Below are positions 1-64,000 of a DNA stretch of 64,000 nt, piece by piece. This DNA is from Alphaproteobacteria bacterium (GTDB lineage: Bacteria; Pseudomonadota; Alphaproteobacteria; RF32; CAG-239). The stretch is taken from contig CAAFZY010000005.1 of the NCBI GenBank assembly GCA_900767645.1, positions 28,986 through 92,985 on the forward strand. Direction: 5' to 3'. How positions within the stretch are numbered: the stretch's first letter is position 1; the number at the start of each line of letters is the position of its first letter. Both the position numbers and the translations under genes were made by a program. Under the pieces are notes generated by a model, which searched no databases, was not told where the DNA came from, and saw only the letters and a list, made by a program, of their open reading frames with translations.

Positions 1-11
1 ATTTTAGCACT

Positions 12-428
12 TTGGCCATGGCGCAAGGAATAGAAATTTATGTTTTAAGCGGCGGATTTGAAAAAGATATTACAGAGTTTTTGCGACAACATCAAATTCC
101 TTACACTTATATTTGGTCGCTTGCGGATTATTTTGATAAAAACAAGCAACTTACTTATTTGTCGGACGGGTCGTTTAAGGTTGATAATAAATTGTGGAAC
201 GCTGCAAAAGCGGAATATTGCGAACAGCATGGCATAAATTTTCATATCGATGATTCGGTTTTATACGGCGAGCATTTTACCACGCCGTTTTGCTTATATG
301 ATGTTAAAAACAAAACTTGCTGTTTGCGCAATGATAACAGTATATGCGTCGATTTTAACAAATCGGCGCAAGAGGTATTGCATCAAATACTATCGGTGCT
401 GTCCGCCAGTTCCGGTAATTTTTGTTAG
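12..428 (+). CDS. hypothetical protein (TTG start; frame is open to the window edge, so it may be 5'-partial)
   Basis: 138-aa ORF with no recognisable motifs. There is no in-frame stop upstream within the window. Confidence 0.35.
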   Translation: MAMAQGIEIYVLSGGFEKDITEFLRQHQIPYTYIWSLADYFDKNKQLTYLSDGSFKVDNKLWNAAKAEYCEQHGINFHIDDSVLYGEHFTTPFCLYDVKNKTCCLRNDNSICVDFNKSAQEVLHQILSVLSASSGNFC

Positions 429-439
429 TCGTTTTTTTA

Positions 440-474
440 CAATATTTCCGAGTCGATGTTGTGTATAAGTTGTA
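440..474. repeat. 35-bp conserved noncoding motif, copy 1 (second copy at 56920-56954; the T-run before it is also shared)
   Basis: caatatttccgagtcgatgttgtgtataagttgta matches caatatttacgagtccgtgctgtgtataagttgta at 31 of 35 positions. Confidence 0.6.
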
Positions 475-557
475 ATAAAATTTTATCTGTTTTTTGTTGA
501 CCTTTAAGATAATTTTTTTATACTGGAGTTAATATCTAATTTTTAATTTATGTTATT

Positions 558-689
558 ATGTTTGACATCATTACAACGATAGTGTTTATTGTTTTCTTGA
601 TTTCTTGCGGTGTTATGGTGATTGCAACGCATGTTGAACAGATTTCACCGGAAGATTCTGAAAAAAAAGAAGAAAATGAAAAAAAGTAG
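558..689 (+). CDS. small hydrophobic peptide (43 aa, MFDIITTIVFIVFLISCGVMVIATHVEQISPEDSEKKEENEKK), below the ORF-track cutoff
   Basis: An ATG-to-TAG ORF read by eye. About 45 bp upstream is a near-consensus promoter, TTGACC-16-TATACT (about 497-524). The peptide has one predicted TM helix and a charged tail. Confidence 0.25.
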   Translation: MFDIITTIVFIVFLISCGVMVIATHVEQISPEDSEKKEENEKK

Positions 690-743
690 AAACAAATTGC
701 AAGCTGCCTTTCCTATGCCTAACCGCTAAGAACGCAGCTTTTT

Positions 744-1430
744 TTATTGCAATAACTCTCGGGTGTTTTGCTCCAGTTCTTTTATGCGGCGATAGTGTTT
801 GCCGCTTTTGGTATGTTTGTAAATATGCAGCAGTCGTGCGCAGATTTTTAAAATGTTTTCACCTTTTTCCAATACGGAGATGTTTTCCGCCATTACAAAA
901 GTTAGGGCATATTCTAAATATTTTGCTTGTAATTTGATGTCGTCGGTTTGTTTGGCAAGTTCTGTAAAAGCCTGCCTTTTCATACAATTTTCTTCCGATA
1001 TGGCAATTTGCTCCAAAATTTTACGACGACCGGTTTCGTCATGCATTTCAGTATAAATATGGGCCATTTTTTCAAGCGTTGCTCGTTTTTCAGAAGCCGT
1101 ATGGGCAAATGAGAGCGAATCGTGATAATATTGCAAGGCCTGTAAATAATTTTGTCGGTTGGGGTGTTTGGCATTTTTTATCATGAACATATCGCCGATG
1201 TTATTATAAGTCCAAAATAAAATTTGATGATGTTTAATGCTTTCATCATTGCGGCATTCGGAACGAGAAGTGCAATAATTAATGATGTTATTATATGCCA
1301 AAACCTTATCGTCAATATCAAGCATTAAATCGGCCCGTTTATGGGCTTGGCGGTATGCTTTAAGCAGATTATACGGTTCGGCGGCGCGCAGCATTTTGGT
1401 TTGCCTTATATGCCGCCGGTTTTGAGGCAA
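744..1430 (-). CDS. hypothetical protein
   Basis: 228-aa ORF with no recognised domain. The true start may be the internal Met at about 1394. Confidence 0.4.
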   Translation of the reverse strand: MPQNRRHIRQTKMLRAAEPYNLLKAYRQAHKRADLMLDIDDKVLAYNNIINYCTSRSECRNDESIKHHQILFWTYNNIGDMFMIKNAKHPNRQNYLQALQYYHDSLSFAHTASEKRATLEKMAHIYTEMHDETGRRKILEQIAISEENCMKRQAFTELAKQTDDIKLQAKYLEYALTFVMAENISVLEKGENILKICARLLHIYKHTKSGKHYRRIKELEQNTRELLQ

Positions 1431-1738
1431 TAATCATGGTGGTTAAGCCCGTATTTTCGGTAAATTTGGCATTTTTCGCATAAGCAGCCGCGGTCAAGAT
1501 GAATACAATTGCTTTTTTCAAAAGCGCAAAACATTTTTTCATAGTGTTCGGTGTTTTTAAAATCGGTGTCAGAACGATTAATGTTTTTTTGCGCATTTTT
1601 TAATTTGCAAACCGGCGAATAAGACGGGCAATATAAACAAATGCAATGAGCTAAATTTTCAGAAGTTTTATCTACTTTCATGGTATTCTCCTTTGATTGA
1701 CATATTATGGAGATATGCCCTGAAAGATTTAAAAACAA
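1406..1738 (-). CDS. Cys-rich protein, DUF2769-like (CICxYCPSY ... GCLCEKCxIY ... YC pattern)
   Basis: Cysteine spacing is reminiscent of DUF2769 proteins. The likely start is the internal Met at about 1681. Confidence 0.4.
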   Translation of the reverse strand: MFLNLSGHISIICQSKENTMKVDKTSENLAHCICLYCPSYSPVCKLKNAQKNINRSDTDFKNTEHYEKMFCAFEKSNCIHLDRGCLCEKCQIYRKYGLNHHDYCLKTGGI

Positions 1739-1762
1739 GCCGAGGGCTACATAGACTTATGT

Positions 1763-2050
1763 TTAAATGCGCTCAAAAATGCCGTCGGTTATTTGGGGCA
1801 AGAAAAAATTGGTGATTGATGGTTTAAATTCAATTCCGTCAACCCGCGCCAACCAAGGTCCTTTATGGCAGGCAATTACCATATCTTCAATATGTTGCGC
1901 ATCGCCTCGCATTAAAATCTCAACACTGCCGTCTTCAGCATTGCGCACCCAGCCCGAAATTCCGCCGATTTGCAGAGCTTGTTTTTCAGCCCATCGGCGA
2001 AATCCGACACCTTGTACGCGGCCTTTGATTTTTAAATAAACTTCTTTCAT
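1763..2050 (-). CDS. acyP: acylphosphatase
   Basis: 95 aa with VQGVGFR and GWVRN..DGSVE motifs. Confidence 0.7.
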   Translation of the reverse strand: MKEVYLKIKGRVQGVGFRRWAEKQALQIGGISGWVRNAEDGSVEILMRGDAQHIEDMVIACHKGPWLARVDGIEFKPSITNFFLPQITDGIFERI

Positions 2051-2544
2051 TGGTATAAATATTTTTCAGCGCTGATAAGCGAATCTTTAATGCTGTTGCG
2101 ACGGGCTTCGGCTACCGGTTCGCTACCCCACTTTCGAGCCTGATAAAGTTCTTCAAGTTCAGAAAGTTCAAATGCTTCTGTGGCGTTAATATGCCCTTTA
2201 ATCAAGGCAACCGCCAATAAAACCGAGCGCATATTTAGCGCGGCAATATAAAAAGAAGTTAATTCTTTATCAGATAATCCGTCTAAATATTTTTTAAGCT
2301 CATTGATGGCCTTTTTATCGGATTTTTCAGGCTCCAGCGAGGTGGTTTGCTTAAAACGAGCATTGAGTGTTTCATCAACCCATCTTAAAATCGGCAACCA
2401 TTTTTCTTGCTGTTCTTTTTTAACTTCTTTATCAGAACTCCAAAACAACAGCACATCATTTAAGGCAAAATTAACCAATCGGTCAATAATTTCAGCGCGG
2501 TGTTGTTTAATATCTTTTTCAACTTGTTGAAGGTTTTGTTGCAT
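2047..2544 (-). CDS. ATP12-family chaperone-like protein (short)
   Basis: C-terminal LLAVALIKGHINATEAFELSELEELYQARKWGSEP resembles the conserved ATP12 C-terminus. Confidence 0.4.
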   Translation of the reverse strand: MQQNLQQVEKDIKQHRAEIIDRLVNFALNDVLLFWSSDKEVKKEQQEKWLPILRWVDETLNARFKQTTSLEPEKSDKKAINELKKYLDGLSDKELTSFYIAALNMRSVLLAVALIKGHINATEAFELSELEELYQARKWGSEPVAEARRNSIKDSLISAEKYLYQ

Positions 2545-2546
2545 AA

Positions 2547-4646
2547 TTATTTCCTCTTTTTGAACATTTTTAACACATCTTTGGCGGTGTCGGTTAAGGC
2601 GTCAACGCCGTCGGATATAACTTTATCGGTGCTTTGGTAAGCGTTTTGACCGGCGGCTTTAACTCCTTTCGGTGCCGGAAACATCGCTTGATATTCGGTT
2701 CCGTTTAATGCGGTGTAGCAAGGAGTTTCATCGGCATCAAGCACTAATTGCGAACCCAAAAAGGCAGGACCGGCCGTGGCGACGCCGACCACATTTTTAA
2801 TTACGGCAGAGTTGTCTAAAGTAATTTTGGGGTTTTGCACGGTGCCGGCAACTTTAACCAAAGATGACAACGCTTGCGCAACATTGGTATCGGCAAGCTT
2901 GCCGTTAAACGGGTGAATACTGAAGTTCAGCTTATCATTTTTAAGGTTTAAGCTCCCATTGCTGACCACGGTTATTTGCTTGGAATTGAAAACGATGCCT
3001 TTCGGAAAATTTACTTTGCCGTTGCTGATGTCGCCGCGGACAACCGCGCAGGTTAAAGCCAAGCGCTTATCAAGCTTTTGCAGTTTAAGGGTGCTTAAAA
3101 GCTGGGTAACAAAGTTTCCGGTTAAATAACGCAAAGCGCCGGTCTGAATTTCAGATTCGCCGATTATGGTTATAATTTGCCCGTCTAAACTTTCGGTCAA
3201 TTTGCGAACGGTTGCCCCTTGCCCGTGTAAATTTAGCATAACCAACGAGTTTCCGCCGGAGATAATACCGAAGTTTTTATCATTGGTAACGGCAAGCGGA
3301 GACCATAATTTTTGCAAAACAATATCTTTACCGGTAAGCGAGGCATTAACAAAGTTGCCGTTGGCATTAAGACTTATCGCGCCGTTAATGTTGCCGCCGC
3401 CGGCATTAAGGGTAAGCGGCGAAACGTTTAGCACACCGTTATTTAAGGCAGCTTTAAGGCTGATGTTGTTAAAACTTAAAGTATCGTCAACCACAAACTG
3501 TTTGATATTGGCGGTCAGATTAGCGTTTAATAAATTAAGCGGGCTTAAATCAAGCGGAGTGTCGGGCACAAATTCAGCCGCGTTGGCGCCGGCAATTAAA
3601 TTAAAATTAAACGCCGTAGTTTGCGGTTTGGCGGTTAGTGTTTGCAGGTTAAGCAAATTACTTTGCAGATTGGCGTTTATAAACGGTTTGCTTGAGGATA
3701 AATCAGCGCTGACAACGCCGTTTAACATATTGCCGTTGACGTTAAGTTTTTTAATTTCGGCATTAATTTGTTGCATATTGCCGTTAAAATCAGTGTTGAT
3801 AAACATATCGGGAGCGCCGAAATTTCCGGCCGGATTACGGGCTTCTAAATTACCGCTGAAAGCAATGTCGTCAAATATATTTGCTAACATAACATCAGCT
3901 TTTGCAGTGGCGCCGAAAGCTTTAACATCGGCTTTAACCGGATACTTCGCGGCTTTTTTAAGCAATGAATTAATTGAGCCGGCAATAACGGTTCCGCTGA
4001 TATTTTGATTATTAGCGTCCACATTAAACGCAATATTCAAATCAGAATCCATATCCTCGCTTTTAAGGCTGAAACTATTAATCACAATATTTTCGGTTTT
4101 ATCGCTTTGCATATCCTGATAAACAACTTTGGCATTTTCAATGTTAAAACTTTTTGCCACAAATCCGGCAAGTAACGGTGTGGCGGCAACGGCAGCGGCT
4201 TTTTTGTCGTTTTTATTTTCAGCCTTGAACTGTTTATTTGCCGTCGGCTTGGTAAAGTTCCAGTTTGGTGTGCCGTCGGCATTAATCGCCAAATTAATTT
4301 CAGGGTTAATTAAATTTACGGTGTTAATCACCACTTCTTTTTTAAGCAGAGGCAAAACAGCAAACGAAACTTCAATATTTTTGGCGCTTACCATATTCGG
4401 TGTTTCCGCCCATTCGGCATTGGCAAATGAAACGTCATTTAACACAATGGTCGGAACCAACGATATTTTTAAGCCGGCGTTTCCGGCTAAGGATAATTTG
4501 CGTCCGGTTTGCTCATAAGCAATTTTTTCGGCATAAGATTTATATTTGTTCAAATCAAATGTTTTGATAAAAACAAAACCGCCGATAACAAGCGCCGCCA
4601 CTAAAAATAAAACAGTCGCAAAAATAACTTTCAGCAATTTTTTCAT
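2547..4646 (-). CDS. asmA: AsmA-family outer-membrane assembly protein
   Basis: 699 aa with an N-terminal TM anchor and a typical AsmA N-domain (KISLVPTIVLNDVSF ...). Confidence 0.7.
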   Translation of the reverse strand: MKKLLKVIFATVLFLVAALVIGGFVFIKTFDLNKYKSYAEKIAYEQTGRKLSLAGNAGLKISLVPTIVLNDVSFANAEWAETPNMVSAKNIEVSFAVLPLLKKEVVINTVNLINPEINLAINADGTPNWNFTKPTANKQFKAENKNDKKAAAVAATPLLAGFVAKSFNIENAKVVYQDMQSDKTENIVINSFSLKSEDMDSDLNIAFNVDANNQNISGTVIAGSINSLLKKAAKYPVKADVKAFGATAKADVMLANIFDDIAFSGNLEARNPAGNFGAPDMFINTDFNGNMQQINAEIKKLNVNGNMLNGVVSADLSSSKPFINANLQSNLLNLQTLTAKPQTTAFNFNLIAGANAAEFVPDTPLDLSPLNLLNANLTANIKQFVVDDTLSFNNISLKAALNNGVLNVSPLTLNAGGGNINGAISLNANGNFVNASLTGKDIVLQKLWSPLAVTNDKNFGIISGGNSLVMLNLHGQGATVRKLTESLDGQIITIIGESEIQTGALRYLTGNFVTQLLSTLKLQKLDKRLALTCAVVRGDISNGKVNFPKGIVFNSKQITVVSNGSLNLKNDKLNFSIHPFNGKLADTNVAQALSSLVKVAGTVQNPKITLDNSAVIKNVVGVATAGPAFLGSQLVLDADETPCYTALNGTEYQAMFPAPKGVKAAGQNAYQSTDKVISDGVDALTDTAKDVLKMFKKRK

Positions 4647-4650
4647 GGAA

Positions 4651-5583
4651 TTATTTCTCCTTAAAATTTAACCCTAAAAATTTAATGTCATTTTTAAAAT
4701 AGTCAGGCAGAGGGGCTTTGACAACCAGCTTTTTATTATAAACCGGCGATAAGTCGATTTTATAAGCATGCAAATGCAGCTTTGAACTTAATTCAGGAAA
4801 GCGCTTGCGCGATTGTCCGAAATATTTGTTGTCGCCTAAAATGGGGCAACCGGCGCATTCCATGTGCGCGCGAATCTGGTGGGTGCGTCCGGTTAAAGGT
4901 TCCGCGGTTAAAAGGGTGAATTTTTCTCCGGCAGTATCTAAAACCTTAAAACGAGTTACGGCTTTTTTACCTTCATCGCTCGGCTCCATTTTTTCACCTA
5001 CTTTATCGAGCGCAATTTTAATTTCGCCTTCGGGATTTTTAAGATTGCCGATAGCAAGCACCAAATAAGTTTTTTGCAACATATGCTCGCGAAAAGCTTT
5101 GGTTAAAAGTTCGGCATAGCGGCGGTTGCGAGCAAGCACTAAAACGCCGCTGGTGTCTTTGTCAATGCGGTGAACAAGTTTGGGTTTTTCGGAATTTTCA
5201 AATTTTAATGCTTCAAGCATGCCGTCAATGTGGCGGTCGGTATTGGTTCCGCCTTGCACAGCCAATCCCGACGGTTTGTTTAATACAATAATGTTGTCAT
5301 CTTTGAAAATAACCATAGATTGAATAAAATCAGTGTCGGATTTTGAAACCACATCCGGATTTTTAATTGCTTTTTCGTTGTCAAGCGGAGGCAGGCGCAA
5401 TTCCTGCCCCGCACTTAAACGAGTGTTGGCCTCGGCTTTTTTGCCGTCAACTTTAATTTGTTTGGTGCGCAAAAGTTTTTGCAATCTGCCCAAAGTAAGA
5501 GAAGGATATTCTTTTAAAAACCAGCGATTAAGTCTGATACCGTCATCTTCCGGTTTGATTTTTACAAAAGTTACGCCTGACAT
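4651..5583 (-). CDS. rluC: 23S rRNA pseudouridine synthase, RluC/RluD family
   Basis: S4 domain followed by the HRIDKDTSGVLVLA catalytic motif and GRTHQIRAH. Confidence 0.8.
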   Translation of the reverse strand: MSGVTFVKIKPEDDGIRLNRWFLKEYPSLTLGRLQKLLRTKQIKVDGKKAEANTRLSAGQELRLPPLDNEKAIKNPDVVSKSDTDFIQSMVIFKDDNIIVLNKPSGLAVQGGTNTDRHIDGMLEALKFENSEKPKLVHRIDKDTSGVLVLARNRRYAELLTKAFREHMLQKTYLVLAIGNLKNPEGEIKIALDKVGEKMEPSDEGKKAVTRFKVLDTAGEKFTLLTAEPLTGRTHQIRAHMECAGCPILGDNKYFGQSRKRFPELSSKLHLHAYKIDLSPVYNKKLVVKAPLPDYFKNDIKFLGLNFKEK

Positions 5584-5599
5584 TTATTTCTCACATAAG

Positions 5600-5896
5600 T
5601 TAATATGAACGGGTTTTACTTGTGCTTTTAACGGCTTTCATATTGTCGGCGCGGTTAAGCCTGAAGTTTAATTTGTGTAAAATCTGGTTGGCTCTGGACG
5701 GAGTAATATTAGCGGGTAAAACTCCGTTTAAACGATCAATGTGGGCGTTGTCCAAATTTTCAGATAAAGCCTGCAGCCCGTCTTCGTCTTTAACCACAAC
5801 TGCGGCGCCGTGCTCGGCGGCATTGGCAATAATATCTGTCGACAAAGCATCGGCAGTTTGCGGATTTACAATCAGCACATGATTATATTCAGTCAT
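5600..5896 (-). CDS. hypothetical protein (99 aa from MTEYNH)
   Basis: The ORF is trimmed to the internal Met so that it abuts rarA rather than overlapping it. Confidence 0.35.
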   Translation of the reverse strand: MTEYNHVLIVNPQTADALSTDIIANAAEHGAAVVVKDEDGLQALSENLDNAHIDRLNGVLPANITPSRANQILHKLNFRLNRADNMKAVKSTSKTRSY

Positions 5897-7214
5897 TTTT
5901 AATATCCTTCTTTTGTTTTTGTTGTTTTTCACGGCGCAGATTATCAAAATAATCAATCCGTTTTTTAATTTCGCGCTCAAAGCCGCGTTCAACCGGATAA
6001 TATAACTTCACCCGATTAATACCGTCCGGAAAATAATTTTGACCCGAAAATCCGTCTTCCAGATCTTGGTCATAAACATAACCGTCGTGGTATCCGAGTT
6101 GTTTCATTAATTTGGTCGGAGCATTTAAAATGTGCTTAGGCGGCATTAAAGAGCCGGTTTGTTTGGCCAGCTCAAACGCTTTGTGCATAGCCTTGTAAAC
6201 GCCGGCCGATTTAGGCGCGGTTGCCAAATAGGCAACAAGCTGCATAATGGCAAGCTCGCCTTCCGGTGAGCCCAAGCGTTCATAAACTTCAGCGCAAGAT
6301 AAAGCTTGAGTAACGGCGTTAGGATCGGCAAGCGAAACATCTTCAACCGAAAACCTGATTAAACGTCGCAAAATATAACGCGGGTCTTCGCCCGATGAAA
6401 GCATGCGCGCAACCCAGTATAAAGCGGCGTCAACATCGGAGCCGCGCAACGATTTATGTACCGCGGAAATAAGATTGTAGTGTCCGTCGCGCCCTTTATC
6501 ATATACCGGCGCGCGGGAACGAATAATATTTACAATGTTATCTTTGTTAAAAATTTCGCCTTCTTTGGCATAGGACCAAACGCTTTCCGCCAAATTAAGA
6601 ATATATCGGCCGTCACCGTCGGCAGTTTCTTTCATTAATTGACGAGCCTCATCATCAACCGGTAACTTGCGTCCGATTTCTTTTTCGGCGCGCTGTAATA
6701 AAATTTCAAAATCATCAGAAGTCAGGCGGTTCAAAACAAATACCTGACAGCGTGAAAGCAAAGCGGCATTAAGTTCAAATGACGGGTTTTCAGTGGTGGC
6801 TCCGACCAAAATTACCGTGCCGTCTTCAACGTAAGGCAAAAAGCCGTCTTGTTGTGATTTGTTGAAGCGATGAATTTCATCAACAAACAGCAAAGTGCCT
6901 TTACCTTGAGTGGCGCGACGTTCTTGAGCATATTGAAAGACGCGTTTTAAATCAGCCACACCGGAAAATACGGCGGAAATTTGCTCAAAATATAAATTGG
7001 TATGCTCAGCAATTAAGCGGGCGATGGTGGTTTTGCCGCACCCCGGAGGTCCCCACAAAATAAAAGAAGAAATTTTGCCGGAGGCAAGCATGCGGCCGAG
7101 CGGGGCATTGGCTCCGACAATATGATTCTGTCCCACAACTTCGGCTAAAGTTTGCGGACGGAGCCTGTCGGCTAAAGGCCTTTTGACCTGATTTGAAAAA
7201 AGCGTTTCTTCCAT
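5889..7214 (-). CDS. rarA: replication-associated recombination protein A (AAA+ ATPase)
   Basis: GPPGCGKTT Walker A and length and layout typical of RarA/MgsA. Confidence 0.85.
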   Translation of the reverse strand: MEETLFSNQVKRPLADRLRPQTLAEVVGQNHIVGANAPLGRMLASGKISSFILWGPPGCGKTTIARLIAEHTNLYFEQISAVFSGVADLKRVFQYAQERRATQGKGTLLFVDEIHRFNKSQQDGFLPYVEDGTVILVGATTENPSFELNAALLSRCQVFVLNRLTSDDFEILLQRAEKEIGRKLPVDDEARQLMKETADGDGRYILNLAESVWSYAKEGEIFNKDNIVNIIRSRAPVYDKGRDGHYNLISAVHKSLRGSDVDAALYWVARMLSSGEDPRYILRRLIRFSVEDVSLADPNAVTQALSCAEVYERLGSPEGELAIMQLVAYLATAPKSAGVYKAMHKAFELAKQTGSLMPPKHILNAPTKLMKQLGYHDGYVYDQDLEDGFSGQNYFPDGINRVKLYYPVERGFEREIKKRIDYFDNLRREKQQKQKKDIKND

Positions 7215-7310
7215 AATTACAGCTATAATATCCGGATAAATTTTCAGTATGCGAATAATACCACAAATTTTGTTTTCAACAACATTTATTTTGCGGATTT
7301 TTAAATAAAT

Positions 7311-8564
7311 TTAACCGCGGGTGCGTTCACCGCGCGAGCGCATCATTTGGGCAGTATCAATGACTGAGGAGCGAACGCTTTCAGATTTTGCGCTTTGTAA
7401 AAATTTTTCTTTTGCCTGTCGCAATTTTTCTTCTTTTTCGCGACGTTGGGCTTGTTCATAACCTTCATAATCGGTTAAATCAATGCTTTTTTCTTCTTTT
7501 TTATCTTCCATGCGCATTTCACGAACTTCACGTTTACGCGCTTCAATTACGCGGCGCATTTCTTCATTGTGTTCTTTGGCGAGTTTATCTTCTTTTTCTT
7601 CAGTGGTTTTATGGAATTGTTCTAAAATTTCTTCATCTTTAGGTTCCGGCTTGCCGGCAATGGCGCGATAGATTTGTTTGCTTGATTTTAGAAGTTGCTC
7701 AATGGTTATTCCGGGGTGCTTGGTTAAATCAAGGGTGCCGGCGGAACCTCTGCCGTTAAATAAGGGGCTGAAGTCAATACCGCGCAGCCGAGAGCGCTTC
7801 TTCTTCGGAGCTAAAATTTGTTTTAATTCTTTGGGCGTCGGCATACGACCCAAAGCTTGAGCAATTTGCTCTACGCTGATAATACATTCGCTCAAGTCAA
7901 GTTCAAAAATATTTACGCCGGTAAAATCAACGCCGGTAAAATCAACCCCGCGCAGGTTTACAAAACGCAAGTCGATTTTGGAAAAGTCGAGCAAAGTTAA
8001 GTTCATGCGGCTTAAATTTAATTTGTGCGGGTAATAAACCGCCAAATATTCCACCAATGCCTGCAGTTCTTCAATGGCCAAACGGTCCATTTCAACGTTT
8101 AGCAAAATGGCGTCTTGAATATCGGCGTCAACCAAAACAACGCCGTTCATTTTGGCGCCGGTAAAGTTGGTTCCGCGTAATTTTGCCGATGAAAAGACTG
8201 CGCCGTTTAAGTTGGCGCCTGATAAGTCGGCTCCGGACAAGTCGGCTCCGGTAAAGTCAGCGCCTTCCAAATCTGATTTGGAAAAGTCGGTTTCTTTTAA
8301 GTCAGAACCGGAAAAGCTTGCTCCTTTTAAGCTTTCGCCGCTGTATTTGCCGCCGCGTAAAACTTTGCCGCTGAAGTTAAAGCCCGTGTCAAGCGGAACG
8401 CGATTATAAGTTCCGTTGTTTTGAGTGTCGGTAATTTCGGAAATGGCTTGCCACGAAAAATTATTTTTATACATTTGCTCAACGTCAAGCATGTCGCCAT
8501 CACGCGCCGCGCGGGCTTTTTCGCGTATTCCGTCAAGGTTAAATGTTTTTTTAAAATCAGCCAT
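7311..8564 (-). CDS. pentapeptide-repeat protein with a Lys/Glu-rich C-terminal tail
   Basis: Runs of A(D/N)LSGADLSGANL/FTGVDF pentapeptide repeats, followed by a tail of about 100 aa with charged heptad-like sequence. Confidence 0.75.
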   Translation of the reverse strand: MADFKKTFNLDGIREKARAARDGDMLDVEQMYKNNFSWQAISEITDTQNNGTYNRVPLDTGFNFSGKVLRGGKYSGESLKGASFSGSDLKETDFSKSDLEGADFTGADLSGADLSGANLNGAVFSSAKLRGTNFTGAKMNGVVLVDADIQDAILLNVEMDRLAIEELQALVEYLAVYYPHKLNLSRMNLTLLDFSKIDLRFVNLRGVDFTGVDFTGVNIFELDLSECIISVEQIAQALGRMPTPKELKQILAPKKKRSRLRGIDFSPLFNGRGSAGTLDLTKHPGITIEQLLKSSKQIYRAIAGKPEPKDEEILEQFHKTTEEKEDKLAKEHNEEMRRVIEARKREVREMRMEDKKEEKSIDLTDYEGYEQAQRREKEEKLRQAKEKFLQSAKSESVRSSVIDTAQMMRSRGERTRG

Positions 8565-8629
8565 CTTGTCAGCCCCGATTTAAACTAAAAATATCATAGC
8601 TTAATTTTTGTTTTTTTACAAATAAAATT

Positions 8630-9916
8630 TTATGATTGGCCGGTTTGGTGTTTGGCCAGATATTTAACTGAAATTATGCCGGGGATGCTGAATGCTGCGG
8701 CAATTATAAAAAATATCGGCCATGAAACCAGTTGTGCCAACAGTCCGCTGGTTGCCGAAAATACGTCGCGTGCCAGACTCATCAGCGATGACAACAGGGC
8801 GTACTGCGTGGCGGTGTACAGAACGTTGCATAATGACGAGATGTAAGCAACAAAAGCGGTGGTTGCCATACCGGACGAAAAATTTTCAAGCGTGATAACA
8901 ACGGTCAAGAGCGGCACATTGTGACCGGCAAGGGCTTGCAGACTGAACAGCAAAGTGGTTAAGCCCTGAATAAATCCGCATAAATATAAGCCTTTAAATA
9001 AACCGATTTTTTTGAGCAACACTCCGCCGAAAAGGCCGCCGGCAATGGTTGCCGCCATGCCATAAATTTTGATAACATACGCAATTTCGGCTTTGGAAAA
9101 GCCCATGTCATCATAAAACGGAAACGACATCGGGGCAAAATAAGCGTCGCTCATACGGTAAATAAAAATCAAGAAGATAATCAGCGGCCAATGTTCGTGT
9201 TTGGTAAAATCTTGAAGAGGAGCTTTAACCGAATGAGTGAAAAATTCTGATACGCGAGTGCGAATCGGTTTATGCGAATCGGTGATGTATTTAAATCCGG
9301 TATCAGGCTCTTTAATCAGCAACAAGGTAATAAAACCGATAACGGAGCCTGACGCCATAATCATATATACATTGTTCCAGCTCATTATGGCAGCGAGCCA
9401 CAACGCGCCGGCGCCGGAAAAAATTAAGCCGAGGCGATACCCCAAAACAAATACTGCCGCGCCGGAGGCTTGTTCGTTGGGAGTGTCTTTAAATGTTTCA
9501 ACCCGATAGGCATCAAGAATAATATCAAGAGATGCCGACGAAAAACATACCGCAGCCGCGCAAACCCAAATTAAGCGATGTTGGTATTCGGGATTAACCG
9601 CACTCATGGCCATAACAGCCAAAAACAGCAAAATTTGCATTAAAAGCCCCCAACTGCGGCGGCGTCCTAAGCGCCATAACAGCGGAAGTTTGACATTGTC
9701 GAGCAAAGGTGACCACACCCACTTAAAAGCATACGGAATTTTTACAAGCGAAAAAGCGCCGATGGCGGCATAAGTCCAGCCGGCTTCTTTAAGCCATAAA
9801 CTTAAAGTGCTGAACACCAGCAAAAACGGAAAGCCGCTCGCAAAACCCAAAGCGGTTAAAGCCGCCATTTTGCGGTTGAAGTAAATTTTATATATGTTTT
9901 TTAATTTGCTTATCAT
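8630..9916 (-). CDS. ampG: muropeptide permease AmpG (MFS)
   Basis: An AmpG signature in the N-terminal half (FPFLLVFSTL ... KWVWSPLLD ... GRRRSWGLL) and multiple TM segments. Confidence 0.7.
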   Translation of the reverse strand: MISKLKNIYKIYFNRKMAALTALGFASGFPFLLVFSTLSLWLKEAGWTYAAIGAFSLVKIPYAFKWVWSPLLDNVKLPLLWRLGRRRSWGLLMQILLFLAVMAMSAVNPEYQHRLIWVCAAAVCFSSASLDIILDAYRVETFKDTPNEQASGAAVFVLGYRLGLIFSGAGALWLAAIMSWNNVYMIMASGSVIGFITLLLIKEPDTGFKYITDSHKPIRTRVSEFFTHSVKAPLQDFTKHEHWPLIIFLIFIYRMSDAYFAPMSFPFYDDMGFSKAEIAYVIKIYGMAATIAGGLFGGVLLKKIGLFKGLYLCGFIQGLTTLLFSLQALAGHNVPLLTVVITLENFSSGMATTAFVAYISSLCNVLYTATQYALLSSLMSLARDVFSATSGLLAQLVSWPIFFIIAAAFSIPGIISVKYLAKHQTGQS

Positions 9917-9965
9917 AAAACAAATTAAAACACCGAATCGTTTAAATTAGGGTTAAAGCGGACAT

Positions 9966-9992
9966 TAAAAAAGCTCCCGAACGGGAGCTTAA
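9966..9992 (-). terminator. intrinsic terminator (hairpin plus T-run) for the minus-strand lipoprotein gene
   Basis: gctcccgaacgggagc hairpin flanked by A/T runs. Confidence 0.5.
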
Positions 9993-9995
9993 ATT

Positions 9996-10604
9996 TTAAT
10001 ATTCGGTAATGTCGTTGTTGTTTTTAACATACATATTTAAGTATTGGTGAATGTTTTGTTCCATACGCATGTTAAATTCGTCAAAGAGCTTATAAACCAT
10101 TTCGTTCCAGTATTTTTCTTTATCTTCAATGCTAGTGTCAATCGGCATGGTCAGCTCGCGCCATGCTTCAATAGAAGTTTGCGCTTGCGATTGCCCGTTG
10201 GCGGAACTGATTTTTAACACTACCGACAAAGTTGCGCGGTATTTTAAGTTATCTTTGTAAAACAGCTGCGGGGCTTTTTCTTCCGTTTCGGTAACGCTGG
10301 CGTCTTTGATTATAAATTCAGCCACACGGTTAGATGAAAAGTCGACCGCTTCCAACCGGTCGTGCGCCCAGATGCGAGCGGTTTTTTCAATAGAAATCGG
10401 GAACAGATGCTCAACGTTCGGACGGGTAAAAGACGGGGTAAATTCAGAAATAACGTCAATTTTGCCAACCTGAAGTTCAATTTTTGGTTTGTTATCAAAG
10501 CGTGGTTCGGTAAAGCGGCGCGGTTCGGCAACATCTGTTTGACCGGCGCAAGCGCTGATTAACAAAACGGCGACAGCCGCAAAAAATTTATATAATCTGT
10601 TCAT
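9996..10604 (-). CDS. lipoprotein, hypothetical
   Basis: Signal peptide with a lipobox (LLISAC). Confidence 0.5.
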   Translation of the reverse strand: MNRLYKFFAAVAVLLISACAGQTDVAEPRRFTEPRFDNKPKIELQVGKIDVISEFTPSFTRPNVEHLFPISIEKTARIWAHDRLEAVDFSSNRVAEFIIKDASVTETEEKAPQLFYKDNLKYRATLSVVLKISSANGQSQAQTSIEAWRELTMPIDTSIEDKEKYWNEMVYKLFDEFNMRMEQNIHQYLNMYVKNNNDITEY

Positions 10605-10696
10605 TTTTCTAATCCGTTGTTTTTAGCTAAAAAGTTTGTCTTTAAGTTAAGATAAACTTTATTTAATACAAAATTTGCGCTTATGCAAGCACTTAA

Positions 10697-11623
10697 TTAG
10701 TGTTTTAGCAATTCGTTTTTATCAAAAACGTATTTTTCGGAGCAAAAACTGCAGGTCGCGGTAATTTTGCCGTCGTCTTCCGCCATGGAATTAATTTCTT
10801 CAGGCTTAAAGGCGCTTAAAGTGCCGAGTAATTTTTCACGACTGCAACGGCAACCGAAAGAATAAGCTTTTTCGCGTCCGATTTGCAGGTTGCTGCTGTG
10901 GAACAGGCGGTGCAAAATTTTAGGCGTTGATAAATCGGCGTTAAACATCTCGTCATCGGTTAAACTGCCGACAAAAACTTCAGCCTCATTCCAAAGTTCT
11001 TTAACCGCTTCTTCATCAAGATTTTGCTCATTGCCGCCTTTGAGCGGAACTTTTTGCATTAAAATTCCGGCGGCTTGCCAACTTTGACTTTCGCCCTCGG
11101 GGTGCTTTACAAAAAGTTTTAAGATGGTGTCAATTTGTTCCGATTGCTTAAAATAACGCAAAGCGAGTTCGGTTAAGGTTTTTCCTTGCAGGTCAACCAC
11201 GCCCTGATAGGTTTCGGTTTCATGTCCTTGGTCAATGGTAAACGCCATATATCCGCCGCCGACAAGGTGCGGAAGCTCCTCAATTATATCGCCGGTTTTG
11301 CGGAGCTTTTTGGCCTCAGCCAATTTTTGCTCGTCAAATTTGGCGCAAGCGCGGATTTTGCCCTCAGAGGTAACGTCGGCAACCAAAACCGAGACCGGTC
11401 CGTTGCCTTGAATTTGTAAGGTAAACAGCCCGTTATATTTTAGGGCGTCGGCAAGCAAAACCGACAAAGCCGTGGTTTCGGCCAAAGCCGAAGAAACATC
11501 TTGCGGATAATTGTGCTTGCCCAAAATGGTTTGCAAAACATCGTTCAAGCGAACAACCCGCCCCATAAAAGCGCCGTTGTTGGTGTAAAAAGATACACAA
11601 GTGTCAAAATTTTTATTGGTCAA
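10697..11623 (-). CDS. hslO: redox-regulated chaperone Hsp33
   Basis: C-terminal CRCS...CSFCS zinc centre and Hsp33 length. Confidence 0.85.
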   Translation of the reverse strand: MTNKNFDTCVSFYTNNGAFMGRVVRLNDVLQTILGKHNYPQDVSSALAETTALSVLLADALKYNGLFTLQIQGNGPVSVLVADVTSEGKIRACAKFDEQKLAEAKKLRKTGDIIEELPHLVGGGYMAFTIDQGHETETYQGVVDLQGKTLTELALRYFKQSEQIDTILKLFVKHPEGESQSWQAAGILMQKVPLKGGNEQNLDEEAVKELWNEAEVFVGSLTDDEMFNADLSTPKILHRLFHSSNLQIGREKAYSFGCRCSREKLLGTLSAFKPEEINSMAEDDGKITATCSFCSEKYVFDKNELLKH

Positions 11624-11690
11624 TTTTTTAATCCTTTGTATTATACTTTCAGTTATGTTGTAATCTAGTGTAAAATGAAAGAGTTTTCAA

Positions 11691-12248
11691 GTGTCAGATT
11701 TTGAAGAACAGCCTCGCAAGCCGAAAGCATTGCGCAAAATTACCAAGCAAAGGCTTAAAAATGTAGGTTTATATTACTTAAAGCGCTTTGAGTCGTCGGA
11801 GGATAATTTAAGGCAGGTGTTGCGGCGGCGGGTGAATGATTACGCTTATTATAATCCGGATTTTAACAAAACGGAGGCATACGGCTGGATAGAAGAAGTT
11901 TTAAGCGATTTTACCGGTTGGAAATATATTGACGATGAGCGATATGCCTCGCTTAAAGCGCGCGATTACTTAAATGCCGGAAAGCCTGAGCGCTACATTA
12001 AAGCTAAGCTCAAGCAAAAAGGGGTTGATGAAAACATAATTGCCGAAGTTTTAAGCAAGCAGGAATATGACTCCAAAGAAATGGCGCTTAACTTTGCCAA
12101 AAAGAAAAAAATCGGTCCGTTTCGCCCCGATGAAGAAAGCCGCAAGCTTAATCGGCAAAAAGATATGGGAACATTAATCCGCGCCGGCTTTGACTATGAC
12201 ACGGCGGCAGAGGTTTTAGGTGAGGAATTGTTTGGCGGAGAATACTAA
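11691..12248 (+). CDS. recX: RecA regulator RecX
   Basis: YIDDERYA...GxxRIxxELxxKGI-like repeats and a RecX-like C-terminus. Confidence 0.65.
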   Translation: MSDFEEQPRKPKALRKITKQRLKNVGLYYLKRFESSEDNLRQVLRRRVNDYAYYNPDFNKTEAYGWIEEVLSDFTGWKYIDDERYASLKARDYLNAGKPERYIKAKLKQKGVDENIIAEVLSKQEYDSKEMALNFAKKKKIGPFRPDEESRKLNRQKDMGTLIRAGFDYDTAAEVLGEELFGGEY

Positions 12249-13159
12249 TGGATAAAATGCTCGCGGCATTTTTTGAGTTTGTGTTTGACCGGCAGGCGGT
12301 TTGGCATAAGCGCACGGCTTTAGGGTTGCCGGCGCCGTGGACGGACGATAATATTTTGCAAAATTTCAGGTTTTGCAATGTGTATCGCGAACTTGACGGC
12401 GGAACGATTGCCATCGGCAAATATTTGGCGCAGCCGCTGCCGGCGGAGCAAAAGTTGTTTAATATTATTGCGTACCGCTTTTTTAATCGGCGTGACACAA
12501 TTGAAAATTTGTTCGGAGGGCTGCTTTCAGAGCAAAATTTTGACTTTAAAACCTTGGAAAAGCGTTTTGACGCTAAAAAGAAAGAAGAAAACATTTTCTC
12601 AAACGCATATTTGATTACGGCGCACGCCTATAACCGCAATTACCGTCCGCAAGACAAGCATGTGCAAATTTTGCTGATGCTGAATGATTTGCGCTTTAAG
12701 CTGAAAGATATAATCAAAACTCTGCACGAATCGGCACCGCAAGAGGGTTTGCGGATTATTGCCGAGGCAGTGCCGATGGCGGGGCCGTTTTTGGCGGGGC
12801 AGATTTTGCTTGACGCAACATACGCTAAAAACATTGTGCCCTATACCGCGAATGATTTTTTAATTGTGGGTCCGGGGGCGCATTGGGGACTTAACATAAT
12901 TTGCGGGCGCGCGCTTAATAAAAAAGAGGCAGATGCGGAATGTCGCAAATTGTGGCAAATGCAACCGCAGGCGTTTGCAGAGCTTAAACAAACGACCGAC
13001 AAAGACTGGAACGAGGTCAGATGGCAAAACGAATCGTATTGCGGCGGCAAGTATTTATGTTTGCACGATGTGCAAAACAGCTTGTGCGAATTTAGAAAAT
13101 ATTGGCGATTAAAACAAGGCGAAAACGCCAAAAGGCGTTATTTTAAGCCGACAAATTAA
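12248..13159 (+). CDS. conserved uncharacterised protein, translationally coupled to recX (TAATGG overlap)
   Basis: 303 aa with FRFCNVYRELDGGT and VGPGAHWGLNI motifs. No confident family assignment. Confidence 0.5.
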   Translation: MDKMLAAFFEFVFDRQAVWHKRTALGLPAPWTDDNILQNFRFCNVYRELDGGTIAIGKYLAQPLPAEQKLFNIIAYRFFNRRDTIENLFGGLLSEQNFDFKTLEKRFDAKKKEENIFSNAYLITAHAYNRNYRPQDKHVQILLMLNDLRFKLKDIIKTLHESAPQEGLRIIAEAVPMAGPFLAGQILLDATYAKNIVPYTANDFLIVGPGAHWGLNIICGRALNKKEADAECRKLWQMQPQAFAELKQTTDKDWNEVRWQNESYCGGKYLCLHDVQNSLCEFRKYWRLKQGENAKRRYFKPTN

Positions 13160-13638
13160 ATTTTGGGCGAATTGCGAAAGTGCGCGTGTGTAATGGCAAT
13201 TGCCAAAGCGTCAGATGAATCGTTGTTTTGGGGTTTGCAACCGGGGAGCAAAATTTTAACCATGGTTTCAACTTGGTCTTTGGCGGCGCGTCCTACTCCG
13301 ACTGTGGCTTTTTTAACTTTGTTAGGCTCATACTCGTAAAGCGGAATGTTATAAGTTCCGGGAGCGAGTACAACCACGCCGCGCGCCATACTTAGTTTGA
13401 TGGTGGAGTTAGGGTTGGAGTTTAAGAAAATTACCTCAATAGAGGCTTCATCGGGTTTATAGGTTTCAATAACCTCGCAAACGGCGTGGTATAAACGGTC
13501 AAGACGTTGCTCAATCGGCAGTTTTGGGTCGGTCGGAATAAAACCGTCTGCGATATAACGCAGACGGTTGTTTTCCGTTTCAATAACGCCCCAACCGGTA
13601 GAGGAAAGACTGGGGTCAAGACCTAAAATTTTTACCAA
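13156..13638 (-). CDS. ruvC: Holliday junction resolvase RuvC
   Basis: ILGLDPSL...GWGV N-terminus and RuvC length. Confidence 0.85.
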   Translation of the reverse strand: MVKILGLDPSLSSTGWGVIETENNRLRYIADGFIPTDPKLPIEQRLDRLYHAVCEVIETYKPDEASIEVIFLNSNPNSTIKLSMARGVVVLAPGTYNIPLYEYEPNKVKKATVGVGRAAKDQVETMVKILLPGCKPQNNDSSDALAIAITHAHFRNSPKI

Positions 13639-13643
13639 ATTTA

Positions 13644-14399
13644 TTACTCTTTTGCAAGTTCAGCCAAAATCGAATCGGCAATTTCAGCGTTGTGATAAAC
13701 GTGCTGAACATCGTCGTCTTCTTCTAAGGCGTCAATAAAGTCTAAAAACTTTTGAGCGGTTTCGAGGTCGTTGATTTCTGATTTAACGGTCGGTTTCCAG
13801 TCAAGACGCGAAACCGACGGGGTGCCGAATTGTTTTTCAAGAGCTTCGGTTACAGCGGCCAAATCATCAGGTAAGGTTTCAATTTCATGGTATTCGTCAT
13901 CTGAAACAACATCATTGGCGCCGGCTTCAAGAGCGGCTTCAAACATTTTGTCGGCTTCAGCGGCTGAGGCAGGATACTGAATATGACCAATGCGTTCAAA
14001 GTTAAAAGCAACGGAGCCGCTTTCGCCCATGGCGCCGCCACGTTTGCCGAAAATGGTGCGAACGTTGCCGGCTGTGCGGTTTTTGTTATCGGTTAAAGCT
14101 TCAACGATAACCGCGGCTTTGTTAGGAGCAAAGCCCTCATAACGCATGGTAACAAAGTCGGCGCCGCCTGCGGTTTGGGTGGCTTTGGCAATAGCGCGTT
14201 CAATGTTATCTTTAGGCATGCTTTCAGCGCGGGCAGCCTGAATGGCTAATCTTAACCGCGGGTTTTTATCAGGCTCGGGCAGGCCGCTTTTGGCGGCAAC
14301 GGTAATTTCACGAGCGAGTTTGGCAAAAACGCGGGCTTTTTTGGCATCTTGCGCGCCTTTGCGGTACATAATGTTTTTAAATTGGGAATGTCCGGACAT
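13644..14399 (-). CDS. yebC: YebC/PmpR-family transcriptional regulator
   Basis: MSGHSQFKNIMYRKGAQDAKKA N-terminus, as in YebC. Confidence 0.85.
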   Translation of the reverse strand: MSGHSQFKNIMYRKGAQDAKKARVFAKLAREITVAAKSGLPEPDKNPRLRLAIQAARAESMPKDNIERAIAKATQTAGGADFVTMRYEGFAPNKAAVIVEALTDNKNRTAGNVRTIFGKRGGAMGESGSVAFNFERIGHIQYPASAAEADKMFEAALEAGANDVVSDDEYHEIETLPDDLAAVTEALEKQFGTPSVSRLDWKPTVKSEINDLETAQKFLDFIDALEEDDDVQHVYHNAEIADSILAELAKE

Positions 14400-14502
14400 T
14401 ATTATCTCCTTTAAACTTCGTAATTAATTGTAAAGTGCTTATAACGCAAGCCGCGTTTTCAGGCAATATTTTTTTTAAAAAATTGCAATTTTTTATGCGC
14501 AT

Positions 14503-15297
14503 TTAGGCTTCATTACCGGCAAGCTCGCCTTTGAGGAGCAAAAATTCAGGTGTTTTAGCGCCGAAATTTTTGTAACGATTCATTAAAGCGACCGCCTCTT
14601 CATCGATTTCAGGAACGGCAAAGCCTGATTTTTCTTTTGTCGGCTCGGCTTTTTTGCTTTCGGTTGCGGGTTCTGGAGCAGAAGCCTCATCTTCTTTGGT
14701 GCGGTCGACTTTGATTTCAGCCGGAGTTTTCAAGATTTTATCCAAAATATCTTGAGTTTCTTTAGAGCGGCGATTGGTAAACACAATGTTTTGCTTATCG
14801 GCCGGAAGTAAGTCTAAAATTTTTTCAAGACTGGCCAGTTGGTGCTTCTTTTTAATCAGGTTAATATCGTCAACCACCAAAATATTGACCGCAGAAAGGT
14901 CGATTTTGCCTTCAGCGGCAATTTCAAGCAACAAATCAGGCGCGGCAATAATAACGTTGGCTTCGGAATTAACATCATCAGAGTTTTCAGACAATGCCTG
15001 TTCGCTGAACTCGTGATATTTGTTAAATATGGCCAAACGGTCGGAAACTTTAACCGCTTGCGCCGAATCAGCGGTGATGATTAAAATGTTTTGACCCTGC
15101 CGGCGAGAAATTATATCAATCAACGGAAAAACATATGAGCAGGTTTTGCCGCAGCGCCCCGGCGCAATGGTGAAAATGTCTTTTCCTTCCAAAACAGAGG
15201 GAATGACATCGTTCTGAACGGTGGTCGGGCGTTTTATGCCCATTTCTTCAATGGCGCGAATGGTTTGTTCGCTTAAACCTAAATCTTTAAAAGTCAT
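14503..15297 (-). CDS. degenerate DEAD-box-like protein (N-terminal RecA domain only)
   Basis: Has a Q-motif context and Walker A APGRCGKT. DEAD is replaced by VDDI(N), SAT by FTN, and helicase domain 2 is absent. The tail is acidic. Confidence 0.55.
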   Translation of the reverse strand: MTFKDLGLSEQTIRAIEEMGIKRPTTVQNDVIPSVLEGKDIFTIAPGRCGKTCSYVFPLIDIISRRQGQNILIITADSAQAVKVSDRLAIFNKYHEFSEQALSENSDDVNSEANVIIAAPDLLLEIAAEGKIDLSAVNILVVDDINLIKKKHQLASLEKILDLLPADKQNIVFTNRRSKETQDILDKILKTPAEIKVDRTKEDEASAPEPATESKKAEPTKEKSGFAVPEIDEEAVALMNRYKNFGAKTPEFLLLKGELAGNEA

Positions 15298-15557
15298 GGT
15301 ATACCTTAAAATATTGATTAAAATTAGTGTGATAGTATAACTTTTGCGTTTTAAGTCAAGGGAGATGTTAAAAAATTAAACAAATTAAAGGTTTTTTAAC
15401 AAAGGTGCGGATATGCTCCGTGGTGAATGTATTGCAAAGTCTTTATTTTAAGAAAGATATATATCTTGCACTTATGACTAAAGATAGGCTTGTTTAGAGG
15501 GCTGTTTTGCAGTATAGTTTAACTTGTAAACAAGAATATTTTTTAGGGGAAAATATT

Positions 15558-16211
15558 ATGAAACACATTAATGAAAACGGTCGTTCCATGGTTGAAATGC
15601 TCGGCGTGCTTGCTATTATCGGCGTTTTGTCAGTAGGCGGTATTGCTGGTTATTCAAAAGCTATGAACAAATATAAAATCAACAAAACTACCGATCAGGT
15701 TTCAATGCTCGTTGCTAACCTTCGTACTTTGTTCTCTTCACAGGGTAACTATGCCGGTTTGACCAATGCTCAAGCTAAAAAATTCGGTGTTGTTCCGAAT
15801 GATATGTACACTTCAGTATCAGGTGACAGTATTAAAAACGCTTTCGGCGGCGATGTTACTATTGCTGCTGATAAAGCAAGAAACGGCGATGCCAGCAGCA
15901 ATGAAGCTTTCACCATCAGATATGACGGTTTGTCTTCAGAAGCTTGCGTTACTGTTTCTACCGGTGACTGGGGTTCAGGTCAGGCTTCCGGCTTGATTGC
16001 TCTCGGTGCAGGTGAAACAGCAACTTTGACTACTGCAATGATGACCGCTTTAATGACAGATGGCGGAACTCCGGCAGCTGCTGCTAAAGTAGTTACAGCG
16101 CAACCTGGTGATGCCAACGTTCCGACTCCGATTACCGTAAGCCAAGCTGTTGCCGCTTGTGATGGTGGCTCTAACAACTCTTCTTACTCTGTAATGTGGA
16201 AGTACTACTAA
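15558..16211 (+). CDS. type IV pilin-like protein, paralog 1
   Basis: Prepilin-type N-terminus NENG|RSMVEMLGVLAIIGVLSV with Glu at +5. An RBS (AGGGGA) precedes the ATG at 15558. Confidence 0.65.
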   Translation: MKHINENGRSMVEMLGVLAIIGVLSVGGIAGYSKAMNKYKINKTTDQVSMLVANLRTLFSSQGNYAGLTNAQAKKFGVVPNDMYTSVSGDSIKNAFGGDVTIAADKARNGDASSNEAFTIRYDGLSSEACVTVSTGDWGSGQASGLIALGAGETATLTTAMMTALMTDGGTPAAAAKVVTAQPGDANVPTPITVSQAVAACDGGSNNSSYSVMWKYY

Positions 16212-16237
16212 TCTTATAGGTTTGTATGTAAGTACAA

Positions 16238-16270
16238 AAAGGCTCTTGCTTAACGGCAAGAGCCTTTTAA
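16238..16270. terminator. bidirectional intrinsic terminator between pilin-1 and aspS
   Basis: aaaaaggctcttgcttaacggcaagagcctttt; a second hairpin lies at 16310-16333. Confidence 0.55.
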
Positions 16271-16352
16271 TTTGTCTGAATTTGCATAGAGGCAGATGTT
16301 GAGGCAAAATAAAACCGCTCAGATGAGCGGTTTTATAAGTTTTTGATAACGG

Positions 16353-18119
16353 TTATTTTTCATCTAAATCAAGCTTAATGTGCAATTCTTTAAGCTGTTT
16401 TTCAGTGACAGTGTTGGGCGCCTGCATCATTAAGTCTTGCGCTTTGCCGTTGAGCGGAAAGATAATTACGTCGCGGATAATCGGCTCGTCAAGCAGGAGC
16501 ATAACCGTGCGGTCAATTCCCGGAGCGCCGCCGGCGTGCGGAGGAGCGCCGTATTTAAAGGCATTAATCATGCCGCCGAACTTGTTATCAACCACGCTGT
16601 GGTCATAACCGGCGATTTCAAACGCTTTGTACATAATTTCAGGCTTGTGGTTGCGAACCGCGCCGGAAGCAAGCTCAACCCCGTTGCAAACCATATCGTA
16701 TTGATAAGCCAAAATTTCAAGCGGGTGCTTGTTTTGCAAAGCGTCCATACCGCCTTGCGGCATAGAGAACGGATTGTGCGAAAATTCAATTTCGCCGGTT
16801 TCGTCATTTTCTTCATACATCGGAAAATCAACAATCCAGCAGAGTTTGAACGAGTTGTAGTCAAACAGGCCTAATTCTTCACCGATTTTGTTGCGAAGTT
16901 TGCCGGCAAATTTGTTCAAAACTTTTTCGGCGCCGCCCGTAAAGATAACCGCGTCGCCTTCGTTTACTCCGTATAAGGCTTTGAGCTCGGCCATTTTTTC
17001 AGCTGAAAAATATTTGGCAATGCCTTTAGGACCGTTTGCGGAAAGGGCAACATAAGCAATTCCGCCCATGTTTTCTTCTTTGGCGTAAGCGTCAAGCTTG
17101 TCAAAGAATGAGCGGGGTTTGTCACCTGCTTTGGGCGCAAAAATGGCGCGGATTTTTTCACCGGCGATAACTTTGGAATCGTAAACGCCGAAGCCGGAGT
17201 TGTAAAAGAACGAGGTTGCGTCTTGAATAATAAGCGGGTTGCGCAAGTCAGGCTTATCGGAGCCGTATTTTAACATTGACTCTTTAAACGGAATGCGGAT
17301 AAACGGAGCCTGATCAACTTTTTTGCCGCCCGAAAATTTGTTAAAAATGCCGCCCATGGTGTGTTCTAAAACTTTAAACACATCTTCCTGAGTGGCAAAA
17401 GACATTTCCATATCAAGCTGATAAAATTCGCCGGGGCTGCGGTCAGCGCGCGGGTCTTCATCGCGGAAACAGGGAGCAATTTGAAAATAACGGTCAAAGC
17501 CCGAAACCATAAGCAACTGCTTAAACTGTTGCGGGGCTTGCGGCAGAGCGTAAAACTTGCCGGGGTTAATACGTGACGGAACCAAAAAGTCACGCGCGCC
17601 TTCAGGAGATGACGCGGTTAAAATCGGGGTTTGATATTCGGTAAAGCCTTGTTCGGTCATTAAGCGGCGCATTTCAGCAATAACCTTGGAGCGCAAAATA
17701 ATGTTGTTGTGAATGCGTTCTTTGCGCAAGTCAAGAAAACGATACTTTAAGCGCAGTTCTTCCGGCGCGTCGTCTTCGCCGAAAACCTGAATCGGCAAAA
17801 CATCGGCTTCAGAATATACGGTTAAGGCTGATACTTTAACTTCAATATCGCCGGTCGGCATATTTTTGTTGACGCTTTCGCGGGCAACAACGTCGCCCTC
17901 AAAGCCGACAACGCTTTCAACCCTGATGTTTTCAATTTTTTCAAACAAATCGGAAGAAGAATCCACCACACATTGGGTTAAACCGTAATGATCTCGTAAA
18001 TCAACAAAGCACAGGTTGCCTAAGTTGCGTTTACGATGTATCCAGCCGGCGAGCTTAACTTTTTTGCCGACATCGGAACTGCGGAGCTCTCCGCAAGTGT
18101 GAGTGCGGTATTCGTTCAT
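16353..18119 (-). CDS. aspS: aspartyl-tRNA synthetase
   Basis: 588 aa with class II aaRS motifs and an AspRS anticodon-binding N-terminus. Confidence 0.9.
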
Positions 18120-18251
18120 TTTTTCCTCAATAAAATGTTAAAACAACTTTTTCAGTTGTAGAGCTCTTTTCAGATAAAAGCAACAATAAAATTAAAAAAA
18201 TATTAAGCAATCGGAACTATCTTGAAAAAGAAGGTATTAAAAGGAAAAACA

Positions 18252-28752: not shown

Positions 28753-28918
28753 GGTTCTTTGCAGAGGTATTATAAAAGGCACAAGTTTTATAAAAGGTGC
28801 CTGTTTACAAAATTACAAAAGGTGGCGGATTTTCCCCACCTTTTGGTGTTTTAAAAAACTTAAGGGAATTTTTATAAATACACAGTATCGTTATAATTGT
28901 TTAACGAAAGGAACAACT

Positions 28919-29830
28919 ATGGATAGGCAAGTAATTGAAATTATGAATGATGGCTTTATGCTGTCATTGCACCGAGGTTTTATTGTAGTTGAAAATAAAG
29001 AGCAGCAAATTAAACATGAAGTTCCGCTTGATAATGTGCTTGCGTTGGTGCTATCGGCCAACAATGTGGTGGTTTCAAAAAATATTATAAATGCAATTTG
29101 CGAGCAGGGCAGAAATGTTATTTTTTGTGATAAGACTTACCTGCCTTCCGCAATTACTATGCCATATACCGGACATTGGCTGATTGCTCCGCGAGTTAGG
29201 CAGCAGGTTGAATGCTCAAAACCATTACAAAAAAACTTATGGAAAAGTATTGTTCAGCATAAAATTTTGAATCAAGCTTTGGTGTTGGAATATTTTTTTC
29301 CGCAGCATGCCAATATTGAACGATTAAAACAATTATCAAAAGCAACGCTAAGTGATGATGCCAGAAATAATGAGGGAATCGCAGCGTCTATTTATTTTAA
29401 ATCATTATTCGGAAAACATTTTGTGCGCGACCGTCTTAATAATGATGTCAATATTTTGCTTAACTATACATACACGGTATTGCGCGCCGTTGTGGCCAGA
29501 GCAATTGCCGGAAGCGGATTATTGCCATATTTAGGGCTTAAGCATTGCACAAAGTCTAATCCGTTGCCGTTGGTTGATGATTTAATTGAACCGTTCAGAG
29601 CAGTGGCAGATAAAATTGTGTTTGAAGAGTTAAATAAGTTGGTGGATATAAGCAATATTGAATTAACTCCTGAAATTAAGCGCAATTTGGCAAAAGTTAT
29701 TACATATTCGGTGCAAACGGCTAAAGGCTGTATGTCATTAAATGATGCGCTTTGTGATTTTGCCGGTACTTTAGTTGCCAGTTTTGAGCAAAAGAAAGTA
29801 GCGTTAAAATATCCCGATATTTTGTTTTAA
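28919..29830 (+). CDS. cas1: CRISPR-associated endonuclease Cas1 (type II)
   Basis: FCDKTYLPS..., EGIAASIYFKSLFGKHFVR and LPYLGLKH motifs. The start was chosen at ATG 28919 (RBS AAAGGAAC) rather than at the ORF-track start 28739. Confidence 0.85.
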   Translation: MDRQVIEIMNDGFMLSLHRGFIVVENKEQQIKHEVPLDNVLALVLSANNVVVSKNIINAICEQGRNVIFCDKTYLPSAITMPYTGHWLIAPRVRQQVECSKPLQKNLWKSIVQHKILNQALVLEYFFPQHANIERLKQLSKATLSDDARNNEGIAASIYFKSLFGKHFVRDRLNNDVNILLNYTYTVLRAVVARAIAGSGLLPYLGLKHCTKSNPLPLVDDLIEPFRAVADKIVFEELNKLVDISNIELTPEIKRNLAKVITYSVQTAKGCMSLNDALCDFAGTLVASFEQKKVALKYPDILF

Positions 29831-29945
29831 ATAAAATAATGGGGGTAACTAAAGTCGCCCCCTCATCTTACGGCATTTTCAGCCTTATTATATATGTGTT
29901 GACCGTCTAATTAATCTCTGAAAAATAAGCCAACTTATATAACAA
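29831..29945 (-). ncRNA. predicted tracrRNA
   Basis: On the minus strand there is a TTGACA-16-TATATA promoter (29979-29952). It is followed by a 24-nt anti-repeat (UCAGAGAUUAAUUAGACGGUCAAC) perfectly complementary to repeat nt 7-30. A nexus-like AAGGCUGAAAAUGCCGU and a GGGGG...CCCCC hairpin plus U-run terminator follow, ending next to the cas1 stop. Confidence 0.6.
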
Positions 29946-30031
29946 TATTAGTATATAAAAAATTTAATTGAATTGTCAATTAAAATATTGTACCGTTGCT
30001 TATATTTCTATTAAAATTATAGGAGCTTGCT

Positions 30032-33000
30032 ATGAAATATTGTTTAGGACTTGATTTAGGCGTTGGCTCAATCGGTAGCGTGGTTGTGGAATTAGATAAA
30101 AATAATAATCCTGAAAATATTGCAGATGCCGGAGTGCGGATTTTTGAGGTATCGGAGGGCGCAGAAGAAAGGCGAACAAAACGCACGGCGCGTAAAAATT
30201 TAATCAGAACAAGAAAACGTTTAGAACTTTTAGCACAAAAATTGTATGAAAATAATTTATGGGTTAGTGCGAATCCTGAAGGCACAAATAATTTAAAATC
30301 AAAATCTCCTTATAAAATTCGTTATGATGCTTTAAATGGTAAGTTGGAAAATCAAAATTATATCGGGCGAGCAATTTTGCATTTGGCGAAACATCGTGGT
30401 GCCGGTTTTGTTTCAGCCGCTGAAGAAATGGAAGAAGAAGTTTTAGAAGAAGGCGAAAAATCTAAAGCTAAAAAATCTTCTTATGACATGATGCTTTATC
30501 ATTTAAAAGAAACAAATTCCAGAACTGTCGGTGAGTTTTTTTACAATAAAATAATCTCCGGTAAAGGAAATGATAAAACGGTTCGTCAGAAAAAATATGC
30601 CATTGAAAAGAATATTATAGATTACGCAATTCCGCGCTATTTGGTAAAAGATGAGTTCAATCAAATTTGGAATAAACAAGCCGAATTTTATCCACAGATG
30701 AAAAAAGAAAATTTAAAGAAAGAAATTTACGATATTTTGTTTTATGAACGTCCGGCAGCACCATACGCAACCGGTAAATGCATTTATTTCAGGGATGAAG
30801 ACCGCCTGCTAAAAGCGCACCCTCTTTCAGAGATGCGCCGTATTTATGAGGAAGTCAACAACATTCGTATTTTAAATGATATGAGTAAAAGAAAATTAAC
30901 CTTGGAAGAAAGAGATTCTATTATTAATGAGCTTTTGCTAAAAGGCCAAAATGCAGGTAAACAGGCAATCAAAAAATTGCTTAATTTGTCTGCGCAACAC
31001 AAAATTTCTTTGGTTGATGACAGAGTAATTAAAGCCTATTTATATTCTCGTCCTGAATTTGCAAATAACGAATATTTACAAAAGATGAATGAAGACGAGC
31101 TTTCATCTTTTATTGAGTTTTTGTCAGAACCAAAAATATCACAGGATAAAAATGGCCGTTTATACAATGAAGATTCGTTAATTGAGTATCTTAAGCCAAT
31201 TCTGAAAATTGATGACGAAAAAGAAATCGGCAACCTTTTAACCAAACTGCCCAAAGGGAGAGGAATGTTAGGTATAAGCGCCACAAAAATTATTCTGGAA
31301 AAATTAAAAGAAGATGTATTAACACATCGTGAAATTACCGATAAATTAGCCGAAACAGATAAACGATTTATGGCAGAGGAAGAAATAGCCCGCCAAAATC
31401 AGGGAAAATGTTTTCAACTTCCGTATTACGGGGAGATCTTGCAAACAGATACGGCTCCGCTTCCGCCTTTAATGATAAATAACAACAAGAGCCTTAACCA
31501 TGACGAGATAAAATGGGGTAAAATAGCCAATCCTGCCGTGCATATGATTCTCAATCAAATTCGCTTAGTTGTTAATGAAATTATCAAAATTTACGGCAAG
31601 CCTTACAATATCAATATTGAACTTGGTCGTGATGTCGGTATGTCAACAAAGAAGAAAAAAGAATTTGAAAACAGACAAAAACAAAATGAAAAACTTAATG
31701 AAGAGGCTAAAAAATATTTAAAAGAGCATAAAATTGTCATAAACAGTAAAAACATTTTAAAATACAAATTGGCCAAAGAGCAAGGCTGGAAAGATGCCTA
31801 TAATCCGACACAAAATATTTCTTCCGTATTTACGGGTATGGAAGTTGAGCATATTATTCCCCAAGCCAAAGGCGGAACAGATACATATAACAATCTCTGT
31901 TTAGTTAATAGCAATGACAACTTAAATAAAGGCGACCGATATGCCTATGAATATTTTGCAGAAACAAAAACACCGGAAGAAATCAGAGAAATTCTAAAAA
32001 ATGCCCGTTCCCGTACCCCTGACAAGTCTTGGCGTTTTGAAGCTGATGCGCGAGAAAAATATGAAGAAAGCGGCGATAAAGAAGAAAGTACCCGTTATTT
32101 GACGGATACCCGCTATGTTGCAAAAATGGCGGCACGTTATTTGCGAGCTATTGTTGATTGCCCTGATTGTGATGAAGTTATGGACAATCGTATTTTGGCA
32201 GTCAAAGGCGGGCAGACTGCAGAGTTGCGTAAGCGTTGGGATTTGCAAGGCTTGGAATATGATTTAATGGGCTTAAATATCCCGAGATATATTGATTGCG
32301 CGCCATATTGGCGGGAGTTGGATACCGGCGAAATAATTGACGGAGAGCAAAAGCCGGATATTGATGGTAATTGGAAATTTTATAATTGTGTAAAGAATCC
32401 TGAATGGTCGCCAAAGCCACGTATTGACCACAGACATCATGCGATGGATGCTATAACAGTTGCTTGTGCAAACCGTGGATTAATTCAGAAAATGGCAGAA
32501 GAAAATGATATTAACAAAATTCATTATCCGTTGCCTTTAACTTCTGTTGAATCTGTAGCAGATTTTAGAAGAAAAGTTATTTCCTGTCTAAAAGATATCA
32601 AAATTTCGCACAAACCTGATCACAGTAAGGCTGGACAATTACATAAAGAAACAGGCAGAACTGTTTTGTGTCAAAACCCTGATGATCCAAATTGTTTAAT
32701 CACTGTTTATTCTCGCAAAATTTTACAGGTGGTAAAATCTGCTAAAGATTTAACTAAACTGCTCATTCCAGAAACAATCAAGAATGAATGGCATGAGGAT
32801 ATTGCAGAATATAAAGCCAAACAGGCTAAGCTAGTACAAGATTTTGAACTTTATATGAATACGGCGGAGCAAATTTTAATTGCCGAAAATGAACAGGGTG
32901 TGGCAGAAGGTAAAAAGGAAATTAAAATTACTGAAGGAAGAATTTTGTTAAAGGCGTTCCGTATTATTCAAGATAAAGGCCTATGGAAAGGTGATAAATT

Positions 33001-33499
33001 TAGATGCTATGAAAATAATTCTTCTTTGGTTTATATCAAAAAACATGGTGTGGCTTATGAAGGGCGAAATAACCATTGTGTAGATTTTTACGTTAAAGAT
33101 GGTAAAGTCGGTTGGGAGGTTATTAAACGATTTGATGCAAATCAGCCTGATTTTGTTCCGCAATGGAAAAAAGACGGAGGAAAACTTATTTGGTCAGTTC
33201 AACAACGCGATATGTTGGAATTAGATACTCCTGATGAGTGGAAATCATATACCGATAAAGAGCGCTGTTTAGCTAAAGTAAAAAAGTTCAGCGATGGAGA
33301 ATTTAATATTGATTATATGGCTGACGCTCGTATGACATCGCCAAAAGATAAAAACTTAAAATATATGTTTGTTAATACTTTAAGAAAGGGGCTGGCATTT
33401 TTACTTCAGCATAAAGCGCGGAAAATAGAACTTACACCGTTTGGCAAAGTAAAGAAAAAACATAAGGTGTTGTGGAATGGCACGAAGACAGCGGCTTGA
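30032..33499 (+). CDS. cas9: Cas9 (type II-C-like, 1155 aa)
   Basis: RuvC-I GLDLGVGSIGSVVV. Arg-rich bridge helix. RuvC-II NINIELGRD. HNH VEHIIPQAKGG...NLCLVNSNDNLNKGDRYAYEYF. RuvC-III HRHHAMDAITVA. An RBS AGGAG precedes the ATG. Confidence 0.95.
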   Translation: MKYCLGLDLGVGSIGSVVVELDKNNNPENIADAGVRIFEVSEGAEERRTKRTARKNLIRTRKRLELLAQKLYENNLWVSANPEGTNNLKSKSPYKIRYDALNGKLENQNYIGRAILHLAKHRGAGFVSAAEEMEEEVLEEGEKSKAKKSSYDMMLYHLKETNSRTVGEFFYNKIISGKGNDKTVRQKKYAIEKNIIDYAIPRYLVKDEFNQIWNKQAEFYPQMKKENLKKEIYDILFYERPAAPYATGKCIYFRDEDRLLKAHPLSEMRRIYEEVNNIRILNDMSKRKLTLEERDSIINELLLKGQNAGKQAIKKLLNLSAQHKISLVDDRVIKAYLYSRPEFANNEYLQKMNEDELSSFIEFLSEPKISQDKNGRLYNEDSLIEYLKPILKIDDEKEIGNLLTKLPKGRGMLGISATKIILEKLKEDVLTHREITDKLAETDKRFMAEEEIARQNQGKCFQLPYYGEILQTDTAPLPPLMINNNKSLNHDEIKWGKIANPAVHMILNQIRLVVNEIIKIYGKPYNINIELGRDVGMSTKKKKEFENRQKQNEKLNEEAKKYLKEHKIVINSKNILKYKLAKEQGWKDAYNPTQNISSVFTGMEVEHIIPQAKGGTDTYNNLCLVNSNDNLNKGDRYAYEYFAETKTPEEIREILKNARSRTPDKSWRFEADAREKYEESGDKEESTRYLTDTRYVAKMAARYLRAIVDCPDCDEVMDNRILAVKGGQTAELRKRWDLQGLEYDLMGLNIPRYIDCAPYWRELDTGEIIDGEQKPDIDGNWKFYNCVKNPEWSPKPRIDHRHHAMDAITVACANRGLIQKMAEENDINKIHYPLPLTSVESVADFRRKVISCLKDIKISHKPDHSKAGQLHKETGRTVLCQNPDDPNCLITVYSRKILQVVKSAKDLTKLLIPETIKNEWHEDIAEYKAKQAKLVQDFELYMNTAEQILIAENEQGVAEGKKEIKITEGRILLKAFRIIQDKGLWKGDKFRCYENNSSLVYIKKHGVAYEGRNNHCVDFYVKDGKVGWEVIKRFDANQPDFVPQWKKDGGKLIWSVQQRDMLELDTPDEWKSYTDKERCLAKVKKFSDGEFNIDYMADARMTSPKDKNLKYMFVNTLRKGLAFLLQHKARKIELTPFGKVKKKHKVLWNGTKTAA

Positions 33500-33518
33500 A
33501 ACTTTAACCGGATGGTCT

Positions 33519-33839
33519 ATGATGTGGATAATATGTATGTTTGATATTCCGGTCAGGACTAAAACCGAAATGCGTAAAGCGACTCGTTTTCGTAATTTGC
33601 TTTTGGATAATGGTTTTGTTATGAAGCAGTTTTCGGTTTATATAAAACCGGTAAAAAGCTTAAATGTTGGACAAACAGTCACGAAAAGCCTTGCAAAGTA
33701 TATTCCGGATAACTCTTCTGTCTCTTTTTTATATATTACCGATAAACAATATTTAATGACGGAAAATTATTTGGGAAAAAATTATGAAGAGAATGAAGAA
33801 GAGAATCGCGAAAAAAATGGGCAATTATTGCTTTTTTAA
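33519..33839 (+). CDS. cas2: Cas2
   Basis: MMWIICMFDIPVRTKTEMRKATRFRNLLLDNGFVMKQFSVYIK matches the Cas2 beta1-alpha1 pattern. The ORF-track start 33477 would overlap cas9 by 23 nt, so the ATG at 33519 is preferred. Confidence 0.8.
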   Translation: MMWIICMFDIPVRTKTEMRKATRFRNLLLDNGFVMKQFSVYIKPVKSLNVGQTVTKSLAKYIPDNSSVSFLYITDKQYLMTENYLGKNYEENEEENREKNGQLLLF

Positions 33840-33865
33840 GGGTGTCTTTTAGCGTTTTTATAATA

Positions 33866-33900
33866 AACAAAAGCCTTGAAATGTTGTCATTTCAAGGCTT
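33866..33900 (-). terminator. hairpin terminator in the CRISPR leader, oriented for minus-strand (pre-crRNA) transcripts
   Basis: gccttgaaat-gttgtc-atttcaaggc stem-loop. On the minus strand it is followed by UUUUGUUUAUUAU. Confidence 0.5.
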
Positions 33901-33913
33901 TGCGCTATTAGAT

Positions 33914-34740
33914 AGCATATCAGAGATTAATTAGACGGTCAACTATAACTATTTCGCCCTCAATGTATCGATATTTTGTAGCATATCAGAGATTAATTAG
34001 ACGGTCAACTATAACGCTTGGTTCTGCGACGTCTCAAGGACATTTAGCATATCAGAGATTAATTAGACGGTCAACTATAACACAGTACCGGCAATGTTGT
34101 ATAGTCGTCACAGCATATCAGAGATTAATTAGACGGTCAACTATAACTGCCACCCATGAGCCCGCTTGCTATTTCTAGCATATCAGAGATTAATTAGACG
34201 GTCAACTATAACTAGCTGTCAATAGCTTTTTTATTATTTTCCAGCATATCAGAGATTAATTAGACGGTCAACTATAACTAATTTACTGTGCTCTTTTTGC
34301 TGAATAAAAGCATATCAGAGATTAATTAGACGGTCAACTATAACAGAAGTATGACGAGTACTCAGAATATTATAAGCATATCAGAGATTAATTAGACGGT
34401 CAACTATAACACAAGCTGCAGGATAGGCTTATTCAGCAAAGCATATCAGAGATTAATTAGACGGTCAACTATAACATGTTTTGCTCAATAACAGTTTTGT
34501 TAACTAGCATATCAGAGATTAATTAGACGGTCAACTATAACGCTAAAATGTTAGCGTTGGTCTTTATTGACAGCATATCAGAGATTAATTAGACGGTCAA
34601 CTATAACTATCCGGACATATTATACATCATGTCACCAAGCATATCAGAGATTAATTAGACGGTCAACTATAACAATTTTCGGACGGTGTCGGCGCATAAG
34701 TGAAGCATATCAGAGATTAATTAGACGGTCAACTTATAAC
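33914..34740 (-). CRISPR. CRISPR array of 13 copies of a 36-bp repeat and 12 spacers (ten of 30 bp, two of 29 bp). The repeat on the crRNA strand is GTTATAGTTGACCGTCTAATTAATCTCTGATATGCT.
   Basis: Repeat copies start at 33914, 33980, 34046, 34112, 34177, 34243, 34309, 34375, 34440, 34506, 34572, 34638 and 34704. The cas-distal repeat (34704-34740) carries a 1-nt insertion. The repeat begins with GTT in minus orientation and is complementary to the tracrRNA anti-repeat. Confidence 0.95.
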
Positions 34741-34755
34741 CAAGTATTGTTATAG

Positions 34756-34866
34756 CCTTTCGCTTGTAGTCGGTCTGGCTTGTAAGCTCTGCCTAAAGGC
34801 AATCGCTAACTGCGCTGCGGTCACTTGTTTTGTAAGCTCGCTGCGGTTGCTGTCGCTTTCCTTGCT
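34756..34866. repeat. partial copy (3' half) of the ~185-bp repeat element whose full copy is at 56968-57150
   Basis: cctttcgcttgtagtcggtctggct...gctgcggttgctgtcgctttcc is about 90% identical to 57031-57141. Confidence 0.7.
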
Positions 34867-35005
34867 CGCGAACAAAACTACGCTTTCGGCGATAAAAAAG
34901 CAGATAACAGCTTTTTTATCTTGAAACTCACTCCGTGAGTTCGAACCTCTACTTTCACTCATTATTTACAACAAAACCCGCCACAAGGGCGGGTGTTGTT
35001 GTAAA

Positions 35006-35026
35006 TGGCGGATAGAGTGAGATTAT
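35006..35026. repeat. duplicated 3' end of tRNA-Ser (aatggcggatagagtgagatt), att-like direct repeat
   Basis: A 21-nt exact copy of 35172-35192 lies about 150 bp from the tRNA. It is preceded by a GC hairpin. Confidence 0.65.
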
Positions 35027-35105
35027 TCCGCTGCGCTTCATTCACTGTGCTCATCGGCTATCGCCGACCGGCGTACTCCCGTCCGCCTTTCGCTTGTAGT
35101 CGAAC
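35027..35105. repeat. partial copy (5' part) of the ~185-bp repeat element
   Basis: attccgctgcgcttcattcactgtgctcatcggctatcgccgaccggcg...cctttcgcttgtagtcg is about 90% identical to 56968-57047. Confidence 0.7.
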
Positions 35106-35174
35106 TCACTTCTCGTGAGTTCTTATCTTCTGAATATGCCATTACAAAAAGCCCCATAAAGGGGCTTTTTGTAA

Positions 35175-35265
35175 TGGCGGATAGAGTGAGATTCGAACTC
35201 ACGGTACCCTTTGGAGGTACACACGATTTCCAATCGTGCGCCTTAGACCGCTCGGCCATCTATCC
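35175..35265 (-). tRNA. tRNA-Ser (anticodon GGA)
   Basis: 91-nt cloverleaf GGATAGATGGCCGAGCGG...UUGGAAA anticodon loop...long variable arm...GTTCGAATC...GCCA, reconstructed from the reverse complement. Confidence 0.85.
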
Positions 35266-35340
35266 ATAGCTACAACTTCTAAATCGTTTTTTGCTAATTG
35301 GCAAGCCTTTTTTTCTGCTATTTGGATTTTTATTATATTC

Positions 35341-36057
35341 TTAAAATTCGGAATGAAAAATGTTAATTCCGTTTTTTAAATTTTTTATCAGATTGCTCAA
35401 ACTTTTTTGTTGATGTTGTTCCGGTTTGGGCGCAAAAGCGCTACCGTAACTGACGGGGATTTTTATCCGAATCGATGATTTTCTTAAATTTACGGGCGTT
35501 ATTTGTTTGTAGTTCTTGAAATCGGTTTTGCCGTTAAAGCCTAATTCTTTTAAAAACGGGCTTAAAATTGTTTTGTATGTATCGCGTTTATCTCTGAAAA
35601 TAATATTGTCCCAAAACTCTTGAAATTTGGAGTTTTTGATTATGTTATGCTTAAAAATTATAAACCGCCCGTTATCTTCGGGAATATGGTTATATTTTTC
35701 CGTCATGCCCCAAAAATCATAATTTTGAAATTTAAGATACGCTGAAATATTTTGTAAATGATTAAGCGGAGCATAAGTGTTTTCATTGCAAAAAACCACT
35801 TCATCATATTCAAGCAGTTTTTGCCACCCTAAGTGATAAATTAAATATTGCCATGAACCGTAATCATTGCCATTATGAACTACCGAATCGGCGTAAACTA
35901 TACAGTCTTGCAGTTTTTGCAATTCAGATGCCGGCATTGTTCCGTTATTTAAATAATATACATCGCCGGTTTTTGTTAATCTTTGTAATAAAAAAACGGT
36001 ATAATCATTAAGAATATTACCGTTATTGCGTCCGACCGCAAGGTAAATTCTGCTCAT
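35341..36057 (-). CDS. hypothetical protein
   Basis: 238 aa with no recognised motifs. The region is AT-rich. Confidence 0.4.
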   Translation of the reverse strand: MSRIYLAVGRNNGNILNDYTVFLLQRLTKTGDVYYLNNGTMPASELQKLQDCIVYADSVVHNGNDYGSWQYLIYHLGWQKLLEYDEVVFCNENTYAPLNHLQNISAYLKFQNYDFWGMTEKYNHIPEDNGRFIIFKHNIIKNSKFQEFWDNIIFRDKRDTYKTILSPFLKELGFNGKTDFKNYKQITPVNLRKSSIRIKIPVSYGSAFAPKPEQHQQKSLSNLIKNLKNGINIFHSEF

Positions 36058-36144
36058 CTTTATTCTCCTTAATACAAGGAAATATAAGAAAGAGCATTAT
36101 TTTTTAAACCTCGCGGCCGTGTTTAAATCAGTATTTATAACCAA

Positions 36145-36831
36145 TTATTTAGCTTCATCGGGGTCACGCAGAACATAACCTCTGCCCCAAACGGTTTCAA
36201 TATAGTTTTTACCGCCGGAAGCGTGTTCAAGTTTTTTGCGCAACTTGCAAATAAAGACGTCAATAATTTTAAGTTCCGGCTCATCAATACCGCCGTACAG
36301 ATGGTTTAAGAACTGGTCTTTGTTTAAGGTTGAACCTTTGCGCAATGAAAGCAGTTCCATAATGCCGTATTCTTTGCCGGTAAGGTGCAAAGCTTTGCCG
36401 CCTACGGTTACGGTTTGCGTATCTAAATTAACTTCAACCTCGCCGGTTCTGATGATGGAATTGGAATGTCCTTTAGAGCGGCGTACAATAGCTTGAATAC
36501 GCGCTAACAATTCAGCTTTGTCAAATGGTTTGGTTAAGTAATCATCGGCGCCGTATCCTAAGCCTTTAACCTTTTTATCGGGCTCGGATAAACCTGATAA
36601 AATCAGTACCGGAGTGTTGACTTTGGCGTTACGAAGGCTTTTAAGAACTTCATATCCGTTCATATCCGGCAACATTAAGTCAAGAATAATGATATCGTAA
36701 TCATATAATTTACCGATTTCCAAACCATCTTCACCCAAATCAGTGGCATCAACAATCATACCTTCTTTTTTGAGCATGGTTTCAATGCTTTGCGAAACGG
36801 CGTAATCATCTTCAACTAACAGCACTCTCAT
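36145..36831 (-). CDS. ctrA: cell-cycle response regulator CtrA
   Basis: From memory it is near-identical over its whole length to Caulobacter CtrA (MRVLLVEDD...[21 protein letters not shown]...[44 protein letters not shown]...[13 protein letters not shown]). Confidence 0.9.
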
Positions 36832-36914
36832 CTTTTTATCCTTCCGTTGTTTTTTACAATGATGTTAATACTATAACGCCATATTTTTTATTTGTGAATC
36901 ATTTTAAACGCCTG

Positions 36915-36929
36915 TTAATAATTATTAAC
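36915..36929. promoter_or_regulatory. CtrA-box-like TTAA-N6-TTAAC upstream of ctrA (the spacing is 6, not the canonical 7)
   Basis: ttaataattattaac read from the sequence. The consensus CtrA box is TTAA-N7-TTAAC. Confidence 0.25.
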
Positions 36930-36991
36930 AAGAAATTTTGATGCTAATGCTAATTGATTGATATTAAGCAATATTTTTTGGCAAAAAATGT

Positions 36992-37588
36992 TTATTGCGC
37001 TTTTTCAAGCACTTTCATACCGGCAAGATAGGTATTTAACAGCAATTCGCATAAACTGTTTTTGTTAATTTTGGTAAAACTGTCAAGAGTATCGGTGGTT
37101 AAAAAAGAGCTTAACGAAAACAGTGAGAGCCATAAAACCTGAATTGAGAGCAGGCGTTCCGGCAGTGGAATTTCCGGAAACAGCGCCTTAAACGAGCTTT
37201 CGACTAATTGGGTAATTTGCACTACGCGTCGCAGGTAAACTTTTGAAAAGCGGCGGTTATTATTTAAAAGGTGAAAATTGTGCACCAAAAACCACAGATT
37301 TTTATTTTCAAGCACAAAATTAATAAACTCACGGGCATACAAATTGAGCCGTTGGTATGGCGTGCCGGAAGCCTGCATATGCGCCAAACGAATGTACAGG
37401 CTGTCTAAGGTAAGGTAATTTTGAATTAAGATAAAATTATCCATATTGCCGAACTGATTGTAAATGGTGCCGACGGAATAGCCTGAAGCTTCAGAGAGTT
37501 TGCGGGCAGTTAAAAATTCAGCGCCTTTTTCTTTAATCAGCTCGCGGCCTTTGTTGACTAAATTTTCTTGGATATTATCTTTATTCAT
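36992..37588 (-). CDS. TetR/AcrR-family transcriptional regulator
   Basis: N-terminal HTH LTARKLSEASGYSVGTIYNQF. Confidence 0.75.
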   Translation of the reverse strand: MNKDNIQENLVNKGRELIKEKGAEFLTARKLSEASGYSVGTIYNQFGNMDNFILIQNYLTLDSLYIRLAHMQASGTPYQRLNLYAREFINFVLENKNLWFLVHNFHLLNNNRRFSKVYLRRVVQITQLVESSFKALFPEIPLPERLLSIQVLWLSLFSLSSFLTTDTLDSFTKINKNSLCELLLNTYLAGMKVLEKAQ

Positions 37589-37687
37589 GGCTAATTCTTA
37601 TATCTAAATTAACAAATTCAGCTTAATATAGCAGAAAAATGAACAGTGTTCAACTTTTTTTCTTCAATATGCAAAAGGAGAAATTTT

Positions 37688-38494
37688 ATGAAAAAAATGT
37701 GGCGATTTTTAACAGTGTTAGGATTTTTTATGCCTAATACATCCTCGGCGGCAGAAGATTTTTTCGGCGATTTAATGGTTTCAGAGCAGATGAAGCAAGA
37801 GGCGGTAAGCGAATCGGGACAAATGGAAGCCGGTAAAATTTTAGACAGACGTCCGGCGGTGCTTAAAATTAAAGCTAAAAGCAAAAAAATTGAAAAGGTT
37901 AAAGATGTTAAGCCGCAAGTAATTTATGCGCCGGCTCCGTTCGGATTAAGTTGGCTGGCGCCGCGTAAAGATATTGAGGCATTAAAGGTTTATTTAACTC
38001 CGATTGAGCTTAAAGACACTCCGGAAACTTACAAAGCAATTAATTTGCCTAAGCCGGTGACTGATTTCAGAGAAATTGACATAAGTTTCGGTGATAATAA
38101 TCAATTATGGCGGATTATTGCGTACGGTAAGCCGGTTCAAGACGATACTTCGGCTGCCAACGGCTTAAAACTTTATCGGCAATATTATCAAATGCTGGCT
38201 AAAAAATACGGTAATGCTCAGCAATTTTATACTCCGGCGGCGCTTAATGTCGACGAAACCGATGCTGATGGCAACACGGTCAATCGCGTGGTTGAAATGC
38301 CGCTCGGCGCGGAAGGATTTTTACAAAAACTTGCAAGCGGCGAAGCTGTTTTATATTCAACTTTTGAAAACGGTAAAATCGGAGTAACGTTGGCGTTGTA
38401 TGCCGATGGCAATGAACAGACCTATATTGTGGTTGATTATAAGGATTTGCATACCGGCGAGCAGAAACTTGAAGATATTTATGATGCATTGTAA
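37688..38494 (+). CDS. secreted hypothetical protein
   Basis: Has a signal peptide. An RBS AAGGAG precedes the ATG at 37688. Confidence 0.45.
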   Translation: MKKMWRFLTVLGFFMPNTSSAAEDFFGDLMVSEQMKQEAVSESGQMEAGKILDRRPAVLKIKAKSKKIEKVKDVKPQVIYAPAPFGLSWLAPRKDIEALKVYLTPIELKDTPETYKAINLPKPVTDFREIDISFGDNNQLWRIIAYGKPVQDDTSAANGLKLYRQYYQMLAKKYGNAQQFYTPAALNVDETDADGNTVNRVVEMPLGAEGFLQKLASGEAVLYSTFENGKIGVTLALYADGNEQTYIVVDYKDLHTGEQKLEDIYDAL

Positions 38495-38507
38495 AGGAAT
38501 TTGAACG

Positions 38508-39878
38508 ATGAAAAAAGTTAGTTTTTGCGGTATTTCAGGCAGCGGTATGAGTGCTTTGGCACAAGTTTTGAATGCGAACGGAATTGAAGTTCGCGGCTCT
38601 GACCGAAGTTTTGATAACGGTAAAGATGAGGCTAATCGTAATGCCTTAAAACAAGTAGGAATTAAAATTTTTCCGCAAGACGGTTCGGCCGTTACCGATG
38701 ATTTAGATTGCCTTTATGTTTCAACCGCGGTGGAAAGCTCTATTCCTGATGTTAAAGCGGCAATCGATAAGCATATTCCCGTTAAAAAACGTTCTGATTT
38801 GCTTGCGGAAATTTTTAATCGGTCGGCGTACGGCATTGCGGTGGGCGGCACCAGCGGAAAAACCACACTAACCGCGATGATAGGTTTTATTTTAGATAAA
38901 TCAGGCAAAAATCCGCTGGTTATTAACGGGGGTTTGCTCAAAAATTATGACCATCAGGCCGGCATTCCGAATGTGATTTTAAACAAAGGTGATATTTGTG
39001 TGGTTGAAGCTGACGAAAGCGACGGTTCAATTGAAAAATATACGCCGTATGTGGCGGTGGTAAACAATATTACCATTGACCATAAAGAAATTGACGAGCT
39101 AAAAAAGCTGTTCGGCGATTTTGTGCAAAAAGCAACCGGCGGCGCGGTGATTAATGCCGATTGCGCTAACTCGCAATGTTTGAAACAATGCAATCCGCAT
39201 ATTAAAACTTTTTCGGTTAAAAGTCGACAGGCCGATTTTTATGCATACAATATTAAGCCTTTGCCGCAAGGTATAAGCTACGAGCTTGCCGGCAAAACGT
39301 TTACTTTGCCGATAATCGGAATTTTTAATGTGGCGAATGCCATTGCTGCAATTGCCGCATGCTCATATTTGGGGGTTGATAAATTTGAAGCGGCGAAAAT
39401 TTTACAAGAATTTATCGGTACTAAAAGACGCTTAGATGTTATCGGCACGGTAAATAATATTACGGTAATTGATGATTTTGCGCATAATCCGGATAAGGTT
39501 TTGGCATCAATGCAGGCATTGCGCGATTATAACGGCCGATTGTTAATTATGTTTCAGCCACACGGATTTGCGCCGATGCGAATGATGGGCAAACAAATTA
39601 TGGAAAGTTTTGCTAAAACCATGCAGCCTGACGATTGTTTGTTTATGCCGGAAATTTATTATGCCGGAGGAACGGTCACTCGCGATATTTCGTCGGCTGA
39701 TTTGATTAAATACGCCTGTGAACTTGGGGCGAACGCCAAATTTTATCAAAACAGAGATGAAATAAAAAATCAAATAATCGCAATGGCAAAGTCAGGTGAC
39801 CGAATCGTGATTATGGGAGCGAGAGATAATACCTTGCCTGATTTTTGCCACAGTATTTTAAAGGGAGTTAAAGCATGA
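38508..39878 (+). CDS. mpl: Mur-ligase family protein, probably murein peptide ligase Mpl (alternatively MurC)
   Basis: GISGSGMSALAQVL N-terminus, GGTSGKTT P-loop, 456 aa. It overlaps the ldcA start. Confidence 0.55.
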   Translation: MKKVSFCGISGSGMSALAQVLNANGIEVRGSDRSFDNGKDEANRNALKQVGIKIFPQDGSAVTDDLDCLYVSTAVESSIPDVKAAIDKHIPVKKRSDLLAEIFNRSAYGIAVGGTSGKTTLTAMIGFILDKSGKNPLVINGGLLKNYDHQAGIPNVILNKGDICVVEADESDGSIEKYTPYVAVVNNITIDHKEIDELKKLFGDFVQKATGGAVINADCANSQCLKQCNPHIKTFSVKSRQADFYAYNIKPLPQGISYELAGKTFTLPIIGIFNVANAIAAIAACSYLGVDKFEAAKILQEFIGTKRRLDVIGTVNNITVIDDFAHNPDKVLASMQALRDYNGRLLIMFQPHGFAPMRMMGKQIMESFAKTMQPDDCLFMPEIYYAGGTVTRDISSADLIKYACELGANAKFYQNRDEIKNQIIAMAKSGDRIVIMGARDNTLPDFCHSILKGVKA

Positions 39879-40756
39879 CTTTATTGCGGGCAGGTGATAA
39901 AATTGCTTTAGCGGCACCGTCAGGTTTTATTGCGCCGGAATCGATAAAAACAGGCGCCCTGTGGCTTGAGAAGCAAGGCTTTGAACTTGAGTTTATGCCG
40001 CATGTTTTTGCGCGATGTCATTATACTGCGGGTACGGATTTTGAACGGGCGGACGATGTTAATGAAGCTTTTGCGCGCTCGGATATTAAGGCGATATTTT
40101 GTGTGCGCGGCGGGGCGGGAAGCTCTAAAATTTTGCCGTATCTTGATTATGCGCTCATCAAAAAAAATCGTAAGCCGGTGTTCGGCTTAAGCGATTCAAC
40201 AGCTTTGCAAAATGCTTTGTTTACTTGTTCCGGAAATGTGTCATACACCGGATTTTTGCCGATTTTTGATTTTAAAAACGGTTCGCTTGATGAAAAAATA
40301 AATCAATCACTGAATATGGTTTTTGCCGGCAGAGAGCAAAAAGCAAGCGGCGGTAAATGCTTAAATAGCGGTTCGGCGCAAGGAATTATGGTAGGCGGTT
40401 GTTTGAGCGTGCTGAATTATTTATGCGGCACTCCGTATTTTCCGTCATTGCAGGGCAAAATTTTACTGATTGAAGATGTCGGAGAAAAAACGTATCGAAT
40501 TGATTTAATGCTCAATCAGCTTAAATCGCAAAAAGACTTTTCCGGCTTAAAAGGCATTGTGTTCGGACAGTTTTTGAATTGTGTCGAAGCGGATGAAGGT
40601 GATGGCTCGGTTGCTGAAATTATTGCTGATTTTGCGCAAGATTTGGATATTCCGGTAATAACGGAATTTCCGTACGGGCATGTTGCCAGCCGTTATGTGC
40701 TGCCGATTGGTAAAAAAGTTTGTTTAGATGCCGATACGGTTACGGTAACTTATTAG
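39875..40756 (+). CDS. ldcA: LD-carboxypeptidase (peptidase S66)
   Basis: S66 layout with the Ser nucleophile context GLSDSTAL. Coupled to mpl. Confidence 0.75.
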   Translation: MTLLRAGDKIALAAPSGFIAPESIKTGALWLEKQGFELEFMPHVFARCHYTAGTDFERADDVNEAFARSDIKAIFCVRGGAGSSKILPYLDYALIKKNRKPVFGLSDSTALQNALFTCSGNVSYTGFLPIFDFKNGSLDEKINQSLNMVFAGREQKASGGKCLNSGSAQGIMVGGCLSVLNYLCGTPYFPSLQGKILLIEDVGEKTYRIDLMLNQLKSQKDFSGLKGIVFGQFLNCVEADEGDGSVAEIIADFAQDLDIPVITEFPYGHVASRYVLPIGKKVCLDADTVTVTY

Positions 40757-41451
40757 AACACCAGATTCAGCACATATTTTAAGTTTTGCAGATTGAGTCG
40801 GTTGATTAAATCAAAATACAGCGATACGCCCTCCCAACCGCGGCTGTTAAAGGCCAATATGCTGCCGATGGTCCATAAATTGGCAGATGGCAAAAACATC
40901 CAGCAAAATTTGTAAGATACTTTGGGCAGGTCGGTCTGCTTATCATTAATTTGCGAACCGACGGTATCGGTATGATAACCTAAAAAGTAGCCTAAAATTC
41001 CGTTCATAATTAAATTAGAAGGCATTATGCCCATAATAATCATATAAATTAAGCCGAACAGCGGAAAAAAGTATGGCGCAATGATTATAAGCCAGTTGCC
41101 TTCGCCCTTAAAGCCCATTTCGCCGCCGCTGTTGTCAGGTTCAAGTCGAATATGTTCAACTTTATGAAAAGTAATCAGAGCAAAAAATGAATGAGTTAAT
41201 TCATGCGCAATAATCTGCATAGAAGTTTTAACCGACGAATCGGCCATGGTGCGGGCAATGAAATACATAAAAAATCCGGCGCCGAGCGCTAAATATTTAA
41301 ATGATGCAAAAGAAAAAAAGTCAACAGACATACAAAGCGCCGGCAATGAGAGCAGCATATAAACCGCTATCGGCCATTTAAACAGATTGATGATTTTATC
41401 TAAAGTTGCAGACATAGCTTTCCTTTCAGAATTGCAATATACATCGGTCAT
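40753..41451 (-). CDS. membrane protein with an HExxH motif (putative M50B/DUF3267-like metallopeptidase)
   Basis: IIAHELTHSF lies within a predicted TM region. Confidence 0.35.
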   Translation of the reverse strand: MTDVYCNSERKAMSATLDKIINLFKWPIAVYMLLSLPALCMSVDFFSFASFKYLALGAGFFMYFIARTMADSSVKTSMQIIAHELTHSFFALITFHKVEHIRLEPDNSGGEMGFKGEGNWLIIIAPYFFPLFGLIYMIIMGIMPSNLIMNGILGYFLGYHTDTVGSQINDKQTDLPKVSYKFCWMFLPSANLWTIGSILAFNSRGWEGVSLYFDLINRLNLQNLKYVLNLVF

Positions 41452-41563
41452 AATTAAATTTCAGCAATTTTCGGATTCTATTAACATTTACTTTAAAAAC
41501 AACTTGACAAAGCGAATAAAAGCCTAACATTAAATATAAAAAAAGCAAAATTGCGAGGGTGTC

Positions 41564-41962
41564 ATGAACAAATATGAACAAATGGTGGCGGAATGCCATA
41601 AGGCGATGGAGTGCGCCATTAATGAGCCGTTTACGGCAGATTTGCTCACATTGCGCAAACGACTGATTAATGAAGAAACAGCAGAGCTTAATGCTGAAAT
41701 AGATAATATAATCGGCGAGTTGCAGCAAAGCGGTAAAGCTCAAAAAGAATCGGTGCTTAGAATGTATAAAGAGTTGGCTGATTTGCAATATGTGGTCAGC
41801 GGTATGGCGGTTTGCTTCGGTATCCCGTTTGAAGAAGTGTTTAGTCGCGTGCATGAAAGCAATATGTCGAAATTGGTTGACGGCAAACCTTTAAAACGCG
41901 CGGACGGCAAATTTTTGAAAGGCCCGAATTATAAAAAGCCGGATTTAACCGATTTATATTAA
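41564..41962 (+). CDS. MazG-like nucleotide pyrophosphohydrolase family protein
   Basis: EETAELNAEID ... ELADLQYVV is an EExxE/D-type all-alpha NTP-PPase pattern. Confidence 0.4.
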   Translation: MNKYEQMVAECHKAMECAINEPFTADLLTLRKRLINEETAELNAEIDNIIGELQQSGKAQKESVLRMYKELADLQYVVSGMAVCFGIPFEEVFSRVHESNMSKLVDGKPLKRADGKFLKGPNYKKPDLTDLY

Positions 41963-41969
41963 AAAACAA

Positions 41970-42008
41970 TAAAAAAGGCACTGCGTTTTAATTGCAGTGT
42001 CTTTTTTA
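41970..42008. terminator. bidirectional intrinsic terminator
   Basis: aaaaaaggcactgcgttttaattgcagtgtctttttt. Confidence 0.6.
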
Positions 42009-42021
42009 TTGTTTTTTGCAG

Positions 42022-42666
42022 CTAGATGTTTACGTCTTGCCAAGAATTGATGCTCGGATCGATTCTTATTTCGTGGAATACTTCATGCAGTTCTTGCGAC
42101 GTTGTTGAAACAGATGAAATACCATTATTGCTAATCCGCATAGAGCAGGTTAGCAAATACCTTTTGGTTAAGGTACCTTTTTCTTGGTCGGCTACCTCAT
42201 CGATTAATTTGAGCTCTGGCGGCAGTATTTCTACTTCAGGATAAATACTTGGCATGTTGTTTCCGTCAATTTCAGCTCTATCAAGCGTAAAAAATACCGG
42301 AACCGAAAGCTTATCATTAAATTTAAAGCTGTAATGCATATAATAATGGGTGGTAACAATACCGTCAGCGTTTTTCTCATAGCTTTTGATATAGGCCCAT
42401 GCTTTATCTGAAACAGCTTTAAATTTCAGACTGTTAATGTCTGCATTAATAACCACCGGCTTGCTCATAACCGAATCAACAGCCGCTGCATACGGAAGAT
42501 CAATGCGGTATGTTTCTTGGTTATATACCAATGAGCTGGTGTAATAACCATCATGTGCCACAATTTCTTTTTTGCCTTCAGGCAGCTGCTCTGCGGTAGT
42601 GTAATCTTTGTTACAAGCTGTAATAAGCATCCCGCTTATCATCAGCAAAAAATAATATTTTTTCAT
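42022..42666 (-). CDS. lipoprotein, hypothetical
   Basis: Lipobox LITAC. Confidence 0.45.
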   Translation of the reverse strand: MKKYYFLLMISGMLITACNKDYTTAEQLPEGKKEIVAHDGYYTSSLVYNQETYRIDLPYAAAVDSVMSKPVVINADINSLKFKAVSDKAWAYIKSYEKNADGIVTTHYYMHYSFKFNDKLSVPVFFTLDRAEIDGNNMPSIYPEVEILPPELKLIDEVADQEKGTLTKRYLLTCSMRISNNGISSVSTTSQELHEVFHEIRIDPSINSWQDVNI

Positions 42667-42788
42667 AATTTCTTTATGTGTTTTATGTTGTTATAATAAT
42701 TGTGTTATTAAGTATTAATATACGCCTTTTTATTATTTTTGTCAAAGTAAAAAAAAGACGACCTTTTGAAGTCGTCTTTGGATTAAAT

Positions 42789-45182
42789 TTATTTTTTGTT
42801 TCCGTAGAATTGCGTTTCTGAAGATACGGAAGTATCACCCTGATGGATAACAATCTGCTGGAACGGAATTTCAATTCCTTCTTCCATAAAGCGGCGGTTA
42901 ATTTCATAGCGCAACTCGCTCGGAATGTTCCAACCGACCCAAATGTTGCTTGAATAGCATCGAAGTTCAAAATCAAGTGAACTGGAGCCGAAATCTTTGA
43001 AAATAACGTACGGCGCCGGAGTTTTTAAAACTTTTTTGTTATTGCGGGCGCACTCTAACAAAATGTCGGTTACTTTATTTACGTCGGTACCATAGGCGAC
43101 ACCGACGCTTACGGCTTGTCGGGTCCAATTATTGCCGTGGGTTAAGTTGATTAGTGCCGATGAAATTAAAGTGGCGTTAGGAATAATAACGCTGGTTTTT
43201 TTGAAGGTTTCCAATTCGGTTGAGCGAATATTGATTTGCTTAATTTGTCCTTCCTCGCCGTTAAATACCACCCAATCGCCGACTTTTACCGGACGCTCAA
43301 ATAAAATGATAATGCCGGATACAAAGTTGTTGAAAATATTTTGCAGTCCGAAACCGATACCAACCGATAAGGCACCGGCGATAACGGCGAGGCTGGTTAA
43401 GTTGCCGCCCATAACAATAATTGCCAACAGCGAGGCAATAACAAAGCCTACAAAGCTGACTCCCGATGACAGCGAGTGTTTAATACCTTCATCAATGTCA
43501 AGTTTGGCAAAAACATTGTTGGTTAAGTTGTTTTTTAAGGTCTTCATTACGGCAAGCGAGCCGAAGAAGACGATAATACCCAAAATGATGGCGATTAAGG
43601 AAATACGCACGCCGCCGATGCTGAATCCGAACAGAATTTTTTTAACCACATGCAAAATTAAGTCACCGGACAAGCCCCATAAGTTCAAAAATACAAAAAT
43701 AAAGCACATGGCAAGTAACGGGGTTAAAACCAAACTTAAACCAAAGTTGATTTTAGTTAAAATTTTGCGGCGCATTTTAAAAGTTTTGGCCCAAAATCCG
43801 AGCAATAAAACATGCTTGATTATTTCAGCAAACAAGCGGTGACAGATTATGAACAGCACCAAAAGCAGAGCGCTTAAAATGTAGCGGTTGAAAATAAACG
43901 CCGACAAATCAGGATAGCCGAATAAGGCAATTCCGAAGGTTGCAATGCTGATAAATGAGCTGATGAAAATAATTTTAAATGAAGTGCTCATGCTGTCATC
44001 AGCCTCATCGGCGGCATCGCTTTCAGCCGATTGTTCCGGTTCTTCTTCATAAAAAATGCGGCTTACCAGTAAAATAATCACAAAAGATTTTACGGCGCAA
44101 TCGGCAGCTACGATAAAATTAATCAGTTTGGTCTGATAATTAGCGGCGCGGGCAATGTATTCAAGCAATGATACAATGCCTATCATCCAAATACTTAAAT
44201 ATAAGGCTTTCACAATGCCGGTGGCTTTGGCCGTGCCTAAATTAATCAACCGCCATTTTTCATGGTACGGGGCAAAAATTACGCGGGCAATGGCGCGCGC
44301 CATAATAATGTATAGCAGATAATAGAGCGTGCTGTTAATGGCAATGCCGAAAAATCCGGTGGTAAAAATTTGCATGCCTATCATCCAAATTAAAAAACCA
44401 CCGATAATTAAAGTGGGAATAACGCCGTAAGCAACGGCAACGGCAACGGCGGCAAAAAGTTTTTGCCCGTAACGCGGATTTTCAATATCGGTGCGATATC
44501 CCCAATTACGCATAATCAGGCGGCGCAAAATAAGTCCGGCGCCGAAAGCTCCGATAAGAATAAACAAAATAGGGATGAAATAAGTTAAAATGTAATTTTT
44601 ACCGGAAGCATCAAGCATTTTGTACCAATTTATCGGAGAAGTTACAATATCCCAGCAGAAACCGGCAAATGCTTTTACCGAGGCAAAAAAGTTTTGCGGA
44701 TTAAGCAGAATATCTTGCTTGGCAACCAAATTGCCCAATATTTTTTGATTGCGAGAGTTCAAAATCAACAGATTAAGCTCTTCTATTTTAACTTCCAAAA
44801 TTTGCACTTCGGCGATTTTGCTTTTGATAATCGCCAGCGTATTGTTAAATTCCGTGCGTTTTTGCGCAATAACTTTAAGTTCTTTTGAGCCGTCTTCAGG
44901 AGCCGAGCCTAAAGCATCAATTTGTTTTTGCACATAGGCGGCTTCGCGCTCGTATTCGCGCTTAAAAGCCGAAAGGCCTCCGGATGTTTGGTACAAAAAG
45001 TTGGCGTCTTCATCTATGCCTTGCACCGTAAAATTACCGCTTTTAAGTTTTTTTTCAATAGCGGTTAATTGCTTGGAAACTTTATCAAACTGCAAAGTTT
45101 CATCAGCTGCGTTTGCCGGCAGGGCAACAAGCAGATTAAGCAATATAAAAGCGCTGAATAAAAACTTAAATAATCGAAACAT
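42789..45182 (-). CDS. mechanosensitive channel, MscK/KefA-like (MscS family)
   Basis: Has a signal peptide, a coiled-coil periplasmic domain, multiple TM helices and an MscS core (VGDWVVFNGEEGQI). Confidence 0.75.
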   Translation of the reverse strand: MFRLFKFLFSAFILLNLLVALPANAADETLQFDKVSKQLTAIEKKLKSGNFTVQGIDEDANFLYQTSGGLSAFKREYEREAAYVQKQIDALGSAPEDGSKELKVIAQKRTEFNNTLAIIKSKIAEVQILEVKIEELNLLILNSRNQKILGNLVAKQDILLNPQNFFASVKAFAGFCWDIVTSPINWYKMLDASGKNYILTYFIPILFILIGAFGAGLILRRLIMRNWGYRTDIENPRYGQKLFAAVAVAVAYGVIPTLIIGGFLIWMIGMQIFTTGFFGIAINSTLYYLLYIIMARAIARVIFAPYHEKWRLINLGTAKATGIVKALYLSIWMIGIVSLLEYIARAANYQTKLINFIVAADCAVKSFVIILLVSRIFYEEEPEQSAESDAADEADDSMSTSFKIIFISSFISIATFGIALFGYPDLSAFIFNRYILSALLLVLFIICHRLFAEIIKHVLLLGFWAKTFKMRRKILTKINFGLSLVLTPLLAMCFIFVFLNLWGLSGDLILHVVKKILFGFSIGGVRISLIAIILGIIVFFGSLAVMKTLKNNLTNNVFAKLDIDEGIKHSLSSGVSFVGFVIASLLAIIVMGGNLTSLAVIAGALSVGIGFGLQNIFNNFVSGIIILFERPVKVGDWVVFNGEEGQIKQINIRSTELETFKKTSVIIPNATLISSALINLTHGNNWTRQAVSVGVAYGTDVNKVTDILLECARNNKKVLKTPAPYVIFKDFGSSSLDFELRCYSSNIWVGWNIPSELRYEINRRFMEEGIEIPFQQIVIHQGDTSVSSETQFYGNKK

Positions 45183-45197
45183 CGGGATAATCCTTTA

Positions 45198-46205
45198 TCA
45201 GTGAGTTTTAAGCATAAGTTTCATAACGTTGAAGGCGTTTTTGGCCATGCCGGCGCGCAGATTGTCGGCGACACACCAAAAGCTAAAGCCGTTTTCGGCC
45301 GATAAATCTTGACGCAGACGGCTTACGTAAATATTATCTTCACCTTGCACATCGTTTAAGCTTACATATCCGCCATCGGTTTGTTTATCAAAAACGACCA
45401 CGCCTTTAGTGTTTTGCATCAATTTTCTTACCTCGTCAACATCAACGTCATTAATACATTCGGCATTAACATACAGCGCGGCGCCGATAAAGGCGGGAAC
45501 AAATGCGCAGTTGGCGTGAATTTTCATGTTGCCGTTTAAAACCTTTTTGGTTTCGGCGTTAATCGCCCATTCAAATTTGGTTTCTTCACCGATAAACTCG
45601 CCTACTTGCGGCAAAACATTAAATGCGATTTGTTTTTTGAATACTTGCTCATCATCGGCTAAAGTAGTGTTCATATAAATTTTGCGAGTTTGATTAAAAA
45701 GCTCGTCCATGGCGTCTTTGCCGTATACGGAAGTTGAAATATAGGCCGAGGCAATCAAGCGCTTTAAGCTTAGTTTTTCATTAATTTTGGCAAGCGGGAT
45801 AAGCATTTGGGTGGTAAGCGCCGACGGAATGGAAACAATGTTTTTGGCGGCGTGTTTAACATCTTCATCATTAAGACCGGCCACAATCATCGGAACATCA
45901 GAATCGGCAAAAGTGGCGCCGGAGCAATCAATAATTTTGATGTTTTTTGCGGCGGCTTTGGGCAAATAACGCTTGGTAATTTCTTCCGTGGAGGCAAAAA
46001 TGGCAATATCGGCTTTGCTAAAATCAAAGTTATCAAGATTATAGACGTCAAGCTCATCATCTTCGCCGTATGAAACCAAATTGCCGAGCGGGCTTTTGGG
46101 CTCAAGGGCAATTACATCGTCAGAACCGATGCCGTCGGCTTCCAAAAAGGTTAAAATTTCACGACCGATATTTTCGGTAACACCAATTACAGCAATTTTA
46201 GTCAT
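45198..46205 (-). CDS. aspartate-semialdehyde dehydrogenase family protein, probable pseudoenzyme
   Basis: Asd-like IIDCSGATFADSDVPMIV and C-terminal WCVADNLRAGMAKNA. The Asd catalytic Cys position reads SALTTQM (C->A) and the His position reads IGAALYV (H->A). The N-terminal GxGxxG is degenerate (GVTENIG). Confidence 0.55.
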   Translation of the reverse strand: MTKIAVIGVTENIGREILTFLEADGIGSDDVIALEPKSPLGNLVSYGEDDELDVYNLDNFDFSKADIAIFASTEEITKRYLPKAAAKNIKIIDCSGATFADSDVPMIVAGLNDEDVKHAAKNIVSIPSALTTQMLIPLAKINEKLSLKRLIASAYISTSVYGKDAMDELFNQTRKIYMNTTLADDEQVFKKQIAFNVLPQVGEFIGEETKFEWAINAETKKVLNGNMKIHANCAFVPAFIGAALYVNAECINDVDVDEVRKLMQNTKGVVVFDKQTDGGYVSLNDVQGEDNIYVSRLRQDLSAENGFSFWCVADNLRAGMAKNAFNVMKLMLKTH

Positions 46206-46359
46206 AAGTTATCCTTTGTTAAATTTTATAATTGTTATAGATAATAGCTTAAATTTATTTATAAAAGGATAATATTAAAGCGCAAGCATTAATTTATGTG
46301 TCGAAATTAAGCCGATGTGCTTTTTCCTGAAAAAAACAGTTTATGCGCCGAGCTTATAC

Positions 46360-47997
46360 TTATTTTAAGTTGGATGTGTTGTTTTTTTCTGTTTCCGTAA
46401 CGGTTCCGTTATCATTGATTTGATATTTGATAAAATCGTATGGAAAATCTATATTGTTGCCATGCAGATAATAGGTGTTATCTTCTTCGTTCGGATTATG
46501 TATGACAGCTCCGATATCTTGCGCAATCATTTTAACCATTTGATAATGCGAAACAACGGGCGGCAAAGCGGCGTTGTTTTTCTTTTTTACAAAGAACGGA
46601 ACTTTTGCCTGCTCTATAACCAAATTATTGTGTCCGTACATGCCGTTATAATTTATCAATTCGCCGTGGTCTGCCGTAATGTATATGCTGTAATTTTTTC
46701 CTTGATTAAGTTTTTCAAATTCAGCCACCATGGAATCTATGGCCATATCCGTGTATAACAAGGCGTTGTCGTAAGTATTTTGATAATAGGTGAATCGGTC
46801 TTTGCTTTCGGCCGCCGGTTTGAATTTTTCAAATTCCGCTTCACGTCCTTTGTAACGATTTTCAAACGGAGAATGAGGCGAACGCATGTGTAAAACAACA
46901 AAGTGCTTACCGGTTGTGAAATCTATTTCGTTTAATAGTTTTGCCAGCCCTTCGTCATGGTATTTACTGAAAAATATGAGTTTCATATCATTTGTAATTA
47001 TTTCATCAACATTTTTGGCGCCGAAACTCATTGTTAAACGGGATTCTTGGTTTGAAAAATAATATGTTTTATAGCCGGCTTGCTTTGCCAAACGAAAGAT
47101 GTTGGCCGTTTTTGATTGTAATTCATTATGATTGGCCGGTTCTCTGATGCCGTTAAAAAACAACAAGGTGGAAGTTGCGGTGGCTATTCCCCCCGATATG
47201 CCTGAGGCAATTTGCCATTCCGGATTGCTTTTAATTCTTTTTTCCATGCGCGGAAAAGTTTGACGATTATAGCCATATAGTTGGATATGCTGTGAATATA
47301 AGCTTTCTCCGAAAATAAGCAAAATATTTTCTGTTTCGGAGGTTGTTGCAATTTGAGCCGAATAAGGCTTGTAAGTAATATTCAAAGTTTGACTGGCGTC
47401 AGGTAAATAACGAAAGAAAAAGTATGAAAATGTGTTAATACTGTTGCGTAAGCTCGGACGGGTTACGCTGGGCTGAAAATACCAAATGTCTTTGGTGTGC
47501 GAAAAAGCGCGGTAAGGTTTATGCATGGCTAAATACAGTAAAATAATCCATATCCACTTTATTTTAACCATGTTGCATTTTTTGAATACGTAAACGCACA
47601 AGCCGTACAATATAAGCAACAGCGGAGTGTTAAACCAGGTGGTTCGCAAATACGATAAATCAAAAATATCTTTTGTTTCGCGGGCTATATTCACCAAATT
47701 ACTTGCTTCAAGCGGGGCGCCGAAATAAGAAAGATAATTCAGCTGTATGATTTGCATTAAAAAGATTATTCCGAGAAAGAAAAATGCTGTGTAAGAGCCT
47801 GCCAACGAAAGTAAAAAACCAAATAATAAAACTCCGCCGAAAAATAAATATTCAAGATGTATGGGCAAATCAAAAATTATTTTTATAACAAAGTCAGGCA
47901 AAAAAGCTGCCAGAGTAAAACAGATTGTAAACAAAATGTTGTGGTATATGTTTTTTCCTTTATATTGCGGTTTTATGTAGTTTGCTATATTAATCAT
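46360..47997 (-). CDS. phosphoethanolamine transferase (EptA/LptA family, sulfatase domain)
   Basis: Five N-terminal TM helices and a sulfatase-like periplasmic domain (LIFGESLYS, HMRSPHSPF). Confidence 0.7.
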   Translation of the reverse strand: MINIANYIKPQYKGKNIYHNILFTICFTLAAFLPDFVIKIIFDLPIHLEYLFFGGVLLFGFLLSLAGSYTAFFFLGIIFLMQIIQLNYLSYFGAPLEASNLVNIARETKDIFDLSYLRTTWFNTPLLLILYGLCVYVFKKCNMVKIKWIWIILLYLAMHKPYRAFSHTKDIWYFQPSVTRPSLRNSINTFSYFFFRYLPDASQTLNITYKPYSAQIATTSETENILLIFGESLYSQHIQLYGYNRQTFPRMEKRIKSNPEWQIASGISGGIATATSTLLFFNGIREPANHNELQSKTANIFRLAKQAGYKTYYFSNQESRLTMSFGAKNVDEIITNDMKLIFFSKYHDEGLAKLLNEIDFTTGKHFVVLHMRSPHSPFENRYKGREAEFEKFKPAAESKDRFTYYQNTYDNALLYTDMAIDSMVAEFEKLNQGKNYSIYITADHGELINYNGMYGHNNLVIEQAKVPFFVKKKNNAALPPVVSHYQMVKMIAQDIGAVIHNPNEEDNTYYLHGNNIDFPYDFIKYQINDNGTVTETEKNNTSNLK

Positions 47998-48234
47998 TTT
48001 TCTGCCGTCGGGATAAAATTACGAAATTGTTTTTAATAGGCATACAGTAATCAAATTGCTGATGAAATCAACTGTTTTTTAACGGTTTTACCATTTTTAT
48101 CGGTGGTTTATGATAATATTGCTCCGGTCTTGTTTTTTGCTGTTTGTATATTACTCGGATTTGTTACGGAGTTAAACAAAAAGGTCGGAAAAATTTCCGA
48201 CCTTTGCTGAAAATATATATTTTCTTTGTACCGA

Positions 48235-48720
48235 TTAACGTTTGCTGAATTGGTAAGAACGACGAGCTTTGGCTCTGCCGTATTTTTTACGTTCAACAAC
48301 ACGGTCATCACGAGTTAAGAAACCGGCCTGTTTCAAAACAGTGCGCAATTCCGGCTCGTATTCATTCAAAGCTTTTGAAATGCCGTGTTTAATGGCACCG
48401 GCCTGACCGGACAATCCGCCGCCTTTAACAGTGCAAACAACGTCAAATTCATTAACGCGGTTGGTAACTTCAAACGGTTGATTGATAATCATTTTCAAAA
48501 CCGGACGGGCAAAATACTGATCAAGAGATTTTTCATTGATGGTAATGTTGCCTTTACCGGGCATAACCCAAACGCGGGCAACGGCGTCTTTTCTTTTGCC
48601 GGTGGCATAAGCGCGACCCTGTTTGTCTTTGTTGGCTTTACGAACAACTTTAGCTTCAGCGGCGGCAGTTGTTGAGGCAGCAGCTTTAATATCCTGCAAA
48701 GATTCAATTTTTTTAGCCAT
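48235..48720 (-). CDS. rpsI: 30S ribosomal protein S9
   Basis: [16 protein letters not shown] ... [19 protein letters not shown] ... [18 protein letters not shown]. Confidence 0.9.
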
Positions 48721-49187
48721 TATAAAGCACTCCTTTTGTTTTTCGGGTTACGGGCGGCAATATCCAAAACTTCAGGATTTTGCGCAGTATGCGGATGTTC
48801 GTTGCCGGCATAAACTTTAAGTTTTGACATTTGTTGACGTCCCATCGGGTTGCGGGTAATCATGCGTTCAACAGCTTTTTCAATAACGCGTTCCGGAAAA
48901 CGACCGGCTAAAATTTTAGCAGGGGTGGTTTCTTTAATACCGCCAATCCAACCGGTGTGTTTGAAATATTTTTTATGGGTAAGTTTTTTGCCGGTTAATT
49001 TAACTTTGTCGGCATTAACAACAACAACATAGTCGCCGCAGTCAAGGTTAGGAACAAAGCAAGGTTTGTGTTTGCCGCGTAAAATTTTAGCAACTTCAGC
49101 TGCCAAACGGCCGAGCACAACACCTTCAGCATCAACAACATACCATTTTCTCTCAATATCTGAGGGTTTGGTTGCATATGTAGTCAT
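48720..49187 (-). CDS. rplM: 50S ribosomal protein L13
   Basis: [16 protein letters not shown]...KLTGKK..K.YF.HTGWIGG. Confidence 0.9.
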
Positions 49188-49297
49188 ATTTTTTCTCTTT
49201 CTTAAAAAATAGAAGGTTTGTTAAATTCGGGTTAAATATACATAAATATTTGCAATTGTCAACAACAAAAAACACCGCAAATGCAATATGTTAGAAC

Positions 49298-49315
49298 ACG
49301 GTATTATAATACCGT
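49298..49315. promoter_or_regulatory. perfect 18-bp palindrome ACGGTATTATAATACCGT in the rplM/pilin-2 divergent region (candidate operator)
   Basis: Self-complementary when read directly. Confidence 0.35.
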
Positions 49316-49679
49316 TATTTATGTTGTTGTTTTTGCACAATTTAGGGCTTTGCGTTTGTAGCTCTATGCGCGATTCTTGACATATAACTAAAGATATATA
49401 ACGCAATCGGACTTGACTTTTGCATAGGTTTTACTTATTCTGAAAGGTAGATAGTCAAATGGACTATTCGGAACTAAACAATTCCATGATAACGCGTCTT
49501 GAAACTTGGTGTAGGGACGTTAAATTTTATATGCCAACCGGTCGTTGACTGGAAGGCGGTAAAATAAGCCTTGCGGTCAATATACCGCGCTATTTCGTTG
49601 TCATAGTTGTTTACTTCCAGTCGCTTTTTTCATTGAAAACAGCGATTTTTTTGTAACCTTAAGATTATGAAGGATTTTT

Positions 49680-50348
49680 ATGATGATGAAATATAATGAA
49701 AACGGCCGTTCAATGGTTGAAATGCTTGGCGTATTGGCGATTATCGGCGTTTTGTCGGTTGGCGGTATCGCCGGCTATTCAAAGGCTATGAACAAATACA
49801 AAATTAACAAAACTACCGATCAGGTTTCAATGCTTGTTGCTAACATCCGTACTTTGTTCTCTTCACAGGGCAACTATAAAGGTTTGACTAATGCTCAGGC
49901 TATTAAATTCGGTGTTGTTCCGAATGATATGTATACTCCTAAATCAGGAAATGCAGAGATTACTGAAATTACAAACGCTTTTGGTGGCGCTGTTACTATT
50001 GCTGCTTCAGGAGGTCGTGCTAAAGATGATAATGAAGCTTTTACTATCGCTTACAGTGGGTTGACATCTGAGGCCTGCATTACCATTGCCACCGGTGACT
50101 GGGGTTCAGGTCAGGCTTCCGGTTTGATTGGTATTGCTGCGGTTGGTAAGGAAGCAGAAGACGCTACTGATAAGGGTGCTTTGGCCAAACTTGCAGAGAT
50201 CTATACCACAGCCACTGATGGAACTGCTAATGTAAGCATACCTGGTGCTACAGATACAGCCAATAGAACTCCGATGACTGTTTCTAAAGCTGTTGGAATA
50301 TGCAATGGATCTGGCAGCACTAACTCAGTTGCTTGGAAGTACTACTAA
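49680..50348 (+). CDS. type IV pilin-like protein, paralog 2
   Basis: N-terminal 60 aa near-identical to paralogs 1 and 3 (NENGRSMVEMLGVLAIIGVLSVGGIAGYSKAMNKYKINKTTDQVSMLVAN). An RBS GAAGGA is present. Confidence 0.65.
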   Translation: MMMKYNENGRSMVEMLGVLAIIGVLSVGGIAGYSKAMNKYKINKTTDQVSMLVANIRTLFSSQGNYKGLTNAQAIKFGVVPNDMYTPKSGNAEITEITNAFGGAVTIAASGGRAKDDNEAFTIAYSGLTSEACITIATGDWGSGQASGLIGIAAVGKEAEDATDKGALAKLAEIYTTATDGTANVSIPGATDTANRTPMTVSKAVGICNGSGSTNSVAWKYY

Positions 50349-50542
50349 TTTAAGCGAGTTTATGCAAAAGTGCGGCTATCCCCTACATGCCAATCTTTTG
50401 TGTAAAGAAAATATTATGTGCATAACATAATATTTTCCCCTAACGGAAACCCGATAAATTATTATCGGGTTTCTCTCTTTTTATAAAAATAAAACTTGCA
50501 TTACGGTGCAAAGTATAATAAACATACAAACAAATAAATTTC

Positions 50543-50618
50543 GGTTCCATCGTCTAGTGGTCTAGGACGCGGCCCTCTCAAGGCTGCAACACGGGTTCAA
50601 ATCCCGTTGGAATCACCA
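50543..50618 (+). tRNA. tRNA-Glu (anticodon CUC)
   Basis: GGTTCCATCGTCTAGTGGTCTAGGAC...anticodon loop CUCUCAA...GGTTCAAATCC...ACCA. It is followed by the terminator aaaaccgcctttacggcggtttt. Confidence 0.7.
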
Positions 50619-50620
50619 AT

Positions 50621-50650
50621 ACCAAAACCGCCTTTACGGCGGTTTTATGA
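50621..50650 (+). terminator. intrinsic terminator after tRNA-Glu
   Basis: aaaaccgcc-tttac-ggcggtttt. Confidence 0.6.
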
Positions 50651-50706
50651 AGACAATCAAACCCCCGCTTTAATTAAAAAGCGGGGGTTTGTGTTAAGAA
50701 ATTATC

Positions 50707-53142
50707 TTAATCTTTCGCGGTTGGCTCAATACGCATGGCGTAGAATGAGCGCCATACAAATACCAAACCAAGCAGGAAGAAGAAAATTCCGAGCCCGAAT
50801 GATACGCATGCCGGAGCTTTGGCCGCCATTTCAACCGCCAACAATCCGAACAAGGTGGTAAATTTAATAATCGGGTTTAAGGCAACCGATGAGGTGTCTT
50901 TGTACGGGTCGCCGACGGTATCGCCTACCACGGCGGCATCATGCAACGGAGTGCCTTTTTCCTGTAAGTCTACTTCAACAACCTTTTTGGCGTTATCCCA
51001 AGCGCCGCCGGCGTTAGCCATATATAATGCTTGGAACAATCCGAAAATGGCAATTGAAATTAAGTAACTTGCAAACAAGTTGGCGTTAAAGCATGCAAAC
51101 GCAATCGTAAATGAGAAGATTACGATAAAGATGTTGAGCATACCTTTTTGCGCATAAATGGTGCAAATGCGAACCACATTTTTAGAATCTTCAATTGATG
51201 CGGCGCTTTTGCCGTCAAGATGAATGTGCTTTTTAATGTAGTTTACTGCTTTGTATGCACCGGCCGAAACAGCCTGCATTGAAGCGCCGGAAAACCAATA
51301 AATTACGGCTCCGCCTAAAATTAAACCAAATAAAACATTCGGGTCTAAAAGGTTTAATGAAAGGTTCAACAGCAAGATGATTGAGAAAATCATGGTGGTT
51401 GCGCCGATTACCGCCGTGCCGATTAATACCGGTTTGGCAGTCGCCTTAAAGGTGTTGCCGGCAGAATCGTTTTCTTCCAACAAGTGTTTGCCGACTTCAA
51501 AGTTAGGTTCAAAACCGTAATCGGATTTGATTTCTTTTTTGATGCCTTTAATTTGCTCAATTTGTGAAAGTTCGAACACGGATTGAGCGTTATCGGTAAC
51601 AGGTCCGTATGAGTCAACGGCGATAGTAACCGGTCCCATGCCGAGCATACCGAAAGCCACCAAGCCAAACGCAAACACGGTCGGGTAAACCATGTAGGGG
51701 TCAAGTCCGGTACGAGCGGTTAAAAAGGCGATTACCATCAGGCCGACCATAACAATACCTTGCCAAAAGCCTGAGAAGTTGCCTGAAACAATACCAGAGA
51801 TAATGTTTAAGGAGGCGCCGGCCTCGCGGCTTGCGTTTACAACTTCTTGAACGTGTTTAGACTTTGAAGAGGTGAAAATTTTGGTAAATTCCGGAATTAA
51901 GGCGGCGGCTAAAGTTCCGCAGCTGATAATAACCGAAAGTTTCCACCACAAATCAGGACCGAATACGGCGCGGTCAATCATAACATATGATACTCCGAAG
52001 GTTACCATAATGGAAATAATTGAGGTGAGCCATACAAGGCTGGTGAGCGGAGTTTCAAAGTTAAAGCTGTCTTTTTTGCCGAACAGAGCTTTGGAAATGG
52101 CGTTGTTCAGCGAGTATGATAAAATTGAGGTCAAAATCATCAATACGCGCATGGTGAAAATCCATGTAATTAAGCGAGCCTGAATGTCAATGCCGTTTGC
52201 CATCGGAGTTAATGATCCGTCAGAGGCATACATCATGCCGGCTCCCAAAACGATAAAGCTGATTAAGGCCACGCCGGTTACGCCATAGGTTTCAAAACCA
52301 TCGGCGGTAGGACCGACCGAATCGCCGGCATTGTCGCCGGTACAGTCGGCAATAACTCCGGGGTTGCGGGCGTCGTCTTCATCAATTTTGAAAATAATTT
52401 TCATCAGGTCAGCGCCGATGTCGGCGATTTTGGTGAAAATACCGCCGCAAATACGCAGGGCGGAAGCGCCTAAAGATTCACCGATGGCGAATCCGATAAA
52501 GCAAGCGCCGGCATTGTCACGCGGAACAAACAGCAAGATGAAAATCATCATGATGAGTTCAACGCAAATCAGCAACACGCCGATAGACATACCCGAATGC
52601 AACGGTAAGTTCATAACCGGAAAAGCCTTGCCTTTTAATGAGGCAAACGAGGTGCGGGCATTGGCATAAGTGTTGATGCGCATGCCGAACCACGCAACCG
52701 AGAATGAACCCATAATACCCAAAACCGACCATAATAAAATGTTTAACACTTTCATTAACGGAACGGCGTTAAGATAAAAGAAGTAATAAAAAATGCAAAC
52801 GGCAATAAAGCACTCAAGCACCAACAAAAGCTTGGCTTGCTGCTTCATGTATGTTTTGCAGGTGGTGTAAATTGTTTCAGCAACATTAAGCATAGCCTGA
52901 TGCGCCGGAAGGTTTTTGATTCTGATAAATTCATACAGACCAAAAAGCATTCCTAAAATGCAAACACCCATGCCGGCAAGCAAAATATCCGAGCCGGTGA
53001 CGGTTGTTCCGAAAATGTTAAACGCCACATTCAAAGACGGAATGTGTAAGTCAATTTCAGAGGCATGTGCATTGTTAAGAATAAAGAACATTGAAAATAA
53101 AGCCGCAGATGCTGCTTTAAATAACTGGTTTATTTTTAGCAT
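50707..53142 (-). CDS. hppA: membrane-bound H+-translocating pyrophosphatase
   Basis: GDNAGDSVGPTADGFETY and multiple conserved TM motifs. The N-terminus is extended and the true start may be internal. Confidence 0.85.
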   Translation of the reverse strand: MLKINQLFKAASAALFSMFFILNNAHASEIDLHIPSLNVAFNIFGTTVTGSDILLAGMGVCILGMLFGLYEFIRIKNLPAHQAMLNVAETIYTTCKTYMKQQAKLLLVLECFIAVCIFYYFFYLNAVPLMKVLNILLWSVLGIMGSFSVAWFGMRINTYANARTSFASLKGKAFPVMNLPLHSGMSIGVLLICVELIMMIFILLFVPRDNAGACFIGFAIGESLGASALRICGGIFTKIADIGADLMKIIFKIDEDDARNPGVIADCTGDNAGDSVGPTADGFETYGVTGVALISFIVLGAGMMYASDGSLTPMANGIDIQARLITWIFTMRVLMILTSILSYSLNNAISKALFGKKDSFNFETPLTSLVWLTSIISIMVTFGVSYVMIDRAVFGPDLWWKLSVIISCGTLAAALIPEFTKIFTSSKSKHVQEVVNASREAGASLNIISGIVSGNFSGFWQGIVMVGLMVIAFLTARTGLDPYMVYPTVFAFGLVAFGMLGMGPVTIAVDSYGPVTDNAQSVFELSQIEQIKGIKKEIKSDYGFEPNFEVGKHLLEENDSAGNTFKATAKPVLIGTAVIGATTMIFSIILLLNLSLNLLDPNVLFGLILGGAVIYWFSGASMQAVSAGAYKAVNYIKKHIHLDGKSAASIEDSKNVVRICTIYAQKGMLNIFIVIFSFTIAFACFNANLFASYLISIAIFGLFQALYMANAGGAWDNAKKVVEVDLQEKGTPLHDAAVVGDTVGDPYKDTSSVALNPIIKFTTLFGLLAVEMAAKAPACVSFGLGIFFFLLGLVFVWRSFYAMRIEPTAKD

Positions 53143-53279
53143 AATACAATCCTTATAAAGTTTATTATACCCATACCAAGAATTAGGGTATGGGTATTTA
53201 TGGTGCTATTGTATGCCTTCTTTTCTAAAGAATCTATTAAATTTTACGGATATTAACCGCAACATTGTGAATATATTTT

Positions 53280-54050
53280 TTATAGCGGTTTTTCAACATC
53301 TAAGCGCTCAATTTCAAGATAGGTTTTGCCGCTGTTGTCTTTAATGTCGGCATCGGCACCTGATTTTAACAACAGCACGCTAATGTCGTCGTTGTTGCCT
53401 GCGGCGGCATAAAACAATGCGGTTTTACCGTTTTTATCTTGAGCGTTTACGTTGGCGCCTTTTTCAATCAGCATTTTGGCAATTTCATAGTTCCAAGCGT
53501 TGGTTGCGGCGTTCATTAAAGGTGTTCCGAGCGCTCCTTCCTGATTAATGTCAGCGCCTTTTTCAATCAGCATTTGCGCCATTTTGAACATGCGTTCCAT
53601 TTCATGAAAAAGTTTTTCCTGCACTTTTTCTTGCACTTCAGGGTCATTTAAATCAAGCCCCATGGCTTGCATCATAATAATCTGCAGTTGCAACTCGTTA
53701 GCTTTAGATGTCGGAATATTAATCGGTAAAATGCCTGATTTGGTCGGAGTATTGACATCGGCTCCCAACTCAATGGCTTTAATAGCTGTTTCAAGATTGC
53801 GGTTGCGGGTCAACAAATAAAATAAAGGAGTGTTGCCGTTAGAATCTTGAGCGTTAAAGTCAAAATTTTGTTTTTTTAATTCTTCCAATGAGGCAACGGT
53901 AGCGTTTTTCAGTTGCGCTTCAATGTCGCTTTCGGTCGGCTTAAGCATAACCTCTTTTTGCGGTTCGGGGGCAGGCGCGGCAGCCGGTTCGGCGGCAAAA
54001 GCAGGCGTTGTTAAGGCAAATAAACAAACGGCAATTATTAATCGATACAT
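53280..54050 (-). CDS. secreted ankyrin-repeat protein
   Basis: Has a signal peptide and at least four ANK repeats (NGNTPLFYLL..., GTPLMNAATNAWNYEIAKMLIEKGANVNAQDKNGKTALFYAA...). Confidence 0.75.
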   Translation of the reverse strand: MYRLIIAVCLFALTTPAFAAEPAAAPAPEPQKEVMLKPTESDIEAQLKNATVASLEELKKQNFDFNAQDSNGNTPLFYLLTRNRNLETAIKAIELGADVNTPTKSGILPINIPTSKANELQLQIIMMQAMGLDLNDPEVQEKVQEKLFHEMERMFKMAQMLIEKGADINQEGALGTPLMNAATNAWNYEIAKMLIEKGANVNAQDKNGKTALFYAAAGNNDDISVLLLKSGADADIKDNSGKTYLEIERLDVEKPL

Positions 54051-54188
54051 AATTTGTAATCCTTACTGGTTGACGTATACTTTTACAATAATAATTTTTG
54101 CAAACTTTGCAAGGAATAAAATAAAACATCTGTTGTCGGTTAATTTTTTATGTCGCGCTTCTTGACAAGCTTGTTTGCAAACACTAAC

Positions 54189-54208
54189 TAAAGCATTAGT
54201 GAAAAACT
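54189..54208. promoter_or_regulatory. inverted repeat CACTAA-N8-TTAGTG upstream of groES (not a canonical CIRCE)
   Basis: Read from the sequence. It lies 18 bp upstream of the groES ATG. Confidence 0.25.
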
Positions 54209-54225
54209 TATATGAGGATTGTACA

Positions 54226-54513
54226 ATGAAAATTAAACCTTTACATGACAGAGTTTTGGTTCGCCGCGTTGACGAAGTTACCAAAACACATGGCGGAATC
54301 ATTATTCCGGATACGGCAAAAGAAAAACCGTCGGAAGGCGTGGTTGAAGCTGTCGGCACCGGGCGCGTTACGCCTGACGGTAAAATTGTTCCGATGTCGG
54401 TTAAAGAAGGCGACCGCGTATTGTTTGGCAAATATGCCGGTACGGAAGTTAAAGTTGACGGCGAAAGCCGCTTGATGATTCGTGAAGAAGATATTTTGGC
54501 AATTGTAGAATAA
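54226..54513 (+). CDS. groES: co-chaperonin GroES
   Basis: [17 protein letters not shown]...[13 protein letters not shown]. Confidence 0.9.
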
Positions 54514-54524
54514 GAAAGGATTAA

Positions 54525-56180
<1,656 letters not shown>

Positions 56181-56202
56181 TCTGATTTCCGCTGAAAAAT
56201 GT

Positions 56203-56234
56203 AAACAGCCGGTGATATTGCCGGCTGTTTTTTT
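56203..56234. terminator. bidirectional terminator between groEL and pilin-3
   Basis: aaacagccggtgatattgccggctgttttttt. Confidence 0.6.
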
Positions 56235-56235
56235 A

Positions 56236-56862
56236 TTATAAATCCCATTTAATTTTTAAATGAGGAGTTTTTTTGCCGATATGCATGGTGCAAATGTCAT
56301 AAATGTTATTAAGAGTTAAATCTTTTAAGCATTGTCCTCCTTTGGCGCATTTTTGGTCGCCATACATAACCGCAATATTGTAATCATCTGTGTTCCAACC
56401 GTTCAGGCTTTCAAGTTGGGTGATGTTACCGGAGTTTTCTTTGGCGGTTATCAGTATGTTGCGGCATATCTCTAAATTTTGGGTGCTTTTAGTTTCAAGT
56501 TGAGGCTCCATAAATAAAATGACACGCTTTGCACCATCTTCATATAGCTCATAAGCGATATAATAGGCATTTTTAAAAATGTCATAAATGAACCCGTCAT
56601 AACTGACAGCCATTTCTTTGGGAATTTCGCCCATTTTAATAAAGATGCCGGTTAAGTTTGCGCCCTGTTTTAAATTAGCAAAATTATGCGCGTTGCTTGC
56701 AACCGCATTAATTACAGTGTTTAATTGTTCCGCTTGTTTGTTAAGCTTGTATTTGAACATTGCCTTAGAGTATCCGGCAATCGCCCCGACGGATAAAACC
56801 CCGATAATCGCAAGAACGCCGAGCATCTCGACCATAGACCGCCCATTTTCTGATTTCATCAT
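56236..56862 (-). CDS. type IV pilin-like protein, paralog 3
   Basis: MMKSENG|RSMVEMLGVLAIIGVLSVGAIAGYSKAMFKYKLNK. An RBS GAGGAG lies 8 nt upstream of the ATG at 56862. The ORF track extends to 56877. Confidence 0.6.
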   Translation of the reverse strand: MMKSENGRSMVEMLGVLAIIGVLSVGAIAGYSKAMFKYKLNKQAEQLNTVINAVASNAHNFANLKQGANLTGIFIKMGEIPKEMAVSYDGFIYDIFKNAYYIAYELYEDGAKRVILFMEPQLETKSTQNLEICRNILITAKENSGNITQLESLNGWNTDDYNIAVMYGDQKCAKGGQCLKDLTLNNIYDICTMHIGKKTPHLKIKWDL

Positions 56863-56919
56863 TAAAAATCTCCTCAAAAAGTTACTTTTAAAATAATATT
56901 ATCTCGCGTTTTTTTTTTG

Positions 56920-56954
56920 CAATATTTACGAGTCCGTGCTGTGTATAAGTTGTA
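56920..56954. repeat. 35-bp conserved noncoding motif, copy 2 (copy 1 at 440-474)
   Basis: See copy 1. It lies just upstream of the putative pilin-3 promoter TTGCAA-N17-TAATAT (minus strand). Confidence 0.6.
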
Positions 56955-56967
56955 TGTTATCGGCGGG

Positions 56968-57150
56968 ATTATTCCGCTGCGCTCCATTCACTGCGCTCAT
57001 CGGCTATTGCCGACCGGCGTTCTTCCGCCCGCCTTTCGCTTGTAGTCGGTCTGGCTCATAAGCTCTGCCCTATGGGCAATCGCTAACTCGCTGCGGTCAC
57101 TTGTTTTGTAAGCTCGCTGCGGTTGCTGTCGCTTTCCTGGCTCACCGTAA
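56968..57150. repeat. ~185-bp repeat element, full copy (partial copies at 34756-34866 and 35027-35105), located 3' of tRNA-Arg
   Basis: Aligned by eye to the two partial copies. It contains internal direct repeats ctcgctgcggt x2 and is followed by the hairpin aaaaaaagcaccgtaatggtgcttttttt. Confidence 0.65.
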
Positions 57151-57199
57151 ATGTCTATCCGCACCATTAAAAAAAGCACCGTAATGGTGCTTTTTTTAA

Positions 57200-57276
57200 T
57201 GGCGCGCCCGGCGGGATTCGAACTCACAACCTTCTGATCCGTAGTCAGATGCTCTATCCAATTGAGCTACGGGCGC
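57200..57276 (-). tRNA. tRNA-Arg (anticodon ACG)
   Basis: GCGCCCGTAGCTCAATTGGATAGAGCA...anticodon loop CUACGGA...GGTTGTGAGTTCGAATC...GCCA, from the reverse complement. Confidence 0.85.
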
Positions 57277-57453
57277 ATCGCAATTTACTGTGTTAATAAA
57301 ACAAAACTTTTCGTTTTGCAAGCATTTTTTTACATAATTTTTATTTTTTTGTTAAAATTCTTGCTAAAACTTTAATTTCACGCTTGTATTTTAATAAAAT
57401 TGACTCTAAAACTTAATTAATCGGTCAACTAATTTGTAAAAAGGCTTTATATT

Positions 57454-64000: not shown

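Follow-up and report, generated by a model that had tools for sequence, protein, structure and literature searches.

Dispersed genes for type IVb-fold pilins in an uncultured gut alphaproteobacterium, one of them hypervariable between strains

We have found three genes for type IVb-fold pilins, named pil1, pil2 and pil3 here, dispersed over a 64-kb stretch of DNA (the window, meaning the whole stretch that was analyzed). The explanation that we favor, at a probability of about 0.72, is that all three are independently transcribed type IVb prepilins and that pil2 is diversified by recombination. Contig CABQFE010000001.1 of the metagenome-assembled genome (MAG) GCA_902463375.1 matches the window at 100% identity. 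This MAG represents an alphaproteobacterium that has not been cultured and was assembled from human gut DNA; GCA_037420565.1 represents the same species, and strains about 99% identical to the window occur in many other gut metagenomes, Hadza samples included.

The three open reading frames reported in the initial annotation of this DNA are all present, and a six-frame motif scan of the 64 kb (GC 41.3%) returned exactly these three pilin copies and no fourth. pil1 (15558-16211, + strand) encodes a 217-aa type IVb prepilin when read from ATG, with the leader MKHINENG, a predicted mature start at Arg9 and Glu at +5. Gene callers start it at TTG 15507, giving 234 aa, although ATG 15558 appears the likelier start because it yields the leader of 6-8 residues found in 116 of 120 pil1/pil2 homologs. 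A terminator-like hairpin with a 14-bp stem (16237-16268, + strand) lies 26 nt past the pil1 stop codon. pil2 (49680-50348, + strand), a hypervariable accessory paralog, is a type IVb prepilin gene whose open reading frame spans 222 aa (220 aa from ATG 49686, the start given by gene callers). It is followed by a terminator-like hairpin with a 13-bp stem (50445-50474, + strand) and, 195 nt downstream of the gene, by tRNA-Glu(CTC) (50543-50618, + strand), right after which a strain-variable island starts. pil3 (56236-56862, - strand) encodes a divergent type IVb pilin-like protein of 208 aa with the leader MMKSENG and shares a bidirectional terminator hairpin (56203-56230) with the convergent groEL. 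Upstream of its ribosome-binding site, GAGGAG, is a sigma-70-like -35/-10 pair (TTGCAA, 18 nt, TATTAT; 56893-56922, - strand) that is a consensus match only; sigma-70 promoter scans around the three pilin genes did no better than scans of shuffled sequence and were not used as evidence.

A tRNA-Arg(ACG) gene (57200-57276, - strand) lies about 340 nt upstream of pil3, and between the two sits a copy (56967-57143) of a dispersed repeat of about 180 nt. Other copies occupy 34755-34867 and 35021-35102, beside tRNA-Ser; the copies are 93% identical to each other, and the repeat is also present in the related species L025 and L105 (L105:19223-19277 and 19408-19462). No repeat was found within the window at the flanks of pil1 and pil2. 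The earlier remark that two of the three genes sit beside tRNA genes and repeats is thus right about the tRNA genes (pil2 and pil3) and, for repeats, applies to pil3 only. Each gene is monocistronic, with its own ribosome-binding site, start codon and strong terminator, and the neighbors in every strain are housekeeping genes (aspS, rplM-rpsI and groEL). The mature proteins of pil1, pil2 and pil3 would have 209, 213 and 202 aa.

All three genes encode a class III signal, ENG/RSMVEMLGVLAIIGVLSVG (NENG in pil1 and pil2; the slash marks the predicted cleavage), made up of a short hydrophilic leader, Gly at -1 and a hydrophobic stretch of about 20 residues that has Glu at +5. Against Pfam PilS_N (PF08805), pil1 and pil2 scored 62.1 and 56.6 bits (cutoff 22), and against Bundlin (PF05307) 48.4 and 47.0 bits (cutoff 22.3). 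A phmmer search matched pil1 to TcpA (8uhf, the TCP filament subunit) with an E-value of 1.8e-7, and also to S. Typhi PilS. In the TcpA alignment, residue 3 of the mature protein falls on pil1 residue 11, which therefore sets +1 at Arg9 and Glu at +5, in independent support of the NENG prepilin-peptidase signal first proposed for these genes. The AlphaFold model of pil1 (pLDDT 71.9) has as its top 16 PDB fold matches only type IVb major pilins (TcpA, CofA/CFA-III and PilS), with probabilities of 0.99-1.00 and TM up to 0.69. pil3 forms a subfamily of its own without a Pfam domain, and the best folds for its model are the CFA/III pilin and TcpA; all significant PDB fold matches for the modeled pilins are type IVb pilins. 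The models share a long N-terminal alpha1 helix on an antiparallel beta-sheet and a disulfide-bounded C-terminal D-region. The C-terminal region is bounded by Cys130 and Cys201, invariant in the pil1/pil2 family, and by four invariant Cys in the pil3 family. Class III signals, Pfam and TcpA matches and folds together uphold the first description of these genes as type IV pilin-like against the possibility of ordinary Sec signals, and existing automatic annotation names family proteins 'type 4 pilus major pilin'.

By their predicted folds and profile matches, pil1, pil2 and pil3 are type IVb-fold pilins that are atypical in their short leader and Arg at +1. As in type IVb pilins generally, the +1 residue is not Phe and the mature protein is large (about 180-210 aa). 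The leaders of the window genes have 5-8 residues, short of the 13-30 or so of the class, and none of the three genes lies inside a compact assembly operon; in the family, long leaders are confined to pil3-subfamily members that carry insertions. All of 120 homologs, and all of 113 copies from 52 species, have Arg at +1; we know of no precedent for it in a type IV pilin. The three proteins fall below the curated cutoff of the generic N-terminal methylation model PF07963 (14.5, 15.0 and 16.2 bits against 21.2), and TIGR02532 gives 11.3 and 10.4 bits against 16.3, a real shortfall that is probably due to Arg at +1 and Ser at +2. Cleavage at G/R in the three proteins is predicted, not proven.

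From NENG onward, pil1 and pil2 agree at 77 of 80 residues, and over their full length they are 72% identical. In pil3, 33 of 36 residues from ENG to KYK (about the first 38 mature residues) are shared before the sequence diverges, to 34% identity overall. The initial annotation had the first 60 residues near-identical in all three genes, which is true of pil1 and pil2 and extends to about residues 38-40 in pil3; its statement that the C-terminal domains diverge agrees with the overall identities. The codons of identical residues often differ: 14 of 36 do so synonymously between pil1 and pil2, as do 20-21 of 33 in pil3, and the upstream regions of the paralogs do not align. These synonymous differences lead us to reject recent gene conversion as an explanation for the shared N-termini. 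Since synonymous sites differ and upstream regions do not align, the N-terminal identity is kept by purifying selection on the protein and not by recent homogenization, as expected for a module that would serve peptidase recognition and filament-core packing.

Strain comparison was carried out on 12 strains, all from metagenome assemblies, in which flanking genes are 98-100% identical. pil1 has 97.4-99.8% nucleotide identity in nine strains, with scattered differences, like its flanks, and pil3 is 97.9-98.9% identical between strains and conserved except in its leader. In pil2 the first ~220 nt are conserved, after which identity drops to 50-78% and returns to 98-100% directly past the stop codon. 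Against strain L002, for example, sliding identity is 100% to position 49819, then 93, 90, 70, 50, 78, 61, 50, 56 and 70%, and 98-100% from 50351. The 12 strains hold at least five pil2 allele classes, with 45-63% mutual identity in the C-terminal two thirds, despite an rplM-rpsI flank that is 98.2-100% identical, and pil2 is absent from strain L119. The comparison of paralog content called for at the outset therefore finds pil2 accessory and hypervariable, with pil1 and pil3 conserved.

The hypervariable part of pil2 (49880-50348, + strand) takes in three elements: the loop that precedes beta1, the loop between beta1 and beta2, and the D-region between the two conserved Cys. They account for the maxima of entropy in the alignment (columns 81-90, 101-120 and 151-200). 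Synonymous divergence (dS) of pil2 is 0.03-0.8 as against 0.005-0.03 in the flanks, which makes the pil2 alleles far older than the backbone of the strains. The C-terminal part has a within-class dN/dS of 0.33-1.76, compared with about 0 in the ribosomal-protein flanks; as values averaged over the whole C-terminal part are mostly 1 or less, positive selection on it is suggested but not demonstrated. A DGR was considered as the source of pil2 diversity and dropped, as there is no reverse transcriptase among the annotated genes and the variation looks block-wise and not A-specific.

Some pil2 alleles carry tracts of pil1. In L001, pil2 is 80-94% identical to the pil1 of the same contig through the invariant N-terminal coding region, and inside the hypervariable part it contains a 157-nt perfect run of pil1 sequence (215 nt with two or fewer differences). 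This mosaic recurs in L123, from an independent sample and assembler, at 97% identity. L120 has another tract, on a single contig, in which 161 nt within the 5' half of pil2 match pil1 perfectly. In strains without a tract the longest perfect run between pil1 and pil2 is 29-32 nt. The tracts indicate paralog-to-paralog gene conversion, and since pil1 stays constant across the strains, it is pil1 that donates and pil2 that receives. No 5'-truncated pilin cassettes were found in the window by tblastn with 14 C-terminal domains, all three copies being full length; no G4 motif (G3+N1-7 x4) occurs on either strand of the 64 kb; and next to pil2 there are no shufflon-like inverted repeats, alternative C-terminal segments or recombinase, only the terminator palindrome. 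The idea that the paralogs feed variation through a recombination reservoir consequently survives in the form of a hypervariable pil2 with pil1 tracts, and fails as regards a reservoir of the Neisseria type, the genes being complete and cassettes and G4 absent from the window.

A scan of species-representative genomes returned at least 579 matches, at least 566 of which were confirmed as family pilins, and a relative's genome can carry as many as 8 copies or more. The large family that the initial annotation suspected elsewhere is thus seen in related genomes. Among the matches listed, all are in gut or rumen alphaproteobacterial MAGs, save a few evidently mislabeled bins. The best 80 loci comprise 113 copies from 52 genomes, one per species, and the globular domain alone retrieved 571 clusters at 50% identity with an E-value of 1e-3 or better; an initial homolog search had turned up thousands of clusters. 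The window's own species was not returned by the species-representative scan, whose best match was 69% identical.

Neither an assembly ATPase nor a platform protein, a secretin or an A24 peptidase is encoded in the 64-kb window. In at least nine related species, pilus assembly genes lie next to family pilins. The complete operon seen in relatives encodes a TcpQ/PilL-like protein, a PilN-type secretin, PilO, a PilP-like protein, a GspE-type ATPase, a PilC-like platform protein and a PilT-family ATPase, an order that we take to resemble that of R64. TcpQ, Secretin, PAP_PilO, T2SSE and T2SSF were matched above Pfam cutoffs; the secretin scored 283.3 bits against the PilN type IVB model TIGR02520, just under the NCBIfam cutoff of 287.65, and PilP scored 31.6 bits, just under its NCBIfam cutoff of 34.65. 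Downstream of the operon the same neighbors (phosphoribosyltransferase, AhpC, VWA, PP2C, kinase and NMO) are kept in at least four species. Peptidase_A24 genes were found in L045 and L057, in the latter adjoining groEL and a family pilin. A prepilin peptidase and an assembly ATPase, the check proposed in the initial annotation, are hence present in relatives and absent from the window. The Tad, competence or type II secretion (T2SS) pilus suggested there is not supported, the machinery linked to family pilins in relatives being of the R64/PilN type IVb kind with a PilT-like ATPase. The ATPase variants P0197, P0238 and P0232 and their cluster members came from other samples and MAGs and could not be tied to the MAG or species of the window.

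Family pilins are located inside the operon in some relatives and are missing from it in L105, which GC, GC3 and shared repeats (including the dispersed repeat of the window) identify as a close relative of the window organism, membership of the same species not being proven. An operon without a GRSMVEM-type pilin in L105 fits major pilins encoded elsewhere. The first pilin-like gene after the platform-protein gene (L105:11828-12424, the sole pilin-like gene of that operon, and L095:12838-13425) encodes 195-198 aa with a weak PilS/Bundlin match; the products have a long basic N-terminus and one hydrophobic segment, with no G/xxxxE signal. In the most prevalent related species (L095-L104), a VirB4/TrbE gene and two TrbC-like genes are found at positions 1-2810, divergent from and upstream of the pilus operon, and the operon pilin (186-191 aa) varies strongly between strains with identical ATPase. 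We also observed P0362 (852 aa), P0373, P0396, P0406 (711 aa) and about eight other proteins of 600-870 aa that end in a PilS/Bundlin domain (...VAWKYY). In these, the class III signal and helix are replaced by an N-terminal region of ~540-660 aa that has a signal-like start of its own and matches nothing in Pfam. Unless gene calling has fused separate genes here, a non-pilin protein appears to have acquired the pilin head domain.

The leader of pil3 varies between strains in a manner of its own. In strains ~99% identical in the flanks, the promoter, ribosome-binding site and ATG are unchanged around the leader codons (56845-56862 in the window), and a repeat-like insert, in frame, takes the place of the MKSEN codons: ~117 nt long in L001 (12315-12443), giving a 44-aa leader, and ~225 nt long in L003 (12314-12550), giving an 80-aa leader. 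Both extended leaders still end at G/RSMVEM. Leader extensions of 13-129 aa are present in ~48 of 118 pil3-subfamily proteins (about 40%), and the gene was called from an internal Met in only 2 of 120. DNA like these inserts sits just 5' of family pilins in L056, L077 and L090.

The mechanism that we propose would begin with an A24 prepilin peptidase that cuts the leader of 5-8 residues after Gly and exposes Arg(+1)-Ser-Met-Val-Glu(+5). The hydrophobic alpha1 helix would be the common module for membrane extraction and filament packing, through which an R64/PilN-type machine encoded elsewhere on the chromosome (TcpQ/PilL-like protein, PilN secretin, PilO, PilP, GspE-type ATPase, PilC-like platform and PilT-like retraction ATPase) could polymerize the different subunits. 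pil1 may serve as the constant pilin, and pil3 as a divergent yet conserved one, perhaps in the role of a minor or initiator subunit. pil2 would be an optional accessory pilin. Homologous recombination, with the conserved 5' half and 3' end as anchors, would diversify its surface-exposed loops and D-region on the timescale of populations. Two inputs would feed its diversity, namely replacement by old divergent alleles and non-reciprocal conversion from pil1, with selection by phage or host antibody as the likely driver.

One extension of our reading is that the family follows a design of its own, in which complete, expressed paralogs are both subunits and donors, pil2 is the recipient, and pil3 leader inserts modulate processing or expression, so that switching within a host takes place without cassettes, G4 or invertases; we consider this unlikely. 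Slightly less probable to us is a programmed, high-frequency antigenic or phase variation within a lineage as in Neisseria, with pil2 as the expression locus and pil1 and the other paralogs as donor reservoir. The pil1 tracts in pil2 look non-reciprocal and differ in position by strain, relatives have multiple paralogs per genome, and the strain-variable in-frame pil3 leader insertions could act as switches, all of which would suit such a system. However, every copy is complete with its own ribosome-binding site and terminator, 5'-truncated cassettes and G4 are lacking in the window, and the 14-21 synonymous differences between paralog N-termini indicate exchange too rare to homogenize them; moreover, most pil2 classes are without a donor among the sequences seen, dS of up to 0.8 marks old alleles, and assemblies yield one consensus allele per sample. 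It is also conceivable that the mosaic alleles are chimeras of pil1 and pil2 reads formed in metagenome assembly, given that all sequences are short-read assemblies and the L120-type tract is in one contig. We regard this as highly improbable: shared runs of 29-32 nt are too short for a path switch at an assembly k of 119-141 (as inferred from contig names), two switches would be needed, the L001-type mosaic was recovered twice independently, and the hypervariability between strains does not depend on the mosaics.

As to function, the pilus could be an R64-like thin pilus that belongs to an integrated conjugative element, with paralogs that serve mating-pair formation instead of colonization. 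The R64-like content and presumed order of the relatives' machinery, the score of 283 bits of its secretin to the PilN type IVB model and the VirB4/TrbC genes adjoining the operon in one species all speak for this. We nevertheless judge it very unlikely, since the operon keeps the same chromosomal downstream neighbors in at least four species whether or not T4SS genes are adjacent, the pilin genes stand beside aspS, rplM-rpsI and groEL in every strain, no relaxase or shufflon was seen, and the relatives' machinery includes a PilT-like ATPase, which R64 to our knowledge lacks. That the proteins are T2SS pseudopilins or other non-filament proteins, pilin-like in the N-terminal helix only, was considered because one homolog of pil3 bears the NCBI name 'type II secretion system protein, partial' and pil3 has weak, sub-threshold NCBIfam matches to GspH and XpsH. 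The globular domains of pil1 and pil2 are nonetheless above the PilS_N and Bundlin cutoffs and match the folds of type IVb major pilins only, pil3 folds best onto CFA/III pilin and TcpA, and the linked genes encode a PilN-type secretin, PilO, PilP and a PilT-like ATPase, not the Gsp set, which makes pseudopilins a most improbable identification.

Several other features of the window and its strains were observed. The island between tRNA-Glu and the H+-pyrophosphatase gene (50620-50706) carries GmrSD, an HI_0787_N-like gene or small unknown genes according to strain (L001:4217-6061, L116:284-1054), and in L119 (18-2154) type III CRISPR-Cas genes (RAMP, Cas6) that replace pil2 too; it looks like a defense-gene hotspot. 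A CRISPR-Cas locus of unusual order (28739-34740) has cas1 at 28739-29830, a cas9-like gene at 30032-33499, cas2 at 33477-33839 and then an array at 33914-34740, whose roughly 12.5 units recur every 66 nt; the cas9-like product has RuvC_III, HNH and Cas9 alpha-lobe domains, and the GC content of the locus (35.6% in the cas9-like gene) is below that of housekeeping genes. An autotransporter of 1401 aa (21037-25242, + strand; Pfam Autotransporter on a 1454-aa gene call), with four tandem Cys-rich modules (CDTTEYPI.GSCPDNGVCGQC...) near its N-terminus and a long Gly/Asn-rich passenger, is likely another surface protein. Between recX and ruvC, a 303-aa protein (12248-13159, + strand) matches Pfam HMUDK_hel (PF18723), a domain that stems from phage 5-hydroxymethyluracil DNA kinase and is unexpected at a conserved chromosomal position.

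The group to which this organism belongs is common in gut and rumen but uncultured, and its alphaproteobacteria carry genes for a class of pilus known mainly from enteric pathogens and conjugative plasmids. Their pilin genes have been multiplied and dispersed, and pil2 ranks among the most variable genes between near-identical strains, in part through conversion between paralogs. pil2 thus offers a practical marker of strains and, in a commensal, a candidate target for selection by phage or IgA. Should cleavage at G/R be confirmed, the short leader with an invariant Arg at +1 would widen the substrate range of prepilin peptidases. A search of the literature returned nothing on this pilin family, its motif or pili in this lineage; for the order Rs-D84, reduced genomes have been reported, and type IV pili are mentioned only for another lineage (PMC12306168). 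Neither did we find a description of the combination of a short leader and Arg at +1, dispersed complete paralogs, a hypervariable paralog with tracts from a constant one, and leader inserts as in pil3.

These findings extend known principles of pili to a new lineage and gene arrangement and do not overturn current understanding. As in pilE/pilS of Neisseria, the N-terminal coding region is conserved and the C-terminal regions are variable, short non-reciprocal tracts pass from a conserved paralog into a variable locus, and variation is centered on exposed loops and the D-region. Unlike in Neisseria, where the pilin is of type IVa, the donor is a complete, seemingly expressible gene instead of a cassette that lacks its promoter and 5' end, the window is free of G4 motifs, the N-termini are not homogenized at synonymous sites, and variation is documented between strains only. 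The R64 shufflon (PilV and the Rci recombinase) likewise varies the C-terminus of a type IVb pilin behind a constant N-terminus, in a pilus like the one proposed here, but by site-specific inversion, whereas pil2 lacks inverted sfx-like repeats and would change by homologous recombination. Rickettsia palindromic elements, which are inserted in frame into coding genes, resemble the pil3 inserts as short repeat-like DNA in frame within an alphaproteobacterial gene, although the inserts described here target the predicted cleavable leader between the start codon and G/R. The closest kin are the type IVb major pilins, namely V. cholerae TcpA, CofA (CFA/III) and LngA of ETEC, PilS of S. Typhi and R64, and BfpA of EPEC. 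In contrast to these classical pilins, the leader of the present family has 5-8 residues as in type IVa, rather than 13-30, and +1 is an invariant Arg; the genes stand outside the assembly operon as scattered complete paralogs, one of them hypervariable; and the host is an uncultured commensal alphaproteobacterium instead of an enteric pathogen or a plasmid.

Follow-up and report, generated by a model that had tools for sequence, protein, structure and literature searches.

In type II-C CRISPR-Cas systems, the tracrRNA is normally encoded upstream of cas9, the array lies antisense to the cas genes, and the operon typically runs cas9-cas1-cas2 (PMC3737331). Transcription of crRNAs from promoters inside the repeats has been shown in Neisseria and Campylobacter (PMC3737331, PMC5965381), and in C. 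jejuni and C. coli allelic exchange between the conserved genes on either side can add or remove the whole system, which in C. coli sits beside a tRNA gene (PMC4607530). Here, we describe a locus from a 64,000-nucleotide stretch of DNA (the window) belonging to an uncultured gut-lumen alphaproteobacterium with relatives that go by the names Ca. Scatocola or 'uncultured Azospirillum'; this DNA, like that of the relatives, comes from metagenome assemblies. Judging from what it encodes, the locus very probably works as a type II-C CRISPR-Cas9 system of adaptive immunity. It resembles that of Neisseria in its 36-nt repeats, 30-nt spacers, tracrRNA upstream of cas9, lack of csn2 and cas4, array antisense to the cas genes, and extended -10 element at the 3' end of the repeat (PMC3737331, PMC5965381), but in place of the Neisseria order cas9-cas1-cas2, it has cas1 ahead of the tracrRNA and a cas2 that overlaps or directly adjoins cas9, and each repeat carries a -35-like TTGACC, unlike those of Neisseria. 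With Campylobacter, it shares a minimal II-C gene content, an antisense array, and exchange between conserved flanks, although in C. jejuni and C. coli the gene order is canonical and Cas9, at 984 aa, is much smaller. The next-nearest genomic Cas9s, at 26-32% identity, are those of a sister clade from Treponema, Arenicellales, and Cloacimonadota (L063-L082). The 36-nt repeats of that clade are related to those here and end in ...CAAC, and its arrays come after cas2, but its minimal loci are all ordered cas9-cas1-cas2.

Cas genes and subtype

The first-pass annotation of this DNA had described a complete locus, and each of its parts is indeed present at 28919-34741: cas1, tracrRNA, cas9, cas2, and an array of 13 repeats (Table 1). 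The identities it gave to the three Cas proteins hold up in HMM searches, with Cas1 matching TIGR03639 (type II Cas1) at 242 bits and Cas2 matching TIGR01573 at 59 bits, both over the curated cut-off, and Cas9 scoring 485 bits with TIGR01865, whose cut-off is 100; the PADLOC profiles Cas1_II (287 bits), Cas2_II (117 bits), and Cas9 match as well. Cas9 is one large effector whose RuvC domain is split and which contains an inserted HNH domain, the architecture that defines type II. Its RuvC, HNH, and bridge-helix motifs are intact, as had been stated: the arginine-rich bridge helix begins at residue 47, and D8, E530, H607, N630, H803, and D806 show no variation across the family alignment (A1). 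Cas1 and Cas2 both retain their catalytic residues, again in agreement with the annotation, and the NxEG, GLKH, and EPFR motifs of Cas1 are kept in an alignment to S. pyogenes Cas1 (4ZKJ). Depending on the start codon, cas2 either overlaps cas9 by 23 nt (33477) or begins about 20 nt past the cas9 stop (33519/33522); both starts have been annotated by gene callers among sister strains, and the earlier wording, that cas2 overlaps or abuts the cas9 stop, fits either.

The assignment to subtype II-C is also supported. Among solved Cas9s, the best relatives are all II-C, those of II-A are weaker, and II-B is unmatched, a ranking of sequence matches as opposed to a placement in a reference-set tree. 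The closest is Nme1/Nme2 Cas9 of Neisseria meningitidis (E=1e-44), with the equivalents of D16, H588, and N611 aligned, and CjCas9 is a weaker match (E=9e-26). Roughly one-third of the protein aligns to Neisseria Cas9, comprising RuvC-I, the bridge helix, and part of REC, together with RuvC-II and HNH. Nothing in the PDB matches the sequence of the C-terminal 330 residues, and the PAM is therefore not predictable from sequence. Judged at this level, the Cas9 is a new ortholog with a divergent putative PAM-interacting region and a predicted guide RNA that is well defined by covariation. Neither csn2 nor cas4 is present in the 5.9-kb cassette that contains the locus, which carries only cas1, cas9, and cas2; the 95-aa gene upstream is part of the conserved flank and has no defence-family match. 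The idea that CRISPR-Cas is rare in such hosts does not hold for this group, as this Cas9 family is present in dozens of species-level genomes of the host group.

Table 1. Features of the locus and its surroundings, in window coordinates; RNA, promoter, and terminator features are predictions
Feature	Position	Strand	Details
Left border and cas1 upstream region	28857-28918		conspecific contigs 96-99% identical to about 28857-28878, then diverge
cas1	28919-29830	+	303 aa, type II Cas1; E152, H209, E224 present
tracrRNA (predicted)	29829-29942	-	about 110 nt, between cas1 and cas9
tracrRNA terminator hairpin	29862-29841	-	U tract 29840-29829, overlapping the cas1 stop codon
tracrRNA nexus hairpin	29884-29872	-	
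tracrRNA bulge	29897-29893	-	followed by lower stem 29892-29887
tracrRNA anti-repeat	29921-29898	-	24/24 complementary to the CRISPR repeats
Predicted tracrRNA promoter	29950-29979	-	TTGACA-18-TATACT, 28 nt upstream of the anti-repeat
cas9	30032-33499	+	1155 aa; RuvC D8, E530, H803, D806; HNH H607, N630
cas2	33477-33839	+	120 aa from ATG 33477; 105-106 aa from internal Met 33519/33522
cas2-to-array spacer, putative leader	33840-33913		74 nt, conserved
Hairpin in putative leader	33870-33901		predicted minus-strand terminator of array transcripts; 14 pairs and T-rich tail
CRISPR array	33914-34741	- (crRNA sense)	13 repeats and 12 spacers; repeat GTTATAGTTGACCGTCTAATTAATCTCTGATATGCT
Terminal repeat	34705-34741		degenerate, one inserted T
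Right border	34742-34762		all conspecific contigs, whatever their cargo, realign from 'CGCTTGTAGTCGG' onward
tRNA-Ser(gga)	35175-35265	-	430 nt from the array

Predicted guide RNAs and array transcription

The position assigned earlier to the tracrRNA, on the minus strand between cas1 and cas9, is borne out by the fully complementary anti-repeat found there. A homologue lies upstream of cas9 in 57 related loci, repeat and anti-repeat covary in related species (for example, L042, L032, L037, L045, and L054), and 8 of the 14 pairs predicted for the nexus and terminator hairpins show compensatory changes. The folding z-score is -4.3 for the tracrRNA alone and -10.2 for a crRNA-tracrRNA chimera; a search of Rfam returned no match to a tracrRNA family. 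Transcription of the approximately 110-nt RNA would start from a sigma-70-type promoter that, with 11 of 12 matches, is the best promoter-like site in the 7-kb region.

In the array, 12 perfect copies of the 36-nt repeat (0 expected by chance) alternate with spacers of 29-30 nt. The strand of the tracrRNA suggests that the crRNAs are read from the minus strand, and on that strand all 13 repeats contain TTGACC-17-TGnTATGCT, which resembles a -35/extended -10 promoter. The -10 element of the repeats here (TATGCT) matches at just 4 of 6 positions, and TGATATAAT is frequent in the repeats of relatives; the -35 coincides with a segment of the repeat already constrained by pairing with the tracrRNA, which means that finding it conserved adds no independent support. 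Promoters within the repeats agree with the published II-C biology of Neisseria and Campylobacter (PMC3737331, PMC5965381), and would yield short crRNAs, each driven by its own repeat, starting about 6-8 nt within the adjacent spacer and ending in the next repeat. The repeat part of such a crRNA would pair with the tracrRNA over 24 bp in an upper stem and, beyond a bulge, over 6 bp in a lower stem, and Cas9 carrying this dual RNA would cut matching PAM-adjacent DNA through its RuvC and HNH sites. Of 52 related loci, 43 have a putative leader of 73-75 nt, and the stem of its hairpin shows compensatory changes across these relatives; this hairpin may block antisense transcription from the array into cas2 and cas9. 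It is from motifs that we infer this minus-strand terminator, as well as the promoters of the repeats and the tracrRNA. A minus-strand crRNA with promoters in the repeats was absent from the first-pass annotation, as were the clade-wide gene order and the strain-variable cassette described below.

Gene order across the clade

Type II systems are now classified by gene content and Cas9 phylogeny, and thus the atypical order of this locus, which is cas1, tracrRNA (minus strand), cas9, cas2, array and not the cas9-cas1-cas2 typical of the subtype, does not exclude it from II-C. The earlier description of this order as non-canonical stands for the position of cas1 but not for that of the tracrRNA, which is normal for II-C (PMC3737331), and although the order is unusual relative to canonical II-C, it is no peculiarity of this locus, since it is one of two layouts that make up the whole Cas9 clade. 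Among approximately 55 related genomes of gut and rumen Alphaproteobacteria, cas2 directly follows cas9 in all 54 loci where this is visible, and cas1 is detached. Most often, cas1 is found on the far side of the array in inverted orientation (the majority layout); a derived minority of loci, the one in the window among them, has it upstream of the tracrRNA, and the B-type Cas1 is monophyletic and nested within the A-type. The cas1-upstream order would accordingly have arisen from the clade-wide order of tracrRNA, cas9, cas2, array, and inverted cas1. Since a repeat and the anti-repeat are inverted copies, we considered whether recombination between them could interconvert the two layouts, and rejected this because the tracrRNA, which such an event would split, is still whole upstream of cas9 in either layout. 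Where cas1 is inverted beyond the array, its stop codon falls within the terminal repeat, and cas1 mRNA would therefore have to enter the array in the crRNA sense. Neither the gene order nor the repeat sequence was found in the literature, which, with few subscription journals covered, is weak evidence of novelty. The mechanism is ordinary, while the architectural variant is previously undescribed.

The products of cas1 and cas2 act together as a single integrase complex, which is why the two genes are nearly always neighbours. It is conceivable, although we consider it doubtful, that the adaptation module of this clade has been rewired, with cas2 translationally coupled to cas9 and cas1 independently placed and expressed. 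If so, the supply of Cas1 in the majority layout could be tied to crRNA production, or, alternatively, Cas9 and Cas2 could be partners in spacer selection, an arrangement absent from canonical type II.

Probable cassette exchange and spacer turnover

The locus occupies a strain-variable cassette of approximately 5.9 kb, spanning about 28857-34762, in a slot whose flanks are 96-99% identical among conspecific genomes, as is characteristic of a defence hotspot. Conspecifics fill this slot with four kinds of cargo: three are type II CRISPR loci, each different, and the fourth is a methyltransferase with a specificity subunit. In some strains, it holds a canonical cas9-cas1-cas2 locus, and one methyltransferase-carrying strain retains only the terminal CRISPR repeat. 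Interchangeable cargo between conserved core genes is shared with known defence hotspots, whereas scar repeats beside new cargo are a difference. Look-ups with the flanking 95-aa protein always found cas1 adjacent, those with the response regulator found alternative cargo, and neither recovered an empty site. The first-pass annotation had noted the AT-richness of the locus and proposed horizontal acquisition; its GC content is 35.4%, compared with 41.9% for the rest of the window, making it the lowest 5.8-kb stretch in the 64 kb, and horizontal acquisition is supported.

As to the route, the locus had been placed next to a tRNA-Ser integration hotspot, and the tRNA gene does lie near it, but acquisition does not look like insertion by an integrase. 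Were the locus the cargo of an integrase-driven island or mobile element at the tRNA-Ser 3' end, serving competition between such elements, one could point to the tRNA near the array, to 21 nt at 35004-35024 that repeat its 3' end perfectly, to the presence of a tRNA gene just past the array in 3 of 6 cas1-upstream loci, and to the low GC. However, no integrase, transposase, or conjugation gene occurs in the window cassette or in any alternative cassette, and the cassette borders coincide with conserved chromosomal flanks, as homologous replacement predicts, while related loci occupy unrelated genomic contexts. The 21-nt copy lies to the right of the locus, as does the tRNA, at a distance of only 169 nt from it, and an att-flanked island was rejected because no such copy exists to the left of the locus. 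We therefore regard an island origin as very unlikely. With no integrase, acquisition instead looks like cassette exchange, the 5.9-kb cassette probably having been gained by recombination through the conserved flanks of a defence slot beside tRNA-Ser.

Six conspecific strain lineages, with Cas9s 98-99% identical and in the same context, carry arrays of 1-12 spacers of which none is shared, and adaptation thus appears to be active. For the same reason, that no two strains have any spacer in common, the comparison gave no polarity for spacer entry, which would most likely take place at the cas2-proximal end, beside the conserved 74-nt putative leader, with the separately encoded Cas1 and Cas2 adding spacers together with Cas9. 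A system that still interferes but has lost adaptation, its array frozen once cas1 had moved away from cas2 and their co-expression was broken, would be in keeping with the 3.6-kb gap between the two genes, the convergent tracrRNA terminator within it, and the absence of cas1 from the roughly 5-6 kb to each side of loci L030 and L042. Yet the catalytic residues of both proteins are retained, the separation is conserved in dozens of species, and conspecific strains with the same arrangement have wholly different spacer sets, all of which make loss of adaptation highly improbable.

Searching the whole array against isolate phages and plasmids produced one weak match (85%) and nothing else, and six spacers scanned as 24-mers against IMG/VR gave no protospacer. 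When 785 unique spacers of the clade were compared with the DNA of this analysis, the single match outside an array was that of a sister-strain spacer to the window chromosome at 15416-15445 (29/30), upstream of a type IVb pilin-like gene, with the mismatch in the presumed seed. This match and the missing phage protospacers could be taken to mean that the main role is to limit inter-strain DNA exchange or to regulate genes rather than to resist phages, along lines suggested for II-C of Neisseria and Cas9 of Francisella, but this is a single seed-mismatched hit among 785 spacers, and absent matches say little when databases cover the phages of uncultured gut Alphaproteobacteria poorly, so we give this role next to no credence and retain that of adaptive immunity.

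The understanding of how CRISPR-Cas9 works is unchanged by these findings. What they document is the swapping of defence cassettes in an uncultured gut bacterium, with orphan repeats left as scars, and a clade that separates cas1 from cas2 and ties cas2 to cas9, yet shows rapid spacer turnover. Such a clade offers a natural test case both for the part that Cas9 plays in acquisition and for the way in which type II systems coordinate expression of their adaptation genes.

Components of the locus

The first-pass annotation described a complete type II-C CRISPR-Cas locus, and that reading proved essentially right: cas1, a tracrRNA, cas9, cas2, and an array are all present, and the mechanism of the system is ordinary type II-C. 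A profile check of the three Cas proteins had been suggested, and all of them exceed the NCBIfam curated cut-offs (type II Cas1, 242 bits; Cas9, 485 bits; Cas2, 59 bits) and match the PADLOC models Cas1_II, Cas9, and Cas2_II. The catalytic motifs, previously described as intact, are retained in alignments to solved relatives. The top alignment of Cas9 was to structures of Neisseria meningitidis (Nme) Cas9 (E=1e-44), where D8, H607, and N630 occupy the positions of Nme D16, H588, and N611; the remainder of the RuvC site is made up of E530, H803, and D806, and none of the six residues varies in a family alignment of nine members. Cas1 aligned to that of S. pyogenes retains E152, H209, and E224. 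As had also been stated, no csn2-like or cas4-like gene is present at the locus.

Features of the locus and tRNA genes beyond comparable arrays
Feature	Position	Strand	Remarks
cas1	28919-29830	+	303 aa
Anti-repeat	29898-29921	-	24 nt; cas1-cas9 gap; exact complement of repeats
cas9	30032-33499	+	1155 aa
cas2	33477-33839	+	or start at internal Met codons 33519/33522
Leader hairpin	33901-33870	-	14 bp, T-rich tail; between array and cas2
CRISPR array	33914-34741		36-nt repeats: 12 identical, plus a degenerate terminal one
tRNA genes past layout-B arrays	L051 11324-11400; L053 11489-11564; window 35175-35265		Arg, Ala, or Ser

An antisense tracrRNA had been placed between cas1 and cas9, and this gap does hold an exact anti-repeat and a terminator on the minus strand. 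Read along that strand, the anti-repeat is followed by a 5-nt bulge, a 6-nt lower-stem segment, an AAGGC...GCC nexus hairpin, and a G5/C5 terminator hairpin, the U tract of which overlaps the cas1 stop codon. Just upstream of the tracrRNA lies TTGACA-18-TATACT, the top sigma-70-like site of the 7-kb region. Because this promoter-like site is on the same strand and the hairpins and U tract lie downstream, the predicted tracrRNA is a minus-strand transcript of ~110 nt (~29942 to 29831), which would place the crRNAs likewise on the minus strand. When folded, the crRNA-tracrRNA chimera adopts the standard Cas9 guide shape (z-score -10). All repeats, which read GTTATAGTTGACCGTCTAATTAATCTCTGATATGCT in the crRNA sense, carry TTGACC-17-TGnTATGCT on the minus strand, with the -10 element stopping at the final base of the repeat. 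The same geometry is known from Neisseria and Campylobacter, in which transcription of II-C crRNAs begins at promoters within the repeats (PMC5965381), and II-C arrays are known to run antisense to the cas operon (PMC3737331). The in-repeat promoter-like site and the leader hairpin fit a minus-strand crRNA direction, and the hairpin would terminate array transcripts. It lies within the 74-nt spacer between cas2 and repeat 1, is conserved at the corresponding place of 45 related loci, and covaries among them, with compensatory changes in its stem. A conserved TTATGCTATTAGAT-like motif comes after the hairpin, adjoining repeat 1.

The array holds 12 spacers of 29-30 nt each, and its terminal repeat is degenerate through one inserted T. 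We infer the spacer entry end solely from the conserved leader on the cas2 side and the degenerate far repeat. No protospacers of the window's spacers were found among isolate phages and plasmids or in six IMG/VR scans. The sole protospacer-like match was between spacer 4 of the sister strain L087 and window positions 15416-15445 (29/30 positions, the mismatch falling at base 3 counted from the repeat-proximal end), an intergenic site upstream of a type IVb pilin gene (15507-16211) that resembles PilS/Bundlin.

Several signs of function emerge from comparison with related loci. The anti-repeat tracks repeat changes between species, with three matched changes in the related locus L042, two in L032 and L037, and many in L045 and L054, and compensatory substitutions occur at 8 of the 14 base pairs predicted for the nexus and terminator hairpins. 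Six conspecific lineages, in which the locus has the same chromosomal context and Cas9 is 98-99% identical, carry 12, 12, 11, 2, 1, and 1 spacers, and no two of them share a spacer, save for duplicate samples. This turnover argues that adaptation works despite the separation of cas1 from cas2.

Gene order among relatives

A genome-collection scan for Cas9 relatives returned 80 loci, about 60 of which encode a Cas9 at 40-91% identity to that of the window and come nearly all from uncultured Alphaproteobacteria of the gut or rumen (named, for example, Candidatus Scatocola or 'uncultured Azospirillum') sampled from human, Hadza, chicken, deer, and goat hosts. Wherever the sequence of a related locus permits a view, cas2 either overlaps cas9 or comes immediately after it, and in none does cas1 lie between the two. 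The array follows 73-75 nt past cas2 in the same orientation (43/52 related loci at that spacing), and the tracrRNA homolog, wherever detected (57 related loci), sits on the strand opposite to cas9, ~130 nt upstream of it. In 37 loci (layout A), cas1 is past the array on the opposite strand, and its stop falls within the truncated terminal repeat or a few dozen bases from it. There being no room for a terminator or leader between them, cas1 transcripts in this majority layout would have to run on into the array in the crRNA sense. The non-canonical order noted in the first-pass annotation, with cas1 upstream of the tracrRNA, followed by cas9, cas2, and the array, is shared by six loci including the window (layout B), in which cas1 is on the same strand as cas9, with its stop codon directly adjoining the terminator of the tracrRNA. 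One further locus has an inverted cas1 between cas2 and the array, and L030 and L042 have the tracrRNA, cas9, cas2, and array with no cas1 within the ~5-6 kb flank on either side. Remoter relatives (Treponema, Arenicellales, and others; 26-32% identity) are canonical cas9-cas1-cas2. Among individual loci, L010, L024, L025, and L035 have the cas1 stop inside the truncated terminal repeat (at about 12250, 11138, 10785, and 10319, respectively), and a cas9 fragment in L062 runs into an inverted cas1. A tRNA gene with its 3' end toward the array occurs 50-430 nt past the array in three of the six layout-B loci.

In the Cas1 tree, the layout-B proteins of L009, L019, L050, L053, and the window cluster together inside layout A, and L051, a distant layout-B locus, branches apart. 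Because of this nesting, the order in the window is a derived one, rearranged from a non-canonical layout that the clade shares. No publication on this gene order or repeat was found in the searchable literature, which is incomplete. The locus is 93-99% identical to L009 in cas1, the tracrRNA, cas2, and the 5' 100 nt of cas9, and 60-80% identical to it in the cas9 body (30127-33426), which is 86-95% identical to layout-A loci such as L003; the window cas9 is a recombinant, and the locus a mosaic.

A variable cassette beside tRNA-Ser

The AT-richness that had been claimed for the locus is confirmed by a GC content of 35.4% versus 41.9% in the rest of the window, the lowest for any 5.8-kb stretch of the 64 kb. 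Conspecific contigs, found by look-up of the neighbouring response regulator, have flanks 96-99% identical to the window, on the left to ~28857 and on the right from ~34762. Between these flanks, the contigs (including loci L092-L100) carry four types of cargo: the window's own CRISPR-Cas9 system; a canonical cas9 (1012 aa)-cas1-cas2 locus, the repeat of which differs from the window's; a canonical locus with a Cas9 of 1197 aa; and an N6-methyltransferase accompanied by a type I specificity (S) subunit and by an unknown protein of 204-206 aa. The Cas9s of 1012 and 1197 aa are just 25-27% identical to that of the window, and the repeat of these canonical-type loci is ATTATAGCACATCTAATTTGGAAAGGAAGCTATAAC. 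At the right border, taken as the equivalent of window 34705-34762, the methyltransferase strain L093 has the window-type degenerate terminal repeat alone left, and in the methyltransferase strains L095 and L099 two or more repeats of the other CRISPR type survive; these orphan repeats are scars. The site is best read as a defence hotspot, the cargo of which is swapped by recombination through the flanks, as has likewise been proposed for the replacement of Campylobacter II-C loci (PMC4607530).

The earlier suggestion that the locus was acquired horizontally is supported by the low GC content and, more strongly, by the alternative cargo at the site. No integrase was found in any of the cassettes, and no tRNA-Ser 3'-end copy occurs left of the locus. 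The only copy, a perfect 21-nt one at 35004-35024 (versus 35173-35193), is 169 nt from the tRNA and on the same side of the locus. The stretch from the array to tRNA-Ser (34742-35193) contains tRNA-derived debris with a unit number that varies among strains; both 21-nt 3'-end copies adjoin a terminator-like hairpin, at 34755 and 35085 there is a second repeat, of 27 nt, and at 34933-34949 an inverted match resembling a T arm. Upstream of the locus, a large autotransporter (21037-25242) has been called at 1399, 1454, and >1900 aa across conspecific strains. A gene set among housekeeping genes (12248-13159) encodes a 303-aa protein matching PF18723, the helical domain of 5-hydroxymethyl-dU DNA kinase (166 bits), a family associated with phage DNA hypermodification.

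What is new here is a clade-wide architecture in which cas2 is tied to cas9 and cas1 is detached, with the window as a derived form of it, and the standing of the locus as one among several interchangeable defence cassettes at the same site.

Follow-up and report, generated by a model that had tools for sequence, protein, structure and literature searches.

A probable tracrRNA gene divergent from cas9 in a type II-C-like CRISPR-Cas9 locus

The stretch of DNA analysed here (the window, 64,000 nucleotides) carries a CRISPR-Cas9 locus with the order cas1, predicted tracrRNA gene, cas9, cas2 and array. A tracrRNA is the helper RNA that Cas9 requires in order to use CRISPR guides. The genes, the array and the parts of the predicted RNA gene are located as follows.

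28919..29830, plus strand: cas1 (303 aa), Cas1 domain, convergent with the predicted tracrRNA gene
29829..29869, minus strand: linker AAGAUGA, putative terminator hairpin GGGGG...CCCCC and U-rich tail
29870..29886, minus strand: nexus-like hairpin AAGGCTGAAAATGCCGT / AAGGCUGAAAAUGCCGU, stem GGC/GCC
29892-29887, minus strand: predicted lower-stem strand UAUAAU, pairing with repeat nt 1-6 (GUUAUA)
29897-29893, minus strand: predicted bulge ACAUA, from comparison between loci
29898..29921, minus strand: anti-repeat TCAGAGATTAATTAGACGGTCAAC, a 24/24 perfect complement of crRNA repeat nt 7-30
29922..29943, minus strand: predicted 5′ leader, repeat-like GUUAUAUAAGUUGGC followed by a U-rich linker
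29950..29957, minus strand: putative -10 region, overlapping TATATA (29957-29952, 16-nt spacer) and TATACT (29955-29950, 18-nt spacer)
29974..29979, minus strand: putative -35 hexamer TTGACA; 53 of 65 distinct upstream regions from related loci have TTGAC(A/T) in the corresponding position
30032..33499, plus strand: cas9 (1155 aa), RuvC_III, HNH and Cas9_a domains; TIGR01865, 485 bits
33477..33839, plus strand: cas2 (120 aa), assigned by Pfam/NCBIfam
33870..33901, no strand assigned: conserved 14-bp hairpin GCCTTGAAAT...ATTTCAAGGC between cas2 and the array
33914..34741, minus strand: CRISPR array of 13 repeats (36 nt) and 12 spacers (~30 nt)

The three cas genes are intact open reading frames with family-level scores. 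The cas1 frame as listed starts at 28739 and includes a spurious extension of 60 codons; its true start is placed at 28919, because the alignment with relatives begins only at residue 61 and an independent gene call gives the same result. Cas1 matches the NMENI-type model, and catalytic-type residues of Cas9 such as D8 and H607 do not vary among 12 homologues. Among solved Cas9 structures the closest are those of the type II-C enzymes Nme1/Nme2Cas9, GeoCas9 and CjCas9 (Neisseria, Geobacillus and Campylobacter), at a distant level of similarity (E 1e-44, best-scoring stretch residues 494-739). Genes of the FadL, HxlR and RgpF types and a tRNA flank the locus. Type II-C systems contain only cas9, cas1 and cas2, with the canonical operon order cas9-cas1-cas2. 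Pfam and NCBIfam assignments reveal neither csn2 nor cas4 among the neighbouring ORFs, and the gene content is therefore that of type II-C; the locus is called type II-C-like because this content fits whereas the gene order departs from the canonical one. Within the array, the repeat at 34705-34741 carries a 1-nt insertion. The hairpin between cas2 and the array is terminator-like and, in the window, has a T-rich tail on the minus strand. Although conserved, it looks bidirectional in 30 of 54 loci and was rejected as a test of strand.

The predicted RNA element lies 111 nt upstream of cas9. The original prediction proposed a minus-strand promoter of the form TTGACA-16-TATATA, and both boxes are present; the overlapping TATACT scores best, TTGACA-18-TATACT being the top promoter-like site (11 of 12 matches) in a consensus scan of 7 kb (28400-35400). 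The predicted transcription start, at about 29943-29946, gives an RNA of ~113-118 nt, in line with the ~115 nt first proposed. A second promoter-like site, TTAATA-16-TACAAT, lies further upstream at 30014-29987, and TATAAT-like boxes occur upstream of the -35 hexamer in many relatives; these may simply be AT-rich sequence upstream of the tracrRNA promoter. The anti-repeat agrees with its earlier description as a perfect 24-nt complement of repeat nt 7-30, and it is the sole off-array copy: the repeat-core 24-mer occurs 14 times at no more than 3 mismatches in the 64-kb window, 13 times in the array and once at the anti-repeat, and shuffled sequence gives no match. Downstream of it, the nexus-like hairpin lies where it was expected (29886-29870). 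In the terminator stem GGGGG (29862-29858) pairs with CCCCC (29845-29841), and the 12-nt apical region can form three more inner pairs, GAC/GUU, around a UUUA loop. Behind the stem, the tail ATTATTTTATTT (29840-29829) shares bases with the cas1 stop codon (29828-29830), again as first described. Both the promoter and the terminator are consensus matches, and the apical region exceeded the loop limit of a simple terminator scan.

Folding of the 122-nt element yields -34 kcal/mol (z = -3.99), and none of 200 shuffled sequences is as stable. When the crRNA is co-folded with the 115-nt RNA, the 24-bp repeat:anti-repeat duplex is returned along with the nexus and the terminator, with a net binding gain of -28.4 kcal/mol. 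Energy alone does not yield the AU-rich lower stem in this co-folding, and the case for it is therefore a comparative one. A permissive Rfam scan of 28000-36000 gives no match at 29831-29979 even at E up to 10. An Rfam match does not define a tracrRNA, since tracrRNAs of different Cas9 lineages share little sequence.

More than 600 relatives of this Cas9 are present in databases, one of them an identical protein. The enzyme had been called a new Cas9 orthologue, which is correct in the sense that it is uncharacterised and incorrect in the sense that it has been deposited before. A genome scan yielded 77 loci with Cas9 proteins 33-91% identical to that of the window, mostly from metagenome-assembled genomes of gut and rumen Alphaproteobacteria and also from Planctomycetes and Desulfovibrionaceae. 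When each array-bearing locus is searched with its own repeat, the best off-array match is in nearly every case on the minus strand at 63-152 nt upstream of cas9, and the whole module is found at this distance in about 60 related loci (Cas9 33-100% identical). The aligned upstream regions share a layout of a TTGAC(A/T) -35 hexamer, a -10 box, a leader, a U-run and the anti-repeat, followed by ACAUAUAUAAU, AAGGC...GCCGUAAGAUGA and a GC-rich hairpin with a U-tract; in the relatives the -10 box ends 24-32 nt ahead of the anti-repeat. The position, strand, promoter, anti-repeat, nexus and terminator of the proposed gene are all kept across these loci, and they co-vary in the manner expected of an RNA whose partner is the crRNA repeat of its own locus.

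The position of cas1 is unusual throughout this Cas9 family. Most relatives have the order tracrRNA gene (minus strand), cas9 (plus), cas2 (plus), array and cas1 (minus), and plus-strand cas1 upstream of the tracrRNA gene is seen in the window and in loci L007, L017, L051, L053, L057 and L058. In L008 the TGA stop codon of the minus-strand cas1 lies within the TTGAC of a degenerate first repeat, and this cas1 therefore ends inside the array. The extra repeat and the cas1 stop codon overlap in most relatives, an arrangement of which no description was found. On the far side of the array in the window there are a 21-nt copy of the 3′ end of tRNA-Ser and a separate 27-nt direct repeat; they resemble integration scars and may be marks of a cas1 rearrangement. 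With cas1 in a non-canonical place the locus has undergone rearrangement, and it might be inactive.

Covariation between loci bears on each part of the proposed RNA. The 24-bp repeat:anti-repeat core comprises 773 Watson-Crick, 30 G:U and 13 mismatched cells (35 distinct combinations), counts that overstate the number of independent events because related loci share ancestry. Both partners have changed together in L028, L031, L042, L045, L060, L065, L066 and the Desulfovibrionaceae loci. Coordinated variants include AAUCAG (L028), AACUAAAC (L031), GAUUGAUUGAAC (L042), the UUUGGGAUUGCUUGAAC type (L060 and L065) and the AGCAGGAUU type (Desulfovibrionaceae). RNAalifold recovers the nexus and terminator stems from an alignment of 63 sequences, and all 10 specified pairs, 3 in the nexus and 7 in the terminator, have changed on both sides. 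These pairs are formed in 95.9% of cells; sliding the partners by 1-3 columns lowers this to 50-63%, and 0 of 500 shuffles reach the observed values.

The one structural detail of the original prediction that gives way is the junction below the anti-repeat, for which a 3-nt bulge and 4 bp to the 5′ end of the repeat had been proposed. Across loci a hexamer complementary to repeat nt 1-6 is always found directly 5′ of AA(G/A)(G/A), and it is compensated: GUCAUA:UAUGAU (L053, L057), GUCAUA:UAUGAC (L066), GUUAUA:UAUAAC (L036), GUUGUA:UACAAC (L072) and GUUUUA:UAAAAC (L074, L076). Because this compensated hexamer adjoins AA(G/A)(G/A), the duplex is best described by a 5-nt tracrRNA bulge (ACAUA) and a 6-bp lower stem. 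The earlier proposal is another register of the same bases, and the comparative data favour the 5-nt bulge and 6-bp stem over it.

The strand from which the two RNAs would be read follows from the same comparison. Read on the minus strand, the anti-repeat has the same letters as the repeat read on the plus strand, and pairing is therefore possible only if both are transcribed from the minus strand; the anti-repeat complements repeat nt 7-30 only when the repeat is read on that strand, as GTTATAGTTGACCGTCTAATTAATCTCTGATATGCT. Likewise, only the minus strand runs from the anti-repeat into the lower-stem complement, the nexus hairpin and the terminator. Single transitions between anti-repeat and repeat give 30 G:U and 8 A:C combinations when read on the minus strand, and the plus-strand reading reverses these counts. 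All 13 repeats carry on their minus strand a promoter-like consensus match, TTGACC-17-TG-n-TATGCT (TTGACC-17-TGA-TATGCT in the window). The last six bases of the repeat vary across loci (TATGCT, TATAAT, TAAGCT, TACAAT, TAAACT) and TAnnnT is kept, which, judging from the pattern of substitutions, is the behaviour of a -10 box and not that of a paired RNA segment. According to Feussner et al. 2025 (PMC12080349), the repeats of type II-C arrays each have a promoter, new spacers enter at the last repeat, and it is the first ('extra') repeat that collects mutations. The mutated repeat of the window (34705-34741) is the first to be transcribed in the minus-strand direction. The arrays of Neisseria and Campylobacter are transcribed opposite to the cas operon, and the rule that the mutated repeat is the last one predicts the wrong direction for them (Chylinski et al. 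2013); as a marker of direction this rule was rejected, since it is known to fail for type II-C arrays. The sequence evidence supports crRNAs and a tracrRNA that are both encoded on the minus strand, as in the type II-C systems of Neisseria and Campylobacter.

Searches for targets of the spacers gave little. A set of 862 unique spacers from the window and its relatives, compared with all fetched loci and the window, produced only chance-level matches of 16-22 nt. The arrays of the window and of L008 had best matches of only E ~0.2 among 50,697 phage records, where one L008 spacer shows an 88% match to gut microviruses, and four exact 22-mers from window spacers are absent from IMG/VR. No protospacer was found in the fetched loci, the 50,697 phage records or the exact 22-mer searches of IMG/VR, so that these searches gave neither a PAM nor an independent check of spacer orientation. 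A full-text literature search returned nothing for the repeat or anti-repeat sequence.

Taken as a whole, 29831-29979 is very probably the tracrRNA gene of a type II-C-like CRISPR-Cas9 locus, lying on the minus strand and divergent from cas9. A sigma-70 promoter (TTGACA, then TATACT) would start, near 29943, a transcript of about 115 nt, whose anti-repeat (29921-29898) would be the partner of crRNA nt 7-30. The crRNAs would come from the minus strand of the array (33914-34741), where the promoter for each one would sit in the repeat ahead of it. Beyond the 5-nt bulge, UAUAAU would bind repeat nt 1-6; the scaffold for Cas9 would consist of the nexus hairpin (AAGGC...GCCGU) together with the GC-rich terminator hairpin, and termination at the U-tract would coincide with the cas1 stop codon. 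By analogy with Neisseria meningitidis and Campylobacter jejuni, transcription is expected, as are RNase III processing, if any, and binding and cleavage by Cas9.

Two other explanations of the element are both highly improbable. It could be a decayed orphan repeat or pseudo-tracrRNA without present function, with the working tracrRNA elsewhere or the system dead. Such decay would suit a rearranged locus in which cas1 has left its place beyond the array for one upstream of the element, and it would suit the mutated distal repeat and the lack of protospacers in the phage records and IMG/VR. However, type II-C arrays normally have a mutated first repeat, all 24 nt of the anti-repeat match with no second copy in 64 kb, cas9, cas1 and cas2 are intact, and the whole module is kept with compensatory changes across Cas9 proteins down to 33% identity. 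There is an equally slight chance that the array and the element are transcribed from the plus strand and that 29898-29921 is the 5′ UTR or promoter of cas9 and not a separate RNA gene. A weak promoter-like TTGACC-16-AAAAAT at 29899-29926 (plus strand) does point at cas9, and in most relatives, which lack an upstream gene, the cas9 promoter must overlap this region; overlap of this kind would not exclude a tracrRNA, though. The mutated-repeat rule would also predict plus-strand transcription of the array, yet this is the rule that fails for type II-C arrays. On the plus strand no nexus, terminator or complement of the repeat end follows the anti-repeat, the wobble pairs would turn into A:C mismatches (30 versus 8), and it is the minus strand alone that shows the hairpin covariation and the U-tract. 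A tracrRNA gene read from the minus strand is the explanation retained here.

The leader of this tracrRNA, GUUAUAUAAGUUGGC, resembles repeat nt 1-13 (GUUAUAGUUGACC), and the predicted fold allows base pairing between it and three segments downstream: the 3′ end of the anti-repeat, the bulge and the lower-stem strand. It is possible, if rather doubtful, that the tracrRNA has a second role in addition to its main one, in which the leader folds back to give a guide-less hairpin resembling an sgRNA. This might keep the anti-repeat occupied or allow Cas9 to be loaded in the absence of a guide, comparable to tracr-L of S. pyogenes, which acts as a natural single guide. In the window GUUAUA-UAA-GUUGGCU pairs in the same register as crRNA nt 1-13, and the predicted start is the first base of the leader helix. 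Among 63 distinct loci, 55 have at least 8 leader-to-target pairs in the minimum-energy fold; comparison with dinucleotide shuffles gives a mean z of -2.2, and in 52 of these loci the minus strand folds more stably than the plus strand. Leaders also follow divergent targets in L009, L028, L053 and L057. Against this, significance per locus is modest (shuffle fractions of 0.05-0.35 in many loci), AT-rich sequence pairs easily by chance, and there is little real covariation because the target strand hardly varies. Most groups pair the leader with bulge bases and do not mimic the crRNA register, an exact match to which occurs in the window and L007 only. The predicted start leaves no spacer-like segment, so promoter targeting of the tracr-L type is unsupported, and natural single guides of the tracr-L type have been shown only for type II-A; a natural guide of that kind as such is not supported. 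It is a little less likely again than a second role in general that the primary tracrRNA by itself is self-sequestered or folds like an sgRNA lacking a guide, and that this shape lasts until the leader is displaced by a full crRNA. If true, the leader fold would be a type II-C counterpart of natural single guides and could tune Cas9 loading, tracrRNA stability or cas9 expression.

For CRISPR biology a tracrRNA gene is a routine component, and the only unusual points here are the displaced cas1 and the self-pairing leader. The practical outcome is a defined guide-RNA design, supported by the comparison of loci, for a large uncharacterised Cas9 clade, whose more than 600 database relatives come mostly from metagenome-assembled genomes of gut and rumen Alphaproteobacteria. 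A dual-RNA design would combine a crRNA consisting of the 3′ 21-24 nt of the spacer and GUUAUAGUUGACCGUCUAAUUAAUCUCUGA with the 115-nt tracrRNA. The fused sgRNA that was envisaged at the outset would read N22-24-GUUAUAGUUGACCGUCUAAUUAAU-GAAA-AUUAAUUAGACGGUCAACACAUAUAUAAUAAGGCUGAAAAUGCCGUAAGAUGAGGGGGCGACUUUAGUUACCCCCAUUAUUUU, and such fused designs are predicted to fold as intended. The practical value of these designs is uncertain because the enzyme, at 1155 aa, is not compact and the PAM was not found.

Among known systems, the repeat-embedded promoters of C. jejuni and N. meningitidis (PMC12080349) have their likeness in the promoter-like motif that each repeat of the window carries on the crRNA-sense strand, and the mutated first transcribed ('extra') repeat is common to these type II-C arrays and that of the window. 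In contrast to the promoters described there, those of the window are putative and recognised by their sequence. The tracr-L of S. pyogenes (Workman et al., bioRxiv 10.1101/2020.05.21.102756) likewise has, within one transcript, a repeat-like segment 5′ of the anti-repeat that can fold onto it, and its gene is also upstream of cas9 and divergent. It is made from a second, upstream promoter and carries an 11-nt targeting sequence that matches the cas9 promoter beside a PAM (bioRxiv 10.1101/2020.05.21.102756), whereas the start predicted in the window leaves 0-3 nt 5′ of the repeat-like segment.

The Nme Cas9 proteins of Neisseria meningitidis are the best PDB sequence matches of the window Cas9, although the two are only distantly related (E 1e-44). 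In contrast to Nme1Cas9, the nexus stem of the window has 3 bp and is followed by a single 3′ hairpin; the window RNA also has a repeat-like 5′ leader of ~22 nt, and cas1 is not downstream of cas9. In both systems the tracrRNA pairs, or is predicted to pair, with a 36-nt repeat, and the array is, or would be, transcribed opposite to the cas operon. The sgRNA of Nme1Cas9 has a 6-bp lower stem directly 5′ of AAGGC, where UACAAU-AAGGCC corresponds to UAUAAU-AAGGCU of the window. The parallel extends further, from UACAAU-AAGGCCGUCUGAAAAGAUGUGCCGCAA in the Nme1Cas9 sgRNA to UAUAAU-AAGGCUGAAAAUGCCGUAA in the window, and the nexus hairpin of each has a GAAAA loop segment and closes with GCCG(C/U)AA.

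The predicted tracrRNA gene lying between cas1 and cas9 carries a leader that resembles the CRISPR repeat, and it is overlapped on the opposite strand by a promoter-like site:

Window 29922-29943, minus strand: tracrRNA 5′ leader, a degenerate version of nt 1-13 of the repeat
Window 29899-29926, plus strand: candidate promoter site directed at cas9, a TTGACC -35 box followed 16 nt on by AAAAAT

In the predicted fold the leader pairs with the anti-repeat 3′ end, bulge and lower-stem strand. Of 63 distinct relatives (related cas9 loci), 55 have a comparable leader helix in their predicted folds, and in 52 of the 63 the minus-strand helix is more stable than its plus-strand counterpart. On the plus strand of the window, the anti-repeat complement still contains the -35 box, TTGACC, of the predicted promoter inside the repeats, and the AAAAAT is a conserved A-run. 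The site may serve cas9 as a weak promoter that overlaps the tracrRNA gene.

Across the whole Cas9 family, cas9-cas2 is separated from cas1 (window 28919-29830; loci L001-L077 of the genome scan, e.g., L008 11249-12202). The majority of relatives have cas1 past the array on the opposite strand; in the window and in six further loci it lies upstream of, and convergent with, the tracrRNA gene. Two features were noted around cas1:

L008 11249-11262, minus strand: degenerate first ("extra") repeat, whose TTGAC -35 box contains the cas1 TGA stop
Window 28465-28752: hydrophobic ORF of 95 aa, conserved in L007 only

The cas1 reading frame of L008 therefore terminates within the array, and coordinates suggest the same overlap in L004, L029, L036 and L039. 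In the window, the cas1 ORF as listed (363 aa) probably begins with 60 noncoding codons (28739-28918): the alignment of relatives starts only at residue 61, and a separate gene call yields a 303-aa protein. A family search with the 95-aa ORF returned no match.

Both ends of the window array are flanked by palindromic or repeated sequence:

Window 33870-33901: 14-bp hairpin with stem GCCTTGAAAT...ATTTCAAGGC, between cas2 and the spacer-acquiring array end
Window 34755 and 35085: copies of a 27-nt direct repeat
Window 35004-35024: 21-nt exact copy of the tRNA-Ser(GGA) 3′ end
Window 35175-35265, minus strand: tRNA-Ser(GGA)

The hairpin, which is present in most relatives, looks like a bidirectional terminator, and conservation of its stem sequence suggests an additional role, perhaps a leader-like one. 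Two terminator-like palindromes also lie within 34755-35265 and, together with the direct repeat and the copied tRNA end, look like the scars of an integrated element adjoining the array.

Repeats that depart from the regular array were found in the window and in two relatives:

L009 4032-4063, plus strand: near-complete repeat copy outside the main array, ~940 nt upstream of cas9
L020 10103-10131: near-complete repeat copy outside the main array
Window 34705-34741: cas2-distal array repeat with a 1-nt insertion, GTTATA-A-GTTGACC in the crRNA sense

The off-array copies could represent orphan repeats, or pieces of arrays that have split. Among the spacers, one in L008 (9084-9117) shows an 88% match over 34 nt to gut microviruses (Dulem virus 94 and a Rattus norvegicus microvirus), with E ~0.2, which alone is not significant. 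The extra nucleotide in the cas2-distal repeat sits where the lower and upper stems meet, upstream of the embedded -35 box, and this repeat agrees with the mutated "extra repeat", the first to be transcribed, described for type II-C arrays (Feussner et al. 2025, PMC12080349).

Follow-up and report, generated by a model that had tools for sequence, protein, structure and literature searches.

From which promoter, or promoters, are the crRNAs of this CRISPR array produced? The window, which is the whole stretch of 64,000 nucleotides analysed here (Alphaproteobacteria bacterium, GCA_900767645.1 CAAFZY010000005.1:28986-92985; 41% G+C; coordinates counted from its first letter), carries a type II-C locus in which the first-pass annotation had placed a promoter on the minus strand of every repeat, as in Neisseria meningitidis and Campylobacter jejuni. 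This proposal is supported by the strand of the crRNAs, the position of the motif in the repeat, its variation in the family and the flank of the array. Judged from the sequence, there is a good probability that each repeat of the array is a functional promoter.

The locus and the strand of its crRNAs

The elements of the locus are arranged in the order cas1, tracrRNA, cas9, cas2 and array. The cas9 gene (30032-33499, plus strand) encodes a protein of 1155 amino acids that matches TIGR01865 over its full length (7e-145), and cas2 (33477-33839, plus strand) was recognized by TIGR01573 (4e-16) and by Pfam CRISPR_Cas2. The type II cas1 gene (28920-29830, plus strand) matches NCBIfam TIGR03639 cas1_NMENI (1.1e-71) and Pfam Cas_Cas1. 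Its ORF is listed from a TTG codon at 28739, and the TIGR03639 match begins at residue 65 of this long ORF; the start of cas1 is probably the ATG at 28920, which is preceded by an RBS-like GGAAC. Just 5' of cas1 lies an ORF for a strongly hydrophobic product of 95 amino acids (28465-28752, plus strand), which has no match in Pfam or NCBIfam and is followed by a terminator-like hairpin (28824-28840). By profile matches, cas1, cas9 and cas2 are the only cas genes of the locus, and neither csn2 nor cas4 was found among the neighbours, namely FadL, a small membrane ORF without family match, HxlR, tRNA-Ser, an RgpF-like protein and CtrA. Among solved structures, the NmeCas9 entries 8ja0, 6kc8 and 6jdq are the closest to this Cas9 (1e-44), followed by other compact Cas9s, and these structure-database matches place it in the II-C lineage. 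Since the locus has cas1, cas9 and cas2 only and its Cas9 is closest to NmeCas9, it is assigned to type II-C. The host is regarded as an alphaproteobacterium because a CtrA response regulator is encoded at 36145-36831.

The window, like nearly all of the 60 related loci used for comparison, is assigned to an uncultured gut alphaproteobacterium; the animals from which these relatives come are humans, deer, mice and chickens. Cas9 of the window is 90% identical to that of L001, a locus with the majority layout, and 73% identical to that of L046, whereas its Cas1 is 84% identical to that of L046 and 71% identical to that of L001. Because Cas9 and Cas1 have different nearest relatives, the locus is a mosaic, and this suggests recombination within it, perhaps near the tracrRNA gene.

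The sense of the crRNAs can be read from the tracrRNA. In the gap between cas1 and cas9, an anti-repeat (29921-29898, minus strand) is identical at 24/24 nucleotides to positions 7-30 of the plus-strand repeat. It is followed by a 5-nt bulge and UAUAAU, by a nexus-like GGC...GCC hairpin (29884-29872), and by a terminator that consists of a stem at 29862-29841 (GGGGGCG...CCCCC) and a U-run at 29840-29829. The consensus scan found the promoter TTGACA-18-TATACT (29950-29979, minus strand), which agrees with the consensus at 11/12 positions. The tracrRNA predicted from the anti-repeat, the hairpins and the cofold covers 29829-29943 on the minus strand, its 5' end being set from this promoter. When cofolded, the crRNA repeat and the tracrRNA form 24 bp, a 5-nt bulge and a further 6 bp (UAUAAU with GUUAUA). 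A search of Rfam at gathering thresholds returned three tRNAs only and no CRISPR-DR or tracrRNA family. Among the related loci, compensatory changes occur in both tracrRNA hairpins, and a promoter like TTGAC[A/T]-17/18-TAnnnT is kept in 36/37.

Because this anti-repeat pairs only with a minus-strand crRNA, the array is transcribed towards cas2, convergent with cas9-cas2. The minus-strand crRNA sense assumed at the outset is thus fixed by the tracrRNA gene on that strand, whose promoter is conserved and whose terminator covaries and is followed by a U-run. Type II-C is expected to have a tracrRNA that carries an anti-repeat, together with an array transcribed against the direction of cas9, and both are seen here from sequence and covariation. 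The idea that the 13th repeat serves as the anti-repeat of a plus-strand tracrRNA was rejected, because the tracrRNA gene was located directly before cas9, both in the window and in 47 of the 49 related loci with arrays.

Two further sequences around the tracrRNA are recorded here. In L009, the plus strand carries the best anti-repeat-like match before cas9 (5034-5057), about 0.8 kb farther from the array than is usual, and the sequence after it differs; this may be a repeat standing by itself, or the tracrRNA of this locus may be divergent. In the window, the anti-repeat region at 29899-29926, read on the plus strand, contains TTGACC, 16 nt and AAAAAT facing cas9. This is the only plus-strand promoter-like site between the tracrRNA and the cas9 start, and its A-rich hexamer is poorly conserved in relatives. 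A repeat-derived cas9 promoter at this place is a weak possibility.

The opposite direction of transcription was also considered, in which, in the textbook manner, the leader beside cas2 drives the array on the plus strand and a TATAAT hexamer at 33859-33864 is the promoter. Such a hexamer is present on this strand of the leader, and the degenerate repeat stands at the far end of the array, which marks the transcription-distal end in most CRISPR types. However, the best -35 box for this hexamer agrees with the consensus at 3/6 positions, related leaders do not keep the site, and the resulting crRNA would share the sense of the anti-repeat and be unable to pair with the minus-strand tracrRNA. 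Published type II-C arrays also acquire their spacers at the transcription-distal end. For its poor -35 box, its lack of conservation and its clash with the sense of the tracrRNA, the leader promoter was rejected, and plus-strand transcription is hardly credible.

The promoter-like motif of the repeat

The array (33914-34740, crRNA sense minus) was delimited by repeat identity and the consensus scan and consists of 13 repeats and 12 spacers. Twelve of the repeats are exact copies of 36 nt, starting on the plus strand at 33914, 33980, 34046, 34112, 34177, 34243, 34309, 34375, 34440, 34506, 34572 and 34638. Spacers are 29-30 nt long in the window, and 96% of those in related arrays are 30 nt. 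The minus-strand sequence of the repeat is GTTATAG TTGACC GTCTAATTAATCTCTGA TATGCT. In 13/13 repeats, the consensus scan found TTGACC-17-TATGCT on this strand, with TG upstream of the second hexamer, exactly the element claimed for every repeat. The -35 box TTGACC occupies positions 8-13 of the repeat, and after a spacing of 17 nt the -10 box TATGCT occupies positions 31-36, with TG at 28-29. For a repeat starting at plus coordinate s, the -10 box is at s to s+5, TG at s+7 to s+8 and the -35 box at s+23 to s+28. Each site has 9/12 consensus positions in addition to TG. The -10 box contributes 4/6, among them A2 and T6. The wording "near-consensus" used in the first-pass annotation is therefore generous, with 9/12 overall and a -10 box of 4/6.

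It is unlikely that this motif arose by chance. The cut-off for the test was a -35 box of at least 5/6, a spacing of 17 nt, TGn, and a -10 box of at least 4/6 with A2 and T6, and the 13 copies of the repeat were counted as one observation, not 13. Outside the array, sites equal or better occur three times in 126 kb, that is, both strands of the remaining 63 kb (2.4e-5 per position). When the repeat was shuffled, such a site ending exactly at the 3' end appeared in 8e-5 of trials. To judge from these frequencies, the motif of the repeat is real.

If the housekeeping sigma factor recognizes this promoter in each 36-nt repeat, the array would be transcribed on the minus strand towards cas2. The start is predicted about 7 nt into the next spacer, near s-7. 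Each crRNA would then have a 5'-triphosphate end, some 24 nt of spacer and after it the next repeat, in which GUUAUA and positions 7-30 would pair with the tracrRNA (29943-29829, minus strand). The 3' side would perhaps be trimmed by RNase III, and crRNA formation itself would presumably be independent of this enzyme. A purine preference at spacer positions 6-8 was not found in 695 distinct 30-nt spacers of related arrays, a test that is uninformative.

The same 695 spacers have two skews of composition. Position 14 in the crRNA sense is short of C (0.11, p = 9e-9), and position 30, beside the repeat, is rich in A/T (0.74, p = 2e-11). Selection bias, imprecise repeat boundaries and shared spacer ancestry are possible reasons.

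The variation of the motif in the family is informative. From 50 related arrays, 26 distinct consensus repeats were obtained. Without exception, their -35 box opens with TTGA, the spacing is 17 nt, TG is present and the -10 hexamer opens with TA. Positions 3-5 of this hexamer vary freely, giving 16 distinct hexamers among the 26 repeats, and its final base is T in 23/26 repeats and in 13/16 distinct hexamers (naive binomial 3e-5, calculated for lineages that are not independent). A perfect TATAAT is found in 5 distinct repeats, representing 9 loci. The sixth base of the -35 box is C, T or A, with TTGACA, the perfect box, in a single locus. As a point against a promoter, the final T is missing from the hexamers of five related loci (TATAAC, TATACC or TACGTA), and long arrays persist there. 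TAnnnT with free middle bases after TGn is the pattern expected of a sigma70 extended -10 element, as far as can be told from sequence. Since the tracrRNA promoter uses the same TTGAC[A/T] and TAnnnT boxes, the host polymerase is expected to read them.

Could the same pattern have arisen if the repeats were not promoters at all? In one such explanation, a single long minus-strand precursor starts outside the array, from upstream genes or cas1, is cut by RNase III with the tracrRNA and is trimmed at its 5' side as in type II-A, and the motif arises incidentally from other constraints that act on the repeat. The perfect 24-bp repeat:anti-repeat duplex would be a good substrate for RNase III. Moreover, the -35 box lies within the segment that pairs with the tracrRNA, so that its conservation could stem from pairing alone. 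This does not hold for the -10 element, because T31, A32 and T36 are outside the duplex and yet are conserved in the -10 pattern, so that pairing does not explain their conservation. Taken together with the flanks described below, an external precursor as the source of the crRNAs is unlikely.

In another explanation, the TGATAnnnT end and TTGAC exist for the integration of spacers or for the binding of Cas9 and do not act as a promoter, the Cas1-Cas2 complex reading an imperfect inverted repeat next to the leader. The T36 end does adjoin the leader, where integration takes place, and in L018, L035 and L040 the termini GTTATA...TATAAC are perfectly inverted copies of each other, while those of the TATAAT variants agree at 5/6 positions; the Nme repeat is symmetric in the same way, GTTGTAGC...GCTACAAT. 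However, symmetry predicts C as the final base, where 23/26 repeats have T. It also fails to account for the extra repeat at the cas-distal end, which is never an integration site or a handle and yet has kept TG in 30/30 and TA in 29/30 cases. A role in integration is, besides, compatible with a promoter, as both roles coexist in Nme. That the motif serves integration or Cas9 binding without promoter activity is quite improbable, more so than the external precursor, and a promoter in the repeat remains the preferred reading.

The extra repeat and the two flanks of the array

The extra repeat (34704-34740, minus strand) is the oldest of the array and the first to be transcribed, and it has an insertion of 1 nt at positions 4-7. 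On the plus strand it has CTTATAAC in place of CTATAAC, which corresponds to GTTATAAG in place of GTTATAG on the minus strand. As had been pointed out from the first, the insertion is upstream of the -35 box (positions 8-13), and both promoter boxes are intact. In the cofold of this repeat with the tracrRNA, the 6-bp lower stem is lost and the energy changes from -46.2 to -46.0 kcal/mol. There is no spacer upstream of the cas-distal repeat, so that it would act as a promoter for the oldest spacer only. A promoter-only role of such repeats is stated in PMC12080349, and it fits the decay of 30 distinct mutated extra repeats collected from related arrays. Mismatches per position amount to 0.53 at positions 1-7, 0.23 in the -35 box (8-13), 0.07 at positions 14-27, 0 in TG (28-29) and 0.02 in TA of the -10 box (31-32). 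TG is retained in all 30 and TA in 29, the exception being L013, which has TT. This decay agrees with selection for promoter function. It forms a gradient from the outer edge with no sharp step at the boxes, and is therefore supporting evidence and not proof.

Eight nucleotides past the extra repeat, the plus strand has GTTATAG (within 34741-34762), the reverse complement of the repeat's own end, and the first 7 nt of the extra repeat can form a small hairpin with this flank. It could be a chance 7-mer, could trace back to the inversion of the locus, or could fold so as to mask the extra repeat, and masking structures have been proposed for some type II-C arrays (PMC12080349).

On the side where transcription enters the array, an intrinsic-terminator-like hairpin, ACCCGCC...GGCGGGT followed by TTTGTTGTAA, lies at 34976-34994 on the minus strand; in the crRNA sense it precedes the array by 235 nt. 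It is downstream of a tRNA-Ser gene (35265-35175) and would shield the array from read-through of this gene. In the 235 nt between the terminator and the array, the consensus scan found no promoter-like site on the minus strand. These features argue against an external precursor in the window, where cas1 also lies elsewhere. Among related arrays, 15/42 have unrelated upstream flanks, and 5/42 have a promoter-like site within 150 nt. The arrays with unrelated upstream flanks are long (18-39 spacers) and uniform in their repeats, and their persistence likewise speaks against a precursor from outside.

Several duplications are found in the same flank. An exact second copy of the final 21 nt of tRNA-Ser(gga) (35173-35193) lies at 35004-35024, and a pair of 27-nt repeats, 34755-34781 and 35085-35111, is 330 nt apart. 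These duplications in 34742-35265 look like integration or duplication scars at a tRNA, and the CRISPR-Cas locus may be on an island beside tRNA-Ser.

The placement of cas1 in the family speaks for an external precursor. In 36/41 loci with cas1 placed (window included), cas1 is beyond the array on the crRNA-sense strand, abuts the array directly upstream and reads into it. Its stop codon can even fall in the first repeat: cas1 of L008 (12249-13202, minus strand) ends at 12249 with the TGA within TTGACT of the extra repeat. Because cas1 reads into the array in these loci, repeat promoters need not be the sole source of crRNAs there, and since its read-through could supply pre-crRNA in the majority layout, the argument that they are necessary is weaker for the family as a whole. 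In the window, and in L017, L046, L047 and L049, cas1 is upstream of the tracrRNA gene. The layout of these five loci is as if the block of tracrRNA, cas9, cas2 and array had been inverted. As read-through from cas1 is absent in the window, the argument for repeat promoters is stronger here.

These arrangements allow a more tentative proposal, which may be correct but which we would not back. One 36-nt repeat would combine a -35/-10 promoter, a Cas9/tracrRNA handle, an integration site and, in most sister loci, the end of cas1 at the TGA of TTGAC, the array being the 3' UTR of the cas1 mRNA; inversion of the block in the lineage of the window would have separated the array from cas1, so that crRNAs could come from the repeat promoters only. 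If this were true, the four-role repeat would tie the expression of an adaptation gene to crRNA/tracrRNA processing, and the window would be a natural test that repeat promoters suffice.

On the other side, the leader of 74 bp (33840-33913) extends from the cas2 stop codon (33839) to the first repeat (33914). It is the acquisition side and is downstream of the array in the crRNA sense; new spacers would be inserted at this cas2-proximal leader. The degenerate repeat is at the end of the array opposite to the leader, which is usual in type II-C (PMC12080349). The leader contains a hairpin with a 14-bp stem (33870-33901, minus strand), followed by a T-run at 33869-33860 on the minus strand, TGTTTATTAT. 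Its folding energy is -21.7 kcal/mol (z = -7.6) in the minus sense and -21.3 kcal/mol (z = -5.4) in the plus sense, and of the two strands the minus strand alone gives a terminator score.

In essentially every relative, a hairpin is found about 0-17 nt from the cas-proximal repeat. Covariation of the leader hairpin was evaluated in 37 loci, with the register of the pairs set by hand, as the RNAalifold consensus was off-register on the MAFFT alignment: 36 cells have changes on both sides, compared with 10.4 in shuffles, and 0/500 shuffles were as high. One pair of the outer stem is GC in 11, AU in 9, CG in 7 and UA in 4. Across the family, G:U pairs (40 vs 14) favour the minus sense, and the mean dG is -19.2 for minus vs -17.6 for plus. 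T-tails, anchored on the outermost G-C pair since the fold otherwise absorbs the flanking A/T runs into the stem, are 4.8 vs 4.7 of 10 in the two senses (p = 0.74). The earlier suggestion that the hairpin is oriented against minus-strand transcripts stands for the window, but is too narrow for the family, in which the orientation is less clear. The leader hairpin is probably a bidirectional terminator between the convergent crRNA and cas9-cas2 units; it would end the crRNA transcripts and probably also the transcription of cas9-cas2 from the opposite side.

Comparison with known type II systems

The array of the window is very probably a well-supported new example of a mechanism already known from Neisseria and Campylobacter. 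Promoters for crRNAs embedded in repeats were shown experimentally in Neisseria (Zhang et al., 2013, via PMC5965381 and PMC12477760) and in C. jejuni (Dugar et al., 2013, via PMC12080349 and PMC5965381). Nme crRNAs start at the 6th nucleotide of each spacer (PMC12477760; review, PMC5965381), and the arrays of N. meningitidis and C. jejuni are transcribed towards cas2, convergent with cas9-cas2 (PMC3737331). Repeat promoters, acquisition at the transcription-distal end, a decayed extra repeat that acts only as a promoter and insulating terminators upstream are all described for type II-C in PMC5965381, PMC12080349 and PMC12477760. The general understanding of type II-C systems is not altered by the array of the window.

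The system of N. meningitidis resembles that of the window in its 36-nt repeat starting with GTT.TAG, its 30-nt spacers, its array convergent with cas9-cas2 and the addition of new spacers at the transcription-distal, cas-proximal end, and NmeCas9 is the closest solved Cas9. The Nme repeat, GTTGTAGCTCCCTTTCTCATTTCGCAGTGCTACAAT in three published accounts, has TGnTAnnnT at positions 28-36, the same as the repeat of the window. The Nme repeat promoter relies on the extended -10 element and is not known to need a -35 box, whereas the repeat of the window adds a -35 box, TTGACC, 17 nt upstream. The -10 box of the window is weaker, TATGCT vs TACAAT of Nme. The gene order also differs from that of N. 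meningitidis, being cas1, tracrRNA, cas9, cas2 and array in the window; in most relatives cas1 is beyond the array.

The array resembles that of C. jejuni in the promoter assigned to every repeat, in the extra repeat at the transcription-proximal end, which is mutated but has to stay a promoter, and in the Rho-independent terminator upstream, which insulates the array. Unlike in C. jejuni, the upstream terminator of the window is 235 nt off and not adjacent. The extra repeat of the window, also unlike that of C. jejuni, has a single 1-nt insertion that barely changes the pairing energy. A conserved leader-side hairpin is not reported in the sections of PMC12080349 that were consulted.

The family would extend the production of crRNAs from repeat promoters to a large clade of uncultured gut Alphaproteobacteria, of which about 50 arrays were sampled. 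The comparative evidence, namely TAnnnT, the invariant TG, the -35 box and their retention in decayed extra repeats, is of a kind not found in the papers that were consulted. For practical use of this Cas9 family, the strands of crRNA and tracrRNA are fixed and the guide is likely to be 24 nt.

As in the type II-A system of S. pyogenes, the tracrRNA pairs with the repeat, and cleavage of the duplex by RNase III is probable. Type II-A has a leader promoter, an array co-directional with the cas genes and acquisition at the transcription-proximal end, and all three are reversed in the window. What sets the window apart from published type II-C systems, at the level of sequence, is the full -35 box at 17 nt, the family-wide leader-side hairpin and the unusual placement of cas1.

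Follow-up and report, generated by a model that had tools for sequence, protein, structure and literature searches.

Organization of the tRNA-Ser(GGA) Locus

Fragments of a tRNA gene lie in both orientations between tRNA-Ser(GGA) and a CRISPR array in this alphaproteobacterial contig, raising the questions of what placed them there and whether the CRISPR-Cas genes arrived with them. The initial annotation, made from the sequence of the window (the whole 64,000-nucleotide stretch analyzed here), took them for the traces of repeated integration and excision at the tRNA, with an island as a possible source of the CRISPR-Cas locus. The tRNA-Ser fragments are two tandem copies of a ~170-bp gene-less unit, the outcome of two stacked events. 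The features of the locus are the following:

34755-34772, minus strand: distal unit, module A truncated to the initial 18 nt of A′, GCCTTTCGCTTGTAGTCG (weak covariance-model match)
34773-34920, plus strand: module B (34773-34867), a second repeat family, and its 53-nt tail (34868-34920) with an A/T-rich hairpin inside
34921-34964: small hairpin of the distal unit, GAAACTCAC-TCC-GTGAGTTCG, and inverted T-arm-like remnant GTGAGTTCGAACCTCTAC... (from sequence)
34965-35005: H2, the older distal unit's terminator hairpin, core 34976-34994 (from sequence and comparison with other genomes)
35004-35024, minus strand: distal copy of the tRNA-Ser 3′ end (exact 21-mer repeat)
35025-35100, minus strand: module A of the proximal unit, ~76 nt (covariance model, alignment and covariation)
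35101-35138: small hairpin of the proximal unit, CGAACTCAC-TTCTC-GTGAGTTC, and the remnant that follows it (from sequence)
35139-35177: Term1 (H1), terminator hairpin with a 17-bp stem, CCATTACAAAAAGCCCC/GGGGCTTTTTGTAATGG (from sequence and fold)
35175-35265, minus strand: tRNA-Ser(GGA), intact, CCA encoded (ARAGORN; Rfam tRNA, 59 bits)

The proximal unit (35004-35177) is intact; the distal one (34755-35005) is older, interrupted by module B and truncated. The direct repeat that delimits the proximal unit, AATGGCGGATAGAGTGAGATT, has exactly two exact occurrences (35004-35024 and 35173-35193), and none of 100 shuffles gave such a repeat by chance. The 21-nt copy reported initially is real, its position being 2 nt away from the 35006-35026 first assigned. 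Nucleotides 58-76 of tRNA-Ser(GGA) form the proximal copy of the repeat, and the distal copy comprises the same 19 nt (35006-35024) and two trailer bases. The latter is the original tRNA 3′ end pushed away by the proximal unit. Each copy is preceded by a GC hairpin, as had been noticed (34965-35005, core 34976-34994, and 35139-35177). Term1, whose stem takes in the CCA of the tRNA (TGG on the plus strand), is 79% like the hairpin found beside tRNA-Arg, and the comparison of filled with empty sites (see below) assigns hairpins of this type to the inserted DNA, that is, to the proximal unit itself. H2 is of a type (TTTACAACAAAACCC.CC.CAAGG..GTAAA) conserved in the tRNA-Ser(GGA) units compared from other genomes (L006, L020, L076).

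On the tRNA strand the proximal module A, named A′ in this orientation, reads ACTACAAGCGAAAGGC ... GCGGAAT. The covariance model matches it at 35017-35109 (107 bits, E 7e-39) and found only the expected module A copies in the window. The adjacent small hairpin consists of a copy of tRNA nucleotides 57 to 49, a loop and the inverted copy, and is followed by TTATCTTCTGAATATG, a decayed inverted remnant of T-loop and acceptor. The scaffold of this unit is nearest to those found at tRNA-Trp and tRNA-Arg in other genomes. In the distal unit the inverted T-arm-like fragment CCGTGAGTTCGAACCTCTAC was confirmed at 34933-34952, 4 nt from the earlier 34937-34956. Its composite of small hairpin and inverted remnant is also present in MAG B13_bin.31 (L104) and, with Gly-type arms, in L044. 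The truncated distal module A abuts unrelated DNA, and the same breakpoint occurs in these two genomes next to different DNA. The CRISPR array was considered as the cause of this truncation and rejected, since both share the breakpoint without having the array.

The tRNA-Arg(ACG) Unit and Repeat Families A and B

A further unit stands at tRNA-Arg(ACG):

56961-57202, minus strand: unit at tRNA-Arg(ACG) (repeat comparison; covariance model)
56961-56970: remnant of the tRNA-Arg 3′ end (10 nt)
56971-57046: full module A
57049-57143: module B, followed by a 20-nt spacer
57164-57202: terminator hairpin
57200-57276, minus strand: tRNA-Arg(ACG), intact (ARAGORN; Rfam)

Its covariance-model match spans 56963-57055 (E 6e-33). 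The initial annotation had described the repeats at tRNA-Ser as split halves of one ~185-bp element. Both do match the tRNA-Arg region (35021-35102 to 56967-57048 at 93%; 34755-34867 to 57031-57143 at ~94%), but they belong to two families, A and B. Module B at 34773-34867 matches 57049-57143 at 93% and is further present in L104, L044, L024, L053 and L093; among the loci orthologous to tRNA-Arg, L069 carries the plain unit and L053 the plain unit plus B. At tRNA-Ser, module B is nested in the TCG^AA junction of the older distal A unit, and in L076 it follows TTCG on the opposite strand: B comes after TCG on whichever strand it reads forward. The T-stem and T-loop sequence GTGAGTTCG is common to tRNA-Arg(ACG) and tRNA-Ser(GGA) and is also shared by tRNA-Trp.

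The Unit Family in Other Genomes

A search with an 18-mer from module A retrieved 107 stretches, ~100 of which belong to MAGs of Alphaproteobacteria from gut or rumen, and the sequences compared are nearly all contigs of MAGs. The search word favoured units with a conserved A end and CG at the junction. Two of the contigs, L024 and L133, end in or beside units. In all 91 matches with a tRNA at most 400 nt away, covering 21 anticodon classes, A is antisense to the tRNA. Along the tRNA strand, the first part of a unit is a terminator hairpin that belongs to the unit and pairs through its stem with the tRNA CCA; next come a decayed antisense tRNA 3′ part, a small hairpin in which nucleotides 49-57 are present in antisense and in sense, the structured core A′ and a copy of tRNA nucleotides 58-76. 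The active tRNA beside the units is intact, and its displaced original 3′ end and original terminator are found distally.

The junction of the core always corresponds to tRNA nucleotides 57/58 (TTCG^AAT; on the other strand TT^CGAA), the CG being part of the search word, and on the tRNA strand A′ is invariably preceded by (T/C)(T/C)CG, a rule partly biased by this same CG. The nine nucleotides after A (after GTAGT) are identical to nucleotides 57 to 49 of the adjacent tRNA, i.e., T-loop and T-stem, in 70 of 76 units. In most single-unit loci the left arm copies nucleotides 58-76 of the local tRNA, typically over 19-24 exact nucleotides. The inverted copies favour the cognate tRNA as well (a median of 2 from 25 non-cognate sequences score above it). 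The variable part of A′ has a median identity of 0.74 within a MAG, between units at different tRNAs, versus 0.64-0.67 between MAGs, and some within-MAG pairs across tRNAs reach 0.85-0.95. The T-loop site is used by several families: the A type, a different core found in L017, and B (after TTCG in L076). The two terminators of a locus are identical in some cases (L017, L015, L019).

A conserved gene-less unit at 21 kinds of tRNA and ~100 loci does not agree with one-off att scars of an integrase island. What holds of the first reading is the repeated, site-specific character of the insertions, as seen in the restored tRNA, the displaced 3′ end forming a direct repeat and the junction in the T-loop. 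A literature search gave no description of such tRNA T-loop units; PMC9897764 concerns ordinary tRNA fragments left behind by integrated elements. This clade-specific family of ~170-bp non-coding units in tRNA 3′ flanks is apparently undescribed.

Filled and Empty Sites and Stacking

Filled and empty versions of orthologous sites were found at tRNA-Glu(TTC) (L084 versus L041 and L071) and, for a B-type element, at tRNA-Glu(CTC) (the window versus L044). They differ by a unit together with a single 19-24-nt copy of the tRNA 3′ end, and the terminator borne by the unit is unlike the original. At some tRNAs, and in some close relatives, there is no unit at all. Units stack on the tRNA-proximal side and in some cases flank cargo, and the copies farther from the tRNA are commonly truncated, nested and decayed (stacking and cargo are exemplified by L048, L086 and L084).

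Structure of the Core

Core A comprises two helices, with compensatory changes in 10 of the 18 predicted pairs (alignment covariation), and the invariant motifs GGT and ATGAG. The fold of the unit is far more stable than that of shuffled sequences on either strand (z ~ −6.5). Module A is a conserved structured element, a finding that the initial annotation had named as contrary to its reading. Only tRNAs passed the gathering score of Rfam 15, whose models include ribozymes and omega-RNA motifs; at E up to 10 in 34600-35400, 21 of 22 hits were to non-tRNA families, all below gathering scores and attributable to chance or to overlap with the tRNA or terminators. A hammerhead-like reading of ..GAUGAGCGC.. 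and ..CGAAAG.. was discarded: its “CUGAUGA” lies in a covarying stem and is unconserved when the variants are compared by eye. No promoter-like site was identified inside the units. The core displays no asymmetry of G-U versus A-C that would tell its functional strand, and this test was uninformative.

Search for a Mobilizing Enzyme

Pfam domains were searched in 40 of the 52 window ORFs of at least 110 amino acids; the gene table adds most of the 25-46 kb segment, so that the coverage extends to all ORFs but 61269-62621 and some small ones. The ORFs scanned gave no domain of an integrase, transposase or reverse transcriptase, in agreement with the initial annotation as regards integrases; nor did these ORFs of the 64-kb window include a tyrosine or serine recombinase, a Y1 (HUH) transposase or a RAYT. 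Clustering of ORFs of at least 120 amino acids in the 8-kb flanks of ~100 loci revealed no recurrent neighbour or mobility gene. Core A had 24 matches in 2.9 million viral contigs, all of them chance matches in unrelated coding DNA. We infer that the units are non-autonomous and mobilized in trans by an enzyme encoded elsewhere.

The Neighbouring CRISPR-Cas Locus

The window contains a type II CRISPR-Cas locus, whose cas genes were assigned by Pfam within a plus-strand stretch (28739-33839):

28739-29830: cas1
29893-29921: anti-repeat (tracr) (repeat analysis)
30032-33499: cas9
33477-33839: cas2
33915-34741, plus strand: CRISPR array, 13 repeats of 36 nt, the last degenerate (repeat analysis)

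The array ends at 34741, 14 nt from the truncated distal unit and 434 bp from tRNA-Ser, as the ~430 bp given initially. A FadL-like gene (26970-28241) and an RgpF-like gene (35341-36057) flank the whole locus. The cas locus, placed 3′ of the tRNA-Ser unit stack, is a candidate cargo. Modules of cas9, cas2 and array with 70-84% nucleotide identity are positioned immediately 3′ of tRNA-Leu(CAG) or tRNA-Met(CAT) in other genomes, where the order is tRNA, tracr-cas9-cas2-array and reversed cas1, and at the tRNA-Met loci an A-type unit separates the tRNA from cas9. These relatives just 3′ of tRNA-Leu or tRNA-Met partly support the proposal that the cas locus came as an island; a second tRNA-Ser repeat or unit remnant beyond it was found only at chance level (short-word BLAST; up to 6 mismatches), and no integrase was found in the scanned ORFs. 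The initial annotation had advised comparing related genomes that lack the cas locus; L104 (92% identical) has the same two tRNA-Ser units, with other DNA where the cas locus stands. The DNA distal to the unit stack, for instance the CRISPR-Cas locus, varies between related genomes. Support for the link between this locus and the tRNA-Ser unit stack is circumstantial. Units break MAG assemblies, seed rearrangements and mark spots where cargo such as CRISPR-Cas and other defence systems (here the Cas9 locus) tends to sit.

Proposed Mode of Insertion and Alternative Explanations

The units are probably members of a non-autonomous, trans-mobilized element family that targets the T-loop, present in two tandem copies at tRNA-Ser. 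An enzyme acting in trans might cut the tRNA gene twice, in the T-loop and just past the CCA, at points separated by ~22 bp. A second copy of nucleotides 58-76 would arise by fill-in or by target-primed copying, and this would restore the essential tRNA. The arm of the small hairpin, whose 9 nt match T-stem and T-loop, could help to choose targets, or restrict them to tRNAs that share the sequence, and recombination between dispersed cores may shuffle the flanks. Several observations weigh against this scheme. No mobilizing enzyme was found, and the case for mobility is built on polymorphism and on how the sequences are related. Deletion between the 19-nt repeats could have produced the “empty” sites, which would then not be ancestral. 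A target duplication of 19-24 nt is unusual among known transposases, and a simple staggered cut fails by itself to explain the internal arms and the inverted copy that match the local tRNA. The conserved terminators at tRNA-Ser(GGA) point to old, locus-bound scaffolds whose cores are homogenized by gene conversion, and away from frequent jumping. A bolder version, in which the units form a new class of mobile DNA (an enzyme in trans breaking the palindromic TT^CGAA, the hairpin serving as a re-programmable guide, a 22-bp staggered or target-primed rebuilding of the 3′ end, and stacks where defence systems, among them CRISPR-Cas and restriction-modification, gather as cargo), is rather unlikely. 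Three other models were rejected. A single crossover, whether in the T-stem segment of 9 nt or inside the T-loop, would leave the tRNA disrupted or chimeric. Folded single-strand recombination (attC or CTX-like) predicts the core within the antisense copy, contrary to the layout. A pure template switch predicts identical terminators and a target-derived loop, and fails at L041, L071 and the window.

The direct repeat from the T-loop to just past the CCA, with the tRNA restored, is what classical tyrosine integrases would leave if phages, ICEs or islands had repeatedly entered the segment between T-loop and 3′ end of tRNA-Ser, the units being deletion remnants or cis-mobilizable mini-elements with att sites and the CRISPR-Cas locus an island leftover. 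The T-loop is a textbook sublocation for tRNA-integrating elements, and the tandem accretion of units, the cargo between repeats and the presence of the cas module beside three different tRNAs in different genomes also fit. However, an integrase element is normally bound to one tRNA, and a single ~76-nt core is found here at 21 tRNA classes, with no integrase found in the scanned ORFs of the window, none recurring in the flanks of the ~100 loci and no trace of the core in the viral contigs. Moreover, the variable 3′ end of A′ is unlike a T-stem half-site, thus lacking C/C′ core symmetry, and a T-loop crossover between units of different tRNAs would yield chimeric, dead tRNAs. This origin is unlikely. 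Quite unlikely, too, is a functional module kept by the host, a structured RNA or DNA structure linked to tRNA expression (such as a trailer sRNA, a device for processing or termination, or a T-arm decoy). It would be inherited vertically, with selection or gene conversion keeping it in step with its tRNA, and sometimes lost by recombination between the 19-nt repeats. It would account for the covarying helices and invariant single-stranded motifs of the core, the fold stability, the conservation of tRNA-Ser(GGA) unit terminators between genomes and the arms that match the local tRNA even where the T-stems of orthologous tRNAs differ. It is at odds with units that have neither a promoter-like site nor a G-U versus A-C asymmetry marking a transcribed strand, that decay distally in a parasite-like manner, that are wholly missing at some tRNAs and in close relatives, and whose site may be occupied by different cores (A, B or L017 type). 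A by-product of repair or replication, without a dedicated element, is already disfavoured and very improbable: the order sense, terminator, antisense, loop, sense on the tRNA strand has the topology of a tandem inversion duplication, as template switching at T-arm and terminator palindromes would generate, and the identical terminator pairs of L017, L015 and L019 agree with it, but it leaves unexplained the conserved foreign core exactly at nucleotides 57/58, the conserved TTCTC loop, the unit terminator unlike the original one and the recurrence at 21 tRNAs and ~100 loci.

Relationship to Known Elements

tRNA genes are classic landing sites of mobile DNA, and the known insertions are large elements that have their own integrase and are held to one tRNA. 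The present family differs from this pattern by a gene-less 170-bp unit that is placed as though inserted into the most conserved loop of many tRNAs, never inactivates them and carries target-matched pieces. If the units are mobile, some enzyme recognizes T-loop DNA and rebuilds the gene; such an insertion chemistry would be new and might be turned into a tool for inserting DNA at safe harbours. Elements that use tyrosine integrases (P4-like phages, ICEs, islands, tycheposons and cis-mobilizable elements) resemble the units in the T-loop junction, the restored tRNA, the displaced 3′ segment forming a direct repeat, the tandem accretion and the cargo beside the tRNA (a restriction-modification system, CRISPR-Cas). 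In contrast, the units are ~170 bp long, gene-less and without a neighbouring integrase, a single core family is found with at least 21 tRNA species and has near-identical cores at different tRNAs of a MAG, they hold an inverted T-arm copy and a target-matching small hairpin, and they are not found in viral contigs.

The PATEs of IS200/IS605 and the REP/REPIN sequences (mobilized by Y1 transposase or RAYT) are, like the units, small, abundant, extragenic and hairpin-rich, show compensatory changes, and have no coding capacity, a single helper gene being presumed elsewhere. Shared in addition are the oriented insertion directly 3′ of a fixed tetranucleotide (TTCG for the units) and a GTAG(T) motif right before a hairpin. 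On the 5′ side of their first hairpin, and next to it, the units have a conserved CGAAAG that includes the complement of TTCG, in likeness to the guide of IS608. IS200/IS605 elements make no target duplication, whereas the units carry the 19-24-nt repeat of the tRNA end, and their hairpin stems derive from the target instead of being element-specific. PATEs are marked by subterminal hairpins at both ends; the units have two internal covarying hairpins. The units also differ from MITEs, which are derivatives of DDE transposons: their ends (terminator hairpin and A′ 3′ end) are not inverted repeats of each other, and the duplication has 19-24 nt rather than the short 2-10 bp of a MITE. Target-primed retrotransposition (R2, Dictyostelium TRE, LINE-type) is similar in the use of tRNA genes as safe havens, in long and variable target duplications and in a terminal homology to the target that could prime copying; the units differ by their bacterial host, the absence of an associated reverse transcriptase and an insertion inside the gene sequence with regeneration of the gene. 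Integron cassettes and CRISPR arrays provide analogies only. Tandem growth on one side (tRNA-proximal for the units), with ~20-36 bp duplicated each time and structure kept above sequence, is common to them, but the units have no integron integrase or attI, and the neighbouring type II Cas1-Cas2 duplicates the 36-bp CRISPR repeat, not a tRNA end.

The tRNA-Ser(GGA) locus

The 21-mer AATGGCGGATAGAGTGAGATT has two exact occurrences in the 64 kb, at 35004-35024 and, at the 3′ end of tRNA-Ser(GGA), at 35173-35193; no third copy exists in the window at up to 3 mismatches (chance expectation: none). Nineteen of its 21 bases correspond to tRNA nt 76 to 58, that is CCA, the discriminator, the 3′ strands of the acceptor and T-stems and three T-loop bases. 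The initial annotation had described this duplicate, a G+C hairpin ahead of both copies, an inverted T-arm-like fragment and two halves of a repeat element beside the tRNA. All of these features hold, with coordinates shifted by 2-4 nt. Both "halves" match the flank of tRNA-Arg(ACG): 35021-35102 is 93% identical to 56967-57048, and 34755-34867 about 94% to 57031-57143. The reported lack of an integrase extends to transposase and reverse transcriptase domains, all absent from the scanned window ORFs. The repeats resolve into two stacked gene-less units built around a conserved module, A (A′ when read on the tRNA strand), the distal one harbouring a second module, B.

Features at tRNA-Ser(GGA) and tRNA-Arg
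34709-34779, truncated copy of A, weak covariance-model match
34755-35005, distal unit: truncated A′, B with tail, small hairpin, inverted remnant, terminator hairpin H2
34755-34772, truncated A′ (first 18 nt only)
34773-34920, module B and tail at a TCG^AA junction, orientation opposite to the tRNA
34921-34964, small hairpin and inverted T-arm remnant of the distal unit
34933-34952, inverted T-arm-like string
34965-35005, G+C hairpin before the first 21-mer copy
35004-35177, proximal unit: 3′-end copy, A, small hairpin, remnant, terminator hairpin H1
35017-35109, full copy of A, covariance-model match (E 7e-39)
35025-35100, module A of the proximal unit
35101-35122, small hairpin of the proximal unit
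35139-35177, G+C hairpin before the second 21-mer copy
35175-35265, minus strand, tRNA-Ser(GGA)
56961-56970, 10-nt copy of the tRNA-Arg T-stem and T-loop, CGGCGGGATT
56963-57055, full copy of A, covariance-model match (E 6e-33)

The distal composite recurs with an identical breakpoint at tRNA-Ser in L104 and at tRNA-Gly, with Gly-type arms, in L044 (L-numbers designate comparison loci, mostly MAG contigs). The DNA abutting it differs among the window, L104 and L044. Truncation by the CRISPR array was rejected as an explanation because the same breakpoint abuts different DNA in those loci. B is a repeat family separate from A. Downstream of tRNA-Ala(GGC) in L092, B-type units lie in tandem repeats that start with the upstream region and first ~21 nt of the tRNA gene (through the D-loop) and also hold an anticodon-arm-like fragment; B elements may also duplicate 5′ parts of tRNA genes.

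Unit architecture across tRNA genes

The window's tRNA-Arg has a related layout, in the order 10-nt copy of its own tRNA, A, B, hairpin and intact tRNA. A search with an 18-mer from A, using one genome per species, returned 107 stretches, about 100 from uncultured gut and rumen "Alphaproteobacteria" MAGs and seven being chance matches in unrelated G+C-rich genomes. Of the matches, 91 have a tRNA no more than 400 nt away, and every one of these is antisense to its tRNA; they cover 21 anticodon classes, and most end 68-90 nt from the tRNA 3′ end. Past the conserved end of A (..GTAGT), nine nucleotides equal nt 57 to 49 of the adjoining tRNA in 70 of 76 units, while upstream of A lies a copy of nt 58-76 of the same tRNA, typically 19-24 nt exact. 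Since both arms match one tRNA, the alignments place A exactly between T-loop nt 57 and 58, the junction reading TTCG^AAT along the tRNA and TT^CGAA on its complement.

Beyond the 9-nt arm lie, in order, a conserved 4-6-nt loop (TTCTC-like), an inverted T-arm copy and a terminator hairpin that pairs through its stem with the tRNA's CCA. In the inverted copy the loop is mutated (TTCaAAT or TTCtyAT) and the acceptor part decayed, yet the decayed stretch retains enrichment for the cognate tRNA: in the median case, 2 of 25 non-cognate sequences outscore it. On the tRNA strand the order is thus tRNA, unit-borne terminator, antisense copy (76 to 49), loop, sense nt 49-57, A′, sense nt 58-76 and original terminator.

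Some tRNAs that lack an A core, in L103 (tRNA-Gly GCC) and L028 (tRNA-Met), nonetheless carry an inverted partial tRNA copy directly after the terminator; it reaches into the anticodon arm in L103 and is followed by B-like sequence in L028. A typical tRNA-Pro unit lies on a 2.8-kb contig (L010, JAZSDI010000072.1) binned in an "Acutalibacteraceae" MAG; this contig is probably alphaproteobacterial and placed in the wrong bin, spread to Firmicutes being the less likely reading.

The core module

A′ is 66-104 nt long and, besides the search word, has the invariant motifs GGT and ATGAG. Its two helices show many compensatory changes: pair 26:38, for instance, varies between G-C (27 sequences) and A-U (21), and 10 of 18 predicted pairs have double changes. 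The pairs lack a G-U versus A-C asymmetry that would point to one strand or to RNA rather than DNA. The A core has no Rfam match. Applied to the window, a covariance model derived from 50 copies identifies the truncated copy and two complete ones.

Evidence for gain, loss and spread of units

At tRNA-Glu(TTC), L084 has the terminator and flank directly after the tRNA, L041 has one unit and L071 two. Because the terminator and flank of L084 resume after the distal 3′-end copy in L041 and L071, the indel comprises a new terminator, antisense copy, loop, nt 49-57, A′ and nt 58-76 plus about 3 nt. For tRNA-Glu(CTC), the empty site is in the window itself (50543-50618); L044, with flanks 97% identical, carries there a B-type insertion that includes an inverted copy (18 nt) and a direct repeat (23 nt).

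Further sequence comparisons point the same way, to units that come and go. Intact units are proximal, and distal ones truncated or nested. Two units at one tRNA can differ in core (L025, L059), and tRNA-Gln(CTG) in L017 has another core within the same architecture. Between different tRNAs, the variable part of A′ has a median similarity of 0.74 within a MAG versus 0.64-0.67 between MAGs, some within-MAG pairs reaching 0.85-0.95. In scaffold, the proximal Ser unit of the window most resembles Trp and Arg(ACG) units elsewhere (0.78-0.81), ahead of Ser(GGA) units (0.68-0.74); the T-stem and loop GTGAGTTCG is common to these three tRNAs. Chimeric units join nt 49-57 of one tRNA to nt 58-76 of another, which implies recombination between dispersed cores. 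Such recombination could also explain L104 (92% identical), where the same Ser units as in the window have different surroundings on both sides.

About 1.7 kb downstream of tRNA-Glu(TTC) in L084, some units join Glu(CTC)-like nt 49-57 to tRNA-Val nt 58-76 with no such tRNA adjacent, and a GNAT-like ORF lies between repeats of about 130 nt of tRNA end and terminator. These arrangements suggest recombination between dispersed units.

Insertion mechanism

The loci compared show where and in which orientation units are inserted, with the tRNA regenerated, its former 3′ end displaced and a terminator carried by the unit; units stack, and several core families use one and the same site. The units are most likely small, non-autonomous, site-specific elements targeting tRNA genes, a known kind of element; the insertion mechanism itself is possibly new, and literature searches found no description of such units. 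No linked enzyme was found beside them, and the core is absent from viral contigs. We infer that they would be mobilised in trans by a putative enzyme that would make two breaks about 22 bp apart, in the palindromic T-loop sequence and just beyond CCA. Fill-in or target-primed copying would duplicate nt 58-76, and the 9-nt hairpin arm would restrict targets.

Insertion in fixed orientation 3′ of TTCG, a hairpin preceded by GTAG(T) and, 5′ of and close to the first hairpin, a conserved CGAAAG that contains the TTCG complement recall IS200/IS605 and REP/RAYT systems. Neither the 19-24-nt repeat nor the match of the arms to the target fits such systems. Classical integrase, folded single-strand and pure template-switch models each call for features that the units do not show. 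A serious rival to mobilisation is a functional module passed on vertically, whose cores undergo gene conversion.

The CRISPR-Cas locus as candidate cargo

The type II locus at 28739-34741 has the unusual order cas1, tracr, cas9, cas2, array, and a G+C content of 0.32-0.37 versus 0.41 for the window overall. A metagenome scan with its Cas9 gave 41 loci (L134-L174; 65-95% amino-acid and 70-84% nucleotide identity), none with a flank matching the window. Their order is tRNA, tracr-cas9-cas2-array, then cas1 on the opposite strand. Given that cas1 follows the array reversed in the relatives, the window locus looks like their layout viewed from tRNA-Ser with the tracr-to-array block inverted. Nucleotide identity of cas1 is only about 70% where that of cas9 is 81-84%.

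Among the related loci, six have tRNA-Leu(CAG) and four tRNA-Met(CAT) at this position; with the window's tRNA-Ser included, the cas module thus lies immediately 3′ of three kinds of tRNA across genomes. An A-type unit lies between tRNA-Met and tracr in four loci (L161, L162, L165, L172). Other unit stacks also carry cargo: L086 has an MT-A70-type methylase with its partner, L048 and L084 have small ORFs. The initial annotation had raised the possibility that CRISPR-Cas came in on, or is left from, an island integrated at tRNA-Ser. The position of the related modules supports this in part. No further tRNA-Ser or unit sequence was found beyond the cas locus. Together with the cargo of other stacks, the comparisons support cargo at a tRNA/unit hotspot, and this cas locus may have arrived by such a route.

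Other features of the window

Of three ORFs at 15507-16211, 49680-50348 and 56236-56877, two are PilS/bundlin-like (type IVb pilin-like) paralogues that share repeats of 270 nt (86%) and 115 nt (77%). The third has their N-terminal 114 nt too, but inverted; together the three might constitute a pilin variation system. A 43-nt A/T-rich sequence (TTTTTTTGCAATATTTACGAGTC..TGTGTATAAGTTGTA) at 432-474 recurs with 88% identity at 56912-56954, directly between pilin-like ORF 56236-56877 and the tRNA-Arg unit, and could serve both places as a promoter or regulatory region. ORF 12248-13159, between a recX-like gene and ruvC, strongly matches the 5-hydroxymethyl-dU DNA kinase helical domain (PF18723, E 2e-48), a family associated with thymidine hypermodification in phages. 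Two 115-nt tandem repeats (21574-21853; 89% identical, 165 nt apart) lie within a 1401-aa autotransporter-like ORF (21037-25242).

Follow-up and report, generated by a model that had tools for sequence, protein, structure and literature searches.

A conserved leader RNA with alternative terminator and antiterminator helices, a probable conditional transcription terminator, upstream of a type IV pilin gene in an uncultured gut alphaproteobacterium

The pil2 locus and its promoter

The window, that is, the whole 64-kb stretch of DNA analysed here, has a G+C content of 41% and originates from an uncultured gut alphaproteobacterium. Human-gut metagenome contigs encode RplM proteins identical to that of the window, and the related genomes, which are MAGs, carry the label Alphaproteobacteria. 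The gene rplM (48720 to 49187, minus strand) and the divergently oriented pilin gene pil2 (49680 to 50348, plus strand) flank an intergenic spacer of 492 nt (49188 to 49679). The putatively regulated gene, pil2, encodes a type IV (IVb-like) major pilin of 222 aa, whose homologues match the Pfam families Bundlin and PilS and bear the NCBI name "type 4 pilus major pilin"; an exact look-up of the protein retrieved no identical copy elsewhere. Its Shine-Dalgarno sequence GAAGGA and start codon, as read from the sequence, occupy 49669 to 49682 on the plus strand, with the ATG at 49680. Two pilin paralogues are also encoded in the window, pil1 (15558 to 16211, plus strand) and pil3 (56236 to 56862, minus strand), and the leader RNA described below is absent upstream of both. 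The regions upstream of pil1 and pil2 have in common only an upstream box and the promoter region, and within the window the leader element is carried by pil2 only, according to the two covariance models, R1 and R2, used in this work.

The preliminary description of this locus placed a promoter of the type TTGACT-17-TATTCT about 235 nt ahead of the pil2 ATG. A sigma-70-type promoter TTGACT-N17-TATTCT is found at 49413 to 49441 on the plus strand, where TTGACT (49413 to 49418) and TATTCT (49436 to 49441) are spaced by 17 nt. The promoter scan by itself was not significant, as it found 7 sites where 6.1 were expected. Neither hexamer varies among nine conspecific contigs, in which the differences in the promoter region lie at four positions of the spacer and at one immediately ahead of the -35 hexamer. 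Across 88 distinct homologous upstream regions, the -35 (CTTGAC/CTTTAC) and -10 (TAnnnT) elements keep a constant distance, and the -10 of the best hexamer pair ends 3 to 4 nt ahead of the start of the RNA model in 55 of the 88. Since the hexamer pair is found at a fixed distance in these 88 regions, we regard the promoter as confirmed and estimate the start of transcription at 49447 to 49449, about 6 nt past TATTCT. From this promoter-derived start to the ATG at 49680, the predicted leader measures about 232 nt.

Conservation, structure and linked genes of the leader RNA

In the nine conspecific contigs, the stretch from 49442 to the ATG varies only at 49448, 49505 and 49513, the last two positions being in the loop of hairpin P3 (3 variable columns of 246). 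The pilin proteins of these strains are only 68 to 76% identical to that of the window and their rplM DNA is 99.4 to 100% identical, so that the start codon marks a sharp border between purifying selection on the leader and diversifying selection on the pilin.

A scan with a pilin profile, covering one genome per species, gave 80 pilin loci. With nhmmer, the leader was detected directly upstream of the pilin gene in 7 species (78 to 98% identity) and weakly in 5 more. The covariance model R1, built from 8 pilin-upstream sequences with a hand-curated structure and encoding the fold here named A, assigned 222.5 bits to the leader of the window (49447 to 49653, plus strand, from the estimated start to the end of the U-tract), and it identified 15 strong copies ahead of pilin genes among the 80 pilin loci, which are in the genomes of other species, together with several weaker variants. 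Scanning metagenomes with a degenerate pattern of the conserved core returned at least 120 matching stretches, and among the matches listed, which come from gut and rumen, more than 90 are full-length copies according to R1. On the basis of these searches, the leader belongs to a large family of RNAs of about 200 nt (190 to 205 nt) in uncultured gut and rumen Alphaproteobacteria. Some copies of the family stand in tandem, each with its own promoter.

The leader folds much better than its shuffled versions (z = -4.84, with none of 200 shuffles as good). Its predicted fold A comprises a 5'-terminal hairpin, P0, the helices P1 and P2 closing a four-way junction, the hairpins P3, P4 and P5/P5a, and a terminator hairpin followed by a U-tract. 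In 87 distinct sequences, 93.7% of the cells of fold A are paired, against 74.1% in shuffles and 33 to 47% in slid controls, and compensatory changes occur at 51 of the 57 pairs, a result that none of 500 shuffles equalled; here, as in the counts that follow, shuffle statistics overstate the significance because the alignments are partly model-fitted and the sequences are phylogenetically related. G-U pairs are conserved in many places, for example at alignment columns 54/402 and 55/401, which shows that this strand is under selection at the RNA level. The long structured 5' leader that had been postulated downstream of the promoter is thus supported, as a prediction, by the quality of its fold and by its conserved helices.

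P0 (49450 to 49468, GAUAGUC/GACUAU(U)) has compensatory changes at all 6 of its pairs and 95.9% of its cells paired. The 5' strand of P1, GGAA-C-UAAACAAU (49470 to 49482), has as its partner in fold A the 3' strand GUUGUUUA-C-UUCC (49606 to 49618). The helix takes the form GGAA-N-7/8 bp across the family; its part P1b has compensatory changes at 7 of 8 pairs, and its part P1a is paired in 90.6% of the cells with hardly any covariation. An alternative local partner for GGAA exists in UUCC at 49482 to 49485, and the resulting 5' hairpin was considered as a third alternative pairing and set aside as at best possible, the signal being weak (93.5% paired against 90.9% in shuffles). The 5' strand of P2, GAUAACG (49488 to 49494), pairs with 49596 to 49602, with compensatory changes at 7 of 7 pairs and 96.8% of the cells paired. 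Hairpin P3 (49495 to 49519, CGUCUU...GGGACG) has compensatory changes at 6 of 6 pairs. P4 (49534 to 49556) is formed by the segment X'1, CC..CCGGUC (49534 to 49543), and the segment X, GACUGGAAGG (49547 to 49556); its two helices are paired in 90 to 99% of the cells, with compensatory changes at 5 of 8 pairs and a loop of variable length among the homologues. P5/P5a (49557 to 49587), a hairpin CGGU...ACCG around GCC/GGU, is common to fold A and to the alternative fold B discussed below, and it shows compensatory changes at 4 of 4 pairs in P5 and 3 of 3 in P5a. Its internal loops are conserved, reading AAAAUAA and CAAUAU in the window and AAAAUAR and YAAUAU in the family. All these elements lie on the plus strand, and together they constitute a conserved structured domain with covariation, as is expected of riboswitches in general.

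A tertiary contact is indicated as well. The loop of P3, GUGUA (49509 to 49513), is complementary to UAUAU (49528 to 49532) in the linker between P3 and P4. Matched loops and linkers score 4.18, against 3.41 +/- 0.09 when permuted (none of 500 permutations as high), and the two segments are exchanged together among homologues, as in GUGUA/UACAC, CGCA/UGCG and AUACA/UGUAU. This matching and these swaps indicate a predicted pseudoknot between the P3 loop and the P3-P4 linker in the family; in the copy of the window, the pairing is weak and includes two G-U pairs.

We also considered that the element might consist of chance hairpins or of selfish repeat DNA of the MITE/REP type without RNA function, as a multi-copy family with some tandem copies could suggest. 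This explanation has against it a massive strand-specific covariation with conserved G-U pairs, a fixed orientation and start-codon distance and an attached promoter. Furthermore, no second copy of the element was detected in the 64-kb window, and no matches were obtained in plasmids or phages. We deem it highly improbable.

The genes that follow the leader are informative about its role. Of the 96 copies among the matches listed for which the sequence extends far enough downstream, 90 precede an ORF of at least 60 aa in the same orientation, starting no more than 45 nt past the end of the model, and the other 6 are upstream members of tandem arrays. Pilin genes stand downstream of only about one-third of the family copies among the matches listed, so that the element is not specific to pilins. 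The other downstream genes encode outer-membrane beta-barrel proteins, lipoproteins (one with a PEGA domain), glycosyltransferases (DXD type, GT92/GT2 and RgpF) and XRE-type HTH regulators. Taken together, they form a coherent set of cell-surface and envelope genes plus XRE regulators, which does not correspond to a metabolic pathway and indicates no single metabolite. The interval between the U-tract and the ATG in the window is 27 nt, too short to accommodate another promoter before pil2.

Alternative pairings at the 3' end and the relation to sRNA-Xcc1

The sequence features on which the preliminary description relied were all found in place: GACTGGAAG at 49547 to 49555, CTTCCAGTC at 49614 to 49622 followed by GCTTTTTT, and the hairpin CGCTTTTTTCATTGAAAACAGCG at 49622 to 49644 followed by ATTTTTTTG. 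They had been read as two tandem terminators. According to our analysis, instead, the first stem corresponds to an antiterminator that overlaps the one true terminator by AGUC, and GCUUUUUU, taken for the terminator tail of the first stem, is the 5' arm of that terminator. The conservation of the hairpins in orthologous leaders, on which the earlier reading depended, was verified: more than 100 homologues retain them, with covariation.

The 3' strand of the antiterminator, X'2 (CUUCCAGUC, 49614 to 49622, plus strand), pairs with X (GACUGGAAG, 49547 to 49555), and the family consensus is GRCNGGAAG for X and CUUCCNGYC for X'2. X is complementary to the upstream X'1, within P4, and equally to X'2. 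In the 87 sequences, the X:X'2 helix is paired in 98.7% of the cells (13 to 59% in slid controls) with compensatory changes at 4 of 9 pairs, and neither the paired fraction nor the covariation score was matched by any of 500 shuffles. The changes comprise A-U to G-C in 26 sequences, U-A to C-G in 17, U-A to A-U in 3, G-C to A-U in 7 and A-U to U-A in 4. This helix had been left out of the search model R1, and in an independent MAFFT alignment X:X'2 is paired in 99.4%.

The intrinsic terminator, AGUCGCU.UUUUC-AUU-GAAAA.CAGCGAU(U) with a run of seven U residues (49646 to 49652), spans 49619 to 49653 on the plus strand. Its stem (49619 to 49647) has a calculated energy of -9.7 kcal/mol, which is reduced to -5.0 once the antiterminator takes AGUC. 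All 11 pairs show compensatory changes in the family and the U-run is present in the family alignment, in agreement with a conserved G+C-containing stem-loop followed by a U-tract. A simple terminator scan had overlooked it because the stem contains an internal mismatch.

X'2 supplies CUUCC to P1 and AGUC (49619 to 49622) to the 5' arm of the terminator. Since these bases are shared, X:X'2 excludes P4, P1a and the full terminator, and the leader possesses the mutually exclusive terminator and antiterminator that are typical of a riboswitch expression platform. In fold B, X:X'2 is combined with P5/P5a and with a second hairpin (49589 to 49607, plus strand), in which GCUAU (49589 to 49593) pairs with AUAGU (49603 to 49607) and the 3' strand of P2 (49596 to 49602) lies in the loop. 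The second hairpin is paired in 90.9% of the cells with few compensatory changes, and one subclass has CCGU/ACGG at this place. Fold B as a whole, in an independent MAFFT alignment of 35 sequences, is paired in 95.6% of the cells, with compensatory changes at 13 of 22 pairs.

The minimum free energy of the window RNA is -68.9 kcal/mol, against -49.1 kcal/mol with the antiterminator forced, a gap of 20 kcal/mol; across the family, the antiterminator fold costs +11.6 +/- 4.8 kcal/mol (n = 78). As the terminator fold is favoured, termination would be the default (off) state, and as the antiterminator fold is costly, read-through would require a strong effector or kinetic control. Without either, the leader RNA might always terminate.

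Known RNA families were searched with Rfam 15, and no family reached its threshold on the leader or on two sets of 20 diverse homologues, so that neither T-box nor c-di-GMP-I, c-di-GMP-II or other riboswitches were matched. The two c-di-GMP families, RF01051 and RF01786, gave no hit in the whole window at gathering thresholds, none in the leader at E values up to 10, none in 20 homologues at E up to 0.1 and none in 20 at E up to 10. The earlier suggestion of control by a c-di-GMP riboswitch, therefore, lacks support from homology, the Rfam search of the leader and its homologues being negative. Type IV pilin genes such as pilA1 of Clostridioides difficile are controlled by c-di-GMP-II, and the surface-protein and regulator genes linked to the present family resemble c-di-GMP regulons, which is circumstantial. 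A scan of the window ORFs for GGDEF, EAL and PilZ motifs found none, a result that is uninformative for a 64-kb fragment. Considering the failure of RF01051 and RF01786 to match the leader and 20 diverse homologues at E up to 10, together with a different architecture, made of a four-way junction and an sRNA-Xcc1-like domain, membership of a known c-di-GMP class (GEMM-I or c-di-GMP-II) is very hard to credit. A new class sensing c-di-GMP would fall within the conditional terminator proposed below.

The lone recurrent Rfam match below threshold was sRNA-Xcc1 (RF02221), at 43.2, 33.4 and 30.1 bits in the homologues L164, L099 and L092, respectively, against a gathering cut-off of 53 bits; the leader of the window did not match RF02221 even at E up to 10. 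In the homologues, the matches cover the full model length (1 to 87) in register and span X to X'2. Conversely, the model R2, built from the MAFFT alignment and encoding fold B, recognised a true sRNA-Xcc1 on a Pseudomonas aeruginosa plasmid (Rfam score 72.6 bits) in register at 25.1 bits (E = 4e-4). The same RNA was not detected by R1, as expected of a model that encodes fold A, and it is followed 38 nt downstream by a BRO-family gene in the same orientation.

sRNA-Xcc1 was described as an RNA of 88 nt on Northern blots (PMC2996969) and is labelled trans-acting in the literature. It is distributed in Xanthomonas integron cassettes, Xylella, Pseudomonas plasmids and APSE phages, and it precedes symE in integron cassettes (bioRxiv 10.1101/2025.06.18.660453) and, in APSE phages, an ORF6N-domain gene (bioRxiv 10.1101/2020.03.17.996009), with seven copies, five of them in tandem, in Xylella (PMC12189769). 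In the searchable literature, we found no cis mechanism for it.

The likeness concerns the 3' half of the leader in fold B. The closing stem of sRNA-Xcc1 corresponds to X:X'2, both being 9-bp stems around a CNGG core; its hairpin 1 corresponds to P5/P5a, both having a 3-bp tip and A/U-rich internal loops of the AAUA type; its hairpin 2 corresponds to the CUAU/AUAG hairpin, and the leader subclass with CCGU/ACGG is exactly as in the Xcc1 consensus. In both RNAs, a UUNAG-like linker is followed by a U-rich tail, and both are multi-copy, sometimes tandem, and placed just upstream of a co-oriented gene. The family accordingly displays the sRNA-Xcc1 architecture of 9-bp closing stem, AAUA-loop hairpin 1 and hairpin 2. 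It differs in that this domain makes up the 3' half of the leader RNA, which measures about 205 nt, with a competing 5' domain of 100 nt (P0, the P1 to P4 strands and the pseudoknot) before it and a canonical terminator after it. Rather than a transcript of about 88 nt starting at the closing stem, the conserved promoter, about 100 nt upstream of that stem and separated from it by the likewise conserved 5' domain, predicts a longer one. The hosts are gut and rumen Alphaproteobacteria instead of Gammaproteobacteria, Betaproteobacteria or mobile elements, and the downstream genes are chromosomal cell-surface genes, unlike those of sRNA-Xcc1. We therefore treat the leader as a putative distant, 5'-extended relative of sRNA-Xcc1 and not as a member, since the gathering score is not reached.

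The leader family itself is absent from Rfam 15, and we found in the searchable literature neither a description of it nor a pilin-associated motif of this type. The kind of mechanism considered in the following section is already known, and the family is remotely connected with an orphan RNA family.

A proposed conditional terminator and its counterparts among known systems

According to our interpretation, the leader is probably a cis-acting conditional transcription terminator within the pil2 mRNA, operating through two exclusive folds. In fold A, X (GACUGGAAG) would be locked in P4 and CUUCC held in P1, and with AGUC free the intrinsic terminator would form and RNA polymerase would halt 27 nt ahead of the start codon. 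In fold B, GACUGGAAG and CUUCCAGUC would close a compact sRNA-Xcc1-like domain containing P5/P5a and the CUAU/AUAG hairpin, and since this takes the base of the terminator stem, polymerase would proceed into the pilin gene. Three layers can thus be distinguished, in which the 5' domain (P1, P2 and P4) would act as anti-antiterminator, the Xcc1-like domain as antiterminator and the last hairpin as terminator. The supposition of riboswitch- or attenuator-type control is in this way upheld, as a predicted conditional-termination element, by the exclusive terminator and antiterminator and by their covarying helices. The structures, with their exclusivity and conservation, the promoter and the linkage to the gene are what the comparison shows; termination, read-through and the existence of an effector are what we infer from the sequences.

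The balance between the two folds would be shifted by an effector, either a small molecule or second messenger, in which case the leader would be a riboswitch, or an RNA-binding protein. As a rough split, we assign somewhat less than half of the expectation to a small-molecule riboswitch, nearly as much to a protein and a small remainder to other effectors. A small molecule binding to fold A would turn the gene off; binding of a small molecule or protein to the Xcc1-like fold B would turn it on. Fold B is the more attractive target, as its core is common with sRNA-Xcc1 and as this is the fold that needs to be stabilised.

Attenuation by a leader peptide of the trp/his type was tried and rejected. 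The leader of the window has a 29-codon ORF starting in the P0 loop, which is not conserved, its ATG being missing in most homologues; no conserved leader ORF was found in the family, where the longest internal ORFs are mostly shorter than 20 codons with scattered starts.

The most serious competitor of the conditional terminator is a stand-alone gene for a trans-acting sRNA of about 200 nt, which would possess both a promoter and a terminator of its own and merely lie upstream of the pilin gene. A promoter at a fixed distance, a strong conserved terminator and the strongly favoured terminator fold, from which a terminated RNA of about 205 nt would be expected as the main product, are all consistent with such a gene, and so are the tandem copies with own promoters and the description in these terms of the distant relative sRNA-Xcc1, an 88-nt RNA on Northern blots (PMC2996969) with five of its seven Xylella copies in tandem (PMC12189769). 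Nevertheless, the orientation is always that of the downstream gene, whose ORF begins no farther than 45 nt away in 90 of the 96 copies considered among the matches listed, with no space for a separate promoter, and selection maintains an antiterminator helix overlapping the terminator that would be purposeless in a pure sRNA gene. In light of this gene linkage and of the conserved antiterminator, we regard a purely trans-acting sRNA as unlikely, and a terminated leader could also act in trans, in a dual role.

The conditional terminator might alternatively depend on a dedicated protein antiterminator of surface genes that recognises the leader, either a NusG paralogue of the RfaH/LoaP/UpxY type or a LicT-like protein. 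The linked genes resemble the regulons of RfaH and UpxY (pili, outer-membrane proteins, lipoproteins and polysaccharide glycosyltransferases), the leader element is strictly promoter-proximal, and the stabilisation of about 12 kcal/mol that is needed recalls protein-stabilised RAT elements. In addition, GGCGGUAA in the window and GGCGGUAG in the homologue L012 are similar to the ops element GGCGGTAG. This ops-like stretch, however, is the 5' strand of P5 and covaries freely with its partner (CGGU/ACCG, UAGC/GCUA, CGAC/GUCG), and a junction of about 190 nt with a pseudoknot exceeds the known targets of protein antiterminators, so that we hold this alternative to be slightly less probable even than the sRNA gene. 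Its specific ops/RfaH form is rejected because the ops-like bases covary as a helix strand: the GGCGGTAGnnTG that should be conserved on the non-template strand is not, the P5 5' strand reading CGGU, CGGC, UAGC, UGGU or CGAC. The protein-antiterminator alternative overlaps with the protein branch of the conditional terminator.

A further-reaching reading, which we advance tentatively and with more doubt than conviction, is that the family represents a new riboswitch class of about 190 nt, with a four-way junction and a pseudoknot, in which a conserved sRNA-Xcc1-like core binds a global signal, for example a nucleotide second messenger, and governs dozens of cell-surface genes, sRNA-Xcc1 itself being the sensor/antiterminator module of cis leaders. 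If confirmed, the conditional terminator would amount to a large family of structured regulatory RNAs over hypervariable surface antigens in poorly known gut and rumen Alphaproteobacteria, a testable switch with defined helices for which compensatory mutants can be designed, and a defined regulon usable to infer the signal. It might also allow sRNA-Xcc1, an orphan RNA of integron cassettes, plasmids and phages that precedes symE, BRO-family and ORF6N-domain genes, to be reinterpreted in mechanistic terms.

The proposed conditional terminator finds its closest counterparts in riboswitch platforms such as the pbuE adenine ON switch and in three-layer attenuators such as the PyrR-controlled pyr leaders and the trp leader. 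In these systems, too, the helices are mutually exclusive, and one strand is common to the closing stem of the sensor and to the 5' arm of the terminator, as in the leader. As in these systems, the terminator would be the thermodynamic default of the leader, and P4/P1, further upstream, would act as anti-antiterminator. The leader is distinguished by having no leader peptide, by two folds that are both large and conserved, and by matching no curated class in sequence or structure. The c-di-GMP-II riboswitch before pilA1 of Clostridioides difficile provides another parallel, as a structured leader with a terminator at a type IV pilin gene and a comparable regulon of surface proteins, although the present leader has another fold, occurs in another phylum and does not match the corresponding covariance model. 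Finally, the RfaH/ops (JUMPStart), LoaP and UpxY systems share with the leader family a promoter-proximal element ahead of pilus, outer-membrane or polysaccharide genes. The ops element is a short DNA element, whereas the ops-like bases of the leader belong to a covarying RNA helix, and the long operons of RfaH, LoaP and UpxY differ from the mostly single genes of the leader family; in both, the regulated step is the read-through of a terminator, as proposed here for pil2.

Constancy of the leader and conserved sites upstream of the pilin genes

The second pilin of the window (pil2, 49680-50348) is only 68 to 76% identical at the protein level to its counterparts in the nine conspecific contigs L001-L009, where the pilins range from 219 to 227 amino acids, whereas RplM, encoded by the divergent neighboring gene, is identical and the leader adjoining the pilin gene is almost without variation. 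The start codon of pil2 is a sharp border between diversifying selection and purifying selection, a pattern suggestive of recombination or of variation in an antigen or phage receptor.

Upstream of the leader promoter, we detected a conserved box at 49384-49402, with a second copy in the window at 15470-15487, upstream of the paralogue pil1. The box, which reads ATAACTAAAGATATATAAC or has variants that include TACTAAAGTTATATAAC and TACTAATGATATATAAC, ends 8 to 11 nt before the -35 element and is also seen in the upstream regions of major-pilin genes in the sequences L019, L020, L092, L098, L113, L144, and L044. It is restricted to major-pilin genes and absent before other leader-bearing genes, while pil1 carries the box and lacks the leader RNA. 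It probably serves as the binding site of a pilin-specific transcription factor, which would make it a regulatory layer separate from the leader. The rplM-pil2 spacer additionally contains a perfect 18-nt palindrome, ACGGTATTATAATACCGT (49298-49315), unchanged across the conspecific strains and flanked by the pilin box on one side and by the rplM promoter (TTGACA-16-TATATT, 49262-49235, minus strand) on the other. Possible roles for the palindrome are those of an operator and of a bidirectional structure.

Flanks of pil2 and pil3

Downstream of pil2 lies a strong terminator with a 13-bp stem (50445-50474), followed about 70 nt later by a tRNA gene (50543-50615). With the leader on one side and the terminator on the other, pil2 is therefore a monocistronic unit. 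On the minus strand, the third paralogue, pil3, is preceded by a G+C-rich stretch of approximately 200 nt (56950-57160), located between a tRNA (57203-57276) and the pilin gene and containing repeated GCAGCGAG-like motifs, whereas spacers elsewhere are A+T-rich. Its fold z-score is only -1.97, and Rfam at gathering thresholds gave no match within it.

Genes and tandem arrays associated with leader homologues

Some pilin-like genes downstream of the leader (in L130, L165, L140 [795-986], L134, and L018) show apparent N-terminal extensions of about 35 to 165 residues ahead of the GRSM(I/V)EMLGVL prepilin motif, and the open reading frame in L018 has a seemingly duplicated prepilin leader. These extensions may be genuine, or the starts may have been miscalled.

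Leader-like elements also occur in series, with two or three per array, in L091 (560-1172), L142, L156, L164, L093, L099, and L168. A separate promoter-like site belongs to every element, and a separate terminator to most of them. Each array is followed by one single gene, and the product of this gene in L091 is an OmpA-like beta-barrel protein.

Variant subclasses and the sRNA-Xcc1 family

Variant subclasses of the leader, found in L034 (2243-2482), L054 (2238-2481), L047 (954-1192), L091 (560-710), L013 (350-516), and L014 (3410-3579), retain helices P0, P1, P2, and P3 and the terminator logic with a different inner domain. Several feature a CCCCGA:UCGGGG hairpin and the antiterminator GUCGGGGAG:CUCUCCGAC, and small XRE-type HTH genes lie downstream of some.

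A true sRNA-Xcc1 copy (72.6 bits) is present on the Pseudomonas aeruginosa plasmid NZ_CP093017.1 (L210, 1497-1580), with a co-oriented BRO-family gene 38 nt downstream. Immediately upstream of this copy stands CUCCCGA with a U-run after it, possibly the remnant 3' terminus of a further copy. The arrangement is consistent with a cis-leader role for the sRNA-Xcc1 family too. The antiterminator stem GUCGGGGAG:CUCUCCGAC of several variant subclasses is similar to the canonical sRNA-Xcc1 closing stem, which in the plasmid copy reads GUCGGGAG/CUCCCGAC.

Follow-up and report, generated by a model that had tools for sequence, protein, structure and literature searches.

Structured modules set in fold-back copies of tRNA 3' ends: apparently undescribed, gene-less units behind the tRNA genes of uncultured Alphaproteobacteria from gut and rumen

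What kind of element lies directly downstream of the tRNA-Arg gene in this genome, and how is it related to the pieces of the same sequence found near a tRNA-Ser gene? The question was addressed in the window, i.e. the whole 64-kb stretch of DNA that was analysed, which has a G+C content of 41% and in which the tRNA-sense strand is the minus strand at both loci. The original prediction had described one element of about 185 bp, intact 3' of tRNA-Arg and split in two near tRNA-Ser, with a 17-nt string common to the pieces. Comparison of the full tRNA-Arg copy with the window by BLASTN gave two matches at the Ser locus, 34755-34867 (93.9% identity over 114 nt) and 35021-35102 (92.7% over 82 nt), and no further copy in the window. 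The 17-mer CCTTTCGCTTGTAGTCG occurs exactly three times in the window, at 34756, 35086 and 57032, and never in 100 dinucleotide-preserving shuffles; chance does not account for the pieces and their 17-mer. The internal direct repeat of the full copy (CTCGCTGCGGT, twice) was also found, and ARAGORN placed both tRNA-Ser(GGA) and tRNA-Arg(ACG) on the minus strand, all copies lying 3' of a tRNA on its own strand. The existence, position and orientation of the pieces were therefore as predicted.

At the first locus, the tRNA-Arg(ACG) gene (57200-57276, minus strand, as are all features given below; ARAGORN, 65.1 bits with the Rfam tRNA model) is intact and lies upstream of the unit. Its CCA is followed by a terminator palindrome, TTAAAAAAAGCACC..GGTGCTTTTTTTAA (57167-57199), which runs on into CCA/TGG and has the same start in the locus L067. 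An alignment of three genomes (the window, L087 and L067) delimits next a degenerate segment, called here HEAD (57139-57166), made of TGGTGCGGATAGACATTTAC, GG and GTGAG; TGGTGCGGATAGACATTTAC is a decayed inverted copy of the tRNA-Arg 3' end and GTGAG is the 5' half of the T-stem. Then come the 3' 90 nt of a module called here A (57049-57138, ending in GAGCTTATGAGCCAGAC), with 93.9% identity to 34773-34866; the first ~75 nt of A, including a terminator-like hairpin, are missing here, full-length A being found in L144, in L058 and at the Ser locus. The core of a second module, B, occupies 56971-57048 (85 bits with the covariance model R1, with covariation in the hairpins P2 and P3): CGACTACAAGCGAAAGGC (57031-57048) forms its first 18 nt and is followed by P2, P3 and a variable 3' part. 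The unit ends with a 10-nt remnant of a tRNA copy called TAIL, AATCCCGCCG (56961-56970), identical to tRNA-Arg positions 58-67; the remainder was lost in the lineage, and the truncation is identical in L087 and L067.

At the second locus, two units follow an intact tRNA-Ser(GGA) gene (35175-35265; ARAGORN, Rfam). Terminator 1 (35142-35174) is unlike the type that stands after tRNA-Ser(GGA) in the other species examined. HEAD 1 (35103-35141) consists of a diverged copy, in inverted orientation, of the tRNA-Ser 3' end (35115-35141), the loop GAGAA and, after the loop, GTGAGTT, in which T54 and T55 follow the 5' half of the T-stem; the resulting hairpin, GAACTCAC-GAGAA-GTGAGTTC, spans 35102-35122. 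The B core of this short-form unit (78 nt, 35025-35102; R1 87.5 bits; 18-mer at 35085-35102) is 92% identical to the Arg B core. It is followed by the TAIL AATCTCACTCTATCCGCCA (35006-35024), an exact 19-nt copy of tRNA-Ser positions 58-76, and by terminator 2 (34965-35005), which is predicted to be bidirectional and belongs to the type found after tRNA-Ser(GGA) in other species examined; this distal terminator resembles the proximal terminator of L026, L053 and L061. The second unit is of the A-only type. Its HEAD 2, GAGGTTCGAACTCAC-GGA-GTGAGTT (34925-34949), is a tRNA-Ser-specific hairpin and precedes a full-length A module of 152 nt (34773-34924), which opens with the terminator-like hairpin TCAAGATAAAAAAGCTGTTATCTGCTTTTTTAT (34892-34924) and is ~95% identical to the A modules of L058 and L144, an estimate read off the alignment. 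The 18-mer CGACTACAAGCGAAAGGC (34755-34772) closes the unit. A CRISPR array (33914-34739) adjoins the A-only unit, beginning 15 nt beyond this 18-mer.

Over the window, R1 matched only 35041-35104 (87.5 bits), 56987-57050 (85 bits) and the isolated 18-mer at 34749-34774. The B cores have a G+C content of 59-61%, compared to 41% for the window. The genes examined around both loci (GroEL, glycogen phosphorylase, a response regulator, RgpF and type II CRISPR-Cas) are chromosomal, and none of these neighbours is a recombinase. The adjoining tRNA pieces, namely the 19-nt and 10-nt tails and the T-stem hairpins at 35102-35122 and 34925-34949, were absent from the original prediction, as was the abutting CRISPR array.

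This anatomy bears directly on the idea of a single 185-bp MITE, whole at tRNA-Arg and broken at tRNA-Ser by an insertion of which the 17-mer would be the target-site duplication. Such a history would account for a 17-mer that flanks both tRNA-Ser pieces and is single in the Arg copy. However, the order at tRNA-Ser is B then A, a circular permutation and no split; each Ser piece has its own tRNA-specific HEAD, with a terminator between them; the common form is B alone, in about 100 copies; and an A-only unit ending in the 18-mer was seen again at a tRNA-Gly locus (L058). We regard this history as extremely improbable. The former 5' part and 3' part are separate modules, B and A, in two complete tandem units. 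The 17-mer is indeed a place where modules are joined, but it is not a target-site duplication, since it starts B in about 100 loci and ends A-only units, and the full copy is real but corresponds to a truncated A+B long form, whose intact form stands at tRNA-Lys in L144.

Across loci, the units follow one order on the tRNA-sense strand: tRNA, terminator, HEAD, insert, TAIL and terminator, for a unit size of 170-330 bp. The HEAD is an inverted copy of the tRNA 3' end followed by a purine-rich loop and by the T-stem 5' half plus TT. The insert is B (~70-110 nt, starting with CGACTACAAGCGAAAGGC), A (170 nt, with the 18-mer at its end) or A+B. The TAIL corresponds to tRNA positions 58-76; it is at most 19 nt long in every locus listed and exactly 19 nt in more than 30, and where the two terminators differ the tRNA copy stops exactly at CCA. 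In each unit, part of the tRNA 3' end is copied in fold-back fashion: positions 49-76 come first inverted and next as a direct copy, and the module sits at the T-loop position of the direct copy, between T55/A58 and A58. The layout thus reads sense (the tRNA), antisense and sense (the interrupted copy). As the intact tRNA and its own terminator remain upstream, the tRNA is never lost.

The pairing between these parts was then quantified. Upstream of B there is always the local tRNA's T-stem 5' half, paired with the inverted copy over a purine-rich loop, and Watson-Crick pairs were found at 341 of 392 positions of the HEAD hairpin. A single long hairpin is formed by tRNA positions 49-76 together with terminator 1 and the left arm. 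In it, 21.4 of the 28 tRNA nucleotides are paired with the left arm on average (64 units), whereas the best pairing over the length range averages 9.1 in 14 control tRNAs without B. Four control cases were high; L023 carries a complete HEAD-insert-19-nt-TAIL unit whose insert is a different one, and the other high controls comprise inverted tRNA-end copies (L096, L037) and cargo that opens with a copy of the tRNA-Glu T-stem and loop (L114, L105). Pairing is continuous through CCA/TGG, with the palindrome axis on the terminator loop, and the DNA fold has a z-score of -12, this imperfect palindrome being predicted to fold into a duplex that mimics the target. The TGG after the terminators had been considered as a primer-binding site, a reading rejected because the palindrome running through CCA/TGG explains it. 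Wobble pairs in the HEAD hairpin (10 GU vs 8 AC) show no strand bias, so that wobble counts do not decide between an RNA and a DNA structure. No uninterrupted partial tRNA copy (28 nt) without insert was found in the alphaproteobacterial loci; B as a secondary insertion into older attR relics was rejected, since no such empty relics were found. The same grammar was observed in another taxon at the anticodon loop of tRNA-Pro(TGG), where an A-like module is accompanied by a perfect palindrome of the anticodon-stem 5' half, 1-3 tandem module copies across samples and a 38-nt tail.

To determine how far the units extend beyond the window, one genome per species (596 Gb) was scanned with the 18-mer pattern GCCTYTCGCTTGTAGTCG; all counts refer to the matches listed. 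At least 118 stretches of species-representative genomes carry the pattern, and true B units were recognised in at least 95 loci of at least 67 assemblies, behind at least 21 tRNA species. About two dozen other matches, in unrelated and mostly soil or environmental taxa, are close to the estimated chance expectation for an 18-mer in 596 Gb and were read as chance or coding matches. The carriers are nearly all labelled Alphaproteobacteria, Rhodospirillales, 'Azospirillum sp.' or Proteobacteria CAG:495, which we take to correspond to the GTDB order RF32, and come from human gut, rumen and other animal guts. Of the true loci that extend far enough upstream, most have a tRNA on the same strand whose end lies ~50-90 nt before the motif, nearly always 67-89 nt. 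In this clade of uncultured Alphaproteobacteria from gut and rumen, the units built from A and B are located directly behind tRNA genes. The window holds two B copies, and assemblies have 2-4 loci each among the matches listed. It should be noted that the sample was drawn with the 18-mer, so that the invariance of this segment is partly by construction. The R1 model recovered 120 B copies in 99 loci listed, many of them second members of tandem arrays, and arrays of two or three units are common. Among bystander tRNAs in the fetched loci, 14 have no B unit and only about 3 have one (read from model hits), which indicates a selective or rare process.

Other collections were also searched. Two unannotated scaffolds of a faecal-virome collection carry the same kind of tRNA-linked units, and a plasmid collection gave no match to the units. 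In IMG/VR, the 18-mer retrieved two chance coding matches, and a 16-mer of A retrieved only the tRNA-Pro family, beside a serine-recombinase region. The same A 16-mer gave mostly chance matches in a metagenome scan, with five informative loci (seven matches), among them L144. The outcome that the original prediction had named as speaking against it, namely copies that were the only ones in the genome and lay within conserved coding sequence, was not observed. What stands of its element is a noncoding, structured sequence linked to tRNA 3' ends, repeated far beyond the window and with an att- or MITE-like flavour; the single 185-bp element does not stand.

B is a discrete and structured module. 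RNAalifold predicted two internal hairpins from 37 units, and in an alignment of 40 sequences P2 and P3 contain 52 double-change cells compared to 17.8 +/- 3.6 in shuffles (none of 500 reached 52), 85% of the P2/P3 cells being paired versus 22-50% when the partners were slid. Copies with a variant 18-mer retain P2 by compensatory change, e.g. GCGAGAC/GTATCGC. These results demonstrate that the B hairpins are under structural constraint. The boundaries of B are precise: in pairwise alignments, similarity between units starts at the T-loop TTCGA and stops at AATCC. B cores behind different tRNAs within one assembly are on average 84% identical (up to 96%), those behind the same tRNA across assemblies 76% and all other pairs 73%.

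In about 100 loci listed, B begins with the conserved 17/18-mer, which also forms the 3' end of A-only units. In L144, a metagenome contig, tRNA-Lys and its terminator are followed by a HEAD, a full A joined through AGACTACAAGCGAAAGGC to B, a 19-nt TAIL and a second terminator; because of this intact example, A+B is a genuine form. An analogous long form with a different first module, repeated twice, is present in L027. At tRNA-Gly (L058), a B unit is followed by an A-only unit, which a diverged 18-mer ends at the same point as in the window. Differences between relatives are seen directly behind tRNA-Arg: L087 carries B alone, its HEAD being intact; in L067 a further A' unit, which ends in CGCCA, is inserted right after the CCA; and in the window A is fused to the 18-mer, the old terminator and HEAD being deleted. 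Recombination at the 17/18-mer is a reasonable origin for the long forms. Several unrelated inserts (L023, L105, L114) share the common grammar.

A number of known entities were examined as candidates. At the Rfam gathering threshold only the tRNAs were detected, and nothing relevant was found at E<=10 over either locus. A hammerhead ribozyme, suggested by a similar motif order (GAAA..GUC..NNGAUGAG), was discarded on the grounds that the would-be core G5/A6 covary as helix pairs, that a G occupies the would-be cleavage position and that Rfam gives no match. A tmRNA or two-piece tmRNA was rejected as well, since ARAGORN detected none and the units are multi-copy. A tracrRNA or CRISPR leader is excluded by the location of the anti-repeat elsewhere (29898-29921, between cas1 and cas9) and a CRISPR-associated element by the other examined A and B copies, which are not beside CRISPR arrays; no CRISPR spacer matches A, B or any locus. 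Protein coding was likewise rejected: the only candidate is a 76-aa GTG ORF that overlaps the tRNA, and the variation consists of hairpin-compensating changes and indels. No neighbour protein recurs (at most 5 of 97 listed loci share one), the loci show no linked transposase, integrase or reverse transcriptase, and no promoter is predicted for A or B. Excised or circular forms of the unit were not seen, nor was a clean empty-versus-filled pair for B found in near-identical genomes. No description of such units was found in the literature searched or in Rfam, and this type of unit is apparently undescribed so far.

We tentatively propose, giving it slightly less than an even chance, that A and B belong to a family of non-autonomous structured mobile modules anchored on conserved tRNA loops. 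The differences at tRNA-Arg among L087, L067 and the window, the tandem arrays and the 1-3 copies at tRNA-Pro were counted in favour of mobility. The anatomy and spread of the units, their exact boundaries, the covarying hairpins, the likeness of copies within a genome, the differences among close relatives and the lack of a linked gene are observations; we infer mobility itself, a single-stranded intermediate and an enzyme. The modules would be copied from tRNA locus to tRNA locus inside one genome, through a single-stranded or fold-back intermediate anchored on the T-loop GGTTCGAATCC common to most tRNAs examined, and the A-like relative at tRNA-Pro may use the anticodon loop likewise. The exchange step could be a site-specific single-strand exchange or a template switch performed by a trans-acting enzyme. 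The layout would be accounted for by a single strand folded as a mimic of the 3' duplex of the tRNA gene, or else by the terminator palindrome folding back and priming synthesis, and joining at the 17/18-mer, 5' end of B and 3' end of A, would have given the A+B long form at tRNA-Arg. The within-genome similarity of B could instead stem from microhomology-mediated conversion and not from true transposition. We could not derive the inverted tRNA-end copy from known recombination chemistries, since integrase products hold the core contiguous, the terminal repeats of transposons are element-specific and not target-specific, and hairpin footprints have their axis at the break and not at position 48/49.

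tRNA genes are classic landing sites of mobile DNA, and several known systems resemble the units in part. Integration sublocations in the anticodon loop, the T-loop and the 3' end of tRNA genes were reportedly described by Williams in 2002. Like tRNA-targeting integrase islands and prophages, the units leave the tRNA intact and displace a direct copy of its 3' part downstream. The copy is 19 nt long when it begins in the T-loop and 38 nt long when it begins in the anticodon stem, as in the tRNA-Pro family; it may also comprise no more than the last 5-7 nt. An intact tRNA bounded by such a direct 3' repeat was found with the exact 19 nt in more than 30 loci, including 35006-35024. An element-side terminator and tandem or serial arrays at one tRNA are further common traits. 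By contrast, the units have 170-330 bp without integrase or other gene, their tRNA copy is interrupted by the insert and preceded by an inverted tRNA-end copy, and one insert serves at least 21 tRNAs. With MITEs and cis-mobilizable att-bounded elements the units share a short, noncoding, structured sequence that recurs over the loci listed, is polymorphic among relatives and is presumably moved in trans, whereas their inverted repeats come from the local tRNA and differ at every tRNA, with no fixed ends, no ordinary target-site duplication (the 17-mer being an internal junction) and no autonomous partner found. Integron attC sites and CTX phage attP(+) are recombination sites folded from a single strand; as in these, the units hold an imperfect palindrome foldable from one strand into a target-mimicking duplex, with a bulge or branch at the exchange point and a structure kept more than the sequence, but an IntI/Xer-type core motif was not recognised, the target would be the tRNA T-arm, and no IntI or XerCD gene is present in the listed loci. 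Elements of the palindrome-associated IS200/IS605 type and IS91-like rolling-circle elements insert without duplication. The units resemble them by the lack of duplication, a position 3' of a short conserved sequence (GGTT/GTTC of the T-loop), subterminal hairpins and tandem multimers, and differ in that their two end hairpins bear no relation to each other, genes for TnpA, TnpB or Rep were not seen and the fold-back tRNA copy is left unexplained. Finally, 3'ETS-leuZ of E. coli is a small RNA derived from a tRNA 3' trailer; the units also lie directly 3' of a tRNA on the same strand and could arise from its transcript, but a terminator parts them from the tRNA, they contain a tRNA-end copy, and they are multi-copy over tRNA species.

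The main rival to the mobile-module reading is a tRNA-tailed small RNA. Read-through from the strong tRNA promoter would give a structured host RNA for tRNA metabolism or regulation, composed of a 5' hairpin, the three-hairpin B core and a tail that repeats the tRNA from the 3' half of the T-stem through the acceptor strand to CCA and stops at its own terminator. Such an RNA might, e.g., serve as a decoy or sponge that binds enzymes or toxins recognising tRNA 3' ends; B would be kept by RNA function and its copies would evolve in concert. The compensatory changes in P2 and P3, the GNRA-like and purine-rich loops, and the tandem G.A pairs and invariant G.U pair present on the tRNA-sense strand only are what such an RNA would be expected to have; most full-length tails are followed by a terminator, the window Ser unit folds better than shuffles (z = -3.5), and HEAD, T-stem copy and tail track the local tRNA sequence across species. 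Yet neither A nor B has a predicted promoter and a terminator stands between tRNA and unit, the long forms place A's extra terminator-like hairpin ahead of B, and the Arg copy, devoid of terminator and of most of the tail, is conserved as much as its flanks. Wobble pairs are not in excess on one strand, there is no Rfam family match, and the clustering by genome, the tandem arrays and the differences in presence or absence are rather what mobile DNA would typically show. We consider a small RNA rather unlikely. Another proposal, which we judge unlikely as well and a little more so, is that the units are the integrated form of a new kind of gene-less mobile element propagating as a rod that mimics a tRNA gene: a single strand of DNA or RNA would imitate the 3' half of the gene (T-arm, acceptor strand, CCA and terminator), with B or A branching from the T-loop, and would spread by self-primed fold-back copying or by single-strand exchange at conserved tRNA loops. 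In a variant, it would be reverse-transcribed from a pre-tRNA primed by the terminator hairpin, which recalls the Neurospora retroplasmids that capture tRNAs.

Two further explanations dispense with a dedicated or current activity. The units could be replication or repair by-products, with fold-back priming and template switching in the hairpin-rich tRNA-terminator region producing a sense-antisense-sense triplication of the tRNA 3' end, and A and B as filler copied via T-loop microhomology. The zig-zag layout, the palindrome axis on the terminator loop, the continuous pairing through CCA/TGG, the B boundaries at conserved T-loop flanks, the lack of a linked gene and the unrelated inserts under one grammar (L023, L105, L114) all speak for this; however, an identical, precise architecture with a fixed 19-nt tail recurs at 21 or more tRNA species and in 67 or more assemblies, B is conserved with compensatory changes over species-level divergence, and the turn-around loop is always purine-rich. 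These three features point to selection or a dedicated process and not to accident, which makes a by-product decidedly unlikely. Still less probable, in our opinion, are inert integrase scars, i.e. attL/attR remnants of islands or prophages left after internal deletion and without current activity. Partial tRNA genes left by integration are common and well known (PMC9897764). A displaced 3' copy beside an intact tRNA, starting in the T-loop or the anticodon loop or within the last 5-7 nt, corresponds to the classical sublocations, and both a classical island (L060) and cargo between units (L105, L114, L116) occupy these loci. Against scars, a true attR is a contiguous stem-loop-stem whereas the T-loop copy is here always broken by the insert; there is no integrase nearby, the hairpins are upheld by compensatory change, and near-identical B cores stand at different tRNAs of one genome.

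A clade of abundant uncultured gut and rumen bacteria carries tiny gene-less units at these sites, whose fixed grammar lies beyond the known integrase, transposase and RNA-family models. If mobile, as we tentatively favour, the modules would represent an unrecognised route by which DNA is copied into conserved tRNA loops with the tRNA unharmed; if they are RNAs, they would form a new family of tRNA-tailed molecules, which its more than 100 members would open to comparative study. The units also break assemblies, contigs such as L031 ending within them. As they bound small defence or restriction-modification cargo islands and adjoin a CRISPR array, they matter for reading the genome plasticity of these MAGs. 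In L060, the anticodon loop is occupied by an island encoding a tyrosine integrase and a HaeIII-type restriction-modification system, with a resident B unit downstream of the island, and in L105, L114 and L116 a cargo of 1.3-1.9 kb stands between two units.

Comparison with L087, a contig from a related MAG, showed that the window segment 56192-56956, which carries a pilin-like gene with an N-terminal methylation motif (56236-56877), is inverted in that contig (L087 57-819 and 1168-1273), and that the last 106 nt of this segment (56851-56956) match L087 at two places in opposite orientations. This suggests that the pilin 5' region, which lies directly beside the B unit, is invertible or duplicated. 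A PilS/bundlin-like pilin gene (49680-50348) was also found just upstream of tRNA-Glu(CTC), a tRNA without any unit. Also encoded in the window is an autotransporter of 1401 aa (21037-25242), which shows a cEGF-like match.

Regarding the inserts themselves, the sequence downstream of tRNA-Gln(CTG) (6196-6269) in the comparison locus L023 shares the unit grammar, with a head hairpin, an insert of about 100 nt, a 19-nt tail and a repeated terminator. Since the L023 insert was not detected by the B model despite this shared organization, these data suggest that insert families exist beyond those described. In L012, the second B unit is followed by a head hairpin orthologous to that preceding module A in L058 (5500-5545), and then by unrelated sequence instead of A; this could be an empty or alternative state of that site. 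In another taxon, an A-like module lies between tRNA-Pro(TGG) and a 38-nt copy of the 3' part of that tRNA (loci L001, L123, L125, L128, L130, L194 and L199). Its copy number varies by sample, with one, two or three tandem copies of 153 nt each. In two of these contigs, both of them 'viral' entries of IMG/VR, the region downstream contains DUF2924 and a large serine recombinase.

In L060, a classical 5.6-kb island (678-6700) occupies the tRNA-Lys(CTT) anticodon loop and is accompanied by a tRNA repeat of 45 nt. Its genes encode a 446-aa tyrosine integrase and a small resolvase, together with a HaeIII-type endonuclease and a C5 methylase. Downstream of the island there is a resident B unit. Small cargo regions of 1.3-1.9 kb precede a second B unit in L105 (1960-3340), L116 (1608-3442), L114 (264-1768) and L054 (upstream of 2969), bounded on the other side by a tRNA or by the first unit. 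Their contents include a DPPW-motif methyltransferase accompanied by an HTH protein, as well as proteins of unknown function. In L105 and L054 the cargo is closed by AGCATCACCA, in which 7 nt of the tRNA-Glu end are repeated, with its own terminator next.

Beside the A-only unit of the window lies a type II CRISPR-Cas locus (28739-34739) of unusual gene order: cas1 (28739-29830), a perfect 24-nt anti-repeat for a tracrRNA (29898-29921), cas9 (1155 aa, 30032-33499), cas2 (33477-33839) and an array of thirteen 36-nt repeats (33914-34739). Every repeat contains a promoter-like TTGACC-17-TATGCT site on the minus strand, a feature shared with type II-C systems, and the terminal repeat, which adjoins the A-only unit, carries a 1-nt insertion.
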